A DNA stretch of 63,172 bases, counting the filler, from an uncultured bacterium (GTDB taxonomy: Bacteria > DAOPZR01), in assembly GCA_964637655.1 (NCBI GenBank). It is 10 parts of 10 records of this genome, joined end to end, with 100 filler letters (N's around TTAATTAATTAA, not from the genome) between each part and the next. Parts side by side here need not be neighbours in the genome. Positions count along the whole stretch, not along the records: positions 6,454 to 12,803 come from CAZWUZ010000227.1; 9 more parts are not named here. One strand, 5' to 3'. The translations under genes were made by a program, and so were the position numbers. Positions 1 through 63,172 of the stretch are shown here, piece by piece. The notes beneath the pieces are model-generated. The model ran no database searches. It was not told the origin of the DNA and saw nothing but the letters and a program-made list of their open reading frames with translations. Positions within the stretch are counted from its first letter, which is position 1. Every line of letters starts with the position of its first letter.

Positions 1-142
1 CCGCCCAAGGCGGTCGTGTGGAACCTCTTTTGACAGAAACACATCCGGTAAGCAGGATCAGTCCGCCCTCCGCTTCATTCCTCAACGCAGAATGACTCAC
101 AACTCCTCTTCGGTGCATCCTAACACCATCACCGCCCCGGCG

Positions 143-979
143 TCAAAGCACTCGGTCAGTTCCGCACCCGCCGTCGTATACAGCCGTCGCCTTGAAGAAG
201 GTATAGCAGAAGACGCCGTCCGGACCGGCGGTGCGCTGCAGGTCGCGCAGCCCCGCATCGAAGGTTGCGGCATCGGTCAGACCGGCGGCCAGCGCGGGAG
301 CGCGCACGCCCGCGATCATGGCGGTGAAGGTTTTGCGCGTGAATCCCTCAACCAGCTGCGGCCGGCCGGGATCGGCATAGACCTGACGCGGCGAGACGCG
401 CACCTGCCGGTAGCCCGCCTGCCGCAGCAGCGGAAAGAGTTCGCGTCCGATCAGCGCATTGCCGCCGGCACGGCGCTGCAGTTCAACCTGACAGTTGATC
501 GCCGTGCGCGCCGCCGCACTGTCGGGATGGAAATACGCCGAACCGTGATCCCCCTCGATAACGGTGATCGTCCCGCCGGGCTTGAGCATCCGCGCCAGCG
601 CCTGCAGGACGGCAACCGGGCGGGCGAGATGTTCCAGCACGAAACAGAGAAAGAGATGGTCGAACGATGCGGGCGGAAACGGCAGCGCGAAGATATCCGC
701 GCAGAGCAGATGCACATTCATCAGCCCGGCCGCAGCAACCGCCTGCCGCGCCGCCGCGACAGAGACGGCAGAAATGTCGACCGCGGTGATCAGCGCCCCG
801 GGACTGTGGCGGGCGAGGGTAACCGTCTGCGCCCCGACCCCGCAGCCCGCCTCCAGCACCCGCGGTCCGGGCGCATAGCGCGTATCGCCGTGCAGCAGTT
901 CCAGCAGGGTCGCCGCCTGGTCCTGCAGGCGCGCGTTTTCGTGCCGGTCATAGCCGTGCACATACGTCGTTTCCGTCAT
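143..979 (-). CDS. Class I SAM-dependent methyltransferase
   Basis: Motif I VLEAGCGVG, acidic AVDIS, FPPASFDHL, LKPGG; ATG at 979 chosen (MTETTYVHGY). Confidence 0.9.
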   Translation of the reverse strand: MTETTYVHGYDRHENARLQDQAATLLELLHGDTRYAPGPRVLEAGCGVGAQTVTLARHSPGALITAVDISAVSVAAARQAVAAAGLMNVHLLCADIFALPFPPASFDHLFLCFVLEHLARPVAVLQALARMLKPGGTITVIEGDHGSAYFHPDSAAARTAINCQVELQRRAGGNALIGRELFPLLRQAGYRQVRVSPRQVYADPGRPQLVEGFTRKTFTAMIAGVRAPALAAGLTDAATFDAGLRDLQRTAGPDGVFCYTFFKATAVYDGGCGTDRVL

Positions 980-1298
980 ACGGTTGTCTCCCGGCACCGC
1001 AGGCGCAGCAGGCGATTGCCGCCGCGCTGAAATTCGTACTCCACCGGTTCCAGCGCGGCGGTATATCCGGCCTGTTCGAGCAGCGGCAGCACTGTCGGCA
1101 GATGCCGCGACGGTCGTGCCCCCAGTTCGAGCAGCGGAAAGACGCGCACTTCGCGCGCCACCCGCAGGAGTTCCGTCAGCGCCGCGACGTGAAACCCGGC
1201 CGTCACCCGTGCCGGTCGGCGTCGCTCAATGCAAACATGGCGCAGTATTCGTCGTACGCACGCCCCCACGGCACGATGTCGGCCAGGGAAAAACTCAT
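976..1298 (-). pseudogene. Internally deleted, frameshifted SAM-dependent methyltransferase
   Basis: ATG 1298 gives MSFSLADIVPWGRAYDEYCAMFALSDADRHG* (stop 1203-1205); another frame continues FHVAALTELLRVAREVRVFPLL...YEFQRGGN. These match the two ends of one family; the SAM-binding middle is missing. Confidence 0.75.
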
Positions 1299-1317
1299 CG
1301 CCCCGCGCCCCACTATG

Positions 1318-3261
1318 CTACCGGGCGCGGGCGGACCAGCGGCGCGCAACGATCACCCCGACCCACAGGCAGTAGCAGGTCAGCACCATGATGACGAGGT
1401 CGGCAATGAGCAGCGGCATGCTCTCGGCCGGGTGGTGCAGGTACTCACGGAGCAGCATCAACAAACTGGCGAACGTGGTGACGAGCATGAGCAGGCCGGG
1501 CACGAGCGCAAAGCGCAGCGGCTTGCGCTGGCGGCGCAGCCAGAGTGCGGCCAGCAGCAGGATCAGCGCGGCCAGCAGCTGGTTGGCGGTGGCGAAGATG
1601 CCCCACAGCGCCTTGACCCCGCCGGTCAGCGCAAAGACCAGCATCAGCGCCACGGCCAGCCCGGAATTGAACCAGTAGTGGCGCACCAGGCCGGCAAACG
1701 CGCGGATGGCCGCGCTCATCGCGCCGCGCGGTGCAGACACTTCGTCCGGGGCTGACTCGGCATCAAGCGAGAGCGTCAGACCGCCGGTGGCGGCCGGCAT
1801 GGACACGGCCGCGCCGCGGGCCGGGAGCAGCGCCGGCGCATCCACATAACCGGCAAACATCGTGCGCCACGCCTCCTCGAGCAGGTAGCGGGTCAGGCGC
1901 ACGACGGTGTCGAGCGTGGTGATGATAAAACCCTCGAGCATGATCATCCCCGCCAGCGCCCCGGCGGCAATCGGCAGGCCGAACGCGTTCTTCGCCGCCA
2001 CGCCCACGGCCATGGCAAACCCGAGCACGGGATTCGACGCGCGTTCGAGATGCAGCAGCGCCTTGGGATGCACATAGGCGAAATAGTTTTCCCGGCTGCT
2101 CCCGGCGAGCAGGATGCAGATGACCACCACGGCGAGAAAGACCTCGAGCAGCATCCCCCCGTAGCAGACCGTACGCCCCGCGCTCTCCTTGTTCAACTGT
2201 TTGACCGTCGTCCCCGCCGCGAACATCCCGTGGAACCCGCTCACCGCGCCGCAGGCGATGGTTATCATCAGTGTCGGCCAGAGCCAGCCGAGCGCGGTTG
2301 TTCCCCCGTCGATATTGACCGCCTGCAGTCCGTCCGCCACGCTGCTGCCGCCGTGCCAGCCGCCGGCCAGCAGGATGAGCAGCATCAGCCCCAGCCCGAG
2401 ATAGAGAATGTGCACGTTGATAAAATCGCGGCTCTGCAGAAAGACCCAGACCGGCACCCCGGCGGCAACGAGCACATAGATGCTCAGCAGGTAGCGCCAC
2501 AGGTCGCCGCCGCTGCAGGCGAAACCACCGACCTGCACATGGTCGGCAAACGCCACCGGATGATAGATGCCGATGACAATGCTCGCGGCACAGATGCCCA
2601 GCGCCAGCAGCGAACAGATCCAGACCGGCACCCCCTTTTTGATGTACATCCAGCCAAGCAGCGGCGCCATGATGGTAATGACGATAACGCTGGTCGAGGC
2701 GATGCCGCCAATGACCACCTGCGGCCCCTGCGGCGTGGCCACGACACGAAAGAGCGTCTGGTCAGCCGACAGGTCGAGATGCTCTACCGGGAGGCGGCTG
2801 GTCAGCGCCTGCGCGGAGAGGTTGAGAAACGTCGCGCAGACGAGCACCGACATCATCACCAGCAGGAAGGTGAGTACGAGAAAGACGCGGCGTCCCATGA
2901 AGCGGCGGGCGATGGTGGCGATCGACACACCCCGCTCGCGCAATGACATGTGGATGGCAAGGTAATCGTGCACGCTGCCGATGAGGAGGCCCGCCCCGAG
3001 CACCCCGAGGCGCGCCGGTACCCAGCCATAGACGATGGCGATAACCGGCCCGACAATCGGTCCGGCCCCGGCAATGGAGGAAAAATGGTGGGCGAAAACG
3101 ACGGGGGTCGGGGTCGGCACGAAATCGCTGCCGTCGCTGCGCATCACTGCCGGCGTGGCGCGTGTATCGTTCTCACCCAGCAAACGGGCAAGGTGACGCC
3201 CGTGCAGGCGGTAGGCGAGCACGAGCAGCAGCAGGGTCCCGAGCATGATCAGCAACGGCAT
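1318..3261 (-). CDS. cstA: Carbon starvation protein A (CstA) family transporter
   Basis: HHFSSIAGAGPIVGP, ITIACGAVSGFH, YGGMLLE, LWGIFATANQLLA motifs; many TM segments; GGAGG RBS before ATG 3261. Confidence 0.92.
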   Translation of the reverse strand: MPLLIMLGTLLLLVLAYRLHGRHLARLLGENDTRATPAVMRSDGSDFVPTPTPVVFAHHFSSIAGAGPIVGPVIAIVYGWVPARLGVLGAGLLIGSVHDYLAIHMSLRERGVSIATIARRFMGRRVFLVLTFLLVMMSVLVCATFLNLSAQALTSRLPVEHLDLSADQTLFRVVATPQGPQVVIGGIASTSVIVITIMAPLLGWMYIKKGVPVWICSLLALGICAASIVIGIYHPVAFADHVQVGGFACSGGDLWRYLLSIYVLVAAGVPVWVFLQSRDFINVHILYLGLGLMLLILLAGGWHGGSSVADGLQAVNIDGGTTALGWLWPTLMITIACGAVSGFHGMFAAGTTVKQLNKESAGRTVCYGGMLLEVFLAVVVICILLAGSSRENYFAYVHPKALLHLERASNPVLGFAMAVGVAAKNAFGLPIAAGALAGMIMLEGFIITTLDTVVRLTRYLLEEAWRTMFAGYVDAPALLPARGAAVSMPAATGGLTLSLDAESAPDEVSAPRGAMSAAIRAFAGLVRHYWFNSGLAVALMLVFALTGGVKALWGIFATANQLLAALILLLAALWLRRQRKPLRFALVPGLLMLVTTFASLLMLLREYLHHPAESMPLLIADLVIMVLTCYCLWVGVIVARRWSARAR

Positions 3262-3430
3262 GAGCCACCTCCCGTACGTCGTGGAGCCGGCAGACGGCAA
3301 GGCGTTCCGGACGCGGCGCAAACTGCAGGAATGCGGCAGCGTAGCACCACCGCGCCACGGCGTCAAGTGCCGTTGCTGGCGGCCGGCGGCTGTTGCTTTT
3401 CAACTGCGTGCGCCGGTGCCGGCAATTGTC

Positions 3431-4741
3431 CTACGCCGGCAAGGCCCGCACCACTTTGCGTGCCCAGCAGCCGGCAAGCAGGGGATCAATCAGGTTGGCG
3501 GCCAGGTATACCATCATCACCATGGCGAAAGTGGGCACGATGATTCCTGCCTGCACCAGCAGAAAGAACGGCAGGATGATGCCGAAGTTGGTAATAATCC
3601 CGAGGTAGAAGACATACCGTGTCTGGCCGGTCCCGTAAAAGATGCTGCGGAGCACATTCCCGACACCAAACCCGACAAAACCGAAGATCAGCACGGAAAA
3701 GGACGCGACTGACCAGTCGACAATTGCCGGGTTCGGGTTCAGGAATAACGAAACGGGGCGCCACCAGAAGGTTCCGGTGGCAACTACGGTGAACGAATAT
3801 CCCATCACCAGCAGCAGCGAGATTTTCATGCTGCCTGTCAGTTCGCCGTACCGTTTCGCGCCGGCGTAATTCCCGACGAGAATGCTGGTTCCCTGCGTGA
3901 TGGCAAAGAACGGCATGAGCAGTATCCAGAAGATCCACGTGGCGATACCGAAACCGCCGTATTCATCCGCCCCGATGCCGTTCAGCATCATCAGGATCCA
4001 TGCCACCCCGATCATCCGGATCGCCGTTTCCAGGCCGCTCCACCCCCCGATCCGCCAGAGCGGGACAACCTCCCGGCGCCAGGCCGCCGCGCGCAGGGTC
4101 GGACCATCGATTTGCAGGAGCGAAAACAGATAGACGGCGGCAATCACCATGAGCACGATTTGGGTGACGAAATACGCGAGCACCACGCCCGGGAGACCCA
4201 GGTGCAGGGAGAGCGGCGTGGTGGAGATCAGGAACAGGTCGAGGAGAATATTCAGCCCGATCGACAGCGCCACCAGCAGGAACGCCTCCCGCCCTTTGTG
4301 CAGGGACTTGATCGCGATGAGGAGCATATAGGCCGCCATATCGCAGGGGATGGTCAGCGCGCGCAGCACGAGGTATGTCCGGGTCGGGTGCACGAGCGCG
4401 TCGGGTGTCCCGATAATGCCGGGCAGCCTCTCAGCGAAACAGACAATGAGTGCCGTCAGCATGAGCGCGAGCGCGACCTGCATGATCAATCCGGCTTTGA
4501 TGATGGCAATGACTTTTTCGCGGTGCTGATGGTGCCGGGCAATAAGCGCCAGGGCCCCGAGCGGAATCGTGGCCATGAGCACCTCGATGGCCAGTTCGAT
4601 GAATTCATTCTGCTCGGTGATGGCAAACGCCTCCGCGCTGATGCGCCCGATCCAGAACAAATTGAACAGCGTGTAGAGCTGGGGGACGAGATTGGCGAGG
4701 ACGAGGAACCCCATGAACCGCCAGGGGTAATCGCGGGTCAT
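3431..4741 (-). CDS. MATE family efflux transporter / flippase
   Basis: About 12 TM segments, NILLDLFLI and LGLPGV, SILVGNYAGAK, two-fold internal repeat. Confidence 0.8.
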   Translation of the reverse strand: MTRDYPWRFMGFLVLANLVPQLYTLFNLFWIGRISAEAFAITEQNEFIELAIEVLMATIPLGALALIARHHQHREKVIAIIKAGLIMQVALALMLTALIVCFAERLPGIIGTPDALVHPTRTYLVLRALTIPCDMAAYMLLIAIKSLHKGREAFLLVALSIGLNILLDLFLISTTPLSLHLGLPGVVLAYFVTQIVLMVIAAVYLFSLLQIDGPTLRAAAWRREVVPLWRIGGWSGLETAIRMIGVAWILMMLNGIGADEYGGFGIATWIFWILLMPFFAITQGTSILVGNYAGAKRYGELTGSMKISLLLVMGYSFTVVATGTFWWRPVSLFLNPNPAIVDWSVASFSVLIFGFVGFGVGNVLRSIFYGTGQTRYVFYLGIITNFGIILPFFLLVQAGIIVPTFAMVMMVYLAANLIDPLLAGCWARKVVRALPA

Positions 4742-4871
4742 GCGTGCCGGCTGATGGCAACTGCGGGCGTACTCCGTCCCGTTTTCACCGTCAGGTGCGG
4801 CTTGCCGCCGGAGCGTTCCCCCGCGACCGTATCCTCCACCCTGACGCCATGCATGACGCGCGCTGCCGCGC

Positions 4872-6053
4872 CTACAGGATGACCGGGGACCGGAAAAACA
4901 TCGACGTATCCACGTCCGAATCGTAGCGTTCGAACTTCTGTTCCTTCTCCCGCCAGAACGCCGCGAAATCGCGCTCCGGGTAGTACCCGAGGCAGGTGGT
5001 AAACCGCCGCATGAATGCCGCACAGTGCTCGGGATGCCCGTCGCGCCGGGCGATGAACGCGCGCGTCAGATAGGCCAGTGTCGAGAACGTGCTGGCGACG
5101 ATGGCAATGCCCGAACGGTGGTAGTACTCCTTGAGCAGATGCTGCAGCAGGTGCTGCGTGGTCAGGTAATTGATGCGCTGCCCCGCCTGTTTCTCCTCGC
5201 GCTGAAAGCCCACGGGCAGGGAGAAGAGTTCGGTCTGCCCGCGGTAGGCGACCTCGAGCAGCATCGGCTCGTACGGCTCACGGAAGGCGGCGGGATTCTC
5301 GTCGAGTTTCCGGTAGCGCGGGATTTTGCACCGGCACCGCATCATCTCGCCGGCAAAATCGTCGATGATTTCCAGGTGCAGTTTCTCACCCGCCTCGTCG
5401 TAGCGCGACCCGGCGAGCATGAGCAGCGAGGTGCGGCGGTTTTCCCAGAACATCTCCAGGCCGCAGAGCGCGTAGCCGAGCGCCTCGGCGATATGGTGGC
5501 AGAGGTAGTTGGTGTTCATCACCTCGTAAAAGAGGCGGAGTTTGCCGCTGTCCTGCGCCGCCTCGTGCAGCAGCACGCCGCGCACCTGCTCGAGAAACTG
5601 GTCGCGCTGGCACAGGTCACCCTTGCTGCCGCAGAAGCGGCGGCTGAGGTAGAGATCGGTGATCTGCAGGGGCGTCTCGCGCAGCGTGTAGGGCGCATGG
5701 CGCCGGCGCGGTTTCACCTGCACGGTCAGCAGGATGGGCGTCTGGTAGCGCACCCGCTCTGCCGCGAAGACCCCGGGCCCGAAGCTGTTGATCTGGCACG
5801 AGAGGAGCTGGAAGACATCGTGGTCGAGCCGGTTGACCATGACGAACCCGACCCGCCCGTAAATCGTTTCGGTCGCCTCCGGCGCGGGGATGGCGAGAAA
5901 CGCATCCGTAAACGTCTCGAATTCCTCTTCGCTGATCGCCCGCCCGTACCTCCCGTCGAGCAGTGTCCCGGCAGCCGCGCGGAACGCCGCGAACTGCCCG
6001 GACATAATCACCTGCCCCGAAGCCAGCACCTGCTCTGTATCCGTACGTTTCAC
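4872..6053 (-). CDS. Hypothetical cytoplasmic protein (~393 aa)
   Basis: Long ORF with high-GC3 codon usage; GGAG RBS before GTG 6053; TTGACG-17-TAGGAT promoter upstream; no family recognised. Confidence 0.7.
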   Translation of the reverse strand: MKRTDTEQVLASGQVIMSGQFAAFRAAAGTLLDGRYGRAISEEEFETFTDAFLAIPAPEATETIYGRVGFVMVNRLDHDVFQLLSCQINSFGPGVFAAERVRYQTPILLTVQVKPRRRHAPYTLRETPLQITDLYLSRRFCGSKGDLCQRDQFLEQVRGVLLHEAAQDSGKLRLFYEVMNTNYLCHHIAEALGYALCGLEMFWENRRTSLLMLAGSRYDEAGEKLHLEIIDDFAGEMMRCRCKIPRYRKLDENPAAFREPYEPMLLEVAYRGQTELFSLPVGFQREEKQAGQRINYLTTQHLLQHLLKEYYHRSGIAIVASTFSTLAYLTRAFIARRDGHPEHCAAFMRRFTTCLGYYPERDFAAFWREKEQKFERYDSDVDTSMFFRSPVIL

Positions 6054-6112
6054 TGTGCATTCTCCATGTCCGCAGCCGCAATGCGGCATCCTAACACTAC
6101 TGCCGCAGCCCG

Positions 6113-6353
6113 TCAAAGCGGGAGCATGGATTCCGCCGCCGGCACTGCCCGGGGAATCGTCACCGCAATGGTTGTCCCCTGCCCCGGTGCGCTGGTCGCG
6201 CTGATGGTCCCGTGATGCGCTTTGACAATCTCGCGGCAGAGGGCCAGCCCGATGCCCGTGCCGCCATACGTGCGGGTGAATGAGGCCTGCAGCTGGTAGA
6301 AGCGCTCGAAAATCTTTTCCAGTTTATCGGCGGGAATGCCGATGCCGGTATCA
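6113..6353 (-). CDS. Sensor histidine kinase, HATPase_c C-terminus (partial)
   Basis: DTGIGIP..KIFERFYQ..GGTGIGLALCREIVKAHHG..GQGTT; cut by contig end. Confidence 0.9.
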
Positions 6354-6453
6354 NNNNNNNNNNNNNNNNNNNNNNNNNNNNNNNNNNNNNNNNNNNNTTA
6401 ATTAATTAANNNNNNNNNNNNNNNNNNNNNNNNNNNNNNNNNNNNNNNNNNNN
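6354..6453. other. Artificial contig linker; same at 12804-12903, 19234-19333, 25621-25720, 31964-32063, 38283-38382, 44581-44680, 50827-50926, 57011-57110
   Basis: Identical 100-bp N/TTAATTAATTAA/N blocks with stops in all six frames; genes are cut at many of them. Confidence 0.99.
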
Positions 6454-7825
6454 AGCGCACCAGAAAACCCGTTGCTTCGTCGCCCGCGAATTTTTGCTTG
6501 CCCGCCGCGGCGGCAAAAATTCCCGTCAACCATTCGTAGGTCGGCTGGTTATACCAAGCCGCCATCAACACCGGCGGCAGGGACTCGAGGCCGGGTTCAC
6601 CAGACGTAAGCATCAGGCAGCGAATCATCTCGCCACCGGCAGGCGTGAGTGGAATCTTGCAGGCAAACTGAACGATCCGTGCCAGATTGGCGGGGTTCTT
6701 CTCCATCAGGTAGAGCAGTTTGACCGAATCGTAATCCTGCCGGGTCAGCAATTCCAGTTTGACCGCCGCCCATACCAGTTCGAACCGTCCGGGATTGGCA
6801 AAGGCAGCGACGCGACAGCGCTCCCGCAACGCTTCCATATTCGCCGCTGCCGGTACGGCAAAATCAGCGTTTCGTTCATCAAGATGAAGGCCGGCCATTT
6901 CCTGGTTGATTTCCTCTTCGATGCCGGGCGGGCTGGCCGGAATGAGTTCGGGATACAGGCGTGCTTGCGGACCCAATCCGCTGCGTATCTTCTCCTGCAT
7001 TATCCCCAGTTGTCCCTCCGGCAGGGCGGCCAGCAATTCCAATATCAGGCAGGGCCGCTCCTGCAACGACTGTTCCCACCGCATCCGCGACAGATTCCGC
7101 GTCCCGTCGGGTTCCGCTACGGTCTGCGACCACTCCGGCCGGGAGCGCATTTCGCGAAAATAAATAAACCGCAAAAGCGGGTTGGACGAATTCCCGGCGT
7201 CTTCCACCCGTTCCTCGCCCCCGGCATCCCAGGCGCCAAAGATTCGATGGGGACGGAAATCAATCGAATCCTCGAGAAAACCACGCCAGGAAAGATTCCC
7301 GGGTTGCGCTTGCAGATATTGCTGCGCCTGGCGCCGGCCCTCATCTTCAAGTTCCCTGATCCGTCTCTCGGCAATCGCAGCCGGAGTCGCTTCGCCGGAT
7401 GCTTCTGGCGGGCTGACCGCGTCGGGAACGGGGAAATTGCCATCGGTCAGCAGGCGCGCGGTGCGGCTGACCACGCTGTCCGGGTCGTCCAGCCAATGGA
7501 CGATCAGCTGCTTTTCTTCCGCCGTCAGGGAGAAATCGCATGCCGGCGACGTCCTGGCCGCAAAAACCCCGGCTTGGCAATATAAAATCATCCAGCGCGG
7601 ATCATCCGCCGCCAGCATCTGCTGTTTCAGCCGGTTCACCGTGTCCTGGTTGAGAGAAATATCCGGCGGATTTTGCTCGTAGGCAAATGTGCGTTGAGGA
7701 TAGAATATCCGGTTCAACCACACCCCCCCCGAACGGGCGAAAAATATCGCCACCAGCAGGAGCAGTGCCGGAAACATCACGATGCCGGCCGGATGTCTGA
7801 TCCCCGCAATCCTGATATTCAGCAC
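6454..7825 (-). CDS. Hypothetical membrane-anchored, probably helical protein (3' partial)
   Basis: Long ORF running into the gap; N-terminal hydrophobic stretch IVMFPALLLLVAIFF. Confidence 0.65.
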
Positions 7826-7950
7826 AACCGGTCGCGCCGCCCGCGGGAGTTTTTTCGTTTCGCCATGGCCTGTCCCATTCCATTCATCAGTTGACGGTAT
7901 TGTATCATCACGGCCGGAATCAGTCGACCGCCGGCATCGGTTGGCACGGT

Positions 7951-10443
7951 CTATTCCGGCCGGAAACTGGTGGCGGTTTGCGTTGGCACGCCCGCGGTGT
8001 CAGTGCCGCCGACGATAAACACCTCATTGCCCAAGGTCACCGCCGACAGTTGCGCCCGCGGCGCGGGCATCCGCGAAATCACAGTCCACTGGTTCTGGTC
8101 CGGCTCATACCTTTCCACCGTGTCCAGCAGTTTTTCCGATTCTCCCCAGCCGCCAAACACGTATATCCTGCCATTGAACACCACCGCTCCCTGGGTGAAT
8201 CCGCCGCGGCGCTGTTGCAGGGGCGCCATCATTTCCCAGCGATCAGCCTGCGGATCGTAGCGTTCGACTGAATCAAGATAGCCCGTCCCGGAATTCTTTC
8301 CGCCAATGACGTAGATTTTTCCGTTCAAGGATACCGCAGCGGCCTCATGCCGCGGAATCAATAGCGGTGCAGCGATCCGCCACGTCCCGCTGCTCAGGGT
8401 ATATGCCTCAACCAGGCCCGGGGTCGGGTTCGCCTGCCCGGCGCAGGTGCCGCCGATTACATAGATATCATCGTTCACCGCGGCCACCGTGAAATTTTCG
8501 CGCTCGCGCGTCAGGCGCGTAAGTTTGCGGCTTCTTTCCGGCCGGTGCGCCACTTCACCTGACAGGCCTGGCACATATTCAATAATGTCATTCTGCCGGT
8601 TTCCCTGGGCATTGCTGCCACCGACAAAATACAGTTTCCCGTCAACCACCACCGGCAGGGCGCCGACCCGACAATCATTCCCCTCCAGAAGCAGATCGGA
8701 ATCAACCTGCCAGCGTCGGGTGCCGGGATCGTACCATTCGATATCCGCCAACAGCGAGCGGGCATCATCACGCGCGCCCCTGTTTCCTCCCCATTGGTAT
8801 GAAAGGCAATAACCGCCGAATACCAGCAGTTTGCCTTCCAGCACTGCCGCCGCCACGCCCGCCCGGGGCCAATGCAATATTTTTCTGCGCGTCCAGCGCG
8901 CATCATTCGCCGGCAATTCCACCTGTCGGTTGGTTGGTTGCGACGCCACCGGGACGCGCGCCACCGGGGCCGGGGCGGGGCGCAGCAGGTAATAGAGGCC
9001 AAACACCGCCAGCAGGACCGGAGCGGCCAGTTTGAGCACCGCCAGCAGACGTTTTCCCATCCGCCGGCCGCCCACCGGCAACACGCCCAGCACGGACGTT
9101 TCCATCTTCGCCCGCCGCTGGCGCGCCAGCAGCAGGTCCGCGTTGTGCCGCATCTCCACGCTCAGCACCTCCCGCGACTTGAACTCCTGCTGCGCCAGTT
9201 TCACCACCTGCTCCGACTCGCCCGCCTCATTATCCAACTGTTCCGCCCGGTCTTTTGCCTCCAGCTTGGCAGCGAGATGCCGGCGCATCTGGCCTTCGTC
9301 ATTCGCTGTGTGCGCCTCTTCCGCCGCTTTTTCCCATTCCCGCATACTCGCCCGCGCTTCGTCCGCCCGCGCACGCACCCGGTTTTGCAGCAGCGTCGCC
9401 TCCTCCAGCCGCCGCCGTGCTTTTCCTGTCTCCTGCTCCGCCGCGGCGATTTCGTCGCGTATCCGCAGCGCGATCAGCTCCGTCCGGCCAAACGCCTCCA
9501 GCCACTGGTAACGATACCAGCTCGTCAGCCGCGTCCACGCCCGCTTCCAGCCCGGCACCCGGTGACGCCCGAGATCATGGTCGATCGGTTCATATACCGC
9601 TGCAAACTCCAGCGGAATATCCTCGCCTCGTTCCCATCTTTCGATATCCGCGAAAACCGCCTGGCAATCCGCGTAGCGGTTCGCCGGCGCACACGCCAGC
9701 AGGCGCGCCAGCATCCCGTCCGCCTGCGGCGGCAAACCCGCGACCAGTTTCGACGCCAGCGGATAGGTCCCGCACTTGTGCGCCTTGAGCAGTGCCAGCG
9801 GGGTCGCCCCCGCGAACGGGAAGCAGCCCGTCAGCATCCGGTACAGCACCACGCCCGCCGCGTACAGGTCGGATTGCCGGGACGCGCTGCCGCCCTGCCC
9901 CAGCTCGGGCGCCAGATATTCCAGCGTGCCCAATATCTCACTCGACCGGGTGAGCGTCACCTCACCCTCCACGATCCGCGCCAGGCCGAAATCCGCCAGT
10001 TTCACCGTATCCGTCGCCGTTTCAATCAGAATATTGCCCGGTTTGAGGTCGCGATGGATGATCCTCTGCTCATGCGCCATGCCCAAACTGGCGAGAATCT
10101 GTTTGAAATAGCACAGCGTTTTATCAATCGGCAAAGGCCGTTGCAGAAGATCGCGCAGCGCGCATCCGGGCACATATTCCATCGCCAGGTAGTAATATCC
10201 GGCCACCGCCCCCACATCGTAAATCGCCACAATATTCGGGTGGCGCAGCCGCGCCACCGCGCGCGCTTCGCGCTCGAAGCGCGCCACCGCGACCGGCTGC
10301 TCCGCCAGTTGCGGCCACAGAACTTTCAGCGCCACCTCACGGTCGAGGCGGGTGTCGCGGGCGCGATACACCTTGCCCATCGCCCCGCTGCCGAGTTCCG
10401 CTAACAACTCGTAATGTCCGATCCGGTTTTTGTTTCCACTCAC
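7951..10443 (-). CDS. Hanks-type Ser/Thr kinase - PspA/IM30-like coiled coil - TM - Kelch propeller
   Basis: GSGAMGKVY, VALK, HRDLKPGN, DFGLAR, APE; coiled coil ~9091-9549; TM LAAPVLLAVFGLYYLL; Kelch repeats IYVIGG...VERYDP...W. Confidence 0.92.
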   Translation of the reverse strand: MSGNKNRIGHYELLAELGSGAMGKVYRARDTRLDREVALKVLWPQLAEQPVAVARFEREARAVARLRHPNIVAIYDVGAVAGYYYLAMEYVPGCALRDLLQRPLPIDKTLCYFKQILASLGMAHEQRIIHRDLKPGNILIETATDTVKLADFGLARIVEGEVTLTRSSEILGTLEYLAPELGQGGSASRQSDLYAAGVVLYRMLTGCFPFAGATPLALLKAHKCGTYPLASKLVAGLPPQADGMLARLLACAPANRYADCQAVFADIERWERGEDIPLEFAAVYEPIDHDLGRHRVPGWKRAWTRLTSWYRYQWLEAFGRTELIALRIRDEIAAAEQETGKARRRLEEATLLQNRVRARADEARASMREWEKAAEEAHTANDEGQMRRHLAAKLEAKDRAEQLDNEAGESEQVVKLAQQEFKSREVLSVEMRHNADLLLARQRRAKMETSVLGVLPVGGRRMGKRLLAVLKLAAPVLLAVFGLYYLLRPAPAPVARVPVASQPTNRQVELPANDARWTRRKILHWPRAGVAAAVLEGKLLVFGGYCLSYQWGGNRGARDDARSLLADIEWYDPGTRRWQVDSDLLLEGNDCRVGALPVVVDGKLYFVGGSNAQGNRQNDIIEYVPGLSGEVAHRPERSRKLTRLTRERENFTVAAVNDDIYVIGGTCAGQANPTPGLVEAYTLSSGTWRIAAPLLIPRHEAAAVSLNGKIYVIGGKNSGTGYLDSVERYDPQADRWEMMAPLQQRRGGFTQGAVVFNGRIYVFGGWGESEKLLDTVERYEPDQNQWTVISRMPAPRAQLSAVTLGNEVFIVGGTDTAGVPTQTATSFRPE

Positions 10444-12803
10444 AGGCTTCTTACCCTTTCAAGCACGCTGCCCAAGAGACCGGCTTGGTATGCACTATTC
10501 CGCTCCTGAACGAGCGGTATTTCATTGGAACCATCAATCAGACTGATAAAGTTGCCCGCTTCTGCTGAACAATCATACTTGCCTGCTGGCGTAACCACAG
10601 CCCAATTGTTCTGCGGCAAAAATATCACTGTGGCTATCAGTCGTCCGGACAGCAAGTCCCAAATACAAATCGTACCATCTTCGCTGGCAGAAAAAAGATA
10701 ATCCCCGGTTTCACTCATCGCAAGCGAATTTATCCTGCCCGTATGACCGCGCAGTGTTCTTGTTACATTCAATTTGTCGGGATCCCATATTTTTATCACT
10801 CCGTCGTTACTTCCCGTAACGACAATCCAGCGATGCCCGATAAATTCGACAGCGGTAATCATGTCGTCATGCTCGGTGAAAACGCCTGTTTGTTTGGTGC
10901 CATTATTGAGAACAAGGTATACATAAGCACGAATTATTTTACCATCTGCGGTTCTTGGCGAGTCATTTCCCGCCGCAATTACCAGGCGTCGGCTTGTACT
11001 TTGAAATGCTGATATTCCGGTATATGGGGCATTGACCAATACCAACTGGTCATTGATAAATGCGCTTGTGTCCCGAGTCGTATCGCCAATGGCGATAAGG
11101 CGACCCATCATGTCGATGTGCGTTGTAATAATGATGTTGCCACGCGGGTCATGGAAACTAGCCAGTAGCTTGTCAGAATTATATTCAAACACGTTGGTAA
11201 TGTTGTTTGTCGACCGGGTGACCATACCACTACCATGTGCGGCACCAAAACTTCGATGAAGCGAACCAAAGGAAAACGCCACTATATCGCCTTCGTTCCT
11301 GTAAAACGACCGTTGCCGAATATCTTCTTGTGTATGATTTCGATTGTTAGCATCATCATACGCCACAGCCCAGACAGGTCGAATTCTATCTGGAGTATTC
11401 TTATTAAAGTCATGAAACAGACTTTCCATATTACTAAATAGACCCAAACCCCTGAGCGTGCCATCGGCTAACCCGGCCATTAGAAGTCGATCTCTGCCAA
11501 TGGCAATCGCCTTGACGACTGTGAATGTGCCCGTGAAATTCCGTTGTATTTCATGGCGGGGAGATGATGAAGTTCGTGTAGTTACTGATACCGCCGGTCT
11601 TTCCGGAAGTGGATACCTGTGCTCCGCCCACCACCATCCACCCACAACAACCGCCCCCAGCGGCCCAAACAATACTAAAGTTGCCATCATCCGCTCTGCC
11701 AACCGCCGTTTATTTGCCGGCAAGAGACCCAAAACCGACATTTCTATCTTGAGACGCCGGCGACGCGCCATGAGCAAGTCCGCATTATACCGCAATTCCT
11801 GGCTAGTGGCCGCCTGTTCCTCGAACTGGCGGCGCGCTAAATCCACAACTTTTTCCGACTCAGCCGCCTCCTTCTCCAAGTCTTCTGCCCGTTCCTTTTC
11901 CTCCGATTTCACCACCAGGCACTCGCGCACCTTTTGTTCGTCATTTGCTTCATGCGCCTTCTCCACATCTGTTTCGCATTCTCGCAGTGCCACCCGACAC
12001 GCATCTGCTTTCGCTCGCACCCGGTTCCGCAGTACGGTCGCCTCTTCCAGCCGGCGTCGTGCTGTTCCCAGGTTCTGTTCCGCCGCTGTCACCTCGTTCC
12101 GCAACCGGATTGCGGTCAATTCAGTTCGGTCGAATACTTCCAGCCACTGGTATCGGACCCGGGACGTTACCAAAGACCACGTTCGTTTCCATTGCGGAAT
12201 CCGATGTCGCTCAAGTTGGTGATCAATCGGCTCGTATGGCGTCGCTAACTCCTGCGAAATCGACTTTCCCCTTTCCCAACGTTCGATATCCGCGAGAACT
12301 GACTGACAGTCCGCATACCGGTTCGCGGGCTCACACGCCAGCAATCGCGCCAACACCGCATCCGCCTGCTGCGGCAGTTTCGGTACAATCGTCGTCGCCA
12401 GTGGATAGGTTCCGCACTCATGCGCTTCCAGTATTGCCGCTGAAGTCGCGCCCGCAAAGGGTAGTCGTCCTGTCAGTAAGCGGAACAGGACCACCCCTGC
12501 CGCGTATAGGTCGGATTGCCGGGAAGCACTCTCGCCCCGTGTCAGTTCTGGTGCCATGTACTCAATCGTGCCGAGCATTTCGCCTGATTGCGTAACCGAG
12601 TTTTCTTCTTCGATGATCCGCGCCAAGCCGAAATCAGCCAGTTTTACCGTATCAGTCGCTGACTCGATCAGGATATTCCCCGGTTTTAGATCACGATGGA
12701 TAACACCCAACTCGTGTGCTGCACCCAATCCGGCCAGAATCTGCTTGAAATAACGCAGGGCTTTATCGATCGGCAAAGGCTGTTTTAGCCGTTCCCGCAG
12801 CGA
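10440..12803 (-). CDS. Hanks-type Ser/Thr kinase - PspA/IM30-like coiled coil - TM - WD40 propeller (5' partial)
   Basis: HRDLKPGN, DFGLAR, APE; closely paralogous to the downstream kinase; WD40 motifs TGSNDGVIKIWD, GHTGRINSL, SASEDGTICIWD; stop overlaps the next GTG. Confidence 0.9.
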   Translation of the reverse strand, partial: SLRERLKQPLPIDKALRYFKQILAGLGAAHELGVIHRDLKPGNILIESATDTVKLADFGLARIIEEENSVTQSGEMLGTIEYMAPELTRGESASRQSDLYAAGVVLFRLLTGRLPFAGATSAAILEAHECGTYPLATTIVPKLPQQADAVLARLLACEPANRYADCQSVLADIERWERGKSISQELATPYEPIDHQLERHRIPQWKRTWSLVTSRVRYQWLEVFDRTELTAIRLRNEVTAAEQNLGTARRRLEEATVLRNRVRAKADACRVALRECETDVEKAHEANDEQKVRECLVVKSEEKERAEDLEKEAAESEKVVDLARRQFEEQAATSQELRYNADLLMARRRRLKIEMSVLGLLPANKRRLAERMMATLVLFGPLGAVVVGGWWWAEHRYPLPERPAVSVTTRTSSSPRHEIQRNFTGTFTVVKAIAIGRDRLLMAGLADGTLRGLGLFSNMESLFHDFNKNTPDRIRPVWAVAYDDANNRNHTQEDIRQRSFYRNEGDIVAFSFGSLHRSFGAAHGSGMVTRSTNNITNVFEYNSDKLLASFHDPRGNIIITTHIDMMGRLIAIGDTTRDTSAFINDQLVLVNAPYTGISAFQSTSRRLVIAAGNDSPRTADGKIIRAYVYLVLNNGTKQTGVFTEHDDMITAVEFIGHRWIVVTGSNDGVIKIWDPDKLNVTRTLRGHTGRINSLAMSETGDYLFSASEDGTICIWDLLSGRLIATVIFLPQNNWAVVTPAGKYDCSAEAGNFISLIDGSNEIPLVQERNSAYQAGLLGSVLERVRSL

Positions 12804-12928
12804 NNNNNNNNNNNNNNNNNNNNNNNNNNNNNNNNNNNNNNNNNNNNTTAATTAATTAANNNNNNNNNNNNNNNNNNNNNNNNNNNNNNNNNNNNNNNNN
12901 NNNTACCGTCACCGTCCGCAGCATCGCC

Positions 12929-13261
12929 CTACCCCCGTTTGCGCGGGTCGTGCCATTCCGCATACGCCTTGCGGAAGGCCTCGTCCCAGTTCGTCCCGTC
13001 GTAATGTTTCTGGATCAGGTCTTCGAGTGAACCTGCCGTCCCCCAGCGTTCCTGCCGGGGCAGGCGCGCCAGCAGCAGGTAGAGGAACACAAGGTCGGCG
13101 ATGACGATGGTGACAATGGCCACCAGCATGACCGTCGACTGCTCGACACTCAGGTGTTCGCGCGCGCACTGCGCCGCCAGCGCGGCGATGACATTGAAAC
13201 TGAGCATGATGCAGAGGATGAGCACCACCCGCAGCACAGGATGCGCGTTCTTCTTCTCCAT
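12929..13261 (-). CDS. Small two-TM membrane protein
   Basis: GGAG RBS, MEKKNAHPVLRVVLIL..., two hydrophobic helices. Confidence 0.65.
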   Translation of the reverse strand: MEKKNAHPVLRVVLILCIMLSFNVIAALAAQCAREHLSVEQSTVMLVAIVTIVIADLVFLYLLLARLPRQERWGTAGSLEDLIQKHYDGTNWDEAFRKAYAEWHDPRKRG

Positions 13262-13262
13262 G

Positions 13263-13748
13263 TCACTCCTCCAGCCGGACGATTTCCGCGCGCGGCGGCC
13301 CGTCACCGAGGTGCAGCCACGCAAAGGAATGGTACGGGGCATAACGGTTGTCGGTCGGGCTCCCCGGATTGAGGAAGAGCACGCCGTGTTCCTCGCACAC
13401 CTCAGGATGATGCGAATGGCCGTAGATGATCACCTGCGCCTGCGGGAACTGCGCCTGCACGCGCGCGGCGATGCCGTCAGGCGCGCCCGACCCGTGGGCG
13501 ATGCCGACACGCACCCCCGCCAGCGTCAGCAGTTTGGTGCGCGGGAACTGCGCGCTGATGGCGGCGCCGTCCATGTTGCCCGCCACCGCTTCGACAAGGG
13601 TGATGGCGCGCAGCGCGTCAATCACTTCCGTGCAGACCAGGTCGCCGGCATGGATGACCAGGTCGGCTTCTTTCGCCGCCGCCAGCACTGCCGCGGGGAG
13701 CGCTTCCCCGCGCTCGAGATGCGTGTCGGAAAGAACGAGAATTTTCAT
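13263..13748 (-). CDS. Metallophosphoesterase, YfcE/MJ0936 family
   Basis: SDTH, HAGD, GNMD, HG, GHSH, NPGS motifs. Confidence 0.93.
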   Translation of the reverse strand: MKILVLSDTHLERGEALPAAVLAAAKEADLVIHAGDLVCTEVIDALRAITLVEAVAGNMDGAAISAQFPRTKLLTLAGVRVGIAHGSGAPDGIAARVQAQFPQAQVIIYGHSHHPEVCEEHGVLFLNPGSPTDNRYAPYHSFAWLHLGDGPPRAEIVRLEE

Positions 13749-14434
13749 CGACGCAGCGACCAGTCCTCGCGCAGGCCGGGATTCTCGATACAGTTCTGCG
13801 CCCGCCAGGACGTGCCGTCAACCACGCCGGCCAGATAGCCGACGGGCGCGCAGCGGCGCTGGATATCCGCCAGCGACAGCAGCACGCCAACCACCAACGC
13901 GGCAACGGCGACCCGATACACATACCGGTGCGGCTCGCCGCCGATACGCTTGCGTATCGCCCACAGCGGCAGCGCCAGCAGCGCGAGGAAGAGCACCGTC
14001 AGCAACAGCTGTGCCGCAGAAACCACGGCAAAACTGCCCGGAAACCAGACAAGCAGCGCCAGCAGGAAACCGGTACGCCCAAGGCGCTGACGCAACAATT
14101 CAGCAACGCAGGCCCAAAGAAGAAACAGCATCACCACCCCACCCGCGGGTTCGGGCGTAAGAGAGACAGGCAGCATTGCCAGTGCCGCCGCCAGCAGAAT
14201 GGGCAGCAGCAGCAGATGCTCAACCTGAAATCCGCGGCGCGGGTCAGCGTGCCGCCACAACGGCCAGGAGACCAGCAGCATCAGTGCGACCGTCAGCAGG
14301 CCGCGCCATACCGGAACCTCCGGACGCAGCGGCAGCGGGTGGGTCAGCAGGTAAGCACCCAGCACCAGCGCCGCCCACAGCAGGAAGAGCAGCGGCGCGA
14401 ACTCAGGACGCGGCCGACGCAGCGTCGTCGTCAT
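13745..14434 (-). CDS. Hypothetical multi-pass membrane protein
   Basis: 6-7 hydrophobic segments; stop overlaps the next ATG. Confidence 0.65.
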   Translation of the reverse strand: MTTTLRRPRPEFAPLLFLLWAALVLGAYLLTHPLPLRPEVPVWRGLLTVALMLLVSWPLWRHADPRRGFQVEHLLLLPILLAAALAMLPVSLTPEPAGGVVMLFLLWACVAELLRQRLGRTGFLLALLVWFPGSFAVVSAAQLLLTVLFLALLALPLWAIRKRIGGEPHRYVYRVAVAALVVGVLLSLADIQRRCAPVGYLAGVVDGTSWRAQNCIENPGLREDWSLRR

Positions 14435-15548
14435 CCTTCCCGCCGAACAGCGAGATGCCGATGATACCGAGCAGGGCGATAGCGAAGAGGGCAATCCCGA
14501 GACGCTCGCTCCAGCGTTTGAGGGAGGCATACTCTTCGACTTCCGGCTGCAGGCGCACGAGCGTCAGCGCCGACTCGGGACGCAGAAAGCGCGGATCGGA
14601 GGCAAAATCATTCTCCACCGCAACGTACACCGCGGCGAACTGTTCCGCGGTCACCGCCTCCGTCCCGCAGTGGACAGAGAAATCCCCGCCGATCGCCGCC
14701 GCCTGCGCCAGGCCCATCGCGGAAAGCGGTTCGCTGCTGACGAACGGCAGACCGGTCTGCACGTCGTGCAGCACCCATTTGCCCGGTGCCAGTTCGGGAA
14801 TATAGCACTCGACGAGCCAGCGGTCGGCATCCTGCGCGTCGCGGGCGAGCACCAGCCGCGCCGGCAGGTGGTTTTTCCACGCCGTGGCGACCACCGCCGC
14901 AGCCACCTGCTGCGGGGCGGGCGCGGCGTCACCGGACGGCAGCAGGATAAACGGGGTGAAGGAGGAGACCGGCCGGACCTTCGCCGCCGCCGCCAGGTCA
15001 CGCACCGCAGCGATCAGCCGGGTGGCATACGTGCCGCTCCCCTCGGTATCGCCGCGCGGCACCACGGGCAGGCCGGCCAGCGCCGGCGCCGACGGTTGTT
15101 CCCACTGCCAGGCGATGACCCGGCCGAGCGTGGCAAAGGTGGCGCGCTGCGCGGGCGCCAGGATATCACCACCGCGTTTTTCCACGGTAAAGGTCTCCGC
15201 CCGCACCCAGGCCGCCAGCGGCCCGCTCACCGCCAGGGCAAATTCATTGCGCCCTTCGCGCAGCGGTTCGCGCCACGTCAGCGAGGTCAACGGGCGCAGG
15301 CGCCCGTCACGCCCGCCGCGCAATTCATGCCCGGGCGGCAGCGTGCTTTCCGCCGTCAGTTCAATTTCGTTTTCACTGATGATGCGGTAGCCGAGCGCCA
15401 CCTGGGTCAGCAACGGATTGACATCGAAATACCCGAGCGCGGGATCCGCATCGTTGTTGTCCAGCGTCAGCAGGCGCAGCGGCAGTTCCGCCAGTACCGG
15501 TGCCGCGCCCAGCAGCAGGCAGGCAATTACCAGCATCGTCTTGAGCAT
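14403..15548 (-). CDS. Exported protein with C-terminal TM anchor and degenerate transglutaminase-like segment
   Basis: Signal peptide MLKTMLVIACLLLGAAPVLA; LPARLV...WLVECYIP...KWVLHD resembles the transglutaminase core; C-terminal TM. Confidence 0.6.
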   Translation of the reverse strand: MLKTMLVIACLLLGAAPVLAELPLRLLTLDNNDADPALGYFDVNPLLTQVALGYRIISENEIELTAESTLPPGHELRGGRDGRLRPLTSLTWREPLREGRNEFALAVSGPLAAWVRAETFTVEKRGGDILAPAQRATFATLGRVIAWQWEQPSAPALAGLPVVPRGDTEGSGTYATRLIAAVRDLAAAAKVRPVSSFTPFILLPSGDAAPAPQQVAAAVVATAWKNHLPARLVLARDAQDADRWLVECYIPELAPGKWVLHDVQTGLPFVSSEPLSAMGLAQAAAIGGDFSVHCGTEAVTAEQFAAVYVAVENDFASDPRFLRPESALTLVRLQPEVEEYASLKRWSERLGIALFAIALLGIIGISLFGGKDDDDAASAAS

Positions 15549-15558
15549 CGTTTTTCTC

Positions 15559-15864
15559 CTATTTTTCACCAGCCGCAAGATCATCAAACTGCAGACCGAC
15601 CTTGCGTACCAGCGGTTCAAGTTCCTTCACCCAGCAGACGCGAGCCACCATCCGGGGCAGTTTTCCCGCCTTGACCTCGACGGTCTGCCCGTTCTGGAGT
15701 GCCGGTTTCCCGGTGAAGATCAGGGCACACCCGGAAAACGACTCGTCGATAACCAGCGTCCAGCAGGTTTTCCGTTCCCCGTTCTCGGTATACGTCAGTT
15801 CCGCCGGCGTTCCCTCTTCCGCCGGAAAACGGAAATGGCTGCGCCGTTGTTTTGCCCCGGTCAT
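15559..15864 (-). CDS. Stand-alone PilZ domain protein (c-di-GMP receptor)
   Basis: QRRSHFR (RxxxR), DESFSG (DxSxxG), ARVCW and VGLQF. Confidence 0.85.
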   Translation of the reverse strand: MTGAKQRRSHFRFPAEEGTPAELTYTENGERKTCWTLVIDESFSGCALIFTGKPALQNGQTVEVKAGKLPRMVARVCWVKELEPLVRKVGLQFDDLAAGEK

Positions 15865-15934
15865 ACCTGCCTCCCGGCACCATACTCAGGTGCACGCGAG
15901 CGAGTATACCTTATTCCCCGACCGGCGAAAAGCG

Positions 15935-15963
15935 TTGACAGGCGCATACCGCGCGGGTATCAT
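15935..15963 (+). promoter_or_regulatory. Sigma-70 promoter, probably giving a leaderless mRNA
   Basis: TTGACA-17-TATCAT; ATG 15971 lies 7 nt after the -10 with no RBS. Confidence 0.65.
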
Positions 15964-15970
15964 GCCTGCC

Positions 15971-16771
15971 ATGACCGCGCCGCTGCTCGAACTCGACCGG
16001 GTCAGTTATGCCTTTCCGGGACGGATGCTGCTCCGGCGCATCACCTGGCACATCGCCCCCGGTGAACGCTGGGCAGTGCTCGGCCCCAACGGGGCGGGCA
16101 AAACGACGCTGCTGCAGCTGGCGCTCGGCCTGCTCTGGCCCAACCGCGGCGGTCGCATCCGGCGTCACGGCGAGACGCATACCGACCTGCGCGAATTCCA
16201 CTGTCGCGTCGGGTTTGTCTCGACCGGACTGCTCGCCCAGGTGCCCGGTGACGAACCGGTACTGCGCACGATTATCTCCGGCAAATTTGCGCAGTTCGGC
16301 CTCTGGGAACGCCCGTGGAACCCGCCACGCCGCACGGACTATGCCTCTGCCCGGGCGCTGCTGCGGACCTGCGGTCTGACCCGCTTTGCCCACCGTGAAT
16401 TCGGCACCCTGTCACAGGGTGAACAGCAGAGTGTGCTGATTGCCCGGGCGCTGATGGCAACCCCGGTGCTGCTGGTGCTCGATGAACCGTGTGCGGGACT
16501 CGACCCCGGGGCGCGCGCCAACGTACTCGCCACGCTCGCCCGGCTCTGCCGCCGCGCGCCGCAGCTGGCGATGGTCTACGTGACCCACCACATCGAGGAG
16601 ATCATCCCGGCCTTCTCCCGTACCCTCATTCTCGCTGACGGCCGGGCGGAAACCGGCAGCACGCGCGCGCTGCTGACCGCGGCGCGCCTCTCGCGCCTCT
16701 ACCGCGTGCCCTGCCGCGTGCGACGCTGGCAGGGGCGCCATCACCTCATCGTCCGGGACCGCGTCCGGTGA
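15971..16771 (+). CDS. ABC ATP-binding protein (YlmA/ModF-like)
   Basis: GPNGAGKTT, LSQGE, LLVLDEP, VTHH. Confidence 0.9.
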   Translation: MTAPLLELDRVSYAFPGRMLLRRITWHIAPGERWAVLGPNGAGKTTLLQLALGLLWPNRGGRIRRHGETHTDLREFHCRVGFVSTGLLAQVPGDEPVLRTIISGKFAQFGLWERPWNPPRRTDYASARALLRTCGLTRFAHREFGTLSQGEQQSVLIARALMATPVLLVLDEPCAGLDPGARANVLATLARLCRRAPQLAMVYVTHHIEEIIPAFSRTLILADGRAETGSTRALLTAARLSRLYRVPCRVRRWQGRHHLIVRDRVR

Positions 16772-18210
16772 ACCGCGACCGCCGCTGGCAGGACGAAGTC
16801 ATTTACATGATCCTCGTGGACCGTTTCTGCCGCGCGGAGGGCGCCACCCCCGCACCGCAGCCGCCGTGGCACGGCGGCAATCTCGCCGGCATCCGCAGCA
16901 AGCTCGATTACCTGCAGGACCTCGGGATCAGCGCGCTCTGGCTGTCGCCCGTCTACCGCAACCAGCAGGACGGCTGCCACGGCTACTGGCCCGTCGATTT
17001 TTACGCGGTGGACGAACGCTTCGGCACGCTGGCCGAACTGCGCGACCTCATCGACGAGTGCCACCGGCGCGGGTTGCGCGTGCTGCTCGACATGGTGCTC
17101 AACCACGCCGGCTATGACCACCCGATGGCGCGCGACGTGCGCTACCGCAGCTGGTTCCACCGCGGCGGCGACATCCGCTGGTTCGACCAGCGCAGCATCG
17201 AGCGCGGCGCGCTGCACGGCCTGCCCGATTTCGCGCAGGAAAAGCCCGAGGTGGCGCAGTACCTCATCGACAACTGCCGCTGGTGGCAGCAACAGACGGG
17301 GTGTGACGGGTTCCGCCTCGACGCGGTCAAGCATGTCCCTGCCGCTTTCTGGAAACAGTTCAGCGCGGCCATGCATGCGCAGGCGGGCCCGGATTTTCTG
17401 CTGCTGGGCGAGGTCTACCGCGGTGTGCCGGCGTATATCGCCCGCTACCAGCGCGAGGACGGCATCGACAGCGTCTTTGATGTCCCCTTCGCCGACACCG
17501 TGCGCAGCACGCTGAGCCACGGCAGCGAGACCCCGGCCCCGCCGCTCTGGCGGCGGTTGTGGCAGTTGCGGCACGAGTACCGCACCATGCTGCTGAACGA
17601 GATTCTGCGACGCCTGAAGGCGGGGCATCCCGGCAACCTGCGCGCGCTGTCCGCGCTGCACGCCGCCGACGGCGCCTACCGCGACCCGCACCTGCTGGCC
17701 ACGCTTATCGACAACCACGACCTGTCGCGGTTCGCCAGCGAGGCGAACCGCCCGGAGCGGCTGCGTCTGGCGCTGACGCTGCTGCTGACCTGGCGCGGCC
17801 TGCCGGTACTCACCTACGGCACGGAAACCGGGATGCGCGGCCGCACCGACGACGGCAGCAACCGCACGCCAATGGTGTTCGGCGCCGGGCCGGAACTGAC
17901 CGCGTACGTCCGCACGCTCATCCGCCTGCGGCGGGCGACACCGGCACTGACGCGCGGCACCCAGACGGAGGTGCATGCTGACCGTTCGGTCTATGTCTTT
18001 GTCCGTGATGACGGCAGGGAGCGGATCCTGGTGGCGCTCAACAACGCGCCGCGCGCCCAGGTGCGCTCGTTGCGCCTCCCCGCCTGGCAGGGCTACGACG
18101 GGGAATGGCAGCCACTGCTCCCCGGCGCCTCCCCCTGCACGGCGACAGCCGGCAAACTGAAACTTTCGTTGCCGGCACGCAGCGCACTGGTGTGGCGCGC
18201 GCCCGGTTGA
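16768..18210 (+). CDS. Alpha-amylase family glycoside hydrolase (GH13)
   Basis: HGYWP, DMVLNH, catalytic GFRLDAVKH, GEVY, DNHD. Confidence 0.93.
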   Translation: MNRDRRWQDEVIYMILVDRFCRAEGATPAPQPPWHGGNLAGIRSKLDYLQDLGISALWLSPVYRNQQDGCHGYWPVDFYAVDERFGTLAELRDLIDECHRRGLRVLLDMVLNHAGYDHPMARDVRYRSWFHRGGDIRWFDQRSIERGALHGLPDFAQEKPEVAQYLIDNCRWWQQQTGCDGFRLDAVKHVPAAFWKQFSAAMHAQAGPDFLLLGEVYRGVPAYIARYQREDGIDSVFDVPFADTVRSTLSHGSETPAPPLWRRLWQLRHEYRTMLLNEILRRLKAGHPGNLRALSALHAADGAYRDPHLLATLIDNHDLSRFASEANRPERLRLALTLLLTWRGLPVLTYGTETGMRGRTDDGSNRTPMVFGAGPELTAYVRTLIRLRRATPALTRGTQTEVHADRSVYVFVRDDGRERILVALNNAPRAQVRSLRLPAWQGYDGEWQPLLPGASPCTATAGKLKLSLPARSALVWRAPG

Positions 18211-18214
18211 ACTG

Positions 18215-19233
18215 TCAGCGGCGGCGCAGCCAGGCGGCAACAGCGGCCGGCGTGCGGGCCGCAGGGTAGCCCGCCCCGCCCAGTTCCTCCGCCAGCGCAA
18301 ACCAGCCGGGCGCGCTGGCGCCGGCAGACGCCAGTGCCGTCGCCAGCGCGGCGCCCTCCCCGTCCGCCGGCAGCGTGGTAAAGGTCCCGTCACGCACCAC
18401 CGTCACGCTGTCGGCCAGCGGCCAGAGTTCCGCCAGCTGATGGGTCACCGCCAGCACCGCGCCCCCGGCGGCGATAAACCGCTGCAGCATGCCGGCCAGG
18501 CGCTCCGCCTGGATACCGTCAAGGCCGCTCAGCGGCTCGTCGCAGAGCAGGATTTCCGGTTCGAGCAGCAGCAGCGAGGCAATAGCCACCTGCCGCTGTT
18601 CACCCTGGCTGAGCGTGAAGGGGCTGCGCGGCAGCCAGGCCGGGTCGAGATACTTTTCCCGCCGCACCCAGTCGAACACGCGCTGCTGTGCGTCCGCGCG
18701 CGGCACGCCGCGCCAGAGCAGGCCCGCGGCCAGTTCGTCGAACACCGTCGCGGCAAAGAGCTGACGCTCGGGGAACTGGAAGAGCAGACCGACCCGGCGA
18801 CGCAGTTCCAGCCACGTGGCGTTGTCGCGTCTGACGAGTGAGACACCGCGGTAGCGGTAGGCCCCGCACTGCGGGGCAAGAAAACCGCAGAGCAGCATGA
18901 GCAGCGTCGTCTTGCCGCACCCGGCGGCCCCGGCCAGCAGCATCAGGCCGGGGCGCACGACCAGCGACGCGTCGCGCAGCACCTCGCGCCGCTCGCGCCC
19001 GCGACCGTAGGTGAAACTGATCTGCTCCAGTTCGAGCAGCGGCTCCGTCGCCGCCGGCGGCCGCGTGGTCACCGGCGGCGTCCGGAGACCGCCGCCGCCC
19101 GCCGCCGCCCGCAGCGCGCCGGCCGGGTCTTCCCCGTCGGCAGAGGTCCGCCCGCGCAGCGCGAGCAGCAGCGCCTGCGCCGCCGGCAGGGCCGCGCCCA
19201 GCTGTTGCCGTGTCGCCCCGTCACGCCACAGCT
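18215..19233 (-). CDS. ECF transporter ATPase, probably the second half of a fused double ATPase (5' partial)
   Basis: GAAGCGKTT, LFQFPERQLF, SPFTLSQGE, DEP; the frame stays open from 19072 to the contig edge. Confidence 0.82.
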
Positions 19234-19333
19234 NNNNNNNNNNNNNNNNNNNNNNNNNNNNNNNNNNNNNNNNNNNNTTAATTAATTAANNNNNNNNNNN
19301 NNNNNNNNNNNNNNNNNNNNNNNNNNNNNNNNN

Positions 19334-19554
19334 AACTGCGAGGCGACGACGTTCTTGAGCACCTTGTGCTCCCAGACGCCGATGCCCGTCTCTTCCACCG
19401 CCATTTTTGCCAGTTTCACGCGGGCGTTGAAGCCCGCCTCGGCTACCGCCTTGACGATGGCGTCCACCTGCTGCTGGTCATACTGGCTGAAAATGCCCGC
19501 GGCCGCTTTGGCGCGGTCCATCACCTGTGCTACGCGTTCGCTGGGGGTGCTCAT
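19334..19554 (-). CDS. Acylating aldehyde dehydrogenase / AdhE N-terminus (partial)
   Basis: YDQQQVDAIVKAVA..LAKMAVEETGIGVWEHKVLKN. Confidence 0.85.
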
Positions 19555-19652
19555 CGTGGCCTCCGTGACGGTCGAATGGGCTGTATTGTAGCAGCAGGAA
19601 AGCGGCGGCGCAAGTCGGGGCGGTATGGTATAGTTGCCGCGGAGGGAACATC

Positions 19653-20984
19653 ATGGCGGAATGTGTCTCCCGTCTCGCGGACGGGATCCTGACGGTTACG
19701 GTGAGCGGGCGGCTCGACGCGGTCGGCGCGAACGCGCTGCAGGCGGCGCTGGACAGCGACGGTAAAAATGCGGCGGCGGTCATCATCGACCTGACCGCGG
19801 TCACCTACCTCAGTTCCGCCGCGCTGCGTGTCTTTACCCGACGGGCGCGCGAACTGGCGGTGCAGGACGGGGTGCTCGCGGTGGCGGGCGCCACGGAGTA
19901 CTGCCGGCAGGTCATTGCCATGGGGGGACTTGACCGCATCCTTGCGCTCTGCACGACGGCGGGTGAGGCGCAGCAGCGGGTGCGGCAGTCCGTCCGTTCC
20001 GCGCAGCCGCTTGCCGGCTGGGACGCGCTCGAAATCCGGCGTGTGGCGCAGGGTGAATTCCGTTTCATGCCGGGTGGCGGCGGCCCGGGCGCGGCGGAAG
20101 TGCTTGGTGATGTGCGCCACGTCCTGCACGCGACGGTCGGCCCGCAGGACATCTCCTCGCGGCGGTTTACCGGCACCGAGTATTCCATCGGCCTTGGCGC
20201 TTTGGGCGACCGCTTCGACGACTACTACCTGCTGCTCGGCGAGATGATGACGATCGGCGGGACCATGGTCTGGCTTCCCACTGACGGCAACGATACGCCC
20301 GACTACCTGATCCCGCAGCGCGATACCGGCGGGGTGACGATCCGCACGGGCTTCAACGTCGCGCTGGCGGGCGGGTTCGACGAACTGGCGATGTTCCGCA
20401 GCGCGCAGCCGGGCGGTACGCCGGTCGGCGACCTCTACCGTGCGCTCTTCGCGCTGGCGCGGGAGCGGCGTCGCGATTTCCGCGGTGCGCTCGGGCTCGC
20501 CGCGCGCGCGGAACTCGGCGCGGTGTACGGGTCGGGAGTAAAAAAGGCGCCGGTGGCGGCCAACACGCCAGCCGATGGCAAAATGATCATCGCGGCGGAA
20601 CACAGCGCCGAGTGGTTCGATTTCGATGCGCAGCCGCGCTACACCGGCGTGACCGGTCTCATCTGCGGTATCGGGGTCGACCTGACTGCCGACCTGTCGC
20701 AGTACGACGCCCGGCAGTTCGACGCGGTTTTCTACCGTAATCCGGCCAACACCGCGGGGCAGGACCAGTTGCTGCATAACCATGCGACGCTGTTCGCGCC
20801 GCTCCCCATGCCGGAACGCGCTGCCGACCTCGAGCGCGAAGTGCGGCGTGTGGTCGCGGACGGTGAGTTTACCGATATGCGGCACCTGCTCGACAATTCC
20901 ACCGTGACGAGTGCGCTGCTCGGGCTGAGTTATGTGCAGGAGTTCCGCCGCGACCCGGCGGGGAATCCGCATGCCGCGGTCTGA
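19653..20984 (+). CDS. STAS domain fused to an uncharacterised ~330-aa domain
   Basis: SGRLDA, IIDLTAVTYLSSAALR STAS motifs; GGAGG RBS. Confidence 0.8.
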   Translation: MAECVSRLADGILTVTVSGRLDAVGANALQAALDSDGKNAAAVIIDLTAVTYLSSAALRVFTRRARELAVQDGVLAVAGATEYCRQVIAMGGLDRILALCTTAGEAQQRVRQSVRSAQPLAGWDALEIRRVAQGEFRFMPGGGGPGAAEVLGDVRHVLHATVGPQDISSRRFTGTEYSIGLGALGDRFDDYYLLLGEMMTIGGTMVWLPTDGNDTPDYLIPQRDTGGVTIRTGFNVALAGGFDELAMFRSAQPGGTPVGDLYRALFALARERRRDFRGALGLAARAELGAVYGSGVKKAPVAANTPADGKMIIAAEHSAEWFDFDAQPRYTGVTGLICGIGVDLTADLSQYDARQFDAVFYRNPANTAGQDQLLHNHATLFAPLPMPERAADLEREVRRVVADGEFTDMRHLLDNSTVTSALLGLSYVQEFRRDPAGNPHAAV

Positions 20985-21798
20985 CGGGGCGGCGGTGACC
21001 TGCCGCCTGTTCCTCGTCGACCTGCGGCTGCCGGAAACAGCGGCGTATGCGGCGCTGCTGTCGGCGGACGAGCGCGCCCGCGCGGCGGCCTATCGTCTGC
21101 CGGGGCACGCGGCGCGTTTTACCGTGATGCGCGGCACGCTGCGCCTGTTGCTGGCGGCGGCGCAGAACTGCGCCCCGGGCGCGGTGCGCATCGACGCGGC
21201 GGTGCAGGGAAAACCGTACACACCGGCCGGGCCGCAGTTCAGCGTCAGTTATCGCGACGGTATCGGGGTCATCGCGCTGTGCGACCGCACTGTCGGCGTG
21301 GATATCGAACTGGCGGCGAATGCGGGGCATATCGCCACCGCGGCGGCAGTGGCGTTCTCCGCGGCGGAACGTGATGTTATCGGCGGACGTGCCGCGCGGG
21401 CACGGCGCGACGCCTGGCTGCAGGGATGGACGCGCAAGGAAGCGCTGGTCAAGGCGTGGGGGACAGGTCTGGGTATGCAGAGCGCCGATGTGCCGGTGGC
21501 GCTGGGCGCGCGCGAGGCGGTTTGCGAGCGTTTCGGGAAACGCTGGGTGACGCGCGACTATGCGCCGGCCGGCGCACCGTGGCGCATCGCGGTGGCGGTG
21601 GAACTGCCCGCGGGGGGCGTGCTGCGGGTGACGCGAACGCCGGCGCCTGCCGCTGCCAGCGCCGCGGTGAAGAACGCTCACGCCGCGAGGAAAGGGCCGG
21701 CGGCGGCGGCTACCGCTTCCAGCGCAACTGGAACTCCAGTTCCTCGCTGTCGCCGCTCCGTTCGTGCTCCACGGAAATCTCCGCGCCGGCGGGGATGA
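20971..21798 (+). CDS. Sfp-type 4'-phosphopantetheinyl transferase
   Basis: LSADERARA, GKP, FSVSY, VGVDIE, WTRKEALVKA.G.GL. Confidence 0.88.
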   Translation: MPRSDGAAVTCRLFLVDLRLPETAAYAALLSADERARAAAYRLPGHAARFTVMRGTLRLLLAAAQNCAPGAVRIDAAVQGKPYTPAGPQFSVSYRDGIGVIALCDRTVGVDIELAANAGHIATAAAVAFSAAERDVIGGRAARARRDAWLQGWTRKEALVKAWGTGLGMQSADVPVALGAREAVCERFGKRWVTRDYAPAGAPWRIAVAVELPAGGVLRVTRTPAPAAASAAVKNAHAARKGPAAAATASSATGTPVPRCRRSVRAPRKSPRRRG

Positions 21799-21925
21799 CG
21801 AGGCGCTCGCCGGCGACCTGCAGGCGGAACGGTTTCCCCGCCGCCAGCGCGGCGCACAGGCGCTGCAGTTTCGCGGCGTACTGCTTCGCCGGGTAGGTTT
21901 TTGTCACATCGCGTTTGCGGGCCAT
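21710..21925 (-). CDS. Amphi-Trp domain protein
   Basis: PFRLQVAGERLVIP..SVEHER..EELEFQLRW; GGAGG RBS; overlaps the PPTase 3' tail convergently. Confidence 0.85.
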   Translation of the reverse strand: MARKRDVTKTYPAKQYAAKLQRLCAALAAGKPFRLQVAGERLVIPAGAEISVEHERSGDSEELEFQLRWKR

Positions 21926-21998
21926 GAGCCACCTCCGTGCGCCGATTGTAGCATGGCGCCGGGTTTGGGTACAGACGGAAACATGCACTCTCATCCAA

Positions 21999-22068
21999 CC
22001 TTCCCCCTCGCAGAGGGGGAAGGCAATCTCCCTCCCCCTCCCGGGGAGGGAGAGGGCAGGGTGAGGGT
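21999..22068. repeat. REP-like palindromic element (CCCTCTCCC/GGGAGAGGG family); relatives at ~50927-50990 and ~56457-56571
   Basis: CCTTCCCCCTC-GCA-GAGGGGGAAGG hairpin plus GGAGAGGGCAGGGTGAGGG, shared with two other contigs. Confidence 0.7.
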
Positions 22069-22095
22069 GGCGAACTCGTTATCAGGAGGAAAAGC

Positions 22096-22596
22096 GTGAC
22101 GCAGCAAATGACCGCGGCCCAGCAGGCGGAATACCTGCACCTCTGCTACTCGCGCGTCGACGGGCTCTGGTTCCTCAAGGTCGAGGAGCAGCTCGGCTTC
22201 GACGCGGCGCTCGAACTCGACGTCGCGGTCTGGCAGGTGCTGCCGAAACTGCAGGCACGCGCGCTCAAACGCCTGCTCGGTCTGAACGACGGGAGGGAGG
22301 CGTTGCGCCTCGCGCTGCAGGAGAAACTGACGCTCGACGGGTTTGCCTTTACCCTGGCGGATACTGCCGACGGGCTCTGTCTCACGGTGCAGGCCTGCCC
22401 GTGGCTGGCATTGCTGCAGAAATCGGGTCGTGAACACGTCGCCGACCGCATCGGCAATGCCATCTGCACGACGGAATATGGCGTTTTTGCGCGCGAGTTC
22501 GGGCTGCGCCTGCAGGAAAACAGCGCGCGCCTCTGCGGCGGCGGCGATGCCTGCACGTTCATCTTTGCGCCCGCGGAAAGGACCACCGACGCATGA
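22096..22596 (+). CDS. DUF6125-like protein (V4R-related, Cys-containing)
   Basis: VDGLWFLKVEEQLGFDAALELD.AVW, CPW, C...C..C; AGGAGG RBS. Confidence 0.75.
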   Translation: MTQQMTAAQQAEYLHLCYSRVDGLWFLKVEEQLGFDAALELDVAVWQVLPKLQARALKRLLGLNDGREALRLALQEKLTLDGFAFTLADTADGLCLTVQACPWLALLQKSGREHVADRIGNAICTTEYGVFAREFGLRLQENSARLCGGGDACTFIFAPAERTTDA

Positions 22597-23819
22597 AAGA
22601 CCAGCCCGCCCCGAAAGGGCTGCACCTGCATATCGGCATCTTCGGCCGGCGCAATGCCGGCAAGTCATCGCTGCTCAACGCGCTCACCCGCCAGCAGGTG
22701 GCCATCGTCTCCCCCGTGGCGGGAACGACCACCGATCCCGTCGAGAAACCGATGGAGATGCTGCCGCTCGGCCCGGTCATCTTTATCGACACCGCCGGGG
22801 TGGATGACGAGGGGGCACTCGGCGCGCAGCGTATTGCCAAGACACGTCTTATCCTCGACCGCACCGATATCGGTATCATCGTCGCCGCCGCGGGACTATG
22901 GGGTGAGTACGAAGAGCAACTCCTCGCGGAACTGCAGCGGCGCGGTACACCGGTGGTCGTGGCGGCTAACCAGCGCGACCGCGGGATGCTGCCGGAAGAA
23001 ACGCGTGCACGCCTGCAGGCGGCGAATGTTGCCGTGGTGCCTACCAGTGCCGACCGCGGCGACAATATCGATGCGTTGCGCGCGGCGCTGCATGCCGTCG
23101 CTCCGGCGGCCGCCGGGCCGCCGCTGCTGGGCGATCTCGTGCCGCGCGGCGAGGTGGCGGTGCTCGTCGTTCCCATCGACCTCGAGGCGCCCGCCGGGCG
23201 CATCATCCTGCCGCAGGTGCAGGCGATCCGCGATCTGCTCGACCACGACTGCTGGTGCGTGGTGGTCAAGGAGCATCAACTCGCGGACGCGCTGGCGCGA
23301 TTCAACCGGCCGCCCGCACTCGTGGTCACTGATTCACAGGCCTTTGCCCAGGTGGCGGCGGTGGTGCCAACGAGCGTGCCGCTCACCTCGTTCTCCATCC
23401 TCATGGCGCGTCTCAAGGGTGACCTGACGGAATTCGCGCGCGGCGCGCGGGCGCTCGACACGCTGCGCGCGGGCGACCGCGTCATCATCGCCGAGGCCTG
23501 CACGCATCATCCCATCGGCGAGGATATCGGGCGGGTCAAACTGCCCGCCTGGTTGCGGCAGCATGTTGCCGGCGACCTCGACATCAGCACGGTGGCCGGG
23601 CGTGATTTTCCCGCCGAACTTACCGGGGTGAAAGTGGTCATCAACTGCGGGGCCTGCATGTGGAACCGCCGCGAAATGCTGACACGGATGCGGGTCTGTC
23701 GCGCCGCCGGCGTGCCCGTCACCAACTACGGGATTGCCATCGCCCGCGTGCTGGGCATTATCGACCGCGCGCTGGCGCCCTTCCCGGCCGCGCTGGCGGC
23801 CTACCGGGGTGAGGCGTGA
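22593..23819 (+). CDS. hydF: [FeFe]-hydrogenase H-cluster maturation GTPase HydF
   Basis: GRRNAGKSS, GTTTDPV, DTAG, GRIILPQVQ, VTDSQ, EACTHH, NCGACM. Confidence 0.96.
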   Translation: MKDQPAPKGLHLHIGIFGRRNAGKSSLLNALTRQQVAIVSPVAGTTTDPVEKPMEMLPLGPVIFIDTAGVDDEGALGAQRIAKTRLILDRTDIGIIVAAAGLWGEYEEQLLAELQRRGTPVVVAANQRDRGMLPEETRARLQAANVAVVPTSADRGDNIDALRAALHAVAPAAAGPPLLGDLVPRGEVAVLVVPIDLEAPAGRIILPQVQAIRDLLDHDCWCVVVKEHQLADALARFNRPPALVVTDSQAFAQVAAVVPTSVPLTSFSILMARLKGDLTEFARGARALDTLRAGDRVIIAEACTHHPIGEDIGRVKLPAWLRQHVAGDLDISTVAGRDFPAELTGVKVVINCGACMWNRREMLTRMRVCRAAGVPVTNYGIAIARVLGIIDRALAPFPAALAAYRGEA

Positions 23820-24130
23820 GCGCCGGCCCCGACCGCGCCGGCTGCCTCATTGCCCTCGGCATCAGTTTCCTGCTCTTCGTTCTGCCGCTGCCGCTCATGC
23901 TGTTGTTTGACGGGTCGCTCTTCCCTGCCGCCTACCCGTTCTTCGGAGTATTGTTCTTCACGCTGATGCTGACCCGCGCCTGGCGCGAGGGTATCATTGT
24001 CGGGCGCTGGAACCGCACCTTCACCCGCACCGGTGAGCCCGCGTCGTTCTGGCTGGGCGTGGCGATGATCGCTGTCGCCTGGCTCGGCTGCTACGTGATG
24101 TACCTCGGCCTGATGTTCACCTGGCCGTAG
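23816..24130 (+). CDS. Small three-TM membrane protein
   Basis: GTG overlapping the hydF stop; hydrophobic segments. Confidence 0.65.
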   Translation: MSAGPDRAGCLIALGISFLLFVLPLPLMLLFDGSLFPAAYPFFGVLFFTLMLTRAWREGIIVGRWNRTFTRTGEPASFWLGVAMIAVAWLGCYVMYLGLMFTWP

Positions 24131-24204
24131 CCGTTGTCGGGCATGATCTGACGTGTTTCCTGAACGTAGTACCAGAGGGGGCAGGGAAGAAGGAAACCTG
24201 ACTG

Positions 24205-24399
24205 CTACTTGATTTCAGGGGCGGGAATCTGCAGATCCCGGCAGATCGCTTTAGCGGTGAAGGTGTTGATTTCCCGGTGACGCGGAACCGTGGTTGATAC
24301 GTTCGCCACGGGATTGCAGTACAGCGTATGTTTTGCTCCTTCACGCTCGAGTGTACAGCCGTGTTGTTACAGGTGACGCAGCAACTCGTGACGTTTCAT
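24205..24399 (-). pseudogene. hicA: HicA family mRNA interferase toxin with premature stop
   Basis: MKRHELLRHL*QHGCTLEREGAKHTLY..TTVPRHREI..AKAICRDLQIP; TAA at 24367-24369. Confidence 0.85.
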
Positions 24400-24614
24400 G
24401 CAGCTACATGCACTACAGCGGAAATAACCTTTCGCCCGCGCGTGACTGCACGACAGCGTCTCCGGTTGGCTTCCAGGATGAGCTCGATGGCTTCGGAAAT
24501 ATTCCGTCGTGCCTCGGCCAAAGTCCGTCCCTGTGAATGTGCACCGGGAATATCCGGCACAAAGGCTGCATACCACCTGCCGCACCTGATGAATTTCACC
24601 TGGTATTCTTTCAT
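24396..24614 (-). CDS. hicB: Short HicB family antitoxin (no DNA-binding domain)
   Basis: WYAAFVPDIPGAHSQGRTLAEARRNISEAIELIL; ATGA overlap with hicA. Confidence 0.9.
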   Translation of the reverse strand: MKEYQVKFIRCGRWYAAFVPDIPGAHSQGRTLAEARRNISEAIELILEANRRRCRAVTRGRKVISAVVHVAA

Positions 24615-24792
24615 CGCTGCCTCCCGACTGGTGTGTTCTTCATGTACGGTTGCTGCAGGGGGCGATTTTATCAGCAATCCTGCTCGTCGTCAAACACGGT
24701 ATGCGCGACCTGCCGACCTGCGGTTGACGGGAGTTCCCCGACGGTGTATAAACCGTGCAGGGGCGGGGAAAACCGCCCTTCGGAGATGACGC

Positions 24793-25620
24793 ATGAGCGA
24801 TGCTGCCGCCCAGCCGGAAAAACCGTCGCATTTCGTTCGCGACCTGATCGACGCCGACCTCGTGTCGGGGAAGCACACCTCCGTGGTGACGCGCTTCCCC
24901 CCCGAGCCGAACGGCTACCTGCATATCGGGCATGCCAAGTCGATCTGTCTCAATTTCGGACTGGCGCGCGACTTTCGCGGCCGCTGCCACCTGCGTTTCG
25001 ACGATACCAATCCGGCAAAAGAAGAACAGGAGTACATCGAAGCGATTGAGCAGGATGTCCGCTGGCTCGGCTTCGACTGGGGCGAGCATCTCTACTACGC
25101 TTCCAACTACTTTGGCAAACTCTACGACTGGGCGGAGGAGCTTATCCGCCGCGGCAAAGCGTATGTCTGCGACCTGAACGCCGACGAGATCCGCCGGCAT
25201 CGCGGCACGCTCAGGGAGCCGGGTACCCCGAGCCCGTACCGCGAGCGCACGCCCGACGAAAACCTCGACCTCTTCCGCCGCATGCGCGCGGGCGAGTTTC
25301 CTGACGGTTCGCGCGTGCTGCGCGCGAAGATCGACATGGCATCACCCAATCTCAACATGCGCGATCCGGTGCTCTACCGCATCGTGCGCGCGCACCATCC
25401 GCGCGTGGGTGACGCCTGGTGCATCTACCCGATGTACGATTACGCGCACCCGCTCTCTGACTACGCGGAAAAGATCACCCACTCCATCTGCACGCTCGAA
25501 TTCGAGGACCAGCGCCCGTTCTACGACTGGCTGCTCGAACGGCTGGCCGAGGGCGGACTGCTGCAGCGCCCGCTGCCGCGGCAGATCGAGTTCTCACGCC
25601 TCAACCTGCCCTACGTCGTC
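24793..25620 (+). CDS. glnS: Glutaminyl-tRNA synthetase (3' partial)
   Basis: [47 protein letters not shown]. Confidence 0.97.
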
Positions 25621-25720
25621 NNNNNNNNNNNNNNNNNNNNNNNNNNNNNNNNNNNNNNNNNNNNTTAATTAATTAANNNNNNNNNNNNNNNNNNNNNNNN
25701 NNNNNNNNNNNNNNNNNNNN

Positions 25721-26577
25721 TCGATGCCCCTGGCGAAGGCGCGCAGCGCGTCGCGGTCAGCCGGCAGCAGGTCCTGCTCCGCCTCGAGCAGCAGCCGTCC
25801 GATGTCCGCCAGTGCCGCCACCGCCTCTGTCCACGTCGGGGCGAGCTGCCCGCCATGCTGGTTGCGGTAGGTGAGGCCGTAGTCGGCGCGCACGCTGTCG
25901 TCGAGCAGCAGCTTCAGGCGCGTGTTTTTCTGATCCGCCTGCTCGAGCAGGTTCTTCTTCAGCGGGTTGCTGAGCAGCCCCTGCAGCGTGTCGCGCACCT
26001 TCGCGTACGTCGCGCCGCTGAACACCTCGTCGAGGCGCGCCTGCACCGCGGCATCGCCCGCCGCGCGCAGATGCAGCGTTTCGGTGGTGAACCAGAGCGC
26101 GAACGCCATCATGCCGATTTCGCAGAATCCGCGCTTGTCGAGCACCGCCAGCGCCTTGGTCTGCAGTTCGTTGACCCGCTCCTTCTCCTCCGGGCTCAGC
26201 GCCGCGCGGCAGGCGAAGGCCGTCGGCAGGAAGGCGCGCACCCCGTCCGCGAGCATCTTCCGCACGGTGATCTCGTAGGGGTTGGTGATGCGCTGCAGCC
26301 GCAGGCGCGGCGGGAGCGCGTCGATGGGGAAATCGGGAAGATAGATATCGCAGCCGCGATGCACCAGCAGGTGCGACAGCCCCTGCTGGTAATTGACGAA
26401 ATCGAACTCGTAATCCTCGCCATAGACCGCGGGGCTGCCCTTCGCCTGCGCCACGCTCGCTTCTGCCCAGGCGCCGTAAAAGACGTTGGACGAGATGGTG
26501 TCGAGGTCGCCCCCGGCATTCTTGCCGATGCCGTCGCGTTCCCCCTTGCCGTGGATAATGAAGATTTTCTTGCGCAT
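25721..26577 (-). CDS. Hypothetical protein (3' partial)
   Basis: Strong GC3 bias; starts MRKKIFIIHG; no family recognised. Confidence 0.7.
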
Positions 26578-26662
26578 GGCCGTCCCCCGGAACCCTGTGG
26601 TGAGCAGATTCCACGATTATCGCTTGTGCGGGTGGAAAGTGCAACTGCGCCGGACGGCAGTC

Positions 26663-28729
26663 CTACTGCGTGAAGGCGGTGCTGGTCATGTTGAAGCGGT
26701 TGGCGTCGGCGTTGCGGTAGAGCCCGAGCTTGCGCTGCGGGTAGTCGGCCAGATTGAAGAGCAGCCAGACCTCGCGGTCGCCGTTGCTGCGGTCGGCAAG
26801 AATCAGCTGCGCCTCCCAGCAGTGCAGCCGCCGCGTCAGGGTGATGCTCGTCTCCTTGAAACGCGTCGCCTGCACGTTCCACACCGTCCCCGCCGACAAC
26901 TGCCAGTAGCGCGTCGGGTCGGGTTCATGCCCCCATTTCCAGGCCATGCCCGCCCCGAGATCGGTGGTGTTCGGCGCTCCCCGCCCGTCAATATGATAGG
27001 CATTGCCGTAGAAGCGCAGGTCGTCATGCACCCGCCAGACGTTCTCGTTCAGCACACGGCTGACCCGGTTCGTCGACCAGTCGTAAAACGCTTCCAGTGA
27101 CACATCGAGGTCGCTGCGCGGGAACCAGAAGGTGCCGAACCGCAGCGGCTGCCAGCGTTCACGCCAGCGGTAAGCGTCCGTCTCGCCGCGGCAGTCGAAG
27201 CCGGCGGTCAGCTGCCAGCGCAGCGTCGGCGCAGGATAGGCGTAGATGCCCGCCTGCAGCTGCGAGCGTTCCTGCCCCGAAAACGGCATGCTGTCGTCGT
27301 TGTTCAGCCGCAGGCGGAAATCGTGCCACAGCCGCAGCGTGTAGGTGTTCGAGAGCAGGTAGTTGATATCGCCGCCCGCCACGAGGCGCGCGGTGCTGCG
27401 GTCCTTCTTGTCCGCCGCGTCGCGCCGGTTTTCCCACTGCTCGTTCAGGCCCGCGTTGAGTGTCAGCGTCGTGCGCGGCGTGACAGTGAAACTGCGCAGC
27501 GCGCGCAGTTCGCCCGTCGCACCGAGCTGCTCGTAGTCGGCCGCCGCGGTGCGCGAGCGCACTAGGTCGGCGTCGAACTGGTAGTACCACTGCTGCCACG
27601 GCAGCGCGTGCGTATTCCAGTGGAAGCGCAGGCGCGGGAGTTCCTCCGCGGTCATGCGGAAACGCGCCTCGCTGTCACTCCACGCGTAGTTCTTCTCCCC
27701 CGACAGGCGCAGGGTGTAGTCGTCGCGCGTCTGGGTGAATGAACTGTAGGCATCGAGGGTGCGCTCGACGCGGTTGGTCAGTCCCTCGTTGTAGTCGTTG
27801 TTGAAATCGTTCTGCTTGAGATAGTTGGTATAGTAGAGCAGGCGCCGCTCGCCGGCGAAATCCTGCCGCCCGTCAAGGTAGAGTTTCCAGTTGTCGTTGC
27901 GCGGCAGGTCGGGATTGTAGTACTTTCCCGTCTGCGCGTTCTGAAAGATGCTCTTCTCCGCGATGTGGTAGAAGTACAGGTAATGCTTGCCCCCGGCCGG
28001 CGTCCAGTCGAGGTCGAGTCCCAATCCCAGCCCGCGCCGCTGGTACCAGTCGGCATAGAGCGTCCCGTCGACGTTGTCAATGTACCCGTAGTAGTCATAG
28101 CCGAGTTTGAGGAAAGTGCCTTCGCGCTTGTTGTATCCCGGGCGCACATGCCAGCGCGCGTAGGGGTCGCGCAGCAGGCGCGTGTAGAAGGGCCAGTAGA
28201 AGACGGGAACCGGGCCCGCCCAGAACACGAGGTTGTAGACACACAGACGGGTGCTCGGGTAAAGGTCAGCCGAGGTGCTGGTGATATGGAAATGCGGGTC
28301 CGCTTCATCGCAGGTGGTCATGCTCACCCGCCGCGCATGTGTGGTCCGCTCCGCCCGCTCAACCCGCGCTGCGTTGAACCGCCACGGCAGGTAGGTCAGG
28401 CGCGCCGTATCGATGGTGCCGCGCTGCCGCCGGGTGTCGTACACCAGCCGGTCGCCATACGTCACCATGCCGGTATCCGCCATCACCACGTTGCCGTCCG
28501 CGGTGAGCATCCCCGCCACCAGGTCGTAATAGACGCGGTCGGCATCCAGCTGGAAATACTGGTAGGTCAGGTGCGGGCGTCCGGTCGCCTCCAGCCCCTG
28601 CTCATGCAGGTAGGTGAGACGGTCGGCATTATCGATGGTCATGCGCCCGTCGTCCGCCGCGGCACACACCGCCGGCAGCAGCACACAGAGCAGCACGCTC
28701 AGGAGACACCCGCGGCAGAGGATACCCAT
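26663..28729 (-). CDS. lptD: LptD-like outer-membrane LPS assembly protein
   Basis: Signal peptide; OstA-like ADR repeats; TTCD..PHF; PVFYWPF; beta-strand C-terminal region with RRLHCW. Confidence 0.8.
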   Translation of the reverse strand: MGILCRGCLLSVLLCVLLPAVCAAADDGRMTIDNADRLTYLHEQGLEATGRPHLTYQYFQLDADRVYYDLVAGMLTADGNVVMADTGMVTYGDRLVYDTRRQRGTIDTARLTYLPWRFNAARVERAERTTHARRVSMTTCDEADPHFHITSTSADLYPSTRLCVYNLVFWAGPVPVFYWPFYTRLLRDPYARWHVRPGYNKREGTFLKLGYDYYGYIDNVDGTLYADWYQRRGLGLGLDLDWTPAGGKHYLYFYHIAEKSIFQNAQTGKYYNPDLPRNDNWKLYLDGRQDFAGERRLLYYTNYLKQNDFNNDYNEGLTNRVERTLDAYSSFTQTRDDYTLRLSGEKNYAWSDSEARFRMTAEELPRLRFHWNTHALPWQQWYYQFDADLVRSRTAAADYEQLGATGELRALRSFTVTPRTTLTLNAGLNEQWENRRDAADKKDRSTARLVAGGDINYLLSNTYTLRLWHDFRLRLNNDDSMPFSGQERSQLQAGIYAYPAPTLRWQLTAGFDCRGETDAYRWRERWQPLRFGTFWFPRSDLDVSLEAFYDWSTNRVSRVLNENVWRVHDDLRFYGNAYHIDGRGAPNTTDLGAGMAWKWGHEPDPTRYWQLSAGTVWNVQATRFKETSITLTRRLHCWEAQLILADRSNGDREVWLLFNLADYPQRKLGLYRNADANRFNMTSTAFTQ

Positions 28730-28802
28730 ACACCCGCCTTATCGGCAGGGGACCCAATACAGTTGACGCGTAGTTATGTGCGGATACAAAAACCCGGCCG
28801 CG

Positions 28803-31019
28803 TCAGGGTACGGTCAGGCGGACGCTGCCGACCGCCTCGTTGCCGGCGCGGTCGCGCACGCGCACGCTCACCGTGTGTGCGCCGGAAGACAGGCCGCTGA
28901 CCGTCCACGCCAGCTGCTCCGTGTGGTCGTCGAAGATTCCGTCCGCGGCATCGAGCATCTGCCACGGCCCGTTGTCGACGTTATAGGCCGCCGCGGACAC
29001 GAAACTGGCTGCGTCACGCGCGGTCGCCCGCAGGTTGGCGAATCCGCGCCCCCCGTCCTGCCCGGTCACCGTCACCTCGGGGAGCGTGTGGTCGACGAGG
29101 ATAGGCCCGGTGCTACGCTCGGCGCTCAGTCCGTTCCCCGGCGCATTGGCCGCGGCATCGGAGGCCACCACCTTGAGGTAGTACCAGCCGTCGGCGAAAT
29201 CGATGGTGCGCCAGACGCAGCGGGTCATCGGCAGGTCGGGCCGCTCGCGGTTGACCTGCCGCCACGCGTCATCATCCGCCGCCTGCACGTACAGGTTGTA
29301 CTGCAGCGCATCACCGTCAGGATCAGCCGCCTGCCAGAGCACCATGCGCTCGGGGAGCGCCTCGCGCGCGTCCGCTGTCGCGCGGCGGTTTCCCGCCTCG
29401 CCTTCGCCCTCCTCGTCCTCACCCGCCTCGTCGCCGTTGACCTTCAGGTCGAGCACCAGCGGGCGCTGGTTGACCGGCTGGTAGGCGATGGTGGCGACGC
29501 GCAGCACGGGCGGACGCTGCGCCCGCCCCAGCGCCAGCCGCACCTGCAGTTCGAGGTAGCGGCCCGCCGGCGAACTGACGGCGCTCCCCCCCTCCTGCCA
29601 CGCGCTCCACGCGCTCCAGAGCGTGTCGGGCTCGTCGCTCATCCCCGCGCGCGTGCGGTACTGCACCGTCCCGCCGCCCGGCCGGTCCGCGGTCAGGTGC
29701 ACCTTCCCCCAGCGGGCGGGAAACTGCGCGTCGAACACCTTCGCGGTGAAGATGCCGTCGATGGCGGGCTGCGGCGCAGCGCGATAGACCTGCGCGCCGT
29801 TCCCCGTCGCCAGCCAGATGTCGCCGGCGGCCCCCGCGGCCAGTGCCGTCACCTGCGTCGCGGGGAAATCAAAGAGCTGCGTCTCGACCTCGTCCGCGGC
29901 AACCCGGAACACTTTGCCCTCTTTCCCGGTGCCGACCCAGACGCTGCGGTCGGCCAGCACGAGAAAATCATGGATGGTCTCCTTGTCGCTGACATAGACG
30001 AGGTACGGGTTTCCTGACGGCTCGATGCGGTAGACCGCCGCGCAGCCGCCGAGCAGTTCACCGAGCATGCCGGCCGGCGGACCGCCGCGCCCGCCGTTGC
30101 CGTTACGCCGCCGCGGCTGCGGCGGTTCCTCGTCCTCGCCGCCGCGCCGCTCCTGCATCGCCAGTGCGGGGAGCGGCAGTTCGCCGTCCGCCGCGTCACT
30201 CTCCGACGCGCTGCTGCGCCGCGCCTGTTCCGCCGCCATGGCGCGCGCCATCGCCGCCGCCGCCTGACCCGAGCGGCTGCCCGCCGGGTTGACCCCGGCA
30301 TAGACCAGTCCGTCCGGGCCAAGGCGCAGCGCCACCACTTCCGCCTGCCACAGGTCGGCATGCACGCGCGCCTGCCCGCCGGGCGCCACCGCGTAGATGA
30401 GACCGTCCGCCGCGCTTCCGGCATAGGCCGTTCCGTCAGTGCCCAGCGCCAGCGACAGCAGGTGGCCGGCCCCCGCATCGAGCAGCCGGGTCACCTGCCC
30501 GCGACCGTCGATTTTCCAGATGCTCGCCGGCATGCCGCAGGCGGCATAGAGCGTGCCGTCACTGCCGCACTGCAGCGCCCAGATATACGCCACCGGCAGT
30601 TTCGCCCATGCGGCCGCGCGGCCGTCCTGCACGCGCGTGATCTCGCCGCCGGGAAAACTTCCCGCGTAGAGCCGCCCCGCTGCGTCCACCGCCAGCGCGT
30701 AGCAGCCGTTCTTCGGGCGCAGCACTTCCTCGACAGCGGTGCCGCGCACGCGCAGCACGCGCGGCTCCTCGCCGGCGCTCAGGTAGAGCGCGTCGCCGCC
30801 GGGGGCAGCCACCGCGCGCCAGACGAAATCGGCGTGCAGGTCGGGCCCGTCGCTCAGCGCCGGGGCCAGTTCGACCCGTCCGAGCACGTTCACCGCGGTC
30901 CGTTCCTGTTTCCCCGCGCTGAAATCCTCGAACGTGGTCAGCGTCCACAGGTTGGTGGTCACCGCCGCCGCGGGCAGCACGCCCAGCAGCACCGTCAGTC
31001 CGATCAGCAGTATCTTCAT
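28803..31019 (-). CDS. Secreted beta-propeller protein with C-terminal Ig/Fn3-like domains
   Basis: Signal peptide; repeated AL...DG.LYAG blades; WSAWS; DPDGD; VRDRAGN. Confidence 0.75.
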   Translation of the reverse strand: MKILLIGLTVLLGVLPAAAVTTNLWTLTTFEDFSAGKQERTAVNVLGRVELAPALSDGPDLHADFVWRAVAAPGGDALYLSAGEEPRVLRVRGTAVEEVLRPKNGCYALAVDAAGRLYAGSFPGGEITRVQDGRAAAWAKLPVAYIWALQCGSDGTLYAACGMPASIWKIDGRGQVTRLLDAGAGHLLSLALGTDGTAYAGSAADGLIYAVAPGGQARVHADLWQAEVVALRLGPDGLVYAGVNPAGSRSGQAAAAMARAMAAEQARRSSASESDAADGELPLPALAMQERRGGEDEEPPQPRRRNGNGGRGGPPAGMLGELLGGCAAVYRIEPSGNPYLVYVSDKETIHDFLVLADRSVWVGTGKEGKVFRVAADEVETQLFDFPATQVTALAAGAAGDIWLATGNGAQVYRAAPQPAIDGIFTAKVFDAQFPARWGKVHLTADRPGGGTVQYRTRAGMSDEPDTLWSAWSAWQEGGSAVSSPAGRYLELQVRLALGRAQRPPVLRVATIAYQPVNQRPLVLDLKVNGDEAGEDEEGEGEAGNRRATADAREALPERMVLWQAADPDGDALQYNLYVQAADDDAWRQVNRERPDLPMTRCVWRTIDFADGWYYLKVVASDAAANAPGNGLSAERSTGPILVDHTLPEVTVTGQDGGRGFANLRATARDAASFVSAAAYNVDNGPWQMLDAADGIFDDHTEQLAWTVSGLSSGAHTVSVRVRDRAGNEAVGSVRLTVP

Positions 31020-31531
31020 GCTCCCGCCTCCCCGTCACCGCGTTCGCGCCGCCAGACCGCGCTGCGCTCCTTCTTGACTGCTGCTCCCGCCGCCGCCGGC
31101 ACGCCGACCACGGCGATGGCAATCAGTCGCTGCCCCGCCGGCGCCTGCGCCCACTGCAGCACCGCCGGCGCGTAGTCCTTGCCGTGTCCCGCCACCCAGC
31201 AGCCGCCATAGCCGAGCGCATGCGCCGCGTTGAGCAGATTGGTCACCGCCGCGCTGCCGTCCTCAACCGCGTACTTCGCGTCGCCGGCCGCAGTGACCAG
31301 CACTGCCAGTCCCGCCTGCGGCAGAAAGGGGGCATTCTTCGGGCAGAGCGCCGCCAATTCGCGCAGCCGCGCCGGGTCAGTCACCGTGATGAACAGCCAG
31401 GGCTGCAGGTTGTTGGCCGTCGGGGCAAAGCGCGCCGCGTCGATGAGCGACGCGACATGTTCCGCACGCACCGGCGCGCCGGTAAACTGCCGCACACTGC
31501 GGCGGGTGGTCAGGCAGGTCAGCGCATCCAT
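31016..31531 (-). CDS. Nitroreductase family protein
   Basis: RRSVRQF, APTANNLQPW.F, AAHALGYGGCWV. Confidence 0.92.
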   Translation of the reverse strand: MDALTCLTTRRSVRQFTGAPVRAEHVASLIDAARFAPTANNLQPWLFITVTDPARLRELAALCPKNAPFLPQAGLAVLVTAAGDAKYAVEDGSAAVTNLLNAAHALGYGGCWVAGHGKDYAPAVLQWAQAPAGQRLIAIAVVGVPAAAGAAVKKERSAVWRRERGDGEAGA

Positions 31532-31572
31532 GGTCCCTCCCGGTCGCACCCGTGACCGGGCACGCTGCGCCG

Positions 31573-31601
31573 ATAGTAGCAGCAGGCCGCAGGAGTGTCA
31601 A
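31573..31601 (-). promoter_or_regulatory. Sigma-70 promoter upstream of the nitroreductase gene
   Basis: TTGACA-17-TACTAT. Confidence 0.7.
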
Positions 31602-31903
31602 ACCGGCGGCATGGGCACCGTAATCCGTTCTGCCCGTCATGCCATGCGTCAGGCACAGGCAGATCTTCCCGATACGCCCGCTGTTCGTACAGTAATCCCG
31701 AGTACGTCGGTAGCCACTCCACGGTTGCTCCCCCCCTTAGTGTAACAACACTGTGTAGCAGCCTCAATAGTCGTACTTATCAGGGTTGCTGCGGGTTTCC
31801 CGGCGATTTCACCTCCCCTCTCCCGCCATTCCACACCAGCACAACACATGTTCCGGCAGTTCGTTGTGATTACGGAAGTTTTTGTAATATTTTCACCACC
31901 CCA

Positions 31904-31932
31904 TTGACTTTTCTGATTTTTCGCTGTACAAT
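31904..31932 (+). promoter_or_regulatory. Sigma-70 promoter firing off the contig end
   Basis: TTGACT-17-TACAAT in AT-rich DNA. Confidence 0.6.
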
Positions 31933-32063
31933 TGGCGTTACACGGATCCGTAGAATAACAAGTNNNNNNNNNNNNNNNNNNNNNNNNNNNNNNNNNNNNN
32001 NNNNNNNTTAATTAATTAANNNNNNNNNNNNNNNNNNNNNNNNNNNNNNNNNNNNNNNNNNNN

Positions 32064-32502
32064 GGCCACGCACCTCTACGACCTGCTCATCGAGTACATC
32101 AATCGCGACCTGAGCACGCGCCCCGGACCGCGTGTCATCGTCCTCTTCTCCGACGGGCTCGACGAGGGGATCATCCGCCGGCGCGGCAGCGTCAACAACC
32201 GGGCCGCGGTCGTCGAGGCCGCGCGCCGTCATGCCGTGCGCATCGCCGCCGTCGAACTCGGGCCGACCTGCCCGGAAGCACGGCTGGCGCTGCAGGAACT
32301 GGCCGCCCAGACCGATGGCACGCACCTGGTCTACGACCCGTACGCGGGGGGCAGCCAGTTCGCCCCGGCCTGGCGCCTGCTCGGCGTCGAAGCGCGCAGC
32401 GGCTCCTACCGCATCAGGTACCGCAGCGAAGAGGGGGCCGCCGGCCCGGTTGACGTGCAGAGCACCGGCGGCCGCGCCACCGATATCCTGCCGCTGCACT
32501 GA
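32064..32502 (+). CDS. vWA domain protein, C-terminal part (5' partial)
   Basis: THLYD..., RVIVLFSDGLD, LQELAAQTDG. Confidence 0.75.
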
Positions 32503-32514
32503 ACGAAACGACAT

Positions 32515-32551
32515 AACGCCTGCGGGGGGCATCCCGCAGGCGTTTTTCTTT
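32515..32551 (+). terminator. Intrinsic terminator
   Basis: AACGCCTGCGGG/CCCGCAGGCGTT stem followed by a T tract. Confidence 0.85.
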
Positions 32552-32587
32552 CCCCTCCCCCTCTTCCGGCAGTTCTCCGCGCCGTCG

Positions 32588-32803
32588 CTCTCCGTGTACT
32601 CCGTGTGCCCCGTGGTTGCATGAGTTGCTCTCGTCATTTGTACGACAACAGATCATAGCGACTGCATTCACCACTGAGCACACAGAGCACACGGAACGCC
32701 TGCGGTTGGCCGGTGACTGGCCGTCGTCCGCAGGACCGGGGTATGGTCCTGAGTATTTTCCCTGGGCAAAGCCGTTCTCTGCGGGCTCTGTGTGCTGCGG
32801 TGA
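32588..32803. repeat. Cluster of ACCACAGAG/CACAGAG-type short palindromic repeats
   Basis: CTCTCCGTGTACTCCGTGTGCCCCGTGGTT, CACCACTGAGCACACAGAGCACACGG, CTCTGCGGGCTCTGTGTGCTGCGGTG in alternating orientation. Confidence 0.6.
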
Positions 32804-32824
32804 GGCAGTTCCCCCGCCGGAATT

Positions 32825-34048
32825 TCAGTCGAAATGCGACGTGCCGATAAGGCCGCACCGCTCGCGGATGCCGAACCCGTCAGCGATAAGCTGTGACGCG
32901 GGCCGGATGTGCAGCGCGCCATAGCGCCGGTTGAGCCGCGCCGCGGTCTCGCCCAGCGCGTCCGCGCGTGCCGCCGCAGGGAGCAGGTGCCCCGGGCCGC
33001 GCCCGCGCTGCAGGTTGCTGACACTCACCCCGACCGCGCGCACCGCCTGCGGCGGCGGCAGATGGCGCTGCAGGATGCCCGCCGCGCGGCGGTAGATGCC
33101 CAGCCCGGTCCAGACCGCCTGCCGCGCCGTGCACTGCTGCCCCAGTCCGGTGAAATCACCGAAGCGCAGCCAGAGTGACACCGTCGTCCCGCTCACCCCG
33201 TATTTCTGCATGCGTGCCGCCACCATCTCGCAGAGCATGCGCAGAAACGCGCTGATGACCGCCGGGTCGGCGGTATCCGCCGGCAGCGTGTGCGAGTGCC
33301 CCACCGACTTGATCTCGCGCTCATGGTCGAAACGCCGCACCGGGTCGTCATCCTCGCCACGGCCCATCGCTTTGAGCCGGCGCCCGATAACGCCGAAGCG
33401 GTCCGTCAGCAGTCCCGCGTCGGCATTCCCGAGGTCAGCCGCCGTGCGGATGCTCAGGCGCGCCAGTTCCGCCGCGGTCTTCTTCCCCACGCCCCACAAC
33501 TCGCCGACCGGCAGTCGCGCGAAAAGCGCGGGAATATCCTCCGGTCTGATGCGGTGCAACCCGTCGGGCTTGTGCGTGTCGCTGGCCAGTTTGGCGAGGA
33601 GTTTGTTCGGGGCCAGCCCGGCGCTGCAGGTCAGCCCGAGTTCTGCGCGGATGGCGGCTTTGGCCGTGCGCGCCACTGCTTCCGGATCGGCATGGCCCGT
33701 CAGGTCGACGAAGCACTCGTCAATGGAATAGACCTCGACCAGGTCGGTATGCCGCAGCAGGATGGCATGCAGTTGTCGCGCGGTGTCGACGTACTTGTCG
33801 GGATTGCCGACCACAATGCGCACCTGCGGGCAGCGCCGCCGCGCTTCGGGGACCGTGCAGCCGGTTTTGATGCCGAACTTCCGCGCCTCGTAGGAGGCGG
33901 TGGTCACGATGGTGCGCGCGTAATCGCTCTCCGCTGACGCCTCGCCGCAGACGACCACGGGCCTGCCGCGCAGCGCCGGGTCGCACGCCTGCTCCACCGC
34001 CGCGAAGTAGGCGTCCATATCAAGGTGCAGGACGACGCGTCCACTCAT
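32825..34048 (-). CDS. dinB: DNA polymerase IV (Y family)
   Basis: HLDMDAYFA, ASYEARKFG, SIDE, NKLLAKLAS, LWGVGKKT. Confidence 0.95.
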   Translation of the reverse strand: MSGRVVLHLDMDAYFAAVEQACDPALRGRPVVVCGEASAESDYARTIVTTASYEARKFGIKTGCTVPEARRRCPQVRIVVGNPDKYVDTARQLHAILLRHTDLVEVYSIDECFVDLTGHADPEAVARTAKAAIRAELGLTCSAGLAPNKLLAKLASDTHKPDGLHRIRPEDIPALFARLPVGELWGVGKKTAAELARLSIRTAADLGNADAGLLTDRFGVIGRRLKAMGRGEDDDPVRRFDHEREIKSVGHSHTLPADTADPAVISAFLRMLCEMVAARMQKYGVSGTTVSLWLRFGDFTGLGQQCTARQAVWTGLGIYRRAAGILQRHLPPPQAVRAVGVSVSNLQRGRGPGHLLPAAARADALGETAARLNRRYGALHIRPASQLIADGFGIRERCGLIGTSHFD

Positions 34049-34293
34049 GACGACGGGATGGCTTTCTCCAACCGCCACTGCAGCGTCTGCCGGTTGAAAC
34101 TCAATTCGTAGAGGTTGCCCCCCGCGCTGACCGCGAAATGGGCGAGCAGCGCCTCACCCATGCGGCTCTGCCAGCGGTAGGTCACTGTCGTGATATCGTA
34201 GCGCCGCTGCTGCCAGTCGAACCAGCGCGGCTGCACCGCCGCCCCGCTGAAAACCGCTCCCACCCTGACCGTCTCGCCGATATCCGTCGCCAT
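34045..34293 (-). CDS. Small beta-rich protein coupled to dinB (DUF6504-like)
   Basis: PRWFDWQQRRY..VTYRW..HFAVS..YELSF..WRL; ATGA overlap with dinB. Confidence 0.75.
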   Translation of the reverse strand: MATDIGETVRVGAVFSGAAVQPRWFDWQQRRYDITTVTYRWQSRMGEALLAHFAVSAGGNLYELSFNRQTLQWRLEKAIPSS

Positions 34294-34433
34294 CGTCCGC
34301 TCCGTCCTGCCATGCTTCCCATCCCCTCCCCCGTGGACTCCTGAAAATGCGTTATCACGGCAGGCAGGTTTTCCGGGTTTTGCTCCCACCCGGCCGCCCC
34401 TTCCCGCGTTTTCTCCGCCCCGCCCTGTCACAG

Positions 34434-34459
34434 AAAACGGGGACTGTCCCCATTTATTT
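34434..34459. repeat. GGGGACTGTCCCC palindromic REP; second copy at 56774-56796
   Basis: Near-identical AAA(T/C)GGGGACTGTCCCCATTTATTT on two contigs, each at a gene 3' end. Confidence 0.75.
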
Positions 34460-35056
34460 TCTGCCGTCGGGGCGGCAGCAGCGCGCCACCCCCGCCAGCA
34501 CCCCGAGAATATGCGCCTCACGCGTGATCAGCGGCGGGTAGGCGGGATGTTCCGCCACCAGGTGGATGCCGTCCGCCCGCAGGAAATAGCGCTTGAGCAC
34601 CGCCTCGTCGTCGAGGCGCGCCGCGACGATGTCACCGTTGCGCGCGGTCACCTGCGCGCGGATGAAGACAATGTCGCCGTCGTTGATCCCCGCTCCTGTC
34701 ATGCTCTCCCCCTTCACCCGCAGCGCGAATAGGTCGCTGCCGGTCGGGAGGAGGTCGGCGGGCGTAAAGCGCCCTTCGAGGTTTTCCGTCGCTGTGGCGG
34801 GAAGGCCCGCGCTGATGCGGCTCACCAGCGGGACGCCGAGCAGCCCGGGACGCAGAAAGATGCCGCGTGCGGTTCCCTGCCGCAGCGTCACCAGGCCCCG
34901 GTCGGCAAGCTTGCGCAGGTGGTAACGCACCGTCCAGGTCGAGGCCAGGCGGGCGCGCTGCGCCAGTTCGCGCAGCGTCGGGGGGAGCGTCTCCTCCTGC
35001 CACCAGTCGCGCAGAGCCATAAGTACCTTCTCTTCCGCTTTCCGGTCCCTGACCAT
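34454..35056 (-). CDS. lexA: SOS repressor LexA
   Basis: wHTH PPTLRELA..TVRYHLRKLADRG; Ala-Gly cleavage site ISAG; catalytic GESM and LKR; next to dinB. Confidence 0.93.
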   Translation of the reverse strand: MVRDRKAEEKVLMALRDWWQEETLPPTLRELAQRARLASTWTVRYHLRKLADRGLVTLRQGTARGIFLRPGLLGVPLVSRISAGLPATATENLEGRFTPADLLPTGSDLFALRVKGESMTGAGINDGDIVFIRAQVTARNGDIVAARLDDEAVLKRYFLRADGIHLVAEHPAYPPLITREAHILGVLAGVARCCRPDGRK

Positions 35057-35143
35057 TATCGCCGTGTTGCTCCCCGTCAATAACGGACGGCATTCCGCGC
35101 GGCGCGGAGGGTTGCGCCACTGCGGAATCCCGTTCCACCGCCC

Positions 35144-35171
35144 ATTATAGCACAAATGTGCTACTTGTCAA
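35144..35171 (-). promoter_or_regulatory. lexA promoter containing palindromic operator TAGCAC-N4-GTGCTA (35148-35163)
   Basis: TTGACA-16-TATAAT; the palindrome fills the spacer and overlaps the -10. Confidence 0.75.
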
Positions 35172-35305
35172 GCTAAAAAATGGGGACGGAGCTCAAGTTA
35201 TTAAGTTATGTCACAATTGTTTGGCAATACAGCTGATTGTAATGCCTGAGCTGTCACACCGCTGCCGTCTTATTGTCCGGGAGTGTCAAATTATCGACGT
35301 TTTTT

Positions 35306-35326
35306 TGTGGATAACTCTGTGGATAA
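35306..35326. promoter_or_regulatory. Two perfect tandem DnaA boxes (TGTGGATAA)
   Basis: 35306-35314 and 35318-35326 match TTATCCACA on the minus strand; AT-rich flanks. Confidence 0.7.
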
Positions 35327-35373
35327 CATGTGTCAATGTGTCAGTATGGCCCCATGCATGGCCCCATACAAAA

Positions 35374-35449
35374 TGGCACCCTCTACGGGATTTGAACCCG
35401 TGCTGCCGGGATGAAAACCCGGTGTCCTGGACCACTAGACGAAGAGGGT
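35374..35449 (-). tRNA. tRNA-Glu(TTC)
   Basis: Cloverleaf: ACCCTCT/AGAGGGT acceptor stem, CCGGG-TT TTC AT-CCCGG anticodon arm, GGTTCAAATCC, encoded CCA. Confidence 0.96.
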
Positions 35450-35460
35450 ACACAAAAAAC

Positions 35461-35535
35461 TGGTGAGGGCGGTGGGGCTTGAACCCACGACCTACGGCTT
35501 AAAAAGCCGTTGCTCTACCACTGAGCTACGCCCCC
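35461..35535 (-). tRNA. tRNA-Lys(TTT)
   Basis: GGGGGCG/CGCCCTC acceptor stem, ACGGC-TT TTT AA-GCCGT anticodon arm, GGTTCAAGCC, encoded CCA. Confidence 0.96.
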
Positions 35536-35550
35536 GCCGCACACCGCACG

Positions 35551-35580
35551 CTTATACCACGTTGCGACGGGAACTGTCAA
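35551..35580 (-). promoter_or_regulatory. tRNA operon promoter
   Basis: TTGACA-18-TATAAG with extended -10 TG, 15 nt before tRNA-Lys. Confidence 0.75.
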
Positions 35581-35768
35581 GCCGCCGCCGCGCCAAACCA
35601 CCGACACCGGACACGCAGCCCGGCAGCCGGAAGACAGCAGCAACCTGAATATGGCATCAGGGCACAGGCACGGACGAGGAGCACGGACGAAGCGCACGAC
35701 CGCGCAAGGTTGCAGTTCACCACATGCAGAGGCCGCCAGTCGCAAGGTGCAGCCCGAATCGAACCGTG

Positions 35769-37421
35769 CTATTCCGCCGACGGGAGCAGCAGCAGGAAGA
35801 CGGTCTTTCCCGGTTCGCTCTCCTCGAGCAGCAGCGAGCCGCCCAGGTCGTCGGCGGTCTTGGCACAGATGGTCAGCCCGAGCCCGTAGTGCTTGTCCCC
35901 CTTCGTCGTGTAGAAGGGATCGAAAATGCGCCCCCGGATGTCGGCGGGAATGCCGCTCCCCGTGTCGGCAAAACGGACCGCCACCCATTTTTCCTTCGCG
36001 TCGGGCTGCGGCTGCACGGCAAGGTGGATGCGGATGGTTCCCCCGTCGGGCATGGCGGCCAGCGCATTCTCCGTCAGGTTGCCGAACATCTGTTCGAGGC
36101 GCGCGCTGTCAGCCCGCGCGGAAACCGCATCCCCTTCGACCAGCCACTGCACGCGACGGTCGCGCAGTTCGGCGAAACGTTCCATGCGCACGCGCCCGAG
36201 CAGGGAAAGCAGGTTGACCGGCTCGATGGCGTACGCCGTGCTCTGGCTCAGTTCCTGGATGCGGGTGAGCGCCTGCTCGGCGCGGCGCAGCGCCCCGGTG
36301 AGCATGGTCAGCTCCCCGTACTGCACCTTGCTCTTCTGCTGCCGCTCGTTGATCACCTCGGCATAGCGCAGCGCGCTCTGCACCGGGTTGCGCACCCCGA
36401 AGGCGATGCTCGCCGACATCCTGCCGATGAGCGACATGCGCTGGCTGCGTTCGAGCTGGCGTTCCATTTCGACCAGCCCGGTAACATCGACGAAGATGAG
36501 CACCCCGCCCAGCGTCATGCCGTCGCGCAGCAGCGGGGCCGCCTGCACGTCGATATGGAACTCGTTCTCCCCCGCGCGATGGACGACGCGGCTGTGACAG
36601 GTGAGTTCCGTGTCGACGGCGCGCTGCAGCAGGTCGGCGAATTTCTCCGGCAGGGTGGCGGCAAACGACTGCCCCGGCGCGGCGGCGATACCCAGGCGCT
36701 GCAGCAGCAGCGTCCCGCGCTCGTTGATGCGCGTTATTTTCTCATCCACCCCGACGGCAATCAGCCCGGCGGGCATGGTGGCGACCAGCGTTTCAATATC
36801 GACGCGGGCGCGGTTGAGCTCCGCGCGCGTGGCGTCAATGACGCTGCGCATCGCCATGGTGAGAAACGCAACCAGGTAGAAGAAAAAGATTTTGATGGTG
36901 ACCCCGAGGTAGAGAAAATCGACGCGGCTGAGCAGCTGGTGGCGCCCGATGAGGTCGCCGAAATAGCCGCCCCCCGTCAGCTCGGGAAAATAGAAACTGT
37001 AGACCAGCGTGGCGGAATAGAGCACCGCCGCAACGGTGGCCAGCAGCAGCGCCCCCTGCCCCGGCAGACAGAGCCCGGCCGTCACGATGATGACGGGGTA
37101 GAGCACGGTAAAGGCGCTGTCGACCACCGCGTACGCCTCGACCAGGCCCGTGGTGGCAACGAGGTCGAGGGTGAACTGCACGATAAGCACGTTGCGGATG
37201 ATTGACGGCGACGGATAGCGGAGCGCAAACGCGGCGAGCAGGTTGCCCGCGTAGATGGCGCCGACGAGCGTGACGAGCGGCTGAAAGAACTGCCACTCCT
37301 GCGCGTAGAAGCCGGTGAAGAGCAGGGCGCAGAGGATGAGCGGCAATATCCAGTGCAGTTTCAGCGAGAGGCGGAACTTTTCGAGGAGTTCGCGTTCCTC
37401 GAACTGCGCGAGTTCGCTCAT
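35769..37421 (-). CDS. PilS-like membrane sensor (TM-PAS-HisKA-HATPase) lacking the phosphoacceptor His
   Basis: About 6 TMs, PAS, H-box SIAFGVRNP (normally AHEIRNP), intact N, G1, F and G2 boxes. Confidence 0.85.
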   Translation of the reverse strand: MSELAQFEERELLEKFRLSLKLHWILPLILCALLFTGFYAQEWQFFQPLVTLVGAIYAGNLLAAFALRYPSPSIIRNVLIVQFTLDLVATTGLVEAYAVVDSAFTVLYPVIIVTAGLCLPGQGALLLATVAAVLYSATLVYSFYFPELTGGGYFGDLIGRHQLLSRVDFLYLGVTIKIFFFYLVAFLTMAMRSVIDATRAELNRARVDIETLVATMPAGLIAVGVDEKITRINERGTLLLQRLGIAAAPGQSFAATLPEKFADLLQRAVDTELTCHSRVVHRAGENEFHIDVQAAPLLRDGMTLGGVLIFVDVTGLVEMERQLERSQRMSLIGRMSASIAFGVRNPVQSALRYAEVINERQQKSKVQYGELTMLTGALRRAEQALTRIQELSQSTAYAIEPVNLLSLLGRVRMERFAELRDRRVQWLVEGDAVSARADSARLEQMFGNLTENALAAMPDGGTIRIHLAVQPQPDAKEKWVAVRFADTGSGIPADIRGRIFDPFYTTKGDKHYGLGLTICAKTADDLGGSLLLEESEPGKTVFLLLLPSAE

Positions 37422-38282
37422 GGGGTTTCTCCTCCCGGTACGGGCCCGGCGCCGGCGTACCACGCATCCGGTGCAGCCGCGTTATCGCCATGCGGCGGGA
37501 CGTGCGGTTCGACGGTGTCGCCACCCGCGCTGATGCCGCAGGCGGCATAGGCGGCGGCATTGGCCGCGGCGGTTTGTGCCTGGCTGGGCATCCCGAACAC
37601 GTGCCCGAGCAGTGTCGGGAACAACCTGACCAGCGCAACCGCCTCCTGCTCCCCGGCCGGCGCCGTCCATGCATCGGGCGTGCGCGTGTCGCCCGCCACG
37701 GCGCGGAAGCACATGGCGCCGAGCCATTCCAGCACGGTACCGCGCGGCACCTGCAGGTCCGGGGCCGGTACCGCCGCCGCCGGCAGCATGCGGGCATCGG
37801 TCTCCATCGCGTCGTATGCCACGGCGCCCGACACCAGCGGCAGGACGGTCAGTTGCCCGGCGCTGCGCAGCTGCGTACCGTCGCCGGCCGCGGTCACGGC
37901 GAGCCGCCCCGCGCCCGACAGGCGGCAGATACCTTCACGCGTGGTAACGCGCCATTCGCCCGCCGGCGCTGTCGTGCGCACCTCGGCGTCTCCCGCCAGC
38001 AGCAGCAGCCGGTACTGCGGACTGCCGTCATACCAGCGTTCGAGCAGGGCGGCACTGTTGCGCCCGAGGCGCAGTTGCGCGGCACTGCTTTCGATGAACG
38101 GCATCGGGCTTTCGCCCAGCGCCAGCGTCACTTCGCCGTCGCTGCCGGTGACCAGGCCGCAGACATCAGCCAGCGCCTGGCGCGGGTAGGGCTGCTCCGC
38201 GCGCCCGGTGACCCCGTTATGCAGCCAGACGTCACGCGTGCGGCGCACGAGGCGCGCGGGAATGCTCTCGCGATGTCCGGCA
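37418..38282 (-). CDS. FecR-like domain protein (5' partial)
   Basis: LVTGSDGEVTL...LRLGRNS...LLAGDAEVR..VTTREG pattern of FecR beta domains. Confidence 0.5.
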
Positions 38283-38382
38283 NNNNNNNNNNNNNNNNNN
38301 NNNNNNNNNNNNNNNNNNNNNNNNNNTTAATTAATTAANNNNNNNNNNNNNNNNNNNNNNNNNNNNNNNNNNNNNNNNNNNN

Positions 38383-39694
38383 CAAAACCTCTATCACCCT
38401 CGGCCTCTGCCGGGCACTGGCGCGCGCGGGCGTGACGGTACAGTCGTTCAAGGCGGGGCCTGACTACCTCGACCCGACCTGGCTGTCACGCGCGGCAGCA
38501 GCGCAATGCTGCAATCTCGACACCTGGATGAGCGGCATCCCCTACGTGCGCGCGCTCTGCGCGCGGCTGGCGCCGGCGCGCGGAGTGACCCTCATCGAAG
38601 GGGTGATGGGGATGTACGACGGTGCTGATGCGGCGAGCGACGCGGGGAGCACGGCGGAACTGGCGCGCGTGCTAAACGCACCCGTCATCCTCGTCGTCGA
38701 TGCGCGCGGCGCGGCCCGCAGCGTGGCGGCGACGGTGCGCGGCTTCCGCGATTTCGGTGATGCGAACATCGTCGGGGTCATCGCCAACCGCTGCGGTTCG
38801 GAGAAACATGTGCAGATGCTGCAACAGGCGCTGGCGTCGGCGAATCTGCCGCCGCTGGTCGGGGCGATACCCGACGGGGCATGGGGCGAACTGCCGTCGC
38901 GCCATCTCGGGCTGCTGCGCGCTGACGAGCGGGTGAGCGAACAAACCATCACGGCGCTGGCGGATGCCTGCGCACAGCACATCGACCTGAAGGCACTGCG
39001 CTACCTCGCGCGGCAGGCAGCGCAGCTGCCGGTACCGTCGCGCGAAACAAAGCGGAAAACACGCTGCCGCATCGCGGTGGCCTATGATGCGGCCTTCCAT
39101 TTCTACTACGCGGACAATCTTGCCCTGCTGGCGCGGCGCGGTGCGGAACTGGTCTACTTTTCGCCGCTGCGCGATAGGGCGCTGCCGCGCGACTGTGGCG
39201 CGGTCATCATCGGCGGCGGGTATCCCGAGGCGCACGCGGTGCAGTTGTCGCGCAACCGGGCGCTCATCCGCGCCCTGCGGGCGTTTGCCGCACGCGGCGG
39301 GGTCATCTACGGCGAATGCGGTGGCATGATGTATCTCGGTGAGGCGCTCATCGACGCGGCGGGAAAAAAGCATGCGATGGCGGGCGTCATCCCGGTGACG
39401 ACGCGCATGCGCCCGCGGCTGCAGGCACTCGGCTACGTGCAGGCGACGACATTGCAGCCGACACTCTTCGGGCCGGCAGGGACGGAATTGCGCGGTCATG
39501 AATTCAGGTACTCGGAAGTCGCTGCCGAGCGCGGCGACTGGGAACCCGCCTTCGCGGTGAGTGACGCGCGCGGAGAACAGGAGACGGTTGCCGGCTACGT
39601 TCGCGGCAGCGTGACCGCCAGCTACCTGCACCTGCATTTTGCCGCACATCCGGACCTCGCCGACCGTATTATCGCGGCTGCGAAAAAGCGCTGA
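38383..39694 (+). CDS. cbiA: Cobyrinate a,c-diamide synthase (5' partial)
   Basis: KT, FKAGPDYLDP, IEGVMG.YDG, AFHFYY, GGGYPE, GECGGMMYL, GHEFRYS, ASYLHLHF. Confidence 0.95.
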
Positions 39695-40731
39695 TGCTCG
39701 ATATACGCACGTTGCTGGCGGCCAACGCCGTCCTGCTGGCGGTCTTTTCCGTCATCTACCTGATCCTGCCGCGGCAGCTGAATGTGCGCGGCGTCATCAC
39801 CGAATTGCGGCGTCTCGTGCTCTTCCTGCTGGCCGGCATGGTGCTGCTGGCGCTGGCGGCGCCGGCGTATTGCGCGGCGGGGAGCAGCGCCGCGGCGTAC
39901 CTGCGCACGGGGCAGGGGGCGCGCCCGATGGGACTGGGCGGGGCCTATGTCGCCCTCGCGGAGGGGAGCCACGGGATGTACTGGAATCCCGGAGGGCTGG
40001 GTGTCGCGCGGCAGGCGGATGCGCTCTTCATGTACAACAGCAGTTTTGCGGACATCAACAACCAGTTCATCGCCTTTGCCTATCCCCTGCAGCAGGGGAC
40101 CATCGGCGGGGCGGTGACGTATGTCGATTACGGCAACATGGACCGGTACATGCTGACGGGGGCGACGACCTACAGCGCGCAGGGGAGTTTCGGCGCCAGC
40201 GATATGGCCATCGCGGTCGGCTACGGCAACCGGCTGCAGAACAGCGTTGGGGTCGGCATCTCGCTGAAGTACCTGCGCAGCAGCATCGAGAGCGAGGACG
40301 CCAGCGCGTTCGCCTGTGACCTCGGCCTGCTCTATCAGGAGGAGAACAGCCCGTGGCGCGTGGGGCTGGCGCTGACCAACCTCGGGACGAAAATGAAGTA
40401 CATCAGCAAAAAGGACAACCTGCCGCTCGATATCCGCGGCGGCTTCGCCTATACGCTGGCGGGGATGATCCCGGGAGCGCTGACGCTGGCATGCGACGTG
40501 CATAAGCCGGTGGACAACGATGCCGGGGTGAATGTCGGCCTCGAGTATGCCCCGGTGCAGCAGTTCGCGCTGCGGGTGGGCTACGACTCGCTGCAGGATG
40601 CGGGGAACGGGCTGACCGCGGGCGCTGGCTTCGCGGTGGAGCAGTTTGCGCTGGATTATGCGTGGGTTGACGGCGGCAAGCTCGACGACGCGCACCGGGT
40701 ATCGGTGAATTTCAAGTTCGGCGGGCAGTAG
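39694..40731 (+). CDS. PorV/PorQ-like (UPF0164) outer-membrane beta-barrel protein
   Basis: GARPMGLGGAYVALA...YWNPGGL, DLGLLY, NLG, ALRVGY, LDYA, HRVSVNFKF. Confidence 0.85.
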   Translation: MLDIRTLLAANAVLLAVFSVIYLILPRQLNVRGVITELRRLVLFLLAGMVLLALAAPAYCAAGSSAAAYLRTGQGARPMGLGGAYVALAEGSHGMYWNPGGLGVARQADALFMYNSSFADINNQFIAFAYPLQQGTIGGAVTYVDYGNMDRYMLTGATTYSAQGSFGASDMAIAVGYGNRLQNSVGVGISLKYLRSSIESEDASAFACDLGLLYQEENSPWRVGLALTNLGTKMKYISKKDNLPLDIRGGFAYTLAGMIPGALTLACDVHKPVDNDAGVNVGLEYAPVQQFALRVGYDSLQDAGNGLTAGAGFAVEQFALDYAWVDGGKLDDAHRVSVNFKFGGQ

Positions 40732-40951
40732 TCACAGACGCATCTTTGCGGTTGATTCAGTGTGTTTGGCGATATTCTTTGACGCTGCTGTGTGGGCGGA
40801 TAATTGTTGTAGTAAAAGCTGAGGAAGTTTAGCCTGCAAGTTGCTATAATTGGCGGCGGCCATCCGGATTATATAAAATCACTTGATTCCCATGAAATTG
40901 CTGCCCGGTTGTGGTATAATGCCTGGTAAGATGGAGTAATGGAGGTGGGCT

Positions 40952-41191
40952 ATGGGAAGAAGTACGGTGCAATGGACGGTAAGTTTACCGCCGTCGTTGT
41001 CCAAAAAGGCGCTCGCGGCGGCAAAAAACGAAGATCGGACAAAATCTGAATTTGTGCGCGAATCCATCCGGCAGTATCTGGAGCGACGGGCGCTGGAGGG
41101 TGTGCGCAACCGTTTGAGTCGGCGGTTCGCGGCAATGGGTATCCGGACGGAAGCAGACGTTGAACGGATGATTGATGAAGGCCGTCAGTAA
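40952..41191 (+). CDS. CopG/RHH antitoxin
   Basis: TVSLPPSL..AKNEDRTKSEFVRESIRQYL; GGAGG RBS. Confidence 0.88.
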   Translation: MGRSTVQWTVSLPPSLSKKALAAAKNEDRTKSEFVRESIRQYLERRALEGVRNRLSRRFAAMGIRTEADVERMIDEGRQ

Positions 41192-41603
41192 TAAACCGGT
41201 TGTTGTTTTCGACACGAATGTCCTGGTTTCCATGCTGGGTTTTCGCGGTCGCTTGATGGATGCGCTCCTGGCCCTGGTTGATGCGGGGATGGTGCAACCG
41301 TGCATATCCGAATTCATTATTGGTGAATTGGTGCGGAACCTGGCGGGTAAAGCGAAAATGTCCGAGGAAGATATTCATACTTCTGTCGGCTACCTTCGCG
41401 CCCGCTTCCGTTTGTTTGAATCTTCCGAACGGGTGACGAAAGTTGTAAATTGTGAAGCGGACAATCGCATACTTGAATGCGCGCTCGCGGCCGACGCTGA
41501 ATTTCTGGTTACCGGCAACTTCAAACATTTGCGGCCGATTGGCGATTATTGCGGAATCCGTATCGTGACCCCGCGAGAATTTATGGATATTTTCACCGCT
41601 TGA
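41175..41603 (+). CDS. PIN domain toxin (PIN_3 type)
   Basis: VVFDTNVLVS, E, DNRILECAL..AEFLVTGN, IVTPREF. Confidence 0.92.
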   Translation: MKAVSNKPVVVFDTNVLVSMLGFRGRLMDALLALVDAGMVQPCISEFIIGELVRNLAGKAKMSEEDIHTSVGYLRARFRLFESSERVTKVVNCEADNRILECALAADAEFLVTGNFKHLRPIGDYCGIRIVTPREFMDIFTA

Positions 41604-41811
41604 GTGTCGGTGTGGTGTATGCGGCAGAGGCGGTGCGGATCAGGTTGCGCTGCGGGTGGGCTACGACTCGCTGCAGGATGCTGGGAACGGGCTGACCGCG
41701 GGCGCGGGCTTCGGCGTCGAGCAGTTCCGCGTCGATTATGCCTAGGTCGACGGCGGGCACCTCGACGACGCCCACCGGGTATCCCTGAACTTCAAGTTCG
41801 GCGGCCAGTAA
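41601..41811 (+). pseudogene. Displaced copy of the porV-like 3' end with internal stop
   Basis: ALRVGYDSLQDAGNGLTAGAGFGVEQFRVDYA*VDGGHLDDAHRVSLNFKFGGQ*; DNA nearly identical to ~40567-40731. Confidence 0.9.
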
Positions 41812-41831
41812 CAAACATAAAAAACGCGTAC

Positions 41832-41861
41832 TTGACGGCAAAGAATATGGTGCAGTATAAT
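41832..41861 (+). promoter_or_regulatory. Promoter of the second TA pair
   Basis: TTGACG-18-TATAAT. Confidence 0.7.
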
Positions 41862-41919
41862 AACGGCGTGTTTTTGCTGTGACTAAGTGGCGAATTACCT
41901 CGGGTAGGGGAGGGCGAAT

Positions 41920-42147
41920 ATGCAGAGCACCATTGTCACACGGGGACAGACCGCAATACCAGCGCAAATTATGCGTCGGTATGGCATTAAGACACGGATG
42001 CGTCTTGAATGGATTGATGACGGCACAACGATTACTGTGAAACCTTGCGAACCTGAACCGCTAAAGGCATTGCGCGGCCGGTTCCGTGGAAGCAAACTGA
42101 TGCGCGCACTGCGTGTGTCCCGGGCCGGGGAACGGGCGCGTGGTTGA
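41920..42147 (+). CDS. AbrB/MazE-type antitoxin
   Basis: TIVTRGQTAIPAQIMRRYGIK...LEW..DGTTITVKP. Confidence 0.9.
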   Translation: MQSTIVTRGQTAIPAQIMRRYGIKTRMRLEWIDDGTTITVKPCEPEPLKALRGRFRGSKLMRALRVSRAGERARG

Positions 42148-42565
42148 GCGTTACCTGCTTGACACCTCGGCGTTGGTTGCTTTGTTGCTTGATGAACCTG
42201 GCGCGTCGACGGTGCAGGATTTGCTCAGAGCGGCGGGAAAAGCGGAAGCGTCGGTCAGTAGCGCTTCGGCTACCGTAACCGTCCTGTGCTATTTGCTGTG
42301 GCAGAGAGAGGGGGAAAGCGCGGCGAAGGCCGTAATGATTGATGTGCGCGCGCTTCCCGTGAAGGTTATTGACACCCACGAGCGCCTGGCATTGAGGGCG
42401 GCACGGTTGAAAGCGTTGTACCGGGTGTCATTTGCCGATGCGGTTATTGCGGCGACGGCGATGGAATGTGATGCAATACTTGTGCATAAAGACCCCGAAT
42501 ACTCTGAACTGATAAATGAGGTGCGGCAATTGGTTCTGCCGTTGAAAAAATCGTCTAAAAAATGA
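42140..42565 (+). CDS. vapC: VapC-type PIN toxin
   Basis: YLLDTSALVA, SFADAVIAATA, LVHKDPEY. Confidence 0.9.
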   Translation: MVERYLLDTSALVALLLDEPGASTVQDLLRAAGKAEASVSSASATVTVLCYLLWQREGESAAKAVMIDVRALPVKVIDTHERLALRAARLKALYRVSFADAVIAATAMECDAILVHKDPEYSELINEVRQLVLPLKKSSKK

Positions 42566-42610
42566 ATCTTTAACGCTCCATCCGGCGGTGGCGCGTAGAC
42601 GTTCAGTAAA

Positions 42611-42883
42611 ATGGGATTTATCCCCGGCGCGCTGCTGCTGGCCTGCGACGTGCACAAGCCGGTGGACAACGATGCCGGGGTGAATGTCGGCCTCGAGTAT
42701 GCCCCGGTGCAGCAGTTCGCGCTGCGCGTGGGCTACGACTCGCTGCAGGATGCGGGGAACGGGCTGACCGCGGGCGCGGGTTTCGGCGTCGAGCAGTTTC
42801 GCGTCGATTATGCTTGGGTCGACGGCGGGCACCTCGACGACGCGCACCGGGTATCCCTCAACTTCAGGTTCGGCGCGGAATAG
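42611..42883 (+). pseudogene. Second displaced copy of the porV-like 3' end (last ~87 codons, open frame)
   Basis: IPGAL.LACDVHKPVDNDAGVNVGLEYAPVQQFALRVGYDSLQDAGNGLTAGAGF almost identical to 40468-40731; ends FRFGAE*. Confidence 0.9.
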
Positions 42884-43282
42884 CTACTTCTTGCGGTAGG
42901 GCGGTTTGAGGTTATTGAACATCGGGTAGTGGCGTGTATTGAGGGTGATCAGTTCGGCTCCGGCAGATTGAGCGGTAGCTGCGATGATGCAGTCAGCCAG
43001 ACCGACACCATGCGATTTGGCAAAGTCACGCTGCCAGAGCCCGCCCGTTCTGGCAATTTCGGCAGTGAGGGGGAGGAGGCGGAACGAGGCGAGAAAATCA
43101 TCGAGTATCGCCAGTTCGGCGTCATCCCTGATGCCGGCGTAGAGTTCTGCAGCGACCATTGCCGGCAGCAGGATGGATTCCTGATGCCGGGTGATGAAAT
43201 CGACCGCTGCTCGGCGCCCGCGCAGAAAATCAATCAGGACATCGGTATCGACCAGCAGCTGGCGCTGCACCGCATCAGCCAC
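42884..43282 (-). CDS. vapC: VapC-type PIN toxin
   Basis: LLVDTDVLIDFLRG, AELYAG, LADCIIAATA, TLNTRHYP. Confidence 0.93.
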   Translation of the reverse strand: MADAVQRQLLVDTDVLIDFLRGRRAAVDFITRHQESILLPAMVAAELYAGIRDDAELAILDDFLASFRLLPLTAEIARTGGLWQRDFAKSHGVGLADCIIAATAQSAGAELITLNTRHYPMFNNLKPPYRKK

Positions 43283-43508
43283 GGTGCCACGAGGCGCGCA
43301 ACGAACGTGCCGAGGGAAGATCAGTACGCTTCTTCCACATACCGGCGGCCCGGGCTAATGCCTGGCGGCGGCAGACGGCAGCTGATTGAGACAAAAAACG
43401 GTCGAGGGCCTCACGTATCAGGTCGCTGTATTTTCTGCCACTGGCAAGTGACAGGGCTGCCAGACCGTCCCGTTCACGCCGGGTGAGATAAATCTGCGTT
43501 CGCACCAT
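43275..43508 (-). CDS. CopG/RHH antitoxin
   Basis: MVRTQIYLT..SDLIREALDRFL; GGAGG RBS; upstream TTGACA-17-TACTGT with GATGTA/TACATC inverted repeat. Confidence 0.9.
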   Translation of the reverse strand: MVRTQIYLTRRERDGLAALSLASGRKYSDLIREALDRFLSQSAAVCRRQALARAAGMWKKRTDLPSARSLRASWHRG

Positions 43509-43621
43509 AGCCACCCTCCAACGATGTATACACCACAGTACTACATCACTATACTGCTGTCAAGGGCGGAAGTGTCCGTGACCGGCATGCGCCCGGGGCA
43601 CATACTGCCGCTGTCGGTGTG

Positions 43622-44341
43622 TTATCGCTGCTGAAACACGAATGCGTGGTTGGTGGGGCCGTGGCCATGCCCGAGGGGCAGGGCGTGGCGTATCGCCTCC
43701 GTGACAAAGCGCTTGGCGGTGCTGACCGCTTCACGCGGATGCTGTCCCTGTCCGAGCGCAGTGGCGCAGGCGGCGGCGAAGGTGCAGCCGGTGCCGTGCG
43801 TGTTCTTCGTCGCCAGGCGCGGGGCGGGGAGTTCGCTGTAGGCGCTGCCGTCGTAAAAGACGTCGATGGCATCGCCCTGTTCCAGATGTCCCCCCTTGAT
43901 GACGACGGTTTGCGCGCCCAGGGCATGAATGGCCGCGGCGGCGCGATGCATCGCCGCCAGGTCGGGAATGGCGAAAGCGCAGAGCACTTCCGCTTCGGGG
44001 ATGTTCGGGGTGACGATGGTCGCGAGCGGCAGCAGGCGACTGAAGAGCGCGGCCTGCGCACCGTCATAGAAGATCGGGGCGCCACCCATGGCGCGCAGCA
44101 CCGGATCGACGACGAGCGCCGGGCGCCCGGAGCCGTGCAGCAAATCCGCCACCGCCTCGATGACGTCACTGCTGCCGAGCATCCCGGTCTTGACCGCGTC
44201 GGCGCCGATATCGCTCATCACCGCGTCGAACTGCGCGCGGATGAAGTCGACCGGCACGGCATGCACGCCATGCACCCCGAGGGTGTTCTGCGAAGTCAAC
44301 GCGGTGATGAAAATAATGCCGAACCCGCCCAGCGCGGTGAT
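43622..44341 (-). CDS. thiD: Hydroxymethylpyrimidine/phosphomethylpyrimidine kinase, N-terminus replaced by foreign sequence
   Basis: ITALTSQNT, VKTGML, VVDPV, TPNIPEA, KGGH, THGTGCT, GHGPTNH; the IAGSD.GGAGIQAD start is absent. Confidence 0.88.
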   Translation of the reverse strand: MTALGGFGIIFITALTSQNTLGVHGVHAVPVDFIRAQFDAVMSDIGADAVKTGMLGSSDVIEAVADLLHGSGRPALVVDPVLRAMGGAPIFYDGAQAALFSRLLPLATIVTPNIPEAEVLCAFAIPDLAAMHRAAAAIHALGAQTVVIKGGHLEQGDAIDVFYDGSAYSELPAPRLATKNTHGTGCTFAAACATALGQGQHPREAVSTAKRFVTEAIRHALPLGHGHGPTNHAFVFQQR

Positions 44342-44389
44342 GAAGATCTGGATTCTGTTCCAAACCAGGTCGATCGTAACATCTCTCAT
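44342..44389 (-). other. Phage holin-like N-terminus fused in frame to thiD
   Basis: GGAGG RBS then MRDVTIDLVWNRIQIFITALGG, like N-termini of Firmicutes phage holins. Confidence 0.55.
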
Positions 44390-44392
44390 GTC

Positions 44393-44580
44393 TCAAATAA
44401 CCTCCGTATACTTCTCGCTGATCCATAAGACCTCGCCGCCTAACAGGATCGGGACCCAGCCGAGCGTGTTCGCTTGCGTCAGCAGCAAGCCTTTTTTGAC
44501 CGCCTTCACAATGTCGAAATTGGTGTCAGGCCCGGTCCGTATATTTACCGAATCCCCGGTGACGCGAATGGCCTTGGTCG
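44393..44580 (-). CDS. SH3b domain C-terminus, endolysin-like (5' partial)
   Basis: IRVTGDSVNIRTGPDTNFDIVKAVKKG..GWVPI..LWISEKYT; lower GC than the host. Confidence 0.75.
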
Positions 44581-44680
44581 NNNNNNNNNNNNNNNNNNNN
44601 NNNNNNNNNNNNNNNNNNNNNNNNTTAATTAATTAANNNNNNNNNNNNNNNNNNNNNNNNNNNNNNNNNNNNNNNNNNNN

Positions 44681-45788
44681 TGACGTTGCGCAGTTCGCGG
44701 ACGTTCCCCGGCCAGGCATAGTCAAGGAGCAGCTGCCGCGTCGCCGGGGCCAGCGCCGGCACCGCGCGATGATACTGCCGTGCCAGCTGGCGCAGGAAAT
44801 GGTCGCAGAGCAGCGGGATATCGTCGCGGCGCTCGCGCAGGGGGGGGAGGCGCAGCTGCACGACGTTGAGCCGGTAATAGAGATCCTCGCGGAAACGCCC
44901 GTCGCGCACCGCGGTTTCGAGGTCGCGGTTGGTCGCCGCCAGCAGGCGGATGTTGACCCGCACCGGCTGCGTGCCGCCGACCCGGTAGAAGGTCTGGTCC
45001 TCGAGCACGCGCAGCAGTTTCGCCTGCAGGTCCGCGGGGAGGTCGCCGATCTCGTCGAGGAAGAGCGTGCCGCCGTTGGCCAGTTCGAGGAAGCCCTGCC
45101 GCTCCTTGACCGCGCCGGTGAACGCCCCCTTCTCGTGCCCGAACAGTTCGCTCTCCAGCAGCGTCGGGGAGATGGCGGCGCAGTTGACCGGGAGGAACAT
45201 CCGCTCCTGCCGCGCCGAGGCGCCGTGCAGCGCCCGCGCCACGACCTCCTTGCCGGTCCCGCTCTCGCCGGTGATCAGCACCGTGGTCTCCGTCACCGCC
45301 AGCTGCCGCACCATCTGCCGCACCTGCTCGAGGGCGGGCGACTGCCCGACCAGCCCGGCGATGTCGTCGCGCGCACCCAGTTCCGCGCGCAGGCGGCGGT
45401 TGTCACGGCTCAGCGCGCGCTTGTCGAGCGCCCGCTGCGCCAGCAGGCGCACCTGCTGCAGGTTGAGCGGCTTGGTCAGGAAACTGTAGGCGCCCGCGCT
45501 CATCGCCGCCACCGCCCGCTCGACGCTGCCGTAGCCGGTGACCACGATCACTTCCGCGTCGGGCCACAGCTGATGCGCGCGGCGCAGCACCTCGATGCCG
45601 TCCAGCAGCGGGAGCACCAGGTCGGTGAAGACCAGCGCGTACTCGCCCCGGTCGAGAGCGCGCATCGCCGCCTCACCGCTCTCCGCCGTCTCCACCGTCA
45701 CCGGCAGCGCGCGCAGCGCCTCCGCCAGCGCGTTGCGGTTCGCCGCGTCGTCGTCGACGACCAGCACCAGCGGGCGCTCCGTGCTCAC
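44681..45788 (-). CDS. Sigma-54-dependent response regulator, NtrC/AtoC family (3' partial)
   Basis: REC (VVDDD, TDLVLP, LTKP), [32 protein letters not shown]. Confidence 0.95.
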
Positions 45789-46483
45789 GCCGCGCCCCCC
45801 GCCGGCAGCAGGATGGTGAAGTCCGTGCCCTGCCCGGGAATGCTCGCGAACGAGATCAGCCCGCCGTGCGCCTCGAGGTAGCGGCGGGCCAGCGCGAGGC
45901 CCAGTCCGCTCCCCCCGGTGCGCGTCGAGAAGTACGCCTGGAAGATGCGCGGAGCGATGTCGTCGGGGATCCCCTTCCCCGTGTCGATCAGGTCGATGCG
46001 CACCTGCTCCTCCTGCCGCTGCGCGCGCACGATCAGGTCGCCCCCCTGCGGCATCGCCTGCAGGGCGTTGAGCAGCAGGTTGAGCAGCGCCTGCCGCAAC
46101 AGCCCCGCATCCGCGTCGAGTACGGGCAGGTCGGGCGCATAGCTGCGCATGATACGCACCTGCTGCTGCTCCGCCTGCGCCGCAATCAGGTCGAGCGCGC
46201 CGTCGAGCAGCGCGTCCACCCGCACCGGGGCGCGCTGCAGTTCCGGGCCGCGCGTGAAATTCAGGAATTCCTGCAGGATGCGGTCGAGACGCCGCACCTC
46301 GTCACGCATCAGTTCCGTGCGCCGCTTCAGGCGCTGCGTGTGTTCGTCCTCCGCCTGCGCGACCTCCTCCAGCATCAGCTGCAGGTGCAGGTCCATCGCG
46401 TTCAATGGATTGCGCACCTCGTGCGCCAGGCCGCCGGCCAGCGTCGCCAGATAATTGCAGTCGTTCTGCTCAGGCCCGTTCAC
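45785..46483 (-). CDS. Cytoplasmic histidine kinase with no sensor domain
   Basis: AHEVRNPL, NLLLNA, DTGKGI, GSGLGL; start at 46483 or 46522. Confidence 0.9.
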   Translation of the reverse strand: MNGPEQNDCNYLATLAGGLAHEVRNPLNAMDLHLQLMLEEVAQAEDEHTQRLKRRTELMRDEVRRLDRILQEFLNFTRGPELQRAPVRVDALLDGALDLIAAQAEQQQVRIMRSYAPDLPVLDADAGLLRQALLNLLLNALQAMPQGGDLIVRAQRQEEQVRIDLIDTGKGIPDDIAPRIFQAYFSTRTGGSGLGLALARRYLEAHGGLISFASIPGQGTDFTILLPAGGAA

Positions 46484-46594
46484 GCGCTGCTCCCGTAAAA
46501 CCTTCGACACTCCCCGCACCACTGCCGTACCGCCATGCCGCGGGGTGGGTCGCCAGATAGTTGCAATCCTGCGCCGCTTCGCGCATGCTGCCCG

Positions 46595-46906
46595 TCACCG
46601 CGCCAGCGCCTGCGTTTCCGCAATAACCGGGGTCGCCCCGCGGTTTTCAATGATACGAATGGGGCCGTCCACCGCGTACGCGATGTCGATATCGCCGTCC
46701 CCGTCAAAATCATAGTAGAGGGTATACAACTCGATCTGATGCTCCGCGTAAAAGCGCGCCAGTTCCTGCTGCGGCACACCCGCCTGCGGAATGGCCTGCG
46801 CCGGGCCCGCCAGCGGCCAGTCCACCTTCGCCACCAGCCCGAGCGCCGTCACCAGCATCGCCCCCGTGATGATCATCACCCAGTGTGCCCTGCGTTCCGC
46901 CGCCAT
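46595..46906 (-). CDS. Small exported protein with a single FG-GAP/Ca-binding DxDGDGDxD motif
   Basis: Hydrophobic N-terminus; YDFDGDGDIDI..IENRG; GGAG RBS. Confidence 0.6.
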   Translation of the reverse strand: MAAERRAHWVMIITGAMLVTALGLVAKVDWPLAGPAQAIPQAGVPQQELARFYAEHQIELYTLYYDFDGDGDIDIAYAVDGPIRIIENRGATPVIAETQALAR

Positions 46907-47025
46907 CGCCCTCTCCTTCCTCCCGCACCCGACACCGCATGCGTAGGGGAACTCCACATCATGTATCGGCAGTATGGCGTGCCGTCTTGACAGCAGACAT
47001 GCGTCATAACGGCAGTTATTTTTCT

Positions 47026-47268
47026 GGTGCCAGGCACGATGAAGCGGAGCCTGGCACAAAATCCGGTGCCAGGCACGATGAAACGGAGCCTGGCACAAAA
47101 TCCGGTGCCAGGCACTCAACTAATGGAATTGCGAAAATGATTATACCGATATAATTGAACTTACATTATCTTACCTGTTTTTATGATTTAACTATATTGT
47201 GGTCATTTTGATACTTCCGTAATTCCGTTAGTTGTGTGCGAAGCACCGTTTAACCGTGCCTGGCACCA
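47026..47268. repeat. 39-bp tandem palindromic repeats (GGTGCCAGGCAC) plus an inverted-repeat-bounded AT-rich element
   Basis: Units start at 47026, 47065, 47104; inverted copy near 47256-47267; inner imperfect IR at 47117-47137 and 47214-47234. Confidence 0.8.
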
Positions 47269-47305
47269 GATTATGTGACTGGTACCATGAATAATCGGGG
47301 GCGGG

Positions 47306-48154
47306 TTATTCGGAGGGGGTGCGGAAGCGGGCGGCAATGCCATCGGGGCGCAGGCAGTCCTGCAACAGCGGCCAGGGCACGGTCACCTCGATGGCGCCGG
47401 CCGCGTAGCAGGCGATAGCATACGGATTGTAGTGGCAGGAAAAGCCGGCATCGCTGAGGGCGAAGTTGTCGGTAACCGGGATGGTGGCGACGTCGAGGGT
47501 TTGCGTCAGCGGCTGCGTGTCGGCGAGGCCGTTGGCGCGGCGGTAGCTGTCGCTGAGCAGACGCGACAGCGTCGCCTCCGACCCGGGCAGGAACAGGTCG
47601 TGCAAGCCGATAGTGTCGCCCGTCGCCTCGTCAAAGACCGTGTAGCCGGTGCCATAGATCCCGTGCGCGCCGCCGGTATAGGTGTAATAGGAGAGGCCGA
47701 CGGTCAGCGTCCCGCGGCAGCGCGCGGTTTCCTGCTGCACCTGCTCGTAATGCCAGCGCCGGATATGCGACGGCAGTTCCGCGTCGAGTTCCGCCGTCGC
47801 CACGCGGTATTCCGCGATGATGCGCTCGCGCATATCGGCCAGGGCGGCCGGCGCGTCATCGGCAAACGGGCGCGTGTCTTCGCCATCGCCCCAGACCGGG
47901 ACGCGGAAGAAACCGTCGCGCAGCGCCGCCCGCAGCCGCGTCATCACCACGCCGCCGCCGACCGGTTCGAGATGTGTCAGTGCCACCTGCACAAACGGAC
48001 TCGTATCGTCATCCGCAAAAGCGGGCCAGGCCGCGGTGTCGCTGTACACGCGAAACAACGCCGAGGCGGTGACCGGTGCCGGGACAACTGGCTCCCGCGC
48101 CGCCGTGCAGGCAGCGAGCAGCGGCAGCAGGCAGAGCAGCAGACGCAGGGTCAC
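47306..48154 (-). CDS. DUF3298/DUF4163 (RsiV/PdaC-like) lipoprotein
   Basis: Lipobox LAAC; YTYTGGAHG, LHDLF, NF, YNPYAIACYAAG. Confidence 0.88.
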   Translation of the reverse strand: MTLRLLLCLLPLLAACTAAREPVVPAPVTASALFRVYSDTAAWPAFADDDTSPFVQVALTHLEPVGGGVVMTRLRAALRDGFFRVPVWGDGEDTRPFADDAPAALADMRERIIAEYRVATAELDAELPSHIRRWHYEQVQQETARCRGTLTVGLSYYTYTGGAHGIYGTGYTVFDEATGDTIGLHDLFLPGSEATLSRLLSDSYRRANGLADTQPLTQTLDVATIPVTDNFALSDAGFSCHYNPYAIACYAAGAIEVTVPWPLLQDCLRPDGIAARFRTPSE

Positions 48155-48597
48155 GTCAGCGGCCCGCTGTCAGAGGTGCTGTCAGGGCGCCCGTAGCGCG
48201 GGCGGTCGCTATGGTCGCGGTCGAGGTCGGCCAGCTGGATATCGAGCGCGGCGGCCGACAGGTGGATTTCCCAGATGGAAATGCCGAGCGACCCGAGCAG
48301 GAAGAGCAGTGACAGCGCGAAGAACGCCATCGCCATCCCGGTCTCCCCGAAAAAGAGCAGCAGCATGCAGAGCACGCAGAGAAAGAAACTGGAGACGCTG
48401 AGGAGCTGCATGTCCTTGATCAGTTTGATGCGGCGCTGCAGGAAGGAAATCTGCAGGCGCACCGCGGGGTGCGGATGGGCGCAGTAGTCATGGTAGAGAT
48501 GGCGCACGAGTCCCGCGAGCGTGTTGAAGCGGTTGGTATAGGCGAGCAACAGCAGCGTGATGGCGGGAAAGAGCAGGGCAGGCGTCGTCATGTTCAT
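48151..48597 (-). CDS. DUF2721 membrane protein
   Basis: TTPALLFPAITLLLLAYTNRF..RRIKLIK.MQ..EIHLS..AL. Confidence 0.88.
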   Translation of the reverse strand: MNMTTPALLFPAITLLLLAYTNRFNTLAGLVRHLYHDYCAHPHPAVRLQISFLQRRIKLIKDMQLLSVSSFFLCVLCMLLLFFGETGMAMAFFALSLLFLLGSLGISIWEIHLSAAALDIQLADLDRDHSDRPRYGRPDSTSDSGPLT

Positions 48598-48726
48598 GTC
48601 CGGTCTCCGGCGTGCCGCAGCACGGGCGCATCCTACCACCACCGCCCGCGCGCGTCAACAATCCGGACACTTGCAGCAGCCGGACGATTGTTATACAATC
48701 GCGCCACTATCACTCAGGAGGCAGTC

Positions 48727-49944
48727 ATGGCCGAGATCAGGGCGTTCCGCGGTTTCCGTCCGTCCACCGCACAGGCAGGGCAGGTGGCGTCGCCACCGTA
48801 CGACGTGCTCAATTCGCAGGAGGCGCGCGTCATGGCGCAGGGGAACCCCCTCTCCTTCCTGCATATCTGCAAGCCGGAGATCGACCTCCCCGCGGACGTG
48901 GACGAACACAGCGAGGCGGTCTACCAGCAGGGGCGGACAAACCTGCAGCAGTTCGTCGCGCAGGGCATCCTGCAGCAGGACGCGGCCCCGGCGCTCTACA
49001 TCTACAGCCAGCGCATGGGGAGCCACTACCAGACGGGGATCGTCGCGCTCGCCTCGGCGCAGGAGTATGTCGACGACAAGATCAAGAAGCACGAGCATAC
49101 GCGACCCGACAAGGTCGAGGACCGCACGAAGCTGATCGCCACCATGGGCGCGCATGCCGAGCCGGTCTTCCTCACCTACCGCCACCGCGCCGCCATCGAT
49201 GCGCTGGTCAAAACCATCCAGCAGCGCCCGCCGGTGGCCGACTTCACCGCGGACGACGGCTTCGGGCACACGGTCTGGACGGTCACCGACCCGCAGGAGA
49301 TCGCCGCGCTCACCGGCGAAATGAAACAGGTCGACCTCATGTATATCGCTGACGGGCATCACCGCAGCGCCTCGGCGGTCGAGAACCACGCGTGGGACAA
49401 GACCGACGCGACCGCCTTCTTCCTCGCGGTCATCTTCCCCGACAACCAGCTCGCCATCATGGACTACAACCGCGCGGTGAAGGACCTCAACGGGCTGGAC
49501 AAAGCCGGGTTTCTGAAACAGCTGGAAGGGAAGTTCACGGTGAAACCGTGGTCGAAGCAGAAGCCGCCGTCGCGCCACACCGTGGCGATGTACCTCGACA
49601 AGGCGTGGCACCTGCTGACGGTGAAGCCGGAGTGCATCGACGAACAGGACCCGCAGAAGCGGCTCGACGTGTCGCTGCTGCAGGAGCACCTGCTCGCCCC
49701 GGTGCTGGGCATCGCCAACCCGCGCACGGATAAGCGCATCGATTTCATCGGCGGCCTGCGCGGGCTGGGGGAGCTGGAGCGCATCGTCGACGACGGCAGC
49801 CACGCGGTGGCGTTCGCCATGTTCCCGGTGAGCATCAGCGACCTGCTCGCCATCGCCGACGCGGGCGAGGTCATGCCCCCGAAGTCGACGTGGTTCGAGC
49901 CCAAGCTGCGCAGCGGGCTCATCGTCAACATTTTCAAGCCGTAG
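48727..49944 (+). CDS. DUF1015 family protein
   Basis: SPPYDV, IKKHEHT, YIADGHHR, MPPKSTWFEPKLRSGL; AGGAGG RBS. Confidence 0.93.
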   Translation: MAEIRAFRGFRPSTAQAGQVASPPYDVLNSQEARVMAQGNPLSFLHICKPEIDLPADVDEHSEAVYQQGRTNLQQFVAQGILQQDAAPALYIYSQRMGSHYQTGIVALASAQEYVDDKIKKHEHTRPDKVEDRTKLIATMGAHAEPVFLTYRHRAAIDALVKTIQQRPPVADFTADDGFGHTVWTVTDPQEIAALTGEMKQVDLMYIADGHHRSASAVENHAWDKTDATAFFLAVIFPDNQLAIMDYNRAVKDLNGLDKAGFLKQLEGKFTVKPWSKQKPPSRHTVAMYLDKAWHLLTVKPECIDEQDPQKRLDVSLLQEHLLAPVLGIANPRTDKRIDFIGGLRGLGELERIVDDGSHAVAFAMFPVSISDLLAIADAGEVMPPKSTWFEPKLRSGLIVNIFKP

Positions 49945-49988
49945 GCGGCGCTCCCCGCCCCACGCCACCGGCTGGCGGGCGGTTCCCG

Positions 49989-50405
49989 TCAGCCGGTTTC
50001 CTTTTGCCGGTACTGTTTCAGGAATTCCGCCGGGCTGCTGACCCGCACGCCGCGGCAGGCGGCATCCGGGAAGTGCCGCAGGTTGCCCGTGACCAGGCAG
50101 TCGGCGGCGCCGCGCAAAGCCACCTGCAGGAATTTTTCATCATCCTGATGCGGCAGACGGACGGCACACACACCGGCCGGGATCAGCCGCCCGTGAAACT
50201 CAAGTTGCAGCAGTACCGCCTCGCGCAGCGCATCCGGGATGGCGAATTTTGGTCGGGCCAGCACTGCGCGATACTCGATGCTGATCGCCGCGTCATACAG
50301 CACGCTGATGCGACCGGCCATTACCTCGTCGAGGATGGCGGCCGGTGTCCCCCTGGCTGCAAGCAGACCAGACACCAGCACGTTGGTGTCAAGGACGATG
50401 TTCAC
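49989..50405 (-). CDS. PIN domain toxin (PIN_3 type)
   Basis: IVLDTNVLVSGLL, DDEKFL, LVTGNLRHFP, SPAEF. Confidence 0.92.
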   Translation of the reverse strand: MNIVLDTNVLVSGLLAARGTPAAILDEVMAGRISVLYDAAISIEYRAVLARPKFAIPDALREAVLLQLEFHGRLIPAGVCAVRLPHQDDEKFLQVALRGAADCLVTGNLRHFPDAACRGVRVSSPAEFLKQYRQKETG

Positions 50406-50707
50406 GCGCGCTTGCCGGTCGGCCGCTTCCGCGTCTTGCGTGCCGCCGCGATTTCGCGTTCGATCTGCACCGGGGTCAGCGCCGCGCGACCGTTGTCTGC
50501 GCTGCGCCGCCTGATGGTTGCCACCGCCTGCTCCGCCCGCACGCGGCGGCGCAGCGTCAGTTCATCGAGCAGGGTCGTCTCATCCGCCGCGGTGAGCAGC
50601 GCCACCGGGCGGCCATTGCTGGTCACCGCCAGTTCGCCTTCCGCCCGCAGCGACCGCCAGACCGCTCCGGGCCGGCTGCGCAAATCACGTACCGTCACAT
50701 AGCGCAT
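50402..50707 (-). CDS. Phd/YefM family antitoxin
   Basis: MRYVTVRDLR..VTSNGRPVALL; GGAGG RBS. Confidence 0.9.
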   Translation of the reverse strand: MRYVTVRDLRSRPGAVWRSLRAEGELAVTSNGRPVALLTAADETTLLDELTLRRRVRAEQAVATIRRRSADNGRAALTPVQIEREIAAARKTRKRPTGKRA

Positions 50708-51008
50708 GGTGCACCTCCGTCACTCATACGTGTATCATTATGTCATCATATTGTCAACATGAGTACGGAGAATCCGCACCGGGTGGTCCACGTTCCGCGC
50801 CGCAGCCGGGCGGACGGCAGCGCCGGNNNNNNNNNNNNNNNNNNNNNNNNNNNNNNNNNNNNNNNNNNNNTTAATTAATTAANNNNNNNNNNNNNNNNNN
50901 NNNNNNNNNNNNNNNNNNNNNNNNNNGGGCGAGGGAGAGAATGCCCTCCCTCTCCCTCTGGGAGAGGGCAGGGGTGAGGGGGCTTTTCCCCTCCGTATAA
51001 TCAAAATA

Positions 51009-53894
51009 TCAGCGCGGGCGGGGGAGGCGCTGCAGCAGGTGCAGCAGCGCGTCGCAATCGAACGGCTTGTCGAGCGAGCCGAGCACCGTGCAGGCATGCG
51101 CAACCACGGGCACCTCGTCAGGGTAGCCGGACATCAGGATGGCCGGCAGGCCGGGACGGACTTCGCCGAGACGCTGCAGCAGTTCGTAGCCGTTCATCCG
51201 CGGCATCACGACATCGGTGATAACTGCCGTGAACGATGCCGGCGCGACGCGGAACACTTCCAGCGCACGCTGCGGGTCGCGTTCCGCCTGCACACTGCAC
51301 CCCGCCTGCTCCAGCAATCGCGCGAGGGGCTGCAGCATGTCCGCGTCATCATCCACCAGCAGCAGATGCGCTGCTCTGCGCGCCGGTGCTGCCGGCGCGC
51401 TTTCTGCGGGTGCGGCATCAGCGCGCGGCAGGTAGATGCTGAATTCCGTCCCCTTCCCCGTTGCGCTGTTCACGTCGATGTGGCCGCCCATATCACGCAC
51501 CGTCGCCGCCGCGGTGCTCAACCCGAGCCCCGTTCCCTGCGTCGGTCCCTTGGTGGTGTAGAACGGCTCGAAGACGCGCGGCAGGTCAGCGGCGTCGATG
51601 CCGCTGCCCGTATCGCGCACGCGCAGGCAACAGCAGGTGCCGGCATGCCGCAGATACGGCGGTGCCGTTGCCGGAAGTGGCGCTCTGCGTTCGAGCGTGA
51701 TTTCCAGTGTCCCGCCGTCAGGCATGGCGTCGCGCGCATTGAGACAGAGATTGAGCAGCAGCTGCTGCACTTCCGCACCTGCCCCTTCGACCATCACCGG
51801 CGACGACGGCAACGCGAACCGCGCCGTGATATTCTTCGGGAAGGTGCTGCTGATCAGGCCGCGCAACGCGGTCACTTCCGCCACGAGATCGAGCCGCTGC
51901 AACCGCAGGTTGGCGCCGCGCGCGAATTTCAGCATGGTCGATGACAGGTCGGCCCCGCGGCGGATCAGGGTGCGGATGCCGGCGGTATAGGTTGCCCACT
52001 CGTGCGCGTCGCGCGGTGTCTCATCGAGCAGCGTCAGGTAGTTGAGCAGGCCGCCGAACAGGTTATTGTAATTGTGCGCGAGCCCGGCCGCGAGCTGCCC
52101 GATGGCCGCGGTGCGCTCCTGCCGCACCATCGCCGCGTGTCGCTGCCGGTCGCGCGTGATGTCGATGATGATGCCGCGATAGGCAGCCACATTGCCGTCC
52201 GTGCCGAATACCGGCTGCCCGTGCGCCAGCAGCCAGCGGGGCGTGCCGTCGCGGGTATTGACCCGCAACTCGTACTCGATATCCGCGCCGCGCGCAATTG
52301 CATCGCGTTCCATGCTGATAATGCGGTCGCGGTCATCGGGATGCACCGCCGAGAGCCAGGCCGCCAGCGAGGCAGGGGTGTCGCGCGGCAGGTCGAGCAG
52401 TTCCCACACCTCGTCCGACCAGGTGGTGCGGTTGTCGTCAATCGTCACCTGCCAGAAGCCCGCATGCGCCGCGCGCAGCGCCTCGTGCACCTGCCGGTCG
52501 CGTTCCTGCAGACGCTGCCGCTGTTCCTCGCGCGTCGTCACGTCGATGCCGACACAGATGATGCCGGTGGTCTTGCCGTCCGTATCGCGCAGCGTCCGGT
52601 CATGCCACTCGATCAATCGCTCCGCACCGTTGCGGATGCGGATGGCATTGACATTGCCCCGCGTGCTGTCGCCAGCCGTCGCGCTACGTAATACTGCGGC
52701 AATGCGTGTCTGTTCAGCCGGCGGGATGAAGGTGGCCAGCCAGTCGCGCCCGACCGCCTCCTGCGGCGCATACCCGGTCAGTTCGCAAAAGTACGGGTTG
52801 ACGCTGACCACCTTCCCTGCCGGGTCGAGTTGCATGATGATAACCGGTGCCGCCTGCAGCACGGTATCGGCAAAGGAGCGCGACTGACGCGCCTCCTCCT
52901 GCAGCTGCGCCTTCTCCGTGACATCGATAATGATGCCGTGGATGCCGTCCGTCTCACTACGCAGACGTGAAGCGAGGGTGCGCTGTTCGCCATCGGGGCG
53001 CACGATGCGGTACTGCACTTCCGCCTGTCCGCGCTGCCGCGCGCGCTGATACGCGGCAGCAAAGGTCTCGCGGTCGTCAGGATGAACCATGGCCTGTACC
53101 GCGGCAAAGGTCGGCACGAAGTCATCAGTGACCCCGAAGATGGCGCGGCAGTTGTCCGACCAGACCGCCGTCCCCGTCACGTCCAGCCGGGTGAAATGCC
53201 CGAGACGGGCGAGTTGTTCCGCTTCGGCGTGGTTATCGGTCAGGTGCCGCAGTTTCGCCAGCAGTTTTTCGCGCACCCGGGCGTCCGTGCTGAGCGCCTC
53301 TTCCGAGGCGCGCACCTGCTGGAGCATCGCCTGCAGCTCCTGCTGCGTCGCCTGCAGTGAGGCCGTGCGCGCGCTGACAAGGTGCTCCAGTTGCTCACGG
53401 TCACCCGCCGCGACAAAGAGCGGCGCGAGATGCCGGGCGATGAGCGTGCACTGACGCAGCACATTGGCCAGATTTCCGTGGTCGGGAATACCCAGCAGGA
53501 GCAGCACTCCAGTCGTTTCCGCGTGCGTGGCCAGCGGCACCGCCATGGCATCGGTATAGCCCGCCTCGCGCAGGAGCAGTGCGGCCGGCGTGGTCGAAGC
53601 GGCGGCAATGACCTGCTCCGTGCCGCTGGCACTGACACTGCGGCAGAGTTCGTGCAACGTCGTATCAGACAAACCTGCCCGGTGGCGCTCCGGCACCAGC
53701 GCCATCGTCGTGAACGCGCCAGTCGCAGCGTTGCGCAGGCAGCAGGTGACGGTGCGATAACCGGTCAGTTCCCGCAGCCGCACTGCCAGTGCCTGCGCCA
53801 TTTCCGCCTGCGTCGCGCAGTGCAGTACGGCATCGATGATATCGAGCGTGGCGACCGCGAGGGCAGGGTCCTCGTGCATGCGCAGTTCAGCCAT
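51009..53894 (-). CDS. Cytoplasmic hybrid sensor kinase (GAF-like, 3 PAS, HisKA, HATPase, REC)
   Basis: PAS motifs VHPDDR, DVTE; H-box AHNYNN; NLCLNARDAM, DTGSGI, GTGLGL; REC LVDDD, TDVVMP, KP. Confidence 0.92.
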   Translation of the reverse strand: MAELRMHEDPALAVATLDIIDAVLHCATQAEMAQALAVRLRELTGYRTVTCCLRNAATGAFTTMALVPERHRAGLSDTTLHELCRSVSASGTEQVIAAASTTPAALLLREAGYTDAMAVPLATHAETTGVLLLLGIPDHGNLANVLRQCTLIARHLAPLFVAAGDREQLEHLVSARTASLQATQQELQAMLQQVRASEEALSTDARVREKLLAKLRHLTDNHAEAEQLARLGHFTRLDVTGTAVWSDNCRAIFGVTDDFVPTFAAVQAMVHPDDRETFAAAYQRARQRGQAEVQYRIVRPDGEQRTLASRLRSETDGIHGIIIDVTEKAQLQEEARQSRSFADTVLQAAPVIIMQLDPAGKVVSVNPYFCELTGYAPQEAVGRDWLATFIPPAEQTRIAAVLRSATAGDSTRGNVNAIRIRNGAERLIEWHDRTLRDTDGKTTGIICVGIDVTTREEQRQRLQERDRQVHEALRAAHAGFWQVTIDDNRTTWSDEVWELLDLPRDTPASLAAWLSAVHPDDRDRIISMERDAIARGADIEYELRVNTRDGTPRWLLAHGQPVFGTDGNVAAYRGIIIDITRDRQRHAAMVRQERTAAIGQLAAGLAHNYNNLFGGLLNYLTLLDETPRDAHEWATYTAGIRTLIRRGADLSSTMLKFARGANLRLQRLDLVAEVTALRGLISSTFPKNITARFALPSSPVMVEGAGAEVQQLLLNLCLNARDAMPDGGTLEITLERRAPLPATAPPYLRHAGTCCCLRVRDTGSGIDAADLPRVFEPFYTTKGPTQGTGLGLSTAAATVRDMGGHIDVNSATGKGTEFSIYLPRADAAPAESAPAAPARRAAHLLLVDDDADMLQPLARLLEQAGCSVQAERDPQRALEVFRVAPASFTAVITDVVMPRMNGYELLQRLGEVRPGLPAILMSGYPDEVPVVAHACTVLGSLDKPFDCDALLHLLQRLPRPR

Positions 53895-54447
53895 GCAGCG
53901 CTCCGTCAACCGCCGTGCGCAACTGTTTCAGCCCGGTGACACGCACCTGCCAGGGCAGCCCGCAGAAATCGCTGAATTCCTGCAGTGCCGCTTCGGGTAC
54001 CGGCACCAGTCCGGTATCGAGATAGAGCAGGTAGCGGTGATGCTCGCGCATGAAGTCGCGCGCCGTGCTGCCGTCAAGTCCGAGTTCCTGCGCGAAGACC
54101 TCGCGCCAGCGCCGCGCCCATTCAGGCATCAGGAAAAAAGCGCCATCGCGGCGCAGGGTGCGGTAGGTTTCCGTGCCGAGCAGTATCTCGCAGCAGTTGA
54201 TGCCCGTGGTGCGACGCACCCGCCCGCGCTCCCCGCAGTCAGGCATGCGCGGATGGCAGTCACCATAGAGCAGGACGACCGCGCGGTCGCCCGCTGTTGC
54301 CAGCGCGGCATCGAGTTGCACCCGCAGTTCCGCCGGCCGGATATGCAGCGTGGATTCAAGGAAGTGCCGGTCGCAGGCGAGGTCGGGGAGCGCCGCCAGT
54401 TCCGCGCGGAAGATGGAACAGGCAATGCAGAGCGGGCGTTCAGCCAT
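53887..54447 (-). CDS. DUF1638 domain protein
   Basis: CIACSIFRAEL, LHIRP, LLYGDCH, NCCEILLG, YLDTG. Confidence 0.82.
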   Translation of the reverse strand: MAERPLCIACSIFRAELAALPDLACDRHFLESTLHIRPAELRVQLDAALATAGDRAVVLLYGDCHPRMPDCGERGRVRRTTGINCCEILLGTETYRTLRRDGAFFLMPEWARRWREVFAQELGLDGSTARDFMREHHRYLLYLDTGLVPVPEAALQEFSDFCGLPWQVRVTGLKQLRTAVDGALHG

Positions 54448-55441
54448 CGGCGAACACGCCGGCAAGCGCATGCAGGTTTCCGGGCGCCGTCGCGTACGGC
54501 ACATCCGGGCCGGTGGTGGTGAAGATGAAGCGGGTGTCGGTCAGTTCAGTGCAGCGCGCGCGCGCGGACATGGCGATTTCCGACGGGGCCCGGTCAGCCA
54601 GTGACGGGCCGTCGATGCCGCTGAGCAGCGGGCGCTCCGGTCCCACCGCGGCGCGGCAGGCCGCGAGCGGGTCGCGCGCATCGACCGCGAACGCCGCCGC
54701 GGGGAGCGGGGCGAGCAGGTCGAGGAAGGGATGCATAGGGCCGCCGGCATGATGGATGATGACCGGGCCCTTGACCTGGCTGAGCGCCTGCTGCAGCACC
54801 GGCACCACGTGCTGCTCGACCAGCGTGCGCGGCAGCACCGCGGGCGAAGTGAATATGCTCGGAAGAATGACGCAGGCTGCTCCGTCAGCAAGCAGGGCGT
54901 TCGCCCAGCGCACGAAATGCGCTGACGTCATCGCCAGCACGTCGCGCCGCAACGGCACCTCACAGAGGAATATCTCCAGCCAGCGTTCGAGCCCGAAGAG
55001 CATTACCGGCAGGGCAAACGGGTCGAGCGCCAGTGCCGCCACCGGCAGCGTCGTGCCGTTATCCGCCACGGTGCGGCGCAACGACTCGCGCAGGTAGAGC
55101 AGTGACGGGTGGATGTCGATATCGGGCAGGTGGCAAGCGGTAAATTCCTCTCCCGCCAGCGCGGGGCGGTCGAGGTTGGGTGGCTGGTTGGCAAAGGTAT
55201 GGGCGGTGGCGCCGAACGCTTCTCCTTCCTTCACCAGCGCAAACGGCATGAAGAGGATGTCAGGATGGAAGGTGTCGCGCACCGCCCGCTGCCCTGCCGC
55301 GTAGGCGCCCGGGTCGTGATAGTAGCGTTCCAGCGGGCAGTCCGTAAGGCGGGCGCCATACAGCGAGAGGACCGCGGTCCACGGGGTGCGGTCGGGCCTT
55401 GCCCCGCTCAGCGCCGCCATGACGCGCTCGGCGCTGTTCAT
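54440..55441 (-). CDS. URO-D/MtaA(CmuA) family protein
   Basis: MNSAERV.AAL.G..PDR.P, EGEAFGA, PF; Zn-site region reads IIHHAGG and TTTGPD. Confidence 0.85.
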   Translation of the reverse strand: MNSAERVMAALSGARPDRTPWTAVLSLYGARLTDCPLERYYHDPGAYAAGQRAVRDTFHPDILFMPFALVKEGEAFGATAHTFANQPPNLDRPALAGEEFTACHLPDIDIHPSLLYLRESLRRTVADNGTTLPVAALALDPFALPVMLFGLERWLEIFLCEVPLRRDVLAMTSAHFVRWANALLADGAACVILPSIFTSPAVLPRTLVEQHVVPVLQQALSQVKGPVIIHHAGGPMHPFLDLLAPLPAAAFAVDARDPLAACRAAVGPERPLLSGIDGPSLADRAPSEIAMSARARCTELTDTRFIFTTTGPDVPYATAPGNLHALAGVFADG

Positions 55442-56094
55442 GAGGCCGACTCCCAGAGGCGCGCGAAGAGCGCGGGGGCTTCGAGCGCGTTGGGCGCCGT
55501 CCCGTCACCGCCCAGTTCGTTGACCAGTTCCGGGCGCAGGTTGAAGACCGCGCCGCCCACCGCAAGTTTCAGGTGCGCCCGCAGGCCGCGCCGCTCGATC
55601 TGCGCGCGCACGGCGCGGATATTGCGCGCGGTGGTGAGCATCATCGCCGAAACGCCCACCACCTTCGCCCCGCTCTGCTCCGCCGCGTCGAGCAACCGGT
55701 CGGCGGTGACGTCGGTGCCAAGATCGATGACTTCCCAGCCGTCGAGTTTGAGGAAGGTCCCGACCATGCGCCGCCCGAGGGGATGGAAATCATCCTCGGC
55801 ATTGGCAATGACCACCGGGCCGGGGCGTTTGCCTGCCGGTGCCTGCGCCCGCTGCTCTGCCACCCGTTCGAGAAAGTCCTCGACCACCTTGCCGGCGATA
55901 TACCCTTGCGCCAGCGAGATGCTCTCCTTCGCCCAGGCCTCACCGATGGCGCGCAACGTCGGTTCCAGCAATTCGCTAATGACCTGTTCCGGAGTACGCT
56001 GCGGTGCGAACTGTTCGAGCACGGCATTGGCCGCCCCGCGGTCGCCCCGCATGATGGCGGCAAGCAACTGGTCAGGAGGGTTCTGCTGCGGCAT
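55438..56094 (-). CDS. Corrinoid (B12-binding) protein, MtaC/MtbC type
   Basis: Cap domain LEPTLRAIGEAW, base-off motif DFHPLG (DxHxxG), DLGTDV, GVSAMM, VGGA. Confidence 0.92.
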   Translation of the reverse strand: MPQQNPPDQLLAAIMRGDRGAANAVLEQFAPQRTPEQVISELLEPTLRAIGEAWAKESISLAQGYIAGKVVEDFLERVAEQRAQAPAGKRPGPVVIANAEDDFHPLGRRMVGTFLKLDGWEVIDLGTDVTADRLLDAAEQSGAKVVGVSAMMLTTARNIRAVRAQIERRGLRAHLKLAVGGAVFNLRPELVNELGGDGTAPNALEAPALFARLWESAS

Positions 56095-56204
56095 AGGGCA
56101 CCTCACCGTATGTTGTTGCCTGACATTTCAGTATAGCATACTCTTCGTTTCTGTTCAGGCTGCGCAGGCATGTTGGAGCGCTGCTCAGCCACCTTGCCCC
56201 CTGA

Positions 56205-56345
56205 TATCCTGCTACGCGACCGCGGTTGCGGCATAGGTCACCGCAATCGTCAGCGGGAGCGCCGTCCGTCTCCCGGGTCGCCTGTATCCTGGTGCGCGAC
56301 TGCGGTTGCAGCAAAGGGCACCGCAATCGTCAGCGGGAGCGCCGT
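56205..56345. repeat. Two ~61-bp direct repeats with internal hairpins, period 80 bp
   Basis: TATCCTG..GCGAC.GCGGTTGC..CACCGCAATCGTCAGCGGGAGCGCCGT at 56205-56265 and 56285-56345. Confidence 0.85.
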
Positions 56346-56798
56346 AAAACCTGCCGGCGGCGTGAGACGCCGTCGGCAGGGAAACGCGCGACCCCGCGGG
56401 AGGCGGGACAACCATCACGCATTTTTTACATTCGTCGCAACTATTCACCCAATCAGTCCCCTCTCCTTTGGGAGAGGGCGACGCGCAGCGTCGGGTGAGG
56501 GGATACGTCCGCCGTGTCCGCCCTCGCCGCTCCGCGTCTTCCTCTCCCGCTATGAACAGCGGGCGAGGGGACAGACGGGCTGAATAGTTACCATTCGTCT
56601 TTGAAAAAGCGGCCCGATGCCGAAGCACCGGGCCGCTGCCATGCTGGACGCCATCAATGATGACGTACAAGCCAACGTTGCTGTTTTTGCCTTCCCACAA
56701 TTGCCGGTTTATGTGTTACTGTTTCCCACTGACGCATCTGAATCAGTCGTTTTCCGCCGTTTCCCTATCACCGTAAATGGGGACTGTCCCCATTTATT

Positions 56799-57010
56799 TC
56801 AGAACTCCTTCAGCGTTTTGTCGTCGTCGAAGGGGATGGCCTGCGCTCCTGCCGATGCCGCCGGTTTCGCCACCACTTTCGGTGCCGCCGCCACGGCCCT
56901 CGCCGCCGGCTTCGCCTTCTTCGCCGCTGGCTTCTGCCCGCTGATGACAAATGAACCGGCCAGCGCGTTGACTTCCACCGCCTGCCCGCTCAATTCTTCG
57001 GCTGCGCTCG
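56799..57010 (-). CDS. Methyl-accepting chemotaxis protein C-terminus (partial)
   Basis: SAAEELSGQA methylation helix, Ala/Lys/Pro linker, IPFDDDKTLKEF tail. Confidence 0.85.
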
Positions 57011-57110
57011 NNNNNNNNNNNNNNNNNNNNNNNNNNNNNNNNNNNNNNNNNNNNTTAATTAATTAANNNNNNNNNNNNNNNNNNNNNNNNNNNNNNNNNN
57101 NNNNNNNNNN

Positions 57111-57382
57111 GGGCCTACAGCGACCATGCCCATAACGTGCTGGTCAATATCGCCACCGAGACGGGCCTGGCCGGGCTGGCGGCGTTCCTGCTGTTCCTCG
57201 GGGCAACGCTGCGCGCGTCGCTGCGCCAGCCGCTGCCGTGGTGTTTCCTGACGCAGGGGGTGGTGCTGGTGCTCATTGTTGCGGGGTTGGCGACCACCAC
57301 CTTCCATACCGAGGGGGGGATGCTCTTCGCCCTGCTGGTGGGAACCGCCCTGGGTGCGTCACGCGTGCCGCCGGCCGCATGA
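57111..57382 (+). CDS. O-antigen ligase/polymerase family C-terminus (partial)
   Basis: HAHNVLVNIATETGLAGL followed by TMs. Confidence 0.8.
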
Positions 57383-58698
57383 AGCCGCTGCGTATCTTTG
57401 CTGTTTCTCTTGGCTGCCCGAAGAACGAGGCGGACCTGGAAATCGCCCTCGACCGCCTGACCGCGGCCGGCCACACAGTGGCTGCATCAGTGCGCTATGC
57501 CGATGCCATCATCGTCAATACCTGCGCGTTCACCGACGAGGCGCGCGCGGAGAGCAGTGCCGCGCTGGCAGACTGTGCCGCCGCGGCGAAACGCGGGGCG
57601 CTGGTGGTCGCGCTTGGCTGCCTGGCGCAGCGCGAACGTGAACAGTTGTACGCGCGCTATCCGTTTCTCGTCGCTGTCGCCGGGCCGGGTGAGGCGGCGC
57701 ATCTGCCGGCCATCATCGCGCGCGCGCGCGGCGGGGCGCGCCCCGTGCGCTGCGGCGGTATGACGACCGCGCCGCTGGCTTCCGCGCGCGTCAAACTCAC
57801 CCCCTCCCACTATGCCTGGCTGCGCATCGCCGAGGGGTGTGACAACCGCTGTCACTACTGCGTCATCCCCTCGCTGCGTGGACCGTTCCGCAGCCGTTCG
57901 GTCGCCGCCATTGCGCGTGAGGCGAAACAGCGCCTGCGCGCGGGGGCGAAGGAACTCATCCTCGTGGCGCAGGACACCACCCGCTATGGCAGCGACCTGC
58001 GCCCGCGCACGTCGCTGGCTGCCCTGCTGCGAATACTGGCCGGACTGGACGGGGAGTGCTGGCTGCGCGTGCTCTATGCGCATCCCGCGCAGGTGACAGA
58101 CGACTTCCTGCGCGCGCTGGCGGAACTGGCCCCGGTGGTCAAGTACCTCGATATCCCGCTGCAGCATGCGCATCCTGCCGTGCTCAAGGCGATGGGGCGT
58201 CCCGTCATTGACCACCGCGCGCTGGTCGCGCGTTTGCGTGACGCAGTCCCCGGCATCGCCCTGCGCACGACGCTGATGACCGGCTATCCCGGCGAAGGTG
58301 AAGAGGAATTCGCGGCGCTGCAGGAGTTCGTGCGCGATATGCGCTTCGACCGTCTCGGGCTTTTCTGTTTCCAGCCGCAGGCAGACACCCCGGCTTTCAA
58401 TCTGCGCGGCCATCTCGACCCCGAAATCAAGGAACAGCGCCGCCAGACGCTCTGGCAACTGCAGGAGGAAATCAGTGCCGCGCGCAATGCCGCGCTCGTC
58501 GGCACCGACGTGACGGTGCTTATCGACCGCGTAGAGGGGCATGGCGGCACCGGACGCACTGCTGCTGATGCGCCGGGCATCGACCAGACCGTGCAGGTGC
58601 GCGGCAAAGTGCGCCGCGGCACCTTCGCGCGCGTGCGCCTCACCGGCAGCCATGCCTTCTCACTGACCGGGAAATGCCTGCCGGAGAAAAAACGGTGA
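57379..58698 (+). CDS. rimO: Ribosomal protein S12 methylthiotransferase RimO
   Basis: SLGCPKN.D, NTCAF, GCL, IAEGCDNRCHYCVIP, AQDTTRYG, YLDIPLQH, TRAM domain with APGID. Confidence 0.9.
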   Translation: MKPLRIFAVSLGCPKNEADLEIALDRLTAAGHTVAASVRYADAIIVNTCAFTDEARAESSAALADCAAAAKRGALVVALGCLAQREREQLYARYPFLVAVAGPGEAAHLPAIIARARGGARPVRCGGMTTAPLASARVKLTPSHYAWLRIAEGCDNRCHYCVIPSLRGPFRSRSVAAIAREAKQRLRAGAKELILVAQDTTRYGSDLRPRTSLAALLRILAGLDGECWLRVLYAHPAQVTDDFLRALAELAPVVKYLDIPLQHAHPAVLKAMGRPVIDHRALVARLRDAVPGIALRTTLMTGYPGEGEEEFAALQEFVRDMRFDRLGLFCFQPQADTPAFNLRGHLDPEIKEQRRQTLWQLQEEISAARNAALVGTDVTVLIDRVEGHGGTGRTAADAPGIDQTVQVRGKVRRGTFARVRLTGSHAFSLTGKCLPEKKR

Positions 58699-59834
58699 AG
58701 GTGCTCTTTGCGGTGCATGAATTCCCGCCGCTGGGCGGTGGGGCCGGGGTCTGGATACGCACGCTCGCTGATGCGGTGGTTGCCGGCGGCGGCAGGGCGA
58801 AGGTGCTCACCCTTGGGCAGCCGGGCGTGGCGTATGCTGCGCTCCCCTATCCTGTCGAGGCGGTGCATAGCGGGCGGGCCTCAACGGCGTACGGTGATGC
58901 GTTCTCGCTGCTGCGCTATGCGCACAAACTGCGCGGTGTATTGCAACGTGAAACAGCGACTGGCGACTGGGACTGCGTCTATGCGCATTTTACGGTGCCC
59001 GCCGGCTGGGCTGCCGTCACGGCAGGATTGAACGTGCCGGTTATTGTCGACATTTCGGGTGCCGACATCTACGACCCTGAACGTTTCGCCCTTATCCGCC
59101 CGCTGCTCAATATGCTCAACCGGCAGGTGGTAAAAAAAGCAAGATTAGTCATTGCCCCGAGCAAGGACATGGCACAGCGTTGCCGGGCGCTGACGGGCGT
59201 CATGCCCGAAGTGGTCTATCGCGCGGTGGATACTGAGCGCTTCCATCCAGGGGCAGCCAACCCGCAACTGCTGCGCCATCTCGGTGTGCCTGAGGGGGCA
59301 AAGACCATTCTCACTGTCGGGCGTCTCGTCCCGCGCAAGAATCTTGCCTTCGCCATCGCGGTGACGGCGGAACTGGTCAAGCGCGGCGAACCGGTCTATC
59401 ACGTTATTGCCGGCGAGGGCCCCGAACGCCCCCGCCTCGAACGCCTCGTCGCCGCCTGCGGCCTGCAGGGAAGGGTCGTCTTCGCCGGGCGTGTCCCCGA
59501 TGCCGACCTCCCCGGTCTCGTCGCCGCCGCCAACCTCTTCCTGCTCACCTCGCACTACGAGGCGCTCGGCATCGTCCTGCTCGAGGCGCTCGCCGCCGGC
59601 ACCCCTGTCCTCGCCCCCGCCATCGGCGGCATAACCGAGATACTGGCTGGTGATGATGGCGCGATGATGCTGCAGCAACTTTCCGCAGCACCATCACGAT
59701 GGGCGGAACAAGTGACGAAACTGCTGGCAGTGGATATGCACACATGTCAGCAACGGGCGTCGCAATTTGGCGTTGCCGGGCAGGTGCATGGGTGGCGCAA
59801 CCGGATCTCGCTAACCTGCCGCATTCCGGAATAA
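58695..59834 (+). CDS. GT4 family glycosyltransferase
   Basis: EFPPLGGGA, VGRLVPRKN, EALGIVLLEALAAGTPV (EX7E). Confidence 0.93.
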   Translation: MKVLFAVHEFPPLGGGAGVWIRTLADAVVAGGGRAKVLTLGQPGVAYAALPYPVEAVHSGRASTAYGDAFSLLRYAHKLRGVLQRETATGDWDCVYAHFTVPAGWAAVTAGLNVPVIVDISGADIYDPERFALIRPLLNMLNRQVVKKARLVIAPSKDMAQRCRALTGVMPEVVYRAVDTERFHPGAANPQLLRHLGVPEGAKTILTVGRLVPRKNLAFAIAVTAELVKRGEPVYHVIAGEGPERPRLERLVAACGLQGRVVFAGRVPDADLPGLVAAANLFLLTSHYEALGIVLLEALAAGTPVLAPAIGGITEILAGDDGAMMLQQLSAAPSRWAEQVTKLLAVDMHTCQQRASQFGVAGQVHGWRNRISLTCRIPE

Positions 59835-59889
59835 CAACAGTTGAGGAATGAGGTTGTGCTACCGGCAACAAGCATGCTATAAGCAGCGT

Positions 59890-62313
59890 ATGCGCAAAAG
59901 GGAGATGCAGGCACGGCTTACGGCATTCGTGCAGAGGGAAGGATTGACGTGTCTGGCCCTCGCGGTCATCCTCTTGTCTGCTTTTTCTGTGCGCACTATG
60001 CCGTTTGTCGACGGGATATTCGCCGGTGACACGGTAATTTTCTGCGATACCGACCCCTATTACCACATGCGTCGTGTTGAACACCTGTTGACCCACGACT
60101 TTCAGCTTATTGAATTCGATTACTATCTCAACTATCCCGAGGGTGGAGTCAGTTTCTGGCCGCCCGGGTTCGAAATGTTGCTGGCACTGTGTATCCGGGT
60201 TTTTTCGGGGGGAGCGACAGAGCGCGCGGTGATTGAACCGATTGTCTGCTGGCTGCCCCCGCTGCTGGGGGCGTTGACGGCGATTCCCGTCTGGGCTGCC
60301 GCCCGACGGTTATTCGGCCCGGTGGCTGGTGTTGTGGCGGCACTGATAGTCGCATTTATCCCGGGGCACATTGTCTATTCCCAGGTGGGTAAGGTCGACC
60401 AGCACGTGGCGGAAGGATTTACCGCAATGCTGCTGTACGCGTGGTTTTTCCGCCTGATGGCGACGCAGCATGATAACCACCGGCGCTGGATGATGCCGCT
60501 GGCGGGGGGCTTCTTTGTCTGGCTGGCGTATGTTATGTGGTCCGGGGCAACGCTGTACCTGGTGCCGCTGTTTGCAGCGGCAGGGATTCTGCTGCTGCTT
60601 GTGCCGTCAACACGGTTTGCCGTGTATGTCAGGGAAAGTACATTGTTTTCGCTTTCAGCATTCATGTGGATGCTGTATCCCTGTCTGACCTCGTGGTGGG
60701 GACGTCAATGGCTGTTTGCCCACGATGCGCTGTCCCTGCTGCAACTGGTGTTTCTCGGGATCGCGACCCTCTTTTTCTCCGGCTTGTGGCTGCTCAGTGG
60801 TTCGTGGCGTGGATTGCAACCGGCACAACTGGCGGCCATGCCCGTGCGGATGCGTTCGCTGGCGGTATATATGGCCGGTTTTCTGATGCTGGCCGGCATG
60901 GTCGTTGCGTCGGCGCCTGATGCTTCGCGGGCGCTGCAGGAGGGAATGCGGCTGCTGTTGAAAAAGGGGGACGCCTCATATCATATCTGGCTGACGACGA
61001 TTGCAGAGTATTCCCCGCTGTGGGTGGTTGATAACGGGAGGGTGGTCTGGGGACAGATTGTCGGCAACCTTACCCGGTGGGTTTATGCCGTGCCGGTCAT
61101 GCTGGTGGTGCTGGGCTGGCGTGTCTGGCGCTTGCCCGATGCGGTGGTGCGCATGTCGTCCCTGACACTTGCCGTCCTGACCGTGTTCCTTGGCCTGATC
61201 AACATGCAGCAGTCGCGCTACTCGTATGTATTCGGTGGCATGGTGGCGGTGTGCGCCGCCGGGTTGCTGGCACTGCTGTACCGTTGGCTGGCACAACACG
61301 AGGATTTCATTCGTGTACAACTCCCCGAAGCGCTGCGCTGCCAGCTCGTCCGCCTGAAGGAATGCTTGCCATTCACGCGCTGGCCCCGCATGACCACGGC
61401 GTTGTGCATGGCGGTGCTGTCGGGTATGTGGCTGCTGCATGAATGCCGCCTGGTGACGGAATCGATGTTCTTTATCGGCGGGAGGTCAATCCTCTCTCCG
61501 GCGGAATATGAACTGCTGGTGTGGTTGCGCCACAATACGCCAACGCCGGGAAATTTTGCCCGGCCGCAGGACAAACCGGCGTATGGCATCATGAACATCT
61601 GGGACTGGGGACATTTCATTGAGTACGTGGCGCAGCGTCCGGCCGCGGTCAATCCCTATGGCATGGGGATAGACAAGATGGTGGCGTTCTACCTCTGCCC
61701 GGCGGAAACGCAGGCGAATGCGCAGATGGAGGCACTGCAGTGCCGATATGTGCTTACTTCCGATCCGTTGATGATGGTTGATTCGCTGCGCAAATTGAGC
61801 ATGCAGTATCCCGGGGAAACCTACCGCCTCCTCGGCTGGGAGCCGGGCCGTATCCGCATACCGAAAGAGGAATTTCTGCAGACGATGGGGGTGAAACTGC
61901 ATCTGCATGACGGGGCGAAACCGGTAATTCCCGATCTCGACGTGGAAGGGCTCGAACATTACCGGCTGGTGTATGAAACCCCGGAAATGTCGGAAATCAC
62001 CTACTCGGGCGGCCCGGTGCAGGTGGCAAAACAGAAAGTGTTTGAATATGTGCGCGGCGCCCGCTTGCGCGGCAGGGGAAAACCGCACGAACTGGTGGCG
62101 GTATTCCTCAAGCGCACGAGTAATATCGGCAGGGAATTTCTGTATCAAAACCTGTTTGTTGCCGATGCTGAGGGAAATTTCGAACTGGTTCTGCCGTACA
62201 GCACGGCCGCTGATGAGGAACCGTATCTTGTGCGCTATGGCGCGCAGGAACGGGAAGAACGATTGGTTGTCCCCGAGGAGGCGGTGGCCAATGGCCTTAT
62301 GGTCACGTTGTAG
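59890..62313 (+). CDS. STT3/AglB-type oligosaccharyltransferase
   Basis: DTDPYYH.R, DQH, TIAE (TIxE), IWDWGH (WWDxG variant), about 13 TMs. Confidence 0.88.
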   Translation: MRKREMQARLTAFVQREGLTCLALAVILLSAFSVRTMPFVDGIFAGDTVIFCDTDPYYHMRRVEHLLTHDFQLIEFDYYLNYPEGGVSFWPPGFEMLLALCIRVFSGGATERAVIEPIVCWLPPLLGALTAIPVWAAARRLFGPVAGVVAALIVAFIPGHIVYSQVGKVDQHVAEGFTAMLLYAWFFRLMATQHDNHRRWMMPLAGGFFVWLAYVMWSGATLYLVPLFAAAGILLLLVPSTRFAVYVRESTLFSLSAFMWMLYPCLTSWWGRQWLFAHDALSLLQLVFLGIATLFFSGLWLLSGSWRGLQPAQLAAMPVRMRSLAVYMAGFLMLAGMVVASAPDASRALQEGMRLLLKKGDASYHIWLTTIAEYSPLWVVDNGRVVWGQIVGNLTRWVYAVPVMLVVLGWRVWRLPDAVVRMSSLTLAVLTVFLGLINMQQSRYSYVFGGMVAVCAAGLLALLYRWLAQHEDFIRVQLPEALRCQLVRLKECLPFTRWPRMTTALCMAVLSGMWLLHECRLVTESMFFIGGRSILSPAEYELLVWLRHNTPTPGNFARPQDKPAYGIMNIWDWGHFIEYVAQRPAAVNPYGMGIDKMVAFYLCPAETQANAQMEALQCRYVLTSDPLMMVDSLRKLSMQYPGETYRLLGWEPGRIRIPKEEFLQTMGVKLHLHDGAKPVIPDLDVEGLEHYRLVYETPEMSEITYSGGPVQVAKQKVFEYVRGARLRGRGKPHELVAVFLKRTSNIGREFLYQNLFVADAEGNFELVLPYSTAADEEPYLVRYGAQEREERLVVPEEAVANGLMVTL

Positions 62314-63172
62314 GCCGCTGTTGGTCGTCGGGCTGCTGCTGCTCTATGGCTGGCGCGCCTACGTGGCGGCCGGTTCGATGTCGCTGACCTTTGACGAAAT
62401 AATCTATCCGGCTGCCGGCCTGCACTGCTGGCAGACCGGCGAATTCCTTCTCAATTATGAAAACCCGCCGCTGGCCAAACTATGGGTGGCACTACCCGCC
62501 CTGCTCTCCGGGTTGCGCGCGCCGGCAATGGAGCAGATCTCCCGGCAGAACCTGTCGTATCAGTACACATACGGAATGAACTTTCTGCATGCGCTGGGTG
62601 CCGGCAAACGGCAGACGATACTGCATGCGCGCCTGATGACCGTTGTTGCCGGGCTGGCGCTCTGCCTGGTGGTATGGTTTGCCGCACGGGCGTGGTCCGG
62701 GCCTGACGCCGGATGTATTGTCCTGCTGCTGGTGTCGTTGTGCCCTACCCTCATCGCCTACGGTTCAGTGGCGACGACGGAATTGATGTTGACCTTCTGG
62801 TACACGCTCTGTGTTATCGCGGCGGTGCATGCCTGTGAAGGCGGCAGGCGCGGCTGGTTTGTGCTGTGCGGAGTGGCACTTGGAGGGGCACTGCTGAGCA
62901 AAAACTCGGCATTGAGTTTGCTGCCGGTGCTGGCGGTGTTTGTGGCGATAGCATGGGGGCGTGGTAAAACGGTTCCCTTACGTTTGCTGATGCTGGCCGG
63001 TGTGATTGCGCTGTTTGTTCTGCTTGCCGGGTATCGCTTTGGTGCGCTTGATGTTTACTTTGACGGTCTGACCATAAACATGTCGCTTATGTTTTCCGTC
63101 AACCGGGTGGGGCAATATACCTTTCTGGCAGGTAACATGTCGGCCGAGGGATGGTGGTACTTCTTCTTTGCC
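62291..63172 (+). CDS. GT-C (ArnT/PMT-like) glycosyltransferase (3' partial)
   Basis: MALWSRC..SLTFDE..AAG..NYENPPLAK..AR..LLSKNSA; GGAGG RBS; absent from the ORF track because it has no stop in the window. Confidence 0.82.
   Translation, partial: MALWSRCRPLLVVGLLLLYGWRAYVAAGSMSLTFDEIIYPAAGLHCWQTGEFLLNYENPPLAKLWVALPALLSGLRAPAMEQISRQNLSYQYTYGMNFLHALGAGKRQTILHARLMTVVAGLALCLVVWFAARAWSGPDAGCIVLLLVSLCPTLIAYGSVATTELMLTFWYTLCVIAAVHACEGGRRGWFVLCGVALGGALLSKNSALSLLPVLAVFVAIAWGRGKTVPLRLLMLAGVIALFVLLAGYRFGALDVYFDGLTINMSLMFSVNRVGQYTFLAGNMSAEGWWYFFFA

Follow-up and report, generated by a model that had tools for sequence, protein, structure and literature searches.

What occupies the stretch between the kinase domain and the membrane helix of a receptor Ser/Thr kinase encoded by an uncultured bacterium (assembly GCA_964637655.1)? 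The window, by which we mean the whole stretch of DNA analyzed here (63,172 nucleotides, joined from ten parts), includes a 6,350-nt contig with a gene for which a sequence-only reading had proposed a PspA/IM30-like segment in this position. Our analysis indicates that this segment, aa 299-451, is very probably a diverged and C-terminally truncated PspA/IM30 domain (ESCRT-III superfamily) built into a receptor kinase, a judgement that covers homology and architecture. The features of the locus are:

7951..10443, minus strand: whole gene, 830 aa, with Hanks kinase, PspA-like alpha0-alpha3, TM helix and Kelch propeller (ORF, translation, Pfam)
9670..10413, minus strand: protein kinase domain, aa 11-258 (Pkinase, 167.4 bits, E 5.2e-49)
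9550..9591, minus strand: conserved linker EPIDH.L.RHR.P, aa 285-298, from kinase to alpha0, common to both window paralogs and relatives
9490..9549, minus strand: alpha0-like amphipathic helix, Trp/Arg-rich, aa 299-318 (hhalign, hydrophobic moment)
9307..9480, minus strand: alpha1 hairpin arm, aa 322-379, including the conserved RRRLEEA.LL (AF2 helix, aligned to PspA alpha1)
9298..9306, minus strand: hairpin tip A-N-D, aa 380-382 (AF2 loop, segment residues 96-98, aligned to the PspA tip 'K-G/N-D-D/E')
9091..9297, minus strand: alpha2/3 hairpin arm, aa 383-451, ending in the conserved R..ADLLLARRRRAKLE.S.LG (AF2 helix 99-167, aligned to PspA up to residue 149-154, invariant columns)
8983..9051, minus strand: single TM helix, aa 465-487, preceded by the basic GGRRMGKR (Kyte-Doolittle)
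7999..8868, minus strand: extracytoplasmic Kelch beta-propeller, about aa 526-815 (Kelch_1, 184.4 bits)
10440..12803, minus strand: tandem paralog with kinase, the same PspA-like module, TM and WD40 propeller; the contig end cuts its kinase domain
11733..12191, minus strand: PspA-like module of the paralog (PspA_IM30, E 0.0011, 19 bits, profile 3-149)

Architecture of the receptor kinase

The 153 residues quoted in the sequence-only reading are the translation of positions 9091-9549 on the minus strand and correspond to aa 299-451. Upstream of them, the protein carries a Hanks kinase scoring far above the PF00069 cut-off of 31.7 bits in Pfam, with all catalytic motifs intact (GSGAMG at aa 18, VALK at 37, HRDLKP at 130, DFG at 151 and APE at 178). 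The TM helix starts about 13-14 residues past the PspA-like segment and is the sole strongly hydrophobic stretch of the 830-aa protein; the top Kyte-Doolittle 19-mers start at aa 465-469, and the flanking charges fit an N-terminus-inside topology. The Kelch signal (PF01344) falls into six stretches and is accompanied by a Kelch_6 match of 131 bits.

The start of the gene (GTG) and the stop codon of the upstream paralog overlap in 4 nt (GTGA). Compared with the window protein (P0001), this paralog is 75% identical in the kinase and 59% in the module, and the outer domains are unrelated. For the downstream ORF (6455-7825), neither a Pfam family nor a match in G001 was found; G001 is a genome that encodes an ortholog of the kinase (L052, 74% identical).

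With its order of kinase, juxtamembrane part, TM helix and sensor and its intact Hanks kinase, the protein resembles the PknB-type receptor Ser/Thr kinases, and the NCBIfam model PknB_PASTA_kin matches the kinase part with 312.9 bits, under its cut-off of 450. In PknB, however, the juxtamembrane region is an unstructured linker and the sensor consists of PASTA repeats, whereas the window protein has a folded PspA hairpin, as predicted, and a Kelch propeller.

Homology and predicted fold of the juxtamembrane segment

Scanning the 153-aa segment against Pfam yielded a collinear match to PspA_IM30 (PF04012), with residues 30-153 on positions 28-151 of the 220-position profile (E 3.8e-5), and no other Pfam family reached E < 0.4. 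The family assignment proposed from sequence was thus recovered, but not at Pfam's curated cut-off of 33.9 bits: the segment reached 23.9 bits, the whole protein 21.0 and a 172-aa segment 25.1. The nearest relatives scored lower still (paralog 19.0, L052 16.1, P0004 12.8 bits), and P0005 and P0007 showed no PspA_IM30 match in Pfam. Because the window protein alone stays under this cut-off, the homology call was made with a family profile (A2) built from ten sequences. Eight of these ten individually match PspA_IM30, the best at E 1.1e-14; P0011 passes the cut-off with 49.8 bits over profile positions 3-149, and P0009, P0013, P0008 and P0010 reach 32.0-33.4 bits. Other coiled-coil families stayed at E 0.009 or above in all ten members.

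Searching 177,635 distinct PDB sequences with A2 resulted in 24 matches at E<=10. The top 13 were all Vipp1/PspA/IM30 proteins (E 1.4e-8 to 3.1e-5), followed by an Asgard ESCRT-IIIB at E 2.4e-3, while the other ten lay at E>=0.044, the level from which coiled coils appear. As the first non-PspA match, ESCRT-IIIB places the alpha1-alpha2 hairpin core, by sequence, in the ESCRT-III superfamily. In agreement with the earlier claim that the segment follows the PspA/Vipp1 consensus nearly without gaps, hhalign aligned A2 to 56 PspA proteins (97.1%, E 6.3e-11) with module residues 18-164 on PspA 3-149 in 147 ungapped columns, at an identity of about 20%. The K..L.AR..AAK-like stretch noted from sequence closes alpha3 of the module, and of the 39 PspA positions that are at least 90% conserved, 13 have the same consensus residue in the module. 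A2 also recovered the stand-alone PspA in a relative's genome (E 6e-8). In the ESM Atlas, part of the nearest clusters carry PspA_IM30, at scores of 0.77-0.80 that lie within the range reached by shuffled proteins, which makes this no more than a lead.

The AF2 model of the module (mean pLDDT 86.4) consists of two helices, 14-95 and 99-167. It forms a hairpin (pLDDT 90-96) rather than one long helix, and its loop lies at the PspA tip motif, where the sequence-only reading had put the tip. The alpha0 region is less confident (pLDDT 68-81), and alpha0 continues into alpha1 in the window model. With this model, Foldseek listed only Vipp1/PspA entries at ranks 1-17 and Asgard ESCRT-IIIB at rank 19, with just one match at E<=0.001. 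E. coli PspA(1-144) (entry 4whe) superimposed on the model with an rmsd of 2.0 over 116 columns.

Could the segment instead be a generic coiled-coil spacer or dimerisation stalk, its likeness to PspA being convergent through heptad pattern and composition? Such a stalk would fit the score of the window protein under the Pfam cut-off as well as a geometric comparison in which the module tied with unrelated hairpins, hairpin geometry by itself not being specific. It would also fit a tip that can be shortened: in two of 12 members (P0005 and P0007), gaps of 35 and 45 columns are centred on the hairpin tip, and a model of the P0007 module is still a hairpin, albeit a shorter one, that turns at the deletion junction. 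In the profile search across the PDB, however, PspA/Vipp1 stand more than three orders of magnitude apart from all coiled coils outside ESCRT. Together with the ungapped alignment from alpha0 to alpha3 and the P0011 score, this gap largely refutes a mere spacer, which we consider very improbable. At the level of sequence, the signal towards PspA is above chance and above generic coiled-coil similarity.

The module comprises helices alpha0 to alpha3 and ends where alpha4 would start: all alignments stop at profile or PspA position 143-155, and the part corresponding to alpha4/alpha5 (profile about 151-220) is absent. In PspA polymers, alpha4 and alpha5 are the helices that reach the neighbouring subunits; therefore, canonical PspA polymerisation of the module cannot be assumed. 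At the other end, an amphipathic alpha0 was found where it had been expected, with module residues 18-35 placed on PspA residues 3-20 by hhalign. Its hydrophobic moment of 0.437 (net charge +3) compares with 0.44-0.46 for alpha0 of the host PspA and with a 99th percentile of 0.433 within the window protein. The Pfam alignments of P0006, P0009, P0010 and P0011 likewise begin at profile position 2-3. Invariant residues gather at the membrane-near base of the hairpin (W19, R27, Q29, E32 and E38; R61-L62-E64-L68; R148 to G169).

Compared to PspA/Vipp1, the module thus shows the same collinear, ungapped alpha0-alpha3, a G/N-D-E tip, an amphipathic N-terminal helix and a basic hairpin, but it lacks alpha4/alpha5, is TM-anchored rather than peripheral and lies inside an 830-aa receptor kinase. 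PspA, Vipp1 and ESCRT-III proteins are generally treated as stand-alone, polymer-forming proteins. In the portions of the PspA literature available to us, PspA is nearly always a single-domain protein, in line with the sequence-only reading, and a fusion of PspA with a Ser/Thr kinase is not mentioned.

A small family with swapped outer domains and pspA genes possibly nearby

Relatives of this kinase are rare. Among 1.84 billion representatives, eight genuine family matches were found, leaving out P0012 with its repetitive low-complexity sequence and four short matches; word-index searches gave just two and four family members. Of 50 loci found with P0004, L001 alone carried the module, and scanning metagenomes with profile A3 gave 267 matching stretches but no relative. 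In a set of 60 relatives of G001, no genome other than G001 itself has the fused kinase-module form. All family members come from uncultured material. Kinase, module and TM helix are constant, while the outer domain varies between Kelch, WD40, beta-helix/DUF1565 and FG-GAP. The PspA-like module is the fixed cytoplasmic juxtamembrane part of these Hanks-type receptor kinases, which make up a very small family, and the swapped outer domains show that kinase, PspA module and TM helix act as a single reusable signalling cassette.

Some members may have canonical pspA genes on their contigs. The stand-alone PspA P0015, which is 88% identical to the PspA of G001, is recorded on a 12,570-nt NCBI contig, and the kinases P0004 and P0007 on a contig of equal size from the same source. 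Similarly, PspA P0019 is recorded on a 23,488-nt Logan contig, equal in size to the contig of kinases P0011 and P0013. Judging solely by these equal contig sizes, pspA appears to share a contig with the kinases in two cases, an indirect link and the only one to PspA that emerged from the analysis. In G001, a gene for a PspF-like sigma-54 activator (Sigma54_activat, 197.7 bits) lies directly upstream of pspA, with a small unknown ORF instead of a kinase gene following pspA. The kinase and pspA of G001 are on different contigs, with no sequence overlap joining the two. In the window, pspA was found neither on the 6,350-nt contig nor on the other contigs, and the 6,350-nt contig showed no sigma-54 activator.

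These neighbourhoods bear on two other roles for the module. In PspA/Vipp1 lattices, the hairpin receives helix alpha5 of a neighbouring subunit. A module that retains the hairpin while lacking alpha4/alpha5 could be a docking or nucleation site, i.e., a membrane-fixed seed or cap for stand-alone PspA, and the kinase could phosphorylate PspA or its regulators. The putative shared contigs and the activator-pspA pair in G001 agree with such docking, as does the 'conserved hairpin-H5 interface' named in the part of a review at hand (PMC7619361). On the other hand, contig sharing was deduced from contig sizes, the G001 kinase is separated from pspA, the window has no pspA, and P0005 and P0007 are missing the very tip of the hairpin. 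A complex prediction for a 1:1 pair of the P0004 module and PspA P0015 scored 0.12 (mark 0.32) and weighs on neither side. Overall, we regard docking as unlikely. A bolder version, to which we give somewhat lower odds again, sees half an ESCRT-III subunit in the membrane: its hairpin would accept alpha5 of stand-alone PspA and donate none, and the kinase would seed or cap a polymer of the nearby-encoded PspA where the propeller senses a signal, phosphorylating the polymer or a regulator. If true, this would be bacterial membrane repair directed by a ligand and controlled by phosphorylation.

The hairpin of E. coli PspA(1-144) binds the AAA+ activator PspF. A module that matches this crystallised fragment in extent and fold might accordingly bind a PspF-like sigma-54 activator, holding it at the membrane or offering it to the kinase; psp transcription would then be under the control of the receptor. 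The gene order in G001 fits; the window contig without such an activator does not, nor do the conserved residues of the module, which are family-specific given the 13 of 39 highly conserved PspA positions shared. We consider this role quite improbable.

A proposed mechanism of kinase clustering at the membrane and its significance

The mechanism we favor, albeit tentatively, combines binding of the inner leaflet with PspA-type lateral contacts that would cluster the kinases. The hairpin would be pinned to the membrane twice, by the TM helix at the end of alpha3 and by alpha0 at the start of alpha1; as both hairpin ends would be held there, the Arg-rich hairpin base would rest on the inner leaflet, by analogy with isolated IM30 alpha0-3 on anionic liposomes. 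Modules bound in this way would pack laterally against one another in the PspA manner, and perhaps also against PspA, gathering kinase domains for trans-autophosphorylation. Kinase output would then reflect two inputs, membrane state and whatever the propeller binds outside. The points counted for this mechanism are the alpha0 moment, the base-clustered invariant residues, the intact kinase motifs and the liposome binding of IM30 alpha0-3. This fragment is an autonomous membrane-binding unit that binds PG liposomes with a KD of 2.2 uM, alpha4-6 being dispensable for binding (PMC12636044, section 2.4). Taking homology, architecture and mechanism together, we assign this explanation as a whole a probability of roughly 55%.

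In extent, the module equals both E. coli PspA(1-144) and IM30 alpha0-3, yet these are laboratory truncations of stand-alone proteins, whereas the module is a natural truncation fused on both sides. For the proposed seeding of PspA, eukaryotic CHMP7 offers an analogy: it combines an ESCRT-III-type domain with a membrane-targeting part and starts the assembly of ESCRT-III at a specific place. CHMP7, however, has a full ESCRT-III domain and neither kinase nor TM helix, and homology is limited to the superfamily level. A precedent for a Psp-system domain within a membrane sensor kinase is found in Actinobacteria, where, according to the accessible parts of two papers (PMC9239133, section 7; PMC11237479), PspC is fused to histidine kinases. 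There, the fused domain is the membrane sensor PspC and not the effector PspA, and the kinase is a histidine rather than a Ser/Thr kinase.

The natural alpha0-alpha3 truncation dissects the PspA fold, as it were, singling out the half that is useful without polymerisation. PspA itself is a membrane-repair protein. The fusion of kinase, module and TM helix is therefore a candidate for a direct link from membrane state or the Psp system to Ser/Thr phosphorylation.

Architecture of the receptor kinase and its genomic surroundings

The window consists of about ten contigs of ~6.3 kb each with paired 44-N spacers in between (6354-6453, 12804-12903 and eight more); because these pieces are separate contigs that were joined, genes on different pieces are never genome neighbours. 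The contig piece of interest (6454-12803; 6,350 nt) carries three genes, all on the minus strand:

10440-12803 (-): truncated kinase, tandem paralog, cut by the contig end
7951-10443 (-): gene of the 830-aa receptor kinase, middle gene of the piece
6455-7825 (-): ORF without Pfam family, cut by the other contig end

The stop codon of the paralog and the GTG start of the 830-aa gene overlap in GTGA. The downstream ORF (457+ aa) has a hydrophobic stretch at its N-terminus, matched no Pfam family and has no counterpart in G001, a genome encoding an ortholog (L052; 74% identical) of the kinase. The database protein P0003 is identical to the 830-aa protein (P0001), whose domain order of kinase, PspA-like segment, TM helix and propeller had been read correctly from the sequence alone; the 153 residues quoted in that reading are the exact translation of 9091-9549 (-), aa 299-451, referred to here as the module. 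The flanking domains are:

aa 11-258: Pkinase, 167 bits; Gly loop, VALK, HRDLKP, DFG and APE all found
aa 465-487: sole strongly hydrophobic stretch (TM), with GGRRMGKR just before it
aa ~526-815: Kelch repeats, 184 bits

Other contigs of the window encode further systems:

22434-23816 (+): HydF-type [FeFe]-hydrogenase maturation GTPase, a hint that the organism behind this contig lives anaerobically
32828-35167 (-): LexA-like repressor (Peptidase_S24 and LexA_DNA_bind) adjoining a Y-family polymerase (IMS domains); the two form a pair typical of SOS mutagenesis
58569-62310 (+): GT4 glycosyltransferase, then an 822-aa STT3/AglB-type oligosaccharyltransferase (STT3 73.6 bits; AglB core and L1 domains)

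Homology of the module to PspA/IM30

Searched alone against Pfam, the segment matched PspA_IM30 collinearly (segment 30-153 on profile 28-151 of 220) with an E-value of 3.8e-5 and 23.9 bits, the cut-off being 33.9 bits, and no other family fell below E 0.4. Taken by itself, the window protein is thus suggestive of a PspA identity, with a score under the threshold, and a profile of the window's two paralogs gave a single PDB match at E<=10, a Vipp1/IM30 (E 1.7). Relatives were therefore gathered for a family profile. A HMMER scan of 1.84 billion representatives yielded nine proteins at E<=0.001, from which P0012 was removed because its sequence is repetitive and of low complexity; the other eight make up a family of 12 proteins with P0013, L052 and the two copies in the window.

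The profile of a ten-sequence module alignment (A2) gave 24 matches at E<=10 among 177,635 distinct PDB sequences. The top 13 were all Vipp1/PspA/IM30 (E 1.4e-8 to 3.1e-5), the 14th was an Asgard ESCRT-IIIB (E 2.4e-3), and lamin, sorting nexin and similar proteins appeared only from E 0.044. Searched singly, 8/10 members of A2 matched PspA_IM30 (best E 1.1e-14), and no other family fell below E 0.009 for any of the ten. In hhalign, A2 paired with 56 stand-alone PspA proteins at 97.1% and E 6.3e-11, PspA 3-149 aligning with module 18-164 with zero gaps. Considering the PDB-wide search, the hhalign result and the Pfam matches of members singly and at full length, including one above the cut-off, the rival reading of the module as a generic coiled coil is largely excluded, and its homology to PspA/IM30 is well supported. 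Within the family, the subgroup of the window is the most diverged.

Table. PspA_IM30 score and outer domain of family proteins (full-length Pfam for P0006, P0008-P0011 and P0013)
P0011: 49.8 bits, above cut-off (residues 300-446 on profile 3-149); FG-GAP
P0009: 33.4 bits; DUF1565 / beta-helix
P0013: 32.8 bits; FG-GAP
P0008: 32.1 bits; see text
P0010: 32.0 bits; none detected
P0006: 19.9 bits; DUF1565 / beta-helix
Window paralog (same subgroup as P0001): 19.0 bits; WD40
L052 (same subgroup): 16.1 bits; weak Laminin_G_3
P0004 (same subgroup): 12.8 bits; Kelch
P0005, P0007 (same subgroup): no PspA_IM30 match against Pfam; Kelch
P0001: segment score in text; Kelch

Distribution of the fused form and psp genes

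A kinase is present in 11 of the 12 proteins; P0008 (230 aa) comprises module and TM only, without kinase or outer domain, and would be a TM-anchored, free-standing half-PspA or else a fragment of a gene. The window's paralog pair shares 75% identity in the kinase and 59% in the module, and the outer parts are unrelated. In GC content the paralog, with 56% over kinase and module and 47% over the WD40 propeller, lies far below the 830-aa gene (64-66% and, in the outer part, 61%). The fused form is rare: it occurred in 1/50 best-matching kinase loci of species-representative genomes and, among 60 relatives of G001, in G001 alone, and was not found in a JGI metagenome scan.

According to the accessible text of one survey, over 98% of ~2,500 PspA homologs are single-domain, the fusions named there being NlpC/P60 and PspAA (PMC11237479), and a further article, in the part available, reports that PspA proteins leave no space for additional domains (PMC9239133). 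The words 'kinase', 'fused' and 'transmembrane' are absent from a 2025 review (PMC7619361), and in a bacterial kinase atlas preprint 'PSPA' denotes a peptide array only. Our literature search found no PspA-kinase fusion and no paper with 'PspA_IM30' and 'Pkinase' together; supplements may contain rare architectures. Automatic protein-database annotation already assigns both PF00069 and PF04012 to P0011 and P0013.

No pspA was found elsewhere on the window contigs. In G001, on a contig other than that of the kinase, a sigma-54 AAA+ activator gene precedes a canonical pspA (142 bits):

C106, 9458-11789 (locus L056): PspF-like sigma-54 activator, canonical pspA, small uncharacterised ORF that continues past the end of the contig

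The genes upstream encode RtcB and a class A penicillin-binding protein. Two PspA homologs are 88% (P0015; NCBI contig of 12,570 nt) and 66% (P0019; Logan contig of 23,488 nt) identical to that of G001, and the kinase pairs P0004/P0007 and P0011/P0013, respectively, come from contigs of the same source and size, which points to shared contigs. The sequence-only reading had suggested that the receptor oligomerises through or nucleates PspA polymers; one rival explanation takes the module as a docking or seeding site for such polymers. Another has it bind a PspF-like activator, for which PspF binding in E. coli is a precedent. Separately, locus L055 (G052; 185-1941, -) holds a tandem pair of PspA/Vipp1-type genes (256 and 253 aa), one product scoring 52.7 bits with the kinase-module profile versus 33.8 for G001's own PspA.

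Predicted hairpin and its possible role at the membrane

AlphaFold2 on A2 predicted two helices (segment residues 14-95 and 99-167; mean pLDDT 86.4) joined by a loop at 96-98 (aa 380-382; A-N-D ahead of E-G) that aligns with the PspA tip motif. With this model, Foldseek ranks 1-17 were exclusively Vipp1/PspA entries (rmsd 2.0 over 116 columns against E. coli PspA(1-144)), followed from rank 18 by PI3K iSH2 and SMC arms. Natural deletions centred on the predicted tip, 35 columns in P0005 and 45 in P0007, provide an independent test of the hairpin; the P0007 module was still modelled as one, in which the arms span 39 and 41 residues, alpha0 is separate and the loop falls at the deletion junction.

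Besides the hairpin and the basic alpha3 end, the module keeps a Trp/Arg-rich alpha0 (charge +3) with a hydrophobic moment of 0.437, within the top 1% of its own protein, versus 0.44-0.46 in host PspA helices, as well as the glutamate of the PspA 'EDP' junction, which is invariant (E38). Alpha4 and alpha5, i.e. everything beyond PspA residue ~150, are absent, and 'S.LG.LP', a basic stretch and then the TM helix stand in their place. In A2, family-invariant residues lie at the membrane-near hairpin base, and the tip half is variable and deletable. IM30 alpha0-3, of the same extent as the module, binds PG liposomes with a KD of 2.2 uM and does not need alpha4-6, as stated in the available text of PMC12636044.

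Going beyond architecture and homology to function, we infer that the hairpin would be pinned to the membrane at both ends, by alpha0 on one side and the TM helix on the other, so that its conserved Arg-rich base should lie on the inner leaflet. Through membrane adhesion and PspA-like side-by-side contacts, the module may cluster the kinases, and kinase output would then depend on both the state of the membrane and the outer propeller.

Follow-up and report, generated by a model that had tools for sequence, protein, structure and literature searches.

Two overlapping genes of an uncultured bacterium, K4 and K5, encode two of the five paralogous single-pass receptor Ser/Thr kinases (Hanks-type, as judged from sequence) of its genome, and in each the linker between kinase and membrane is, on profile comparisons and predicted folds, a true PspA/Vipp1 homologue comprising helices alpha0-alpha3. 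The family to which they belong has probably diversified by replacement of its ectodomains, and its paralogues may feed different outside cues into one Psp-linked output. The window, meaning the whole stretch of 63,172 nucleotides analysed, is ten contigs of one MAG joined via N spacers, and the ‘host’ with which parts of it are compared is the other contigs of the same MAG. The features concerned are these.

6454..7825, minus strand: P0003, the ORF downstream of K5; 457 codons, its 3′ end lost at the contig end
7951..10443, minus strand: K5, a complete receptor Ser/Thr kinase with a Kelch ectodomain; 830 aa, beginning with GTG at 10441-10443
7954..8988, minus strand: K5 Pro-rich stalk and Kelch beta-propeller ectodomain; Kelch_1 E 2e-55 in 5 stretches, GC 0.603
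8989..9057, minus strand: K5 TM helix, from the AF2 model and hydropathy
9058..9651, minus strand: K5 linker and PspA/Vipp1-like module; an alpha0-like helix rich in Trp and Arg, followed by a long hairpin
9652..10443, minus strand: K5 Hanks-type kinase domain; Pfam Pkinase E 5e-49, with G-loop, VALK, HRDLKPGN, DFG and APE
10440..12803, minus strand: K4, a receptor Ser/Thr kinase with a WD40 ectodomain; 787 codons visible, TGA stop at 10440-10442
10443..11627, minus strand: K4 predicted extracytoplasmic WD40-type beta-propeller, from Pfam and AF2 with Foldseek; GC 0.467, GC3 0.442
11628..11702, minus strand: K4 single TM helix, from hydropathy; aa about 368-392, R/K on the N-terminal side
11703..12293, minus strand: K4 juxta-kinase linker and PspA/Vipp1-like alpha0-alpha3 helical hairpin, from alignments and the family profile against PspA
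12294..12803, minus strand: K4 kinase C-lobe; Pfam Pkinase E 2e-33 over profile positions 93-253, with HRDLKPGN, DFG and APE
12804..12903, no strand: artificial spacer N44-TTAATTAATTAA-N44, non-biological; an identical spacer is at 6354-6453

K4 and K5 lie on the minus strand of contig C227 (window 6454-12803; 6,350 bp) and, as the window consists of joined contigs, 12803 is a contig end and the absent 5′ end of K4, about 94 codons of kinase N-lobe, is simply unassembled. The overlap of the two genes is 4 nt, GTGA at 10440-10443, where the GTG start of K5 lies over the TGA stop of K4. The original prediction, of two coupled genes with a common kinase, PspA-like segment, linkers and TM helix followed by WD40 in one and Kelch in the other, is borne out: by BLASTP 255 of 415 positions are identical (61%; E 6e-173; K5 residues 95 to 503), the linker peptides quoted in it are present in both proteins, and the similarity stops just past the TM helix, nothing later beating E=12. 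Both kinases exceed the Pfam cut-off for Pkinase of 31.7, K5 with 167.4 bits and K4, represented by its C-lobe only, with 116.2. The five catalytic motifs (G-loop, VAIK Lys, HRD..N, DFG, APE) are complete in K1, K2, K3, K5 and the kinase of a relative; K4 has HRD, DFG and APE, its N-lobe lying off the contig. The best NCBIfam kinase match, PknB_PASTA_kin, involves the kinase domain only and, at 312.9 bits, is under its cut-off of 450. On the far side of the membrane helix, Kelch_1 of Pfam scores 184.4 bits in K5 (cut-off 20.1, 5 stretches) and WD40 scores 67.1 bits in K4 (cut-off 27, E 1e-18), there with just 2 canonical repeats. The AF2 model of the K4 ectodomain (388 aa) is all-beta and of low confidence (pLDDT 58, pTM 0.63), and its Foldseek matches are 7-8-blade WD40 propellers throughout, over 336-368 columns. 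As it follows the TM helix, this propeller is predicted to be extracytoplasmic, and the topology would be kinase inside, sensor outside. P0003, downstream, has a hydrophobic segment at its N-terminus; it belongs to no Pfam or NCBIfam family and has a weak HEAT-repeat lead alone from Atlas. Scans of C227 for sigma-70 promoters (4 vs 2.6 in shuffles) and terminators (8 vs 6.5 in shuffles) gave counts not above those of the shuffles.

How far does the family extend? It does reach beyond the contig, as was suspected from the two genes: three further paralogues, K1, K2 and K3, are on contig C96 of the same bin, and the closest paralogues of K4 and K5 (up to 74% identity) are there. Members have, from N- to C-terminus, the kinase, a conserved juxta-kinase stretch, PspA/Vipp1 alpha0-alpha3, a TM helix preceded by Arg/Lys, and a variable domain. 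In this genome the latter is Kelch in three of the five genes (including K1 and K5), WD40 in K4, and LamG-like; the sole family-level relative has one gene, with LamG. Seven Pkinase matches were found in the genome, five of them in this family. A possible sixth member on contig C313 was rejected, its kinase being only 37-42% identical to that of K5, like that of an unrelated TPR-kinase on C188. Thirteen family sequences are known, five from this genome, one from the relative and seven that are metagenomic and kinase-bearing or fragmentary, and one more metagenomic sequence has the PspA-like part and TM only. The distant members add beta-helix and FG-GAP ectodomains, and at least five unrelated ectodomain classes are found on one conserved kinase/PspA-like/TM module. 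Identity of the inner module among close members is 59-73%, and the outer domains are either unrelated or, within one type, 31-38% identical. The initial idea of a modular receptor family with exchangeable domains has thus gained in substance, the more so as the tree is incongruent with ectodomain type (see below). A search among 1.84e9 representatives gave 10 matches at E<=1e-3 and, as 2 of these are from this genome, 8 further sequences. The family is rare, being present in 2 of 41 genomes searched; a species-genome scan for it found the relative's contig only, and a word-index search with the linker returned, among at most 8,000 candidates, this genome's own three complete proteins only. 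A metagenome-contig scan for the DNA of the distant members gave no match, and a second such scan gave one 23-residue match that was dismissed as chance, the ORFs on that contig being unrelated.

What was initially termed a ‘PspA-like segment’ has proved truly homologous to PspA, and no feature of the family is more unusual. With hhalign against a 34-sequence PspA alignment the probability is 96.3% (E 1.9e-9, 148 columns), linker residues 38-185 aligning with PspA 3-150; against this genome's own PspA the family profile gives 86.6% (E 4.5e-6). A 12-sequence family profile compared with PDB had 18 matches at E<=1; the top 13 consist entirely of Vipp1/PspA/IM30 (E 3e-9 to 1e-4), with the alignment covering Vipp1 residues 17-156. 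The claim of homology is based on these larger profiles, a six-sequence hhalign having given 18% probability. In the AF2 model the K5 linker forms helices 34-115 and 119-187, with pLDDT >90 over about 70-170; the top 17 Foldseek matches of the modelled hairpin are all Vipp1/PspA, and its fit to 4whe, E. coli PspA(1-144), has TM 0.75 and rmsd 2.0 A. Scores for PF04012 (PspA_IM30) are below the gathering cut-off of 33.9 bits in K5 (21.0), K4 (18.8) and K3 (19.4); one of the ten family proteins scanned passes it (P0137, 49.8 bits) and three others are at 32.0-33.4. The alignments end at PspA ~150-156 with the TM helix within about 15 residues, so PspA alpha4-alpha6 are absent and, because of that, the module cannot be a complete ESCRT-III-type subunit; it is filed as a PspA-derived domain and not as PspA. 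The available passages of two surveys (PMC11237479, PMC9239133) put single-domain proteins at over 98% of PspA homologues, name as fusions only NlpC/P60, PspAA and tandem PspA, and mean histidine kinases where they speak of kinases. Nor, in the passages of the literature searched, was a Ser/Thr kinase fused to PspA found reported.

The genomic setting of the C96 paralogues is suggestive in its own right. On one strand of that contig are pspF, a sigma-54-type -24/-12 element (TGGCAC-N6-TGC) upstream of pspA, pspA itself, an ORF of 87 codons (ORF87) and then K1, K2 and K3, with gaps of 20-190 nt in the pspF-pspA-ORF87-kinase array. The pspF/promoter/pspA/ORF87 unit is kept in the one relative, where kinase and pspA are on separate contigs, an arrangement compatible with adjacency; the psp linkage of the family is accordingly that of two related genomes. 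C227 has no sigma-54 motif, and it ends on both sides of the K4-K5 pair with no pspA seen. A look for RNA runs that contain the locus turned up none. The 644-aa ORF between K2 and K3 has no family in Pfam or NCBIfam and no Atlas lead, and there is no homology between it and P0003. In the preferred reading the paralogues would pass different extracytoplasmic cues to one common inner output, most likely the Psp membrane-stress response, because their inner part copies the membrane- and PspF-binding piece of PspA and three genes of the family follow pspA in a putative psp operon; on these grounds we infer a role for the family in that response.

Could the helical linker instead be a dimerising stalk or structural spacer, the psp neighbourhood being incidental and the targets of the kinase being outside the Psp system? 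The module lacks the alpha4-alpha6 that PspA/Vipp1 polymers need, deletions at the hairpin tip are tolerated (45 residues in K2, 35 in P0132), the PspA_IM30 scores in the window's genes are under the cut-off, pspA is not seen beside K4 and K5, and coiled-coil signalling helices of other receptors offer a parallel. However, the best-conserved linker columns are at the start of alpha0/alpha1 and the end of alpha3, with invariant W, R, Q, E and T columns and no generic heptad pattern; furthermore the psp unit is kept in both genomes, with three kinase genes directly after it here, and the concentration of the genome's Pkinase matches in this one family also speaks against a stalk, which we hold to be unlikely. 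If the Psp output is favoured, the tethered PspA-like hairpin could either serve as a dock for PspA or PspF or respond to stress in the inner leaflet, and the kinase could phosphorylate a Psp component or itself. Passages of two papers are pertinent: PspA(1-144) binds the W56 loop of PspF (PMC6003685), and the N-terminal amphipathic helix of PspA binds stressed membranes (PMC4556811). A more specific version, which we put forward only tentatively, is that the hairpin at the inner leaflet serves as a nucleation or docking site for PspA or as a decoy for PspF, and that, on ligand or damage, PspA or PspF is released or phosphorylated through the action of the kinase. As a docking site, the hairpin would accept PspA subunits in the manner of an ESCRT-III hairpin; as a decoy, it would, while membrane-bound, hold PspF as PspA(1-144) does. 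The trigger would be an outside ligand, or damage sensed via alpha0. A complex prediction that paired the K1 hairpin with this genome's PspA scored 0.00 against a mark of 0.32 and speaks neither way.

That ectodomains are exchangeable is supported by the relationships of the inner modules since, on their tree, the Kelch-bearers as a single clade are rejected (AU p=0.0068) and the relative's kinase, though nearest to K1 (72%), has a LamG ectodomain and not Kelch. Two related tests fall short of 0.05, that of the LamG pair as a clade on the same tree (AU p=0.060) and that on the Kelch ectodomains (p=0.068), and the inner-module tree, of 11 taxa, comes close to a star in shape, only 2 of its 8 inner branches being well supported. 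The 3′ part of the gene, coding for the ectodomain, would have been replaced at a breakpoint just past the TM helix. WD40, Kelch, LamG, beta-helix and FG-GAP are not mutually derivable by divergence, from which at least four replacements follow. They are not ongoing: inner modules at the DNA level are only 66-77% identical, and 48-60% at third positions, which makes the exchanges old. Recent gene conversion among the paralogues was ruled out by that divergence, the longest exact match being 15-44 nt, and by the absence of recent exchange tracts. The same figures are what one would expect of old, fixed paralogues inherited vertically, whose secreted domains evolve fast and owe their low GC to AT-biased mutation and to selection that is relaxed or diversifying. 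To that account also belong the presence of a LamG-type member in both genomes, the far greater divergence of same-type ectodomains than of inner modules, and an outer GC below inner GC in five of five genes. What divergence does not provide is a route from one of the five folds to another; nor does the account foresee the scattering of Kelch over the tree, LamG in the relative's gene nearest K1, or the unevenness among genes of the step in GC, sharp in K4 and K3, where it falls on the boundary of the modules (change-point LRT 24 and 41), and weak in K1 and K5 (5 and 7). We give it rather a low probability, and the replacement of ectodomains remains the preferred reading.

From where could the replacing sequences have come? 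Some ectodomains may have been drawn from modules found also on membrane-anchored proteins, other than kinases, that this genome encodes, specifically LamG, for which there are non-kinase paralogues on contigs C160 and C181, and one Kelch type, as non-kinase Kelch proteins on C81 group with the Kelch of K1 (support 100/99). The AT-rich WD40 and LamG parts were possibly drawn from foreign DNA. The AT-richness that had been noticed in the WD40 half is real, its GC being 0.467 vs 0.567 in the inner part of K4, and atypical of the genome, where 1.1-kb windows have a mean of 0.655 (sd 0.051) with 1.4% of them below 0.48; GC3 of the WD40 half is 0.44 vs a mean of 0.755 in long ORFs. The maximum-likelihood change point in K4 is at codon 404 (~window 11591), about 12 codons past the TM helix. 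Other low-GC islands of the genome carry genes for restriction specificity (two HsdS), ThiF/E2, patatin and a MORC-like ATPase. This compositional break, with the defence-type genes in low-GC islands elsewhere, suggests a lateral origin of the AT-rich ectodomains. The lateral acquisition in the original prediction stays a suggestion only. In its favour is the GC break at the boundary, in K4 and also in K3. Against it, none of the 228 matches from a search for a donor of the WD40 domain is a close relative; they are WD40 proteins of a generic kind that cover it in part (local identity 24-46%, coverage below 70% in most), and the domain has no paralogue in this genome or the relative. Also against it are the non-kinase LamG and Kelch paralogues just mentioned, and the age of the kinase paralogues, in which recent exchange tracts are absent.

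An import of a different extent has to be weighed, namely that a stretch beginning with the K3 ectodomain and taking in all of K4 arrived from a lower-GC relative by homologous recombination anchored on the inner modules. K3 and K4 are GC3-poor in their inner modules too (0.65 and 0.60 vs 0.75-0.79 in K1 and K5), K3 is truncated by the start of C96, and K4 by the end of C227, in orientations that permit the order K3, gap, K4, K5, and the genes in the low-GC islands are typical of a transferable pool. Yet the adjacency of C96 and C227 is hypothetical, a significant step in GC at the TM boundary within both K4 and K3 is unexpected for a uniformly foreign cassette, and no lower-GC carrier of the family is known, the 8 other sequences having been found without DNA. 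We consider such an event improbable, and similarly doubt that the foreign unit was a gene cassette rather than a bare sensor domain. Actually, is the mosaic K4 real at all? The MAG is fragmented (485 contigs, 3.6% contamination), C227 has a GC (0.58) under the mean of the genome, and depth in public runs is only 2-7x, so a chimeric join or a contig from another organism comes to mind. However, a single open frame of 787 codons crosses the junction with TM, stalk and propeller in the expected order, K3 on another contig has the same GC pattern, and the nearest paralogues, on C96, are in the same bin. In addition, a 356-nt contig from run X3 spans 11426-11781, across the breakpoint, with zero differences, and a 589-nt contig from run X2 crosses the K4/K5 junction, though either run may be the source sample and so non-independent. 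A further per-run contig continues 98 nt past 12803. An artefact is very improbable.

The closest known systems each share a part of this design. PspA/Vipp1 (IM30), of the bacterial ESCRT-III superfamily, has the same amphipathic alpha0 helix and alpha1-alpha2/3 hairpin and the same predicted fold, but goes on to alpha4-alpha6 where the K family has a TM helix, its module being between kinase and ectodomain. PknD of M. tuberculosis, whose sensor is an NHL propeller, and the PknB/Stk1-type PASTA kinases also have an N-terminal Hanks kinase, one TM helix and a C-terminal extracytoplasmic domain. Their juxtamembrane linker is short and unstructured, whereas the K family has the PspA-like hairpin, lacks PASTA and NHL domains, and is expanded in tandem with differing sensors in one genome. 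PknD is described as a receptor Ser/Thr kinase in the passage available of PMC1847690. Kinases of the PkwA type (Thermomonospora curvata) likewise combine a Ser/Thr kinase with a C-terminal WD40 propeller, and many proteins named ‘WD40 repeat protein/serine/threonine protein kinase’ are among the WD40 search matches, none of them with the PspA-like linker. The K4 ectodomain has 5yzv, a solved prokaryotic WD40 domain (Thermomonospora in the entry title) which we take to be PkwA, among its best structural matches; the propeller of K4, in contrast to that of the PkwA type, comes after a TM helix and so is predicted outside the cytoplasm.

If only the ordinary part of the above is true, this is another lineage-specific expansion of modular receptor kinases. 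Even so, it is a compact example from nature of sensors being exchanged while the signalling chassis stays the same, with five paralogues and three sensor folds in one genome. The breakpoint can be located to about a dozen codons from the membrane helix, which could help in designing chimeric receptors for bacteria. Should the docking or decoy reading hold, the phage-shock response would here be ligand-gated and phosphorylation-coupled, with tandem interchangeable sensors. In the passages of the literature searched, a hybrid of a eukaryote-like receptor kinase with the ESCRT-III family of membrane repair was not found described. A kinase whose own chain includes the part of PspA that binds PspF and membranes, and whose gene stands in a putative psp operon, is a concrete candidate wiring, with a bearing on how PspA-type systems outside the proteobacterial PspBC and firmicute LiaFSR circuits may sense stress, and on possible control of bacterial ESCRT-III-like proteins by phosphorylation. 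As to evolutionary mode, there is an analogy, and it is one of mode only, with type I restriction HsdS, where a conserved frame also bears swappable recognition domains; though HsdS is unrelated to the K family in protein family and function, two HsdS genes of this genome, like the K4 ectodomain, are in stretches of low GC.

What becomes of the kinase pair when its locus is read within its own contig? The 63,172-base window is ten contigs of ~6.3 kb chained by spacers, so the 'end' of K4 at 12803 is a contig end and the 'host' composition used in the original prediction came from the bin's other contigs; features that seem to end at, or cross, the spacer points are artefacts of concatenation. 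The locus itself lies on a single contig, C227 (window 6454-12803), which is filled by three minus-strand ORFs.

Window 10440-12803, minus: K4, receptor Ser/Thr kinase gene, 787 codons, without its 5′ end
Window 7951-10443, minus: K5, neighbouring receptor Ser/Thr kinase gene, 830 aa
Window 6454-7825, minus: P0003, ORF without assigned family, without its 3′ end
Window 6354-6453, 12804-12903 and seven more places: spacers, N44-TTAATTAATTAA-N44

The GTG start of K5 is on the TGA stop of K4 (GTGA), the classic layout of translationally coupled genes. BLASTP aligns K5 95-503 with K4 1-415 (255 of 415 residues identical, 61%, E 6e-173) and gives no alignment beyond K5 503 and K4 415; Pfam identifies Pkinase and five Kelch motifs in K5, and the kinase C-lobe and two canonical WD40 repeats in K4, so that the reading of a common part followed by divergence into Kelch and WD40 was correct. 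The AF2 model of the K4 ectodomain, the C-terminal outer sensor domain, is all-beta and of low confidence (pLDDT 58, pTM 0.63); its structural matches are all 7-8-blade WD40 propellers and span 336-368 of its 388 residues. Is the mosaic an assembly error? The separate assembly of one public run contains a 356-nt contig that covers 11426-11781 with zero differences, and a second such contig bridges the K4/K5 junction, which argues that the mosaic did not arise when the MAG was assembled; the public runs may be the source sample, and so their support is not independent.

Above the propeller swap itself, the most interesting feature is the PspA-like module between kinase and TM helix, together with its psp context. 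PspA_IM30 is below the Pfam cut-off in the window's own genes (21.0 and 18.8 versus 33.9 bits), P0137, a distant family member, alone passing it at 49.8 bits, and a six-sequence linker profile reached 18% only in hhalign. With 12 sequences, 18 PDB sequences were matched at E≤1, the best 13 all being Vipp1/PspA/IM30 (E 3e-9 to 1e-4); the linker profile gave 86.6% against the genome's own PspA and 96.3% (E 1.9e-9) against a 34-sequence PspA alignment, linker 38-185 corresponding to PspA 3-150. The AF2 model of the linker is a long hairpin (helices 34-115 and 119-187, core pLDDT >90), whose 17 best Foldseek matches are all Vipp1/PspA, among them the E. coli PspA(1-144) crystal structure at TM 0.75 and rmsd 2.0 Å. 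From the profile and fold matches, the module is α0 plus the α1-α2/3 hairpin; α4-α6 of PspA are absent and the TM helix is in their place. The most conserved linker columns are a Trp/Arg-rich helix aligned to α0, the α1 start and the α3 end. There is natural shortening at the hairpin tip, where 45 residues are missing in K2, a paralogue, and 35 in metagenomic P0132, deletions that a hairpin can tolerate. Judged by profile and predicted fold, the linker, earlier called 'PspA-like', is a true PspA homologue, the distant members in the profile being decisive.

The suspicion that the family extends beyond the contig proved right, as a six-frame search of the whole genome yielded five paralogues, three of them, K1, K2 and K3, on contig C96 (locus L015). 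There a relA/spoT-type 3′ end is followed, on one strand and in this order, by the first eight features listed, with intergenic gaps of 20-190 nt from the psp genes to K3; the last two are from the sole family-level relative.

C96: pspF, PspF-type sigma-54 activator with AAA+ and HTH, without a receiver domain
L015 10311-10325, minus: sigma-54-type -24/-12 element TGGCAC-N6-TGC, 43 nt before pspA
C96: pspA, Pfam 141.5 bits
L015 9289-9552, minus: ORF87, 87 codons, between pspA and the first kinase gene
C96: K1, Kelch ectodomain, 839 aa
L015 4250-6676, minus: K2, Kelch ectodomain, 809 aa
C96: unassigned ORF, 644 aa, between K2 and K3
C96: K3, truncated at the contig start, ≥687 aa, LamG-like ectodomain
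L034 (C106 of the relative) 4756-4770, plus: sigma-54-type -24/-12 element TGGCAC-N6-TGC before pspA
L034 5529-5789, plus: ORF87 homologue

The element is 43-50 nt ahead of pspA across both genomes, with one match per locus versus 0.17 and 0.06 expected by chance. ORF87, kept in both genomes, is helical-looking and without a Pfam family, and may be a partner or a substrate of this system. The relative's contig carries pspF, the same motif, pspA and the ORF87 homologue and stops there, a layout compatible with pspA-ORF87-kinase adjacency; its one family member, with a LamG-like ectodomain, is on a separate 2.5-kb contig starting at about kinase residue 10. The outer domain of K3 is concanavalin/LamG-like, with a weak score in Pfam itself. 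All complete members have the complete set of kinase motifs, and each member has exactly one hydrophobic helix with Arg/Lys before it; the topology predicted from sequence is kinase inside and sensor outside. This family provides five of the genome's seven Pkinase matches. Elsewhere, on C188, a TPR-repeat Ser/Thr kinase unrelated to the family, its kinase C-terminal (L016 3863-6382, plus), is directly followed by an FHA-GAF-cyclase protein (L016 6384-7688, plus), the two likely being a phospho-dependent signalling pair; the TPR-kinase has an orthologue on C122 of the relative.

The linker profile, run exhaustively with HMMER against 1.84 billion representative proteins, matched 10 of them at E≤1e-3, including K1 and K2. 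Eight distant members, all metagenome proteins, were typed by Pfam.

P0132: 803 aa, Kelch
P0133: 1085 aa, DUF1565/beta-helix
P0134: 583 aa, short C-terminus
P0135: 1055 aa, beta-helix
P0136: 230 aa, PspA-like module and TM helix only
P0137: 919 aa, FG-GAP
P0138: 323 aa, fragment with DUF1565
P0139: 104 aa, fragment

Among 41 genomes searched the module was found in two, this MAG (3.99 Mb, 485 contigs, 90.6% complete, 3.6% contaminated, GC 0.655) and the family-level relative; the other 39 are related at domain level only, and so the lineage is deep and very sparsely sampled.

The presence of five unrelated folds on a single chassis by itself calls for replacement events. In a maximum-likelihood tree of the inner module, i.e., kinase, PspA-like linker and TM helix (11 sequences, 484 columns), the seven close members are a 100/100 clade, nearly star-like inside, on which ectodomain types are scattered. 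A tree constrained to hold the four Kelch-bearers as a single clade is rejected (AU p=0.0068), and one that pairs the two LamG-bearers gives a borderline result (p=0.060). The inner module of the relative is nearest that of K1 (72% versus 59-65% to others) and, despite this closeness, carries LamG where K1 has Kelch. Exchangeability of the ectodomains, as proposed, is thereby supported. From where might the sensors come? The K1 Kelch groups (100/99) not with those of K2, K5 and P0132 but with two TM-anchored non-kinase Kelch proteins, which points to sensor modules common to other envelope proteins of the same genome; the Kelch-domain test falls short of formally rejecting one clade of all kinase-borne Kelch domains (p=0.068). 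The LamG-like domain of K3 has homologues in three non-kinase proteins scoring above the Laminin_G_3 cut-off, and the relative's LamG ectodomain shares 45% identity with the C160 copies versus 35% with K3.

C81 5018-6283 and 6184-7470, plus: neighbouring TM-anchored non-kinase Kelch proteins
L026 (C160) 3600-4505 and 4571-5470, minus: non-kinase LamG-like proteins
L027 (C181) 172-2643, plus: non-kinase LamG-like protein

The exchanges are not recent, as inner modules have a DNA identity of 66-77%, 48-60% at third positions, with longest exact matches of 15-44 nt.

Receptor Ser/Thr kinases of modular build (PknD, PknB, PkwA-like) are familiar, and tandem expansion with unlike sensors varies that theme. 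What may be new is a PspA/ESCRT-III-derived domain within a psp-operon-encoded Ser/Thr kinase, of which we did not find a published description. Full-text literature searches gave nothing relevant, and the words Kelch, WD40 and propeller do not occur in a bacterial STK atlas preprint, where 'PSPA' stands solely for a peptide array. The kinase passages of two systematic Psp surveys (PMC11237479, PMC9239133), whose supplementary tables and web resources could list rare architectures, concern histidine kinases only, and according to one of the surveys >98% of PspA homologues are single-domain.

How might such receptors work? To the observed domain order, homologies, C96 operon arrangement and conserved promoter motif a tentative scheme may be added. 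Kelch, LamG, beta-helix and FG-GAP folds typically bind carbohydrates or proteins, and the different ectodomains would recognise different extracytoplasmic ligands. The tethered PspA-like module may dock PspA or PspF, or report inner-leaflet stress via its α0-like helix; PspA(1-144) is described as the fragment binding the W56 loop of PspF (PMC6003685), and binding to stressed membranes as mediated by the N-terminal amphipathic helix (PMC4556811). The kinase would pass the signal on through phosphorylation and, as the receptor genes stand behind a PspF-dependent promoter, stress would induce the receptors too.

Were the propellers also 'laterally acquired'? The WD40 half is AT-rich, as had been noticed.

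K4 ectodomain: GC 0.467, GC3 0.442
K4 inner part: GC 0.567, GC3 0.598
Genome, 1.1-kb windows: GC mean 0.655, sd 0.051

Only 1.4% of such genome windows have GC <0.48. The best single GC change point in K4 is codon 404 (~window 11591), twelve codons past the TM helix (LRT 24); the step is sharper in K3, where it is at codon 458, the TM helix start (GC 0.60 to 0.45, LRT 41), and in K1 and K5 it is weak. Across the genome there are 56 low-GC islands (GC <0.50 over 900 bp; 110 kb in total), e.g., C103:270-1625, C176:5366-6589, C9:14663-16444, C9:12680-13696 and C17:11774-13681. In a Pfam scan of 20 further islands, each represented by its largest ORF, 10 had families (two HsdS specificity subunits, two MORC-like ATPases, ThiF with Prok-E2_B (prokaryotic E2), patatin, a methyltransferase, an amidase domain, a beta-helix segment and a Cu_amine_oxidN1 domain) and 10 had none; the islands are probably a defence and accessory, transferable gene pool. 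That pool, and a GC step at the module boundary in K4 and K3, argue for lateral origin of the WD40 part. Against it, a search of 5.8 billion clustered proteins, capped at 8,000 candidates, listed generic WD40 matches only and no donor or close homologue, no copy is present in the relative (90% complete), the K3 and K4 inner modules are also somewhat GC-poor, and in all five paralogues the ectodomain is GC-poorer than its own inner module; low ectodomain GC might reflect fast evolution of secreted domains. The chance that the WD40 part is of lateral origin is close to even. The original prediction was borne out in its observation and in part in its interpretation, exchange being supported and lateral acquisition suggested. 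A within-gene mosaic like that of K3 and K4 is also seen in two giant open frames of 5,983 codons (C8 16461-34409, plus) and 3,371 codons (C17 17928-28040, plus), each with a markedly lower GC over its first ~800 codons than over the remainder.

Follow-up and report, generated by a model that had tools for sequence, protein, structure and literature searches.

In the genome of an uncultured bacterium, a gene for a PorV/PorQ-family outer-membrane barrel protein is followed by an array of three unrelated toxin-antitoxin (TA) pairs and two old, cut-off copies of the gene's own 3' end (tails) of 200-270 bases, an arrangement suggestive of repeated insertion at the end of the barrel gene and resembling a small, recombinase-less version of a known pattern. 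The window, by which we mean the whole 63,172-nucleotide stretch of DNA that was analysed, consists of ten unlinked contigs (6,353 to 6,062 nt, in falling order) joined by N linkers, with 18 N runs in all. The array lies entirely on one of them, so that it represents one locus on one short draft contig (38383-44580, 6,198 nt), whose edges are formed by N44-TTAATTAATTAA-N44 linkers past which genes are not neighbours. The order on this contig is the intact barrel gene, an RHH+PIN_3 pair, tail 2, an antitoxin+PIN pair, tail 3 and an inverted PIN+RHH pair. Both repeat and profile searches agree with the layout given in the original prediction for this DNA, which had described a full gene, TA pairs, 3'-end copies and an inverted third pair.

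The tails were identified by a repeat search together with blastn within the contig. The repeat search returned one family in three copies (40461-40731, 41541-41811 and 42613-42883), and blastn aligned 40468-40731 with 42620-42883 (89.4% identity over 265 nt, E 3e-96), 41631-41803 with 42705-42875 (91.9% over 173 nt, E 2e-66) and 40553-40730 with 41631-41810 (86.2% over 181 nt, E 7e-54), a similarity far beyond chance. Tail 1, the live 3' end, comprises the last 90 codons of the barrel gene (40459-40731, plus strand; type AVEQFALDYAWVDGGKL..SVNFKFGGQ). Tail 2 is a 5'-truncated orphan (41600-41811, plus strand) with a decayed edge at 41600-41644 and clean sequence from about 41645, and tail 3, a second 5'-truncated orphan, has an intact 90-codon frame (42611-42883, plus strand; type GVEQFRVDYAWVDGGHL..SLNFRFGAE). 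The peptide motifs previously read from the orphan ends and from the live gene proved correct.

Homology of all three tails stops exactly at the stop codon, and comparison of the 45 nt past each stop gave no similarity (p 0.46, 0.23 and 0.81). The 5' starts of the orphans differ, lying about 212 nt (tail 2) and 271-313 nt (tail 3) from the stop, and in both a decayed 5' edge adjoins the clean remainder. The decayed edge of tail 2 retains collinear similarity to the gene (p 0.002), carries 8 nt of extra bases as a frame-breaking insertion and begins at the stop codon of toxin A with 9/10 microhomology (TGAGTGTCGG versus TGAATGTCGG in the gene), while within the clean part a TGG>TAG change at 41743-41745 replaces an invariant Trp codon. 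A possible decayed extension of tail 3 at 42574-42610, containing an in-frame TAG, gave p values of 0.015 for collinear similarity and 0.08 against the whole gene.

Cassette A (40732-41603, plus strand) contains a promoter-like site (40892-40920), an RHH antitoxin (40952-41191; RHH_1, 22.5 bits, above the gathering score) and a PIN_3 toxin (41172/41175-41603; 5.8e-15), whose stop directly abuts the truncated tail 2 with 0 nt between them. Cassette B (41812-42565, plus strand) has a promoter-like site at 41832-41861 (TTGACG-18-TATAAT), a small ORF in the antitoxin position with sub-threshold PrlF/MazE matches only (41920-42147; E 0.04-0.14) and a PIN toxin (42113/42140-42565; 3.3e-15). Both toxins are full-length against hundreds of homologues (135-147 aa for toxin A), with best non-self identities of 49% for toxin A and 47% for toxin B. 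A toxin B variant identical at 149 of 150 positions is present on a separate 978-nt contig; because no relative of either toxin exceeds 49% identity apart from this one near-identical copy, the mobility of cassettes A and B is unproven. The inverted cassette C (42884-43621, minus strand) encodes a VapC-type PIN toxin (42884-43282; 1.5e-17) that aligns to VapC 7by2_B across its length, with the D, E, D and N positions aligned, together with an antitoxin-position ORF that has a sub-threshold RHH_1 match only (43275-43508/43514; E 0.07). The stop codon of toxin C directly abuts that of tail 3. In keeping with the earlier view that the pairs are unrelated to each other, the best cross-match between them was PIN_B with PIN_C, at 30% over 36 aa (E 0.002-0.003). 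The accompanying claim that each pair has its own promoter applies to A and B, for which we found strong promoter-like sites, but not to C, for which we found none, and a suggested role as defence modules gained no support from PADLOC, which matched 0 of 6 proteins.

The first two pairs had been described as more AT-rich than the host, and this is the case, with GC contents of 50.8% for cassette A and 53.8% for cassette B against 66-68% for the flanking genes and tails; cassette C, at 59.3%, is also lower. GC3 lies at 53-67% for the genes of the cassettes, compared with 80-89% for host genes and 85-86% for tails 1 and 3. Because both measures are low in the cassettes and host-like in the tails, the tails are, by composition, native DNA and cassettes A, B and C foreign. 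The rise in GC from A to B to C with distance from the gene fits an order in which the oldest unit lies farthest away, although different donors could also give such a gradient.

Differences between the tails fall preferentially at third codon positions (21/35, 16/23 and 10/14; binomial p 0.001, 0.0004 and 0.004), and this includes the orphan-orphan pair. This bias shows coding constraint: the tails drifted apart as working gene ends and not through neutral decay after duplication in situ, favouring displaced functional ends over in-situ decay. Moreover, a full-length relative, P0051 (308 aa; 245/291 residues, or 84%, identical to the live protein), has the orphan tail type as its live C-terminus: over the last 35 residues, tail 3 matches P0051 at 34/35 positions, tail 2 at 31/34 and the live tail at 27/35. 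Tails 2 and 3 are set apart from tail 1 by a shared pair of indels that compensate each other (FAL to FRV) and by 16 shared nucleotide states, and all 16 tail-1-specific sites are located 3' of a 120-nt near-identity block (40504-40623, plus strand; counterpart 42656-42775 in tail 3). Of the 35 positions at which tails 1 and 3 differ, only 1 lies within this block, and none of 20,000 shuffles gave so clean a 120-nt window, even with codon positions preserved. Tail 2 shares the 3' ~58 nt of the block (about 41647-41704), and the three tails have 58-120 nt in common with one private change each. Together, the 120-nt block and the decayed 5' edges of the orphans fit repeated exchange within the tail, by recombination or conversion. 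The live tail is not unusually diverged from P0051 (of 257 windows of 35 residues, 61 score no higher), and since it is no more diverged than the rest of the gene, import of the live tail is not demonstrated; alternatively, the orphans may stem from one lineage and the whole live gene from another. Between the alternative ends, 8 of the last 35 residues differ, mostly by conservative changes, which leaves the idea that the array varies the C-terminus of a surface protein weak and unsupported.

The live barrel ORF (39694-40731, plus strand) matches NF033709 with 201.9 bits (cut-off 90) and scores below the PorV and PorQ equivalog cut-offs. Its first 53 codons (39694-39852) correspond to a histidine kinase N-terminus that is unrelated to the barrel and present on another contig, and its real start is likely the TTG at 39805 (M-RRLVLFLLAGMVLLALAAPAYC). 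Upstream lies a cbiA/cobB-type amidotransferase gene (38384-39694, plus strand; Pfam GATase_3 2.7e-44, CbiA 2.9e-4), cut at its 5' end by the contig edge and overlapping with its stop the ATG at 39694. The right flank is occupied by a thiD-like gene (43622-44389, minus strand; Pfam Phos_pyr_kin 3.3e-80, profile positions 15-246) that is without the conserved N-terminal segment of solved ThiD proteins (PDB alignments begin at chain residues 25-49), its 5' end being replaced, with a 33-nt imperfect repeat. The flanks are accordingly less clean than the cbiA-porV-thiD locus that had been named. The contig thus has two further odd junctions, one at the barrel/kinase N-terminus and one at the thiD 5' end.

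A check of other porV-family loci for the tail-plus-TA pattern had been proposed, and the pattern is absent from all 78 related loci that we fetched: none has a high-identity orphan tail or the TA genes. These loci are at most 55% identical over the full-length gene, one with an edge-cut gene (L076) apart. Tail-only matches occurred only in L076, whose gene is cut by a contig edge and is 77% identical over the last 64 residues, and in L067, where the match is weak (26% identity) and lies upstream of the gene. In L001, the closest of the loci fetched, unrelated genes follow a lone barrel gene. In some distant relatives (L002, L012, L013 and L068) two family members lie within 10 kb of each other, separated by 6-9 kb that contain other genes.

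Some integrative islands and prophages enter a gene at its 3' end and restore it, among them tRNA/tmRNA islands and e14 in icd with the icdC fragment; they form tandem arrays and include cis-mobilisable remnants without an integrase (CIMEs) (PMC4383910, PMC13626634, PMC5704250). As described in the passages cited, they have in common with our array an intact target, direct repeats of its 3' end, a 5'-truncated fragment on the far side and serial stacking; a regenerated target with a displaced fragment and tandem arrays are hallmarks of integrative islands (125 tandems with at least two members in a set of 3,919 islands; PMC4383910), and icd/icdC flanking e14 provides a protein-gene precedent (PMC13626634). 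A site-specific route is conceivable, though we consider it rather unlikely: miniature or eroded integrative elements would target the barrel 3' end and bring a replacement end, using a tyrosine or serine recombinase encoded elsewhere in the genome or since lost. The tails would then comprise a regenerated target and fragments displaced from it, the units being cis-mobilisable remnants. The direct orientation of the repeats and the extension of the clean part of each orphan to the gene's stop agree with this, and the decayed 5' edges could represent att arms brought in by the element. On the other hand, the orphans start at different gene positions, leaving no common 5' crossover point; none of five segments folded into an att-like structure (z-scores -0.1 to -1.4); and larger islands, in eroding, would have to be trimmed exactly to the TA genes, given the 0 nt between the toxin A stop and tail 2. 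Furthermore, the units here are about 1.07 kb and hold only a TA pair and promoter, and the repeats, at 170-270 nt with allele-like divergence, contrast with a short identical core. Pfam searches gave no integrase, transposase or recombinase domain on the contig, in line with the original prediction, although the linked DNA covered is 6.2 kb only; the same result for the 36 ORFs of the other nine contigs counts weakly, as those contigs are unlinked (~60 kb).

That the orphan tails are real but their serial order is a path through a tangled assembly graph of strains or paralogues sharing the tail block is unlikely. The array does sit on a 6.2-kb draft contig of a fragmented assembly, the 58-120 nt common to the tails could let an assembler switch paths, the barrel/histidine kinase N-terminus and the thiD 5' end with its 33-nt repeat are also suspicious, and the 978-nt contig bearing the near-identical toxin B is roughly as long as the interval that separates the tail blocks, which shows either a break at this place in another assembly or the existence of a second strain. 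Yet the shared blocks are shorter than ordinary reads, the junctions of cassette ends with truncated tails lie in unique sequence, so that at least two truncated tails fused to complete toxin genes are real, and the nonsense change at the invariant Trp together with the frame-breaking 8-nt insertion marks tail 2 as a true pseudogene fragment; simple allelic variants, moreover, give bubbles and not cycles in assembly graphs. Descent from three full tandem barrel genes with TA pairs between them, of which copies 2 and 3 lost their 5' three quarters, is very unlikely. Functional paralogues would also diverge with third-position bias, and paired family members do exist in distant relatives, but those pairs are widely spaced with intervening genes and the closest fetched locus has one gene only. 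Each of two independent deletions would have had to reach no farther than 45 nt from a toxin stop codon while removing promoter, start and body, and the 120-nt block and the match of tail 3 to the P0051 end point to recent exchange and not to old paralogy. We give hardly any credence to programmed variation, in which the orphan tails would be silent cassettes for switching the C-terminal strands of the barrel, like silent pilin copies. The open frame of tail 3 and the position of the 120-nt block upstream of the variable part, where it would guide recombination, speak for it; the largely conservative differences between the ends and the pseudogene state of tail 2 speak against it, and exchange between direct repeats would remove the TA pairs instead of switching reversibly.

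In rhs, cdiA and T6SS effector-immunity arrays, a new 3' end arrives with linked small genes and older ends are kept downstream as orphans, the proposed mechanism being homologous recombination on one side and an illegitimate joint at the far end (PMC5361080, which cites Jackson et al. 2009). The Rhs/CDI comparison made earlier holds for this displacement logic, but the gene here is not a polymorphic toxin: it encodes an outer-membrane barrel without a toxin domain, the swapped segment has nearly the same protein sequence, and the linked genes are intracellular TA pairs instead of immunity genes that fit the displaced end, which leaves no selective logic of toxin diversification. Compact, TA-only insertions of foreign composition beside a host gene are likewise on record, in the form of TA islets for which spread through homologous recombination in the flanking core genes has been proposed (PMC13617665) and of a ParDE-like pair that lies behind the MaOC1 gene between direct repeats of 152 bp (PMC7935541). 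In the passages cited, the repeats are not copies of the neighbour's coding end and no serial stack of displaced ends is described. Chromosomal integrons are serial collections of roughly 1-kb single-function cassettes, for which a newest-first order is expected and in which TA cassettes are thought to stabilise the array. Our array resembles them in its serial ~1-kb cassettes, of which A and B have promoter-like sites of their own, its richness in TA pairs and its expected newest-first order. It differs in that the repeat is a piece of the host gene, and no intI gene, attI or folded attC-like site was found on the contig, among the 36 ORFs of the other nine contigs or in the five segments folded. 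The parallel to integrons has also been drawn in PMC5361080.

We assign a probability of about 0.5 to serial recombination inside the gene tail that regenerates the gene and pushes old tails downstream, with TA addiction guarding the array from loop-out. The prediction of serial insertion is supported in part and indirectly, in that the third-position bias, the P0051 end, the full-length toxins A and B and the GC gradient portray the orphans as displaced, once-functional, stacked ends, whereas the order of events and the kind of recombination are something we infer. Foreign type II TA units of about 1.07 kb would have entered through the 3' end of the barrel gene on at least two occasions, each time probably by recombination in the last 170-270 nt that paired the resident tail with another tail copy joined to the arriving cassette. 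The event may have been a single-crossover (Campbell-type) insertion of a tail+TA unit, or it may have been homologous recombination at the gene side and illegitimate joining at the far side; precedents are on record for displacement arrays and for insertion by homology on one side (PMC5361080), and for TA-only islets without mobile-element genes (PMC13617665). Either way, the gene would be regenerated with a partly new end and its former end displaced downstream as a 5'-truncated orphan, and age within the array would increase with distance from the gene, from A through B to C. After insertion, active TA pairs would penalise loop-out deletion between the direct tail repeats, and we propose that TA modules are found there because of this stabilising role, with the altered barrel C-terminus likely a by-product.

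The window contains 18 runs of 44 N, paired around TTAATTAATTAA linkers, and is therefore a join of ten contigs, which are ordered by falling length from 6,353 down to 6,062 nt. Our statements about neighbouring and missing genes have as their scope the 6,198-nt contig at 38383-44580, which contains the whole feature, and the entire case rests on this single short draft contig. Its first gene, on the plus strand and cut by the contig edge, encodes a cbiA/cobB-type amidotransferase (Pfam GATase_3, 2.7e-44). On the same strand follow a PorV/PorQ-family outer-membrane barrel ORF (39694-40731; NF033709), whose 3' end we call tail 1, and a first toxin-antitoxin (TA) pair, cassette A, made up of a ribbon-helix-helix gene (40952-41191; RHH_1) and a PIN_3 gene (41172-41603; Pfam PIN_3). 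Next on the plus strand come a repeat of the barrel gene 3' end (tail 2, 41600-41811), then cassette B, with a small ORF in the antitoxin position (41920-42147) and a PIN gene (42113-42565; Pfam PIN), and then a further repeat of the barrel gene 3' end (tail 3, 42611-42883). Cassette C lies on the minus strand and comprises a VapC-type PIN gene (42884-43282; Pfam PIN) and a small ORF upstream of the toxin (43275-43514), beyond which lies a thiD-like gene identified by profile match (43622-44389, minus strand).

The barrel protein belongs to the PorV/PorQ family, matching NCBIfam NF033709 over residues 65-342 with 201.9 bits against a cut-off of 90. It scores below the equivalog cut-offs for PorV (NF033710; 87.9 vs 250) and PorQ (NF033711; 136.8 vs 220), and its Pfam PorV score of 26.7 is marginally below the cut-off of 27. 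The barrel protein is rare: its search matched 46 proteins at E ≤0.001, the nearest listed being 74% identical. Its ORF begins with an ATG at 39694 that overlaps the cbiA stop. By eye, codons 1-53 (39694-39852) differ at a single position from the start of P0031, a PAS/HisKA/HATPase histidine kinase of 591 aa that is encoded on another contig, of 6,293 nt (BLASTP/tblastn alignments 37/37 and 49/50). The related barrel protein P0051 has an ordinary signal peptide, joining between LLAL and AAPAYC. Either the junction with the P0031-like segment is a genuine in-frame rearrangement, or one of the two assemblies contains a chimeric join. Towards the far edge of the contig, the thiD-like ORF is missing an N-terminal segment that is conserved in solved ThiD proteins (alignments begin at chain residues 25-49), the 18 residues at its own start are unrelated, and a 33-nt imperfect direct repeat (44297-44314, 44330-44347) makes it encode IFITAL twice. 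An AT-richer ORF ends three bases upstream of it and extends past the contig edge (43622-44580, minus strand), with a sub-threshold match to a bacterial SH3 domain (25.6 bits vs a cut-off of 27). This part of the contig is a second place that may be an insertion junction.

The similarity among the three tails is far beyond chance (pairwise E 3e-96, 2e-66 and 7e-54) and ends exactly at each stop codon, while the 45 nt past the three stops show no similarity above shuffled sequence (p 0.46, 0.23 and 0.81). The frame of tail 3 is open for 90 codons; in tail 2 a TAG replaces an invariant Trp codon at 41743-41745. The start of tail 2 coincides with the toxin A stop codon; there, TGAGTGTCGG corresponds to TGAATGTCGG in the barrel gene. 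Both orphan tails carry a decayed 5' edge beside a clean remainder: that of tail 2 (41600-41644) has 8 extra bases and resembles the collinear part of the gene (p 0.002), and a possible edge of tail 3 (42574-42610), which has an in-frame TAG, does so at p 0.015, but at only 0.08 against the whole gene. A 120-nt block (40504-40623 vs 42656-42775) contains just one of the 35 differences that separate tail 1 from tail 3, and none of 20,000 shuffles, those preserving codon positions included, gave a window that clean; tail 2 shares the 3' ~58 nt of the block. Because this identity extends to synonymous sites it cannot stem from protein constraint, and it points to a recent crossover or gene conversion. 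Taken together, the clean block and the decayed edges suggest that the 3' part of each tail was refreshed by exchange with a live gene and its outermost edge was not. Tails 2 and 3 are sisters: they share a compensated indel pair (FAL to FRV) and 16 nucleotide states relative to tail 1, all of them 3' of the common block.

The three pairs are candidate type II, VapBC-like TA systems. All three toxins score above their Pfam cut-offs of 27 (PIN_3) and 23.6 (PIN), with 56.6 bits for A, 57.2 for B and 64.7 for C, and all three pairs have the antitoxin-then-toxin order with overlapping genes. Antitoxin A alone passes a family threshold (RHH_1, 22.5 vs 20.5); antitoxins B and C were called from where they lie, from their size and from the overlap with their toxin genes, together with sub-threshold matches (PrlF/MazE at E 0.04-0.14 for B, RHH_1 at E 0.07 for C). 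Toxin C aligns lengthwise with a solved VapC, the D, E, D and N positions lining up, and toxins A and B have no match in the PDB. Several features ascribed to the cassettes in the original prediction are borne out. The pairs are mutually unrelated, their best cross-match being that of PIN_B with PIN_C (30% over 36 residues, E 0.002-0.003), and the first two are indeed more AT-rich than the host, with GC contents of 50.8% (A) and 53.8% (B) where flanking genes and tails have 66-68%; cassette C stands at 59.3%. The absence of integrase and transposase holds for the 6,198-nt contig, which also has no recombinase domain, and none of these was found in 36 ORFs of the nine other, unlinked contigs. 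The claim that each cassette has its own promoter gained support for A and B, upstream of whose antitoxins lie the best two of six promoter-like sites on the contig (1.9 ± 1.5 in shuffles), but not for C, for which none was called. GC3 ranges from 53 to 67% in the TA genes, from 80 to 89% in host genes and from 85 to 86% in tails 1 and 3, and this contrast, with that in GC, shows the tails to be native-type DNA and the cassettes imports. The GC gradient fits an order in which the oldest cassette is farthest from the gene, and could also stem from different donors.

For toxin A, 386 relatives of 135-147 aa were found at E ≤1e-10, the best non-self match being 49% identical; toxin B has 1,214 at E ≤0.001, with a best non-self identity of 47% apart from P0325. 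By this comparison both toxins are full-length and neither cassette is a commonly sampled element, with P0325 as the one exception. P0325 is a variant of toxin B, identical at 149 of 150 positions to the product of 42113-42565, and sits on a separate 978-nt contig whose length is close to the distance between the tail identity blocks. P0325 thus attests to a second copy or strain, and to a break in another assembly close to the repeats. Cassette A DNA has no match among plasmids, and the contig has none in Rfam at E up to 1. Another contig of the window bears a further TA pair (49989-50707, minus strand), in which a small ORF lies upstream of a PIN_3 toxin that shares 31% identity with toxin A; no repeated gene tails were found around this pair. 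The window holds two further repeats: 9075-10160, within a Ser/Thr kinase gene with Kelch repeats, and 11717-12802 on the same contig are 70% identical over 1,086 nt and are probably tandem paralogues, and a direct repeat of ~66 nt, 89% identical, lies at 56200-56265 and 56281-56345 (copy starts 81 nt apart).

The orphan tails could be decayed duplicates or displaced working ends of the barrel gene. The differences between tails lie mostly at third codon positions (21/35 for tails 1 and 3, 16/23 for 1 and 2 and 10/14 for 2 and 3; binomial p against one third of 0.001, 0.0004 and 0.004, respectively), and since this bias holds even between the two orphans, most of the divergence arose while each tail belonged to a working gene. 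Searching with the tail 3 ORF gave three proteins, and a cluster look-up placed it in the same 90%-identity cluster as P0051, a full-length protein of 308 aa encoded on a 21,860-nt contig that is identical to the live protein at 245 of 291 positions (84%). P0051 has a C-terminus of the orphan type, GVEQFRVDYAWVDGGHL..SLNFAFGAE, and over the last 35 residues it agrees with tail 3 at 34/35 positions, with tail 2 at 31/34 and with the live tail at 27/35. Because a full-length protein ends in this way, the orphan type is a real and functional C-terminus in a related genome. The value for the live tail is ordinary for this pair of genes, 61 of 257 windows being as low or lower, and so the data fit equally well a new tail that came with cassette A and a live gene and orphans that derive from different lineages. 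A 117-aa ORF on a 30,732-nt contig, P0050, is 72% identical to the end of P0051, with Tyr to Cys, NF to HC and Phe to Leu changes, and has lost the usual stop and reads through; it looks like a decayed copy of the same barrel tail and may be an orphan tail in another genome.

We favour serial recombination within the gene tail as the explanation for the array. An incoming TA pair would bring with it a linked tail copy that pairs with the resident tail, and the exchange would rebuild the gene and leave the old tail downstream and truncated, after which the cycle could repeat. The exchange could take the form of single-crossover insertion of a tail-plus-TA unit, or it could be homologous on the gene side and illegitimate at the far joint, a scheme that has been proposed for type VI secretion effector-immunity arrays and rhs (PMC5361080). 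Direct repeats this long around 1 kb should favour loop-out, and a TA pair would penalise the loss; we infer that this penalty is why TA pairs are what remains. It is rather unlikely, in our estimate, that the units go further and are minimal mobile cassettes of a kind not yet described, in which a TA pair carries a host gene 3' end as a portable homology handle. Such a pair would need no recombinase, as it would enter and leave chromosomes by the homologous recombination of the host; the host gene would be regenerated every time, and addiction would keep the pair in place. If true, such cassettes would amount to an integrase-free, integron-like system and could explain TA movement without mobile-element genes.

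The main rival to recombination in the gene tail holds that miniature or eroded islands accreted site-specifically, through a recombinase whose gene lies elsewhere. A regenerated target with a displaced fragment is the classic mark of integrative islands (PMC4383910, PMC5704250), the icd/icdC pair around e14 offers a protein-gene precedent (PMC13626634), and here, as in islands, the far side of the insert ends with the target fragment, directly oriented. A near-identical stretch of 58 nt, a candidate for a common short crossover core, is shared by the tails and shows no distinctive structure. Islands carry an integrase each or have one in the genome; none was found on the contig of the feature or in 36 ORFs of the other nine. 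This lack of a recombinase in view, the different start positions of the orphans and the tight packing of the units argue against accretion, which nevertheless keeps some probability. An assembly or strain-mix artefact retains a real share of the probability, as the same contig has two further odd junctions; against it, the sequence is unique wherever a cassette end meets a truncated tail, and tail 2 is a genuine fragment of a pseudogene, so that orphan tails fused to complete toxin genes must exist in some genome of the sample. Decayed tandem paralogues of the barrel gene and programmed variation of its C-terminus are both unlikely, and the idea that the array diversifies a surface protein is not supported, the ends differing at only 8 of the last 35 residues.

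A scan of genome contigs yielded 78 related barrel loci, at most 55% identical over a full-length gene, and none of the 78 had a high-identity orphan tail (tblastn with the barrel N- and C-terminal parts, 1.1 Mb) or the cassette TA genes. Tail-only matches came from two loci, L076, in which a barrel gene cut by the contig edge is followed by an unrelated large protein, and L067, with a weak second match (26% identity) upstream of its barrel gene; the N-terminal part alone was matched in six. A scan of the 78 loci for direct repeats (80-600 nt, 0.4-4 kb apart) gave 54 pairs, of which the two that start just downstream of barrel genes (in L002 and L012) were examined and rejected as gene tails, being repeated 5' parts of large secreted-protein genes. 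Such genes adjoin the barrel gene in distant relatives (L001, 1-1137; L002, 4417-7002 and 7133-9871; L012, 2396-5116, 6313-8931 and 9222-11846). Their products have similar C-terminal ends (..YPNPWK/FKP.. GVY.YLL .. GK.A.IK/R), which we take to resemble the type IX secretion sorting domain, and no secreted cargo gene with such an end is present on the contig of the feature.

The likeness to the orphan toxin ends of Rhs/CDI loci does not carry over to the locus class. In Rhs/CDI polymorphic toxin loci a large conserved delivery region closes with a demarcation motif, after which come a toxin domain that varies and the immunity gene cognate to it, whereas the gene here encodes a 308-345-aa barrel with PorV/OMP_b-brl matches only, whose alternative ends share 77-97% identity among themselves or with P0051. 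Nor does the array resemble an integron, with its intI, attI and folded attC at cassette ends, as no recombinase was found on the contig or in the 36 ORFs from the other contigs, and the block and junctions fold into attC-like or other sites no better than shuffles (z -0.1 to -1.4). A role of the TA modules in defence gained no support from PADLOC, whose models matched none of the six proteins. TA-only islets and a TA pair flanked by direct repeats are both on record (PMC13617665 and PMC7935541, respectively). The architecture combines displaced target fragments of integrative elements, C-terminal displacement arrays and TA-only islets, each of them known, and we found no description in the literature searched of TA cassettes alternating with displaced host gene ends.

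How chromosomal TA modules spread outside recognisable mobile elements is still debated. Here, two complete TA pairs are each bracketed by allele-like copies of a host gene end, and the locus offers a testable route for such spread, in which recombination in a gene tail would regenerate the gene and addiction would then guard the repeats against deletion. Should the pattern prove not to recur, this would still be a tidy but isolated case in which ends of a protein-coding gene were displaced serially. If it does recur, a gene tail followed by a small cassette and a displaced tail would provide a simple search rule for insertions, much as tRNA fragments serve to find islands.
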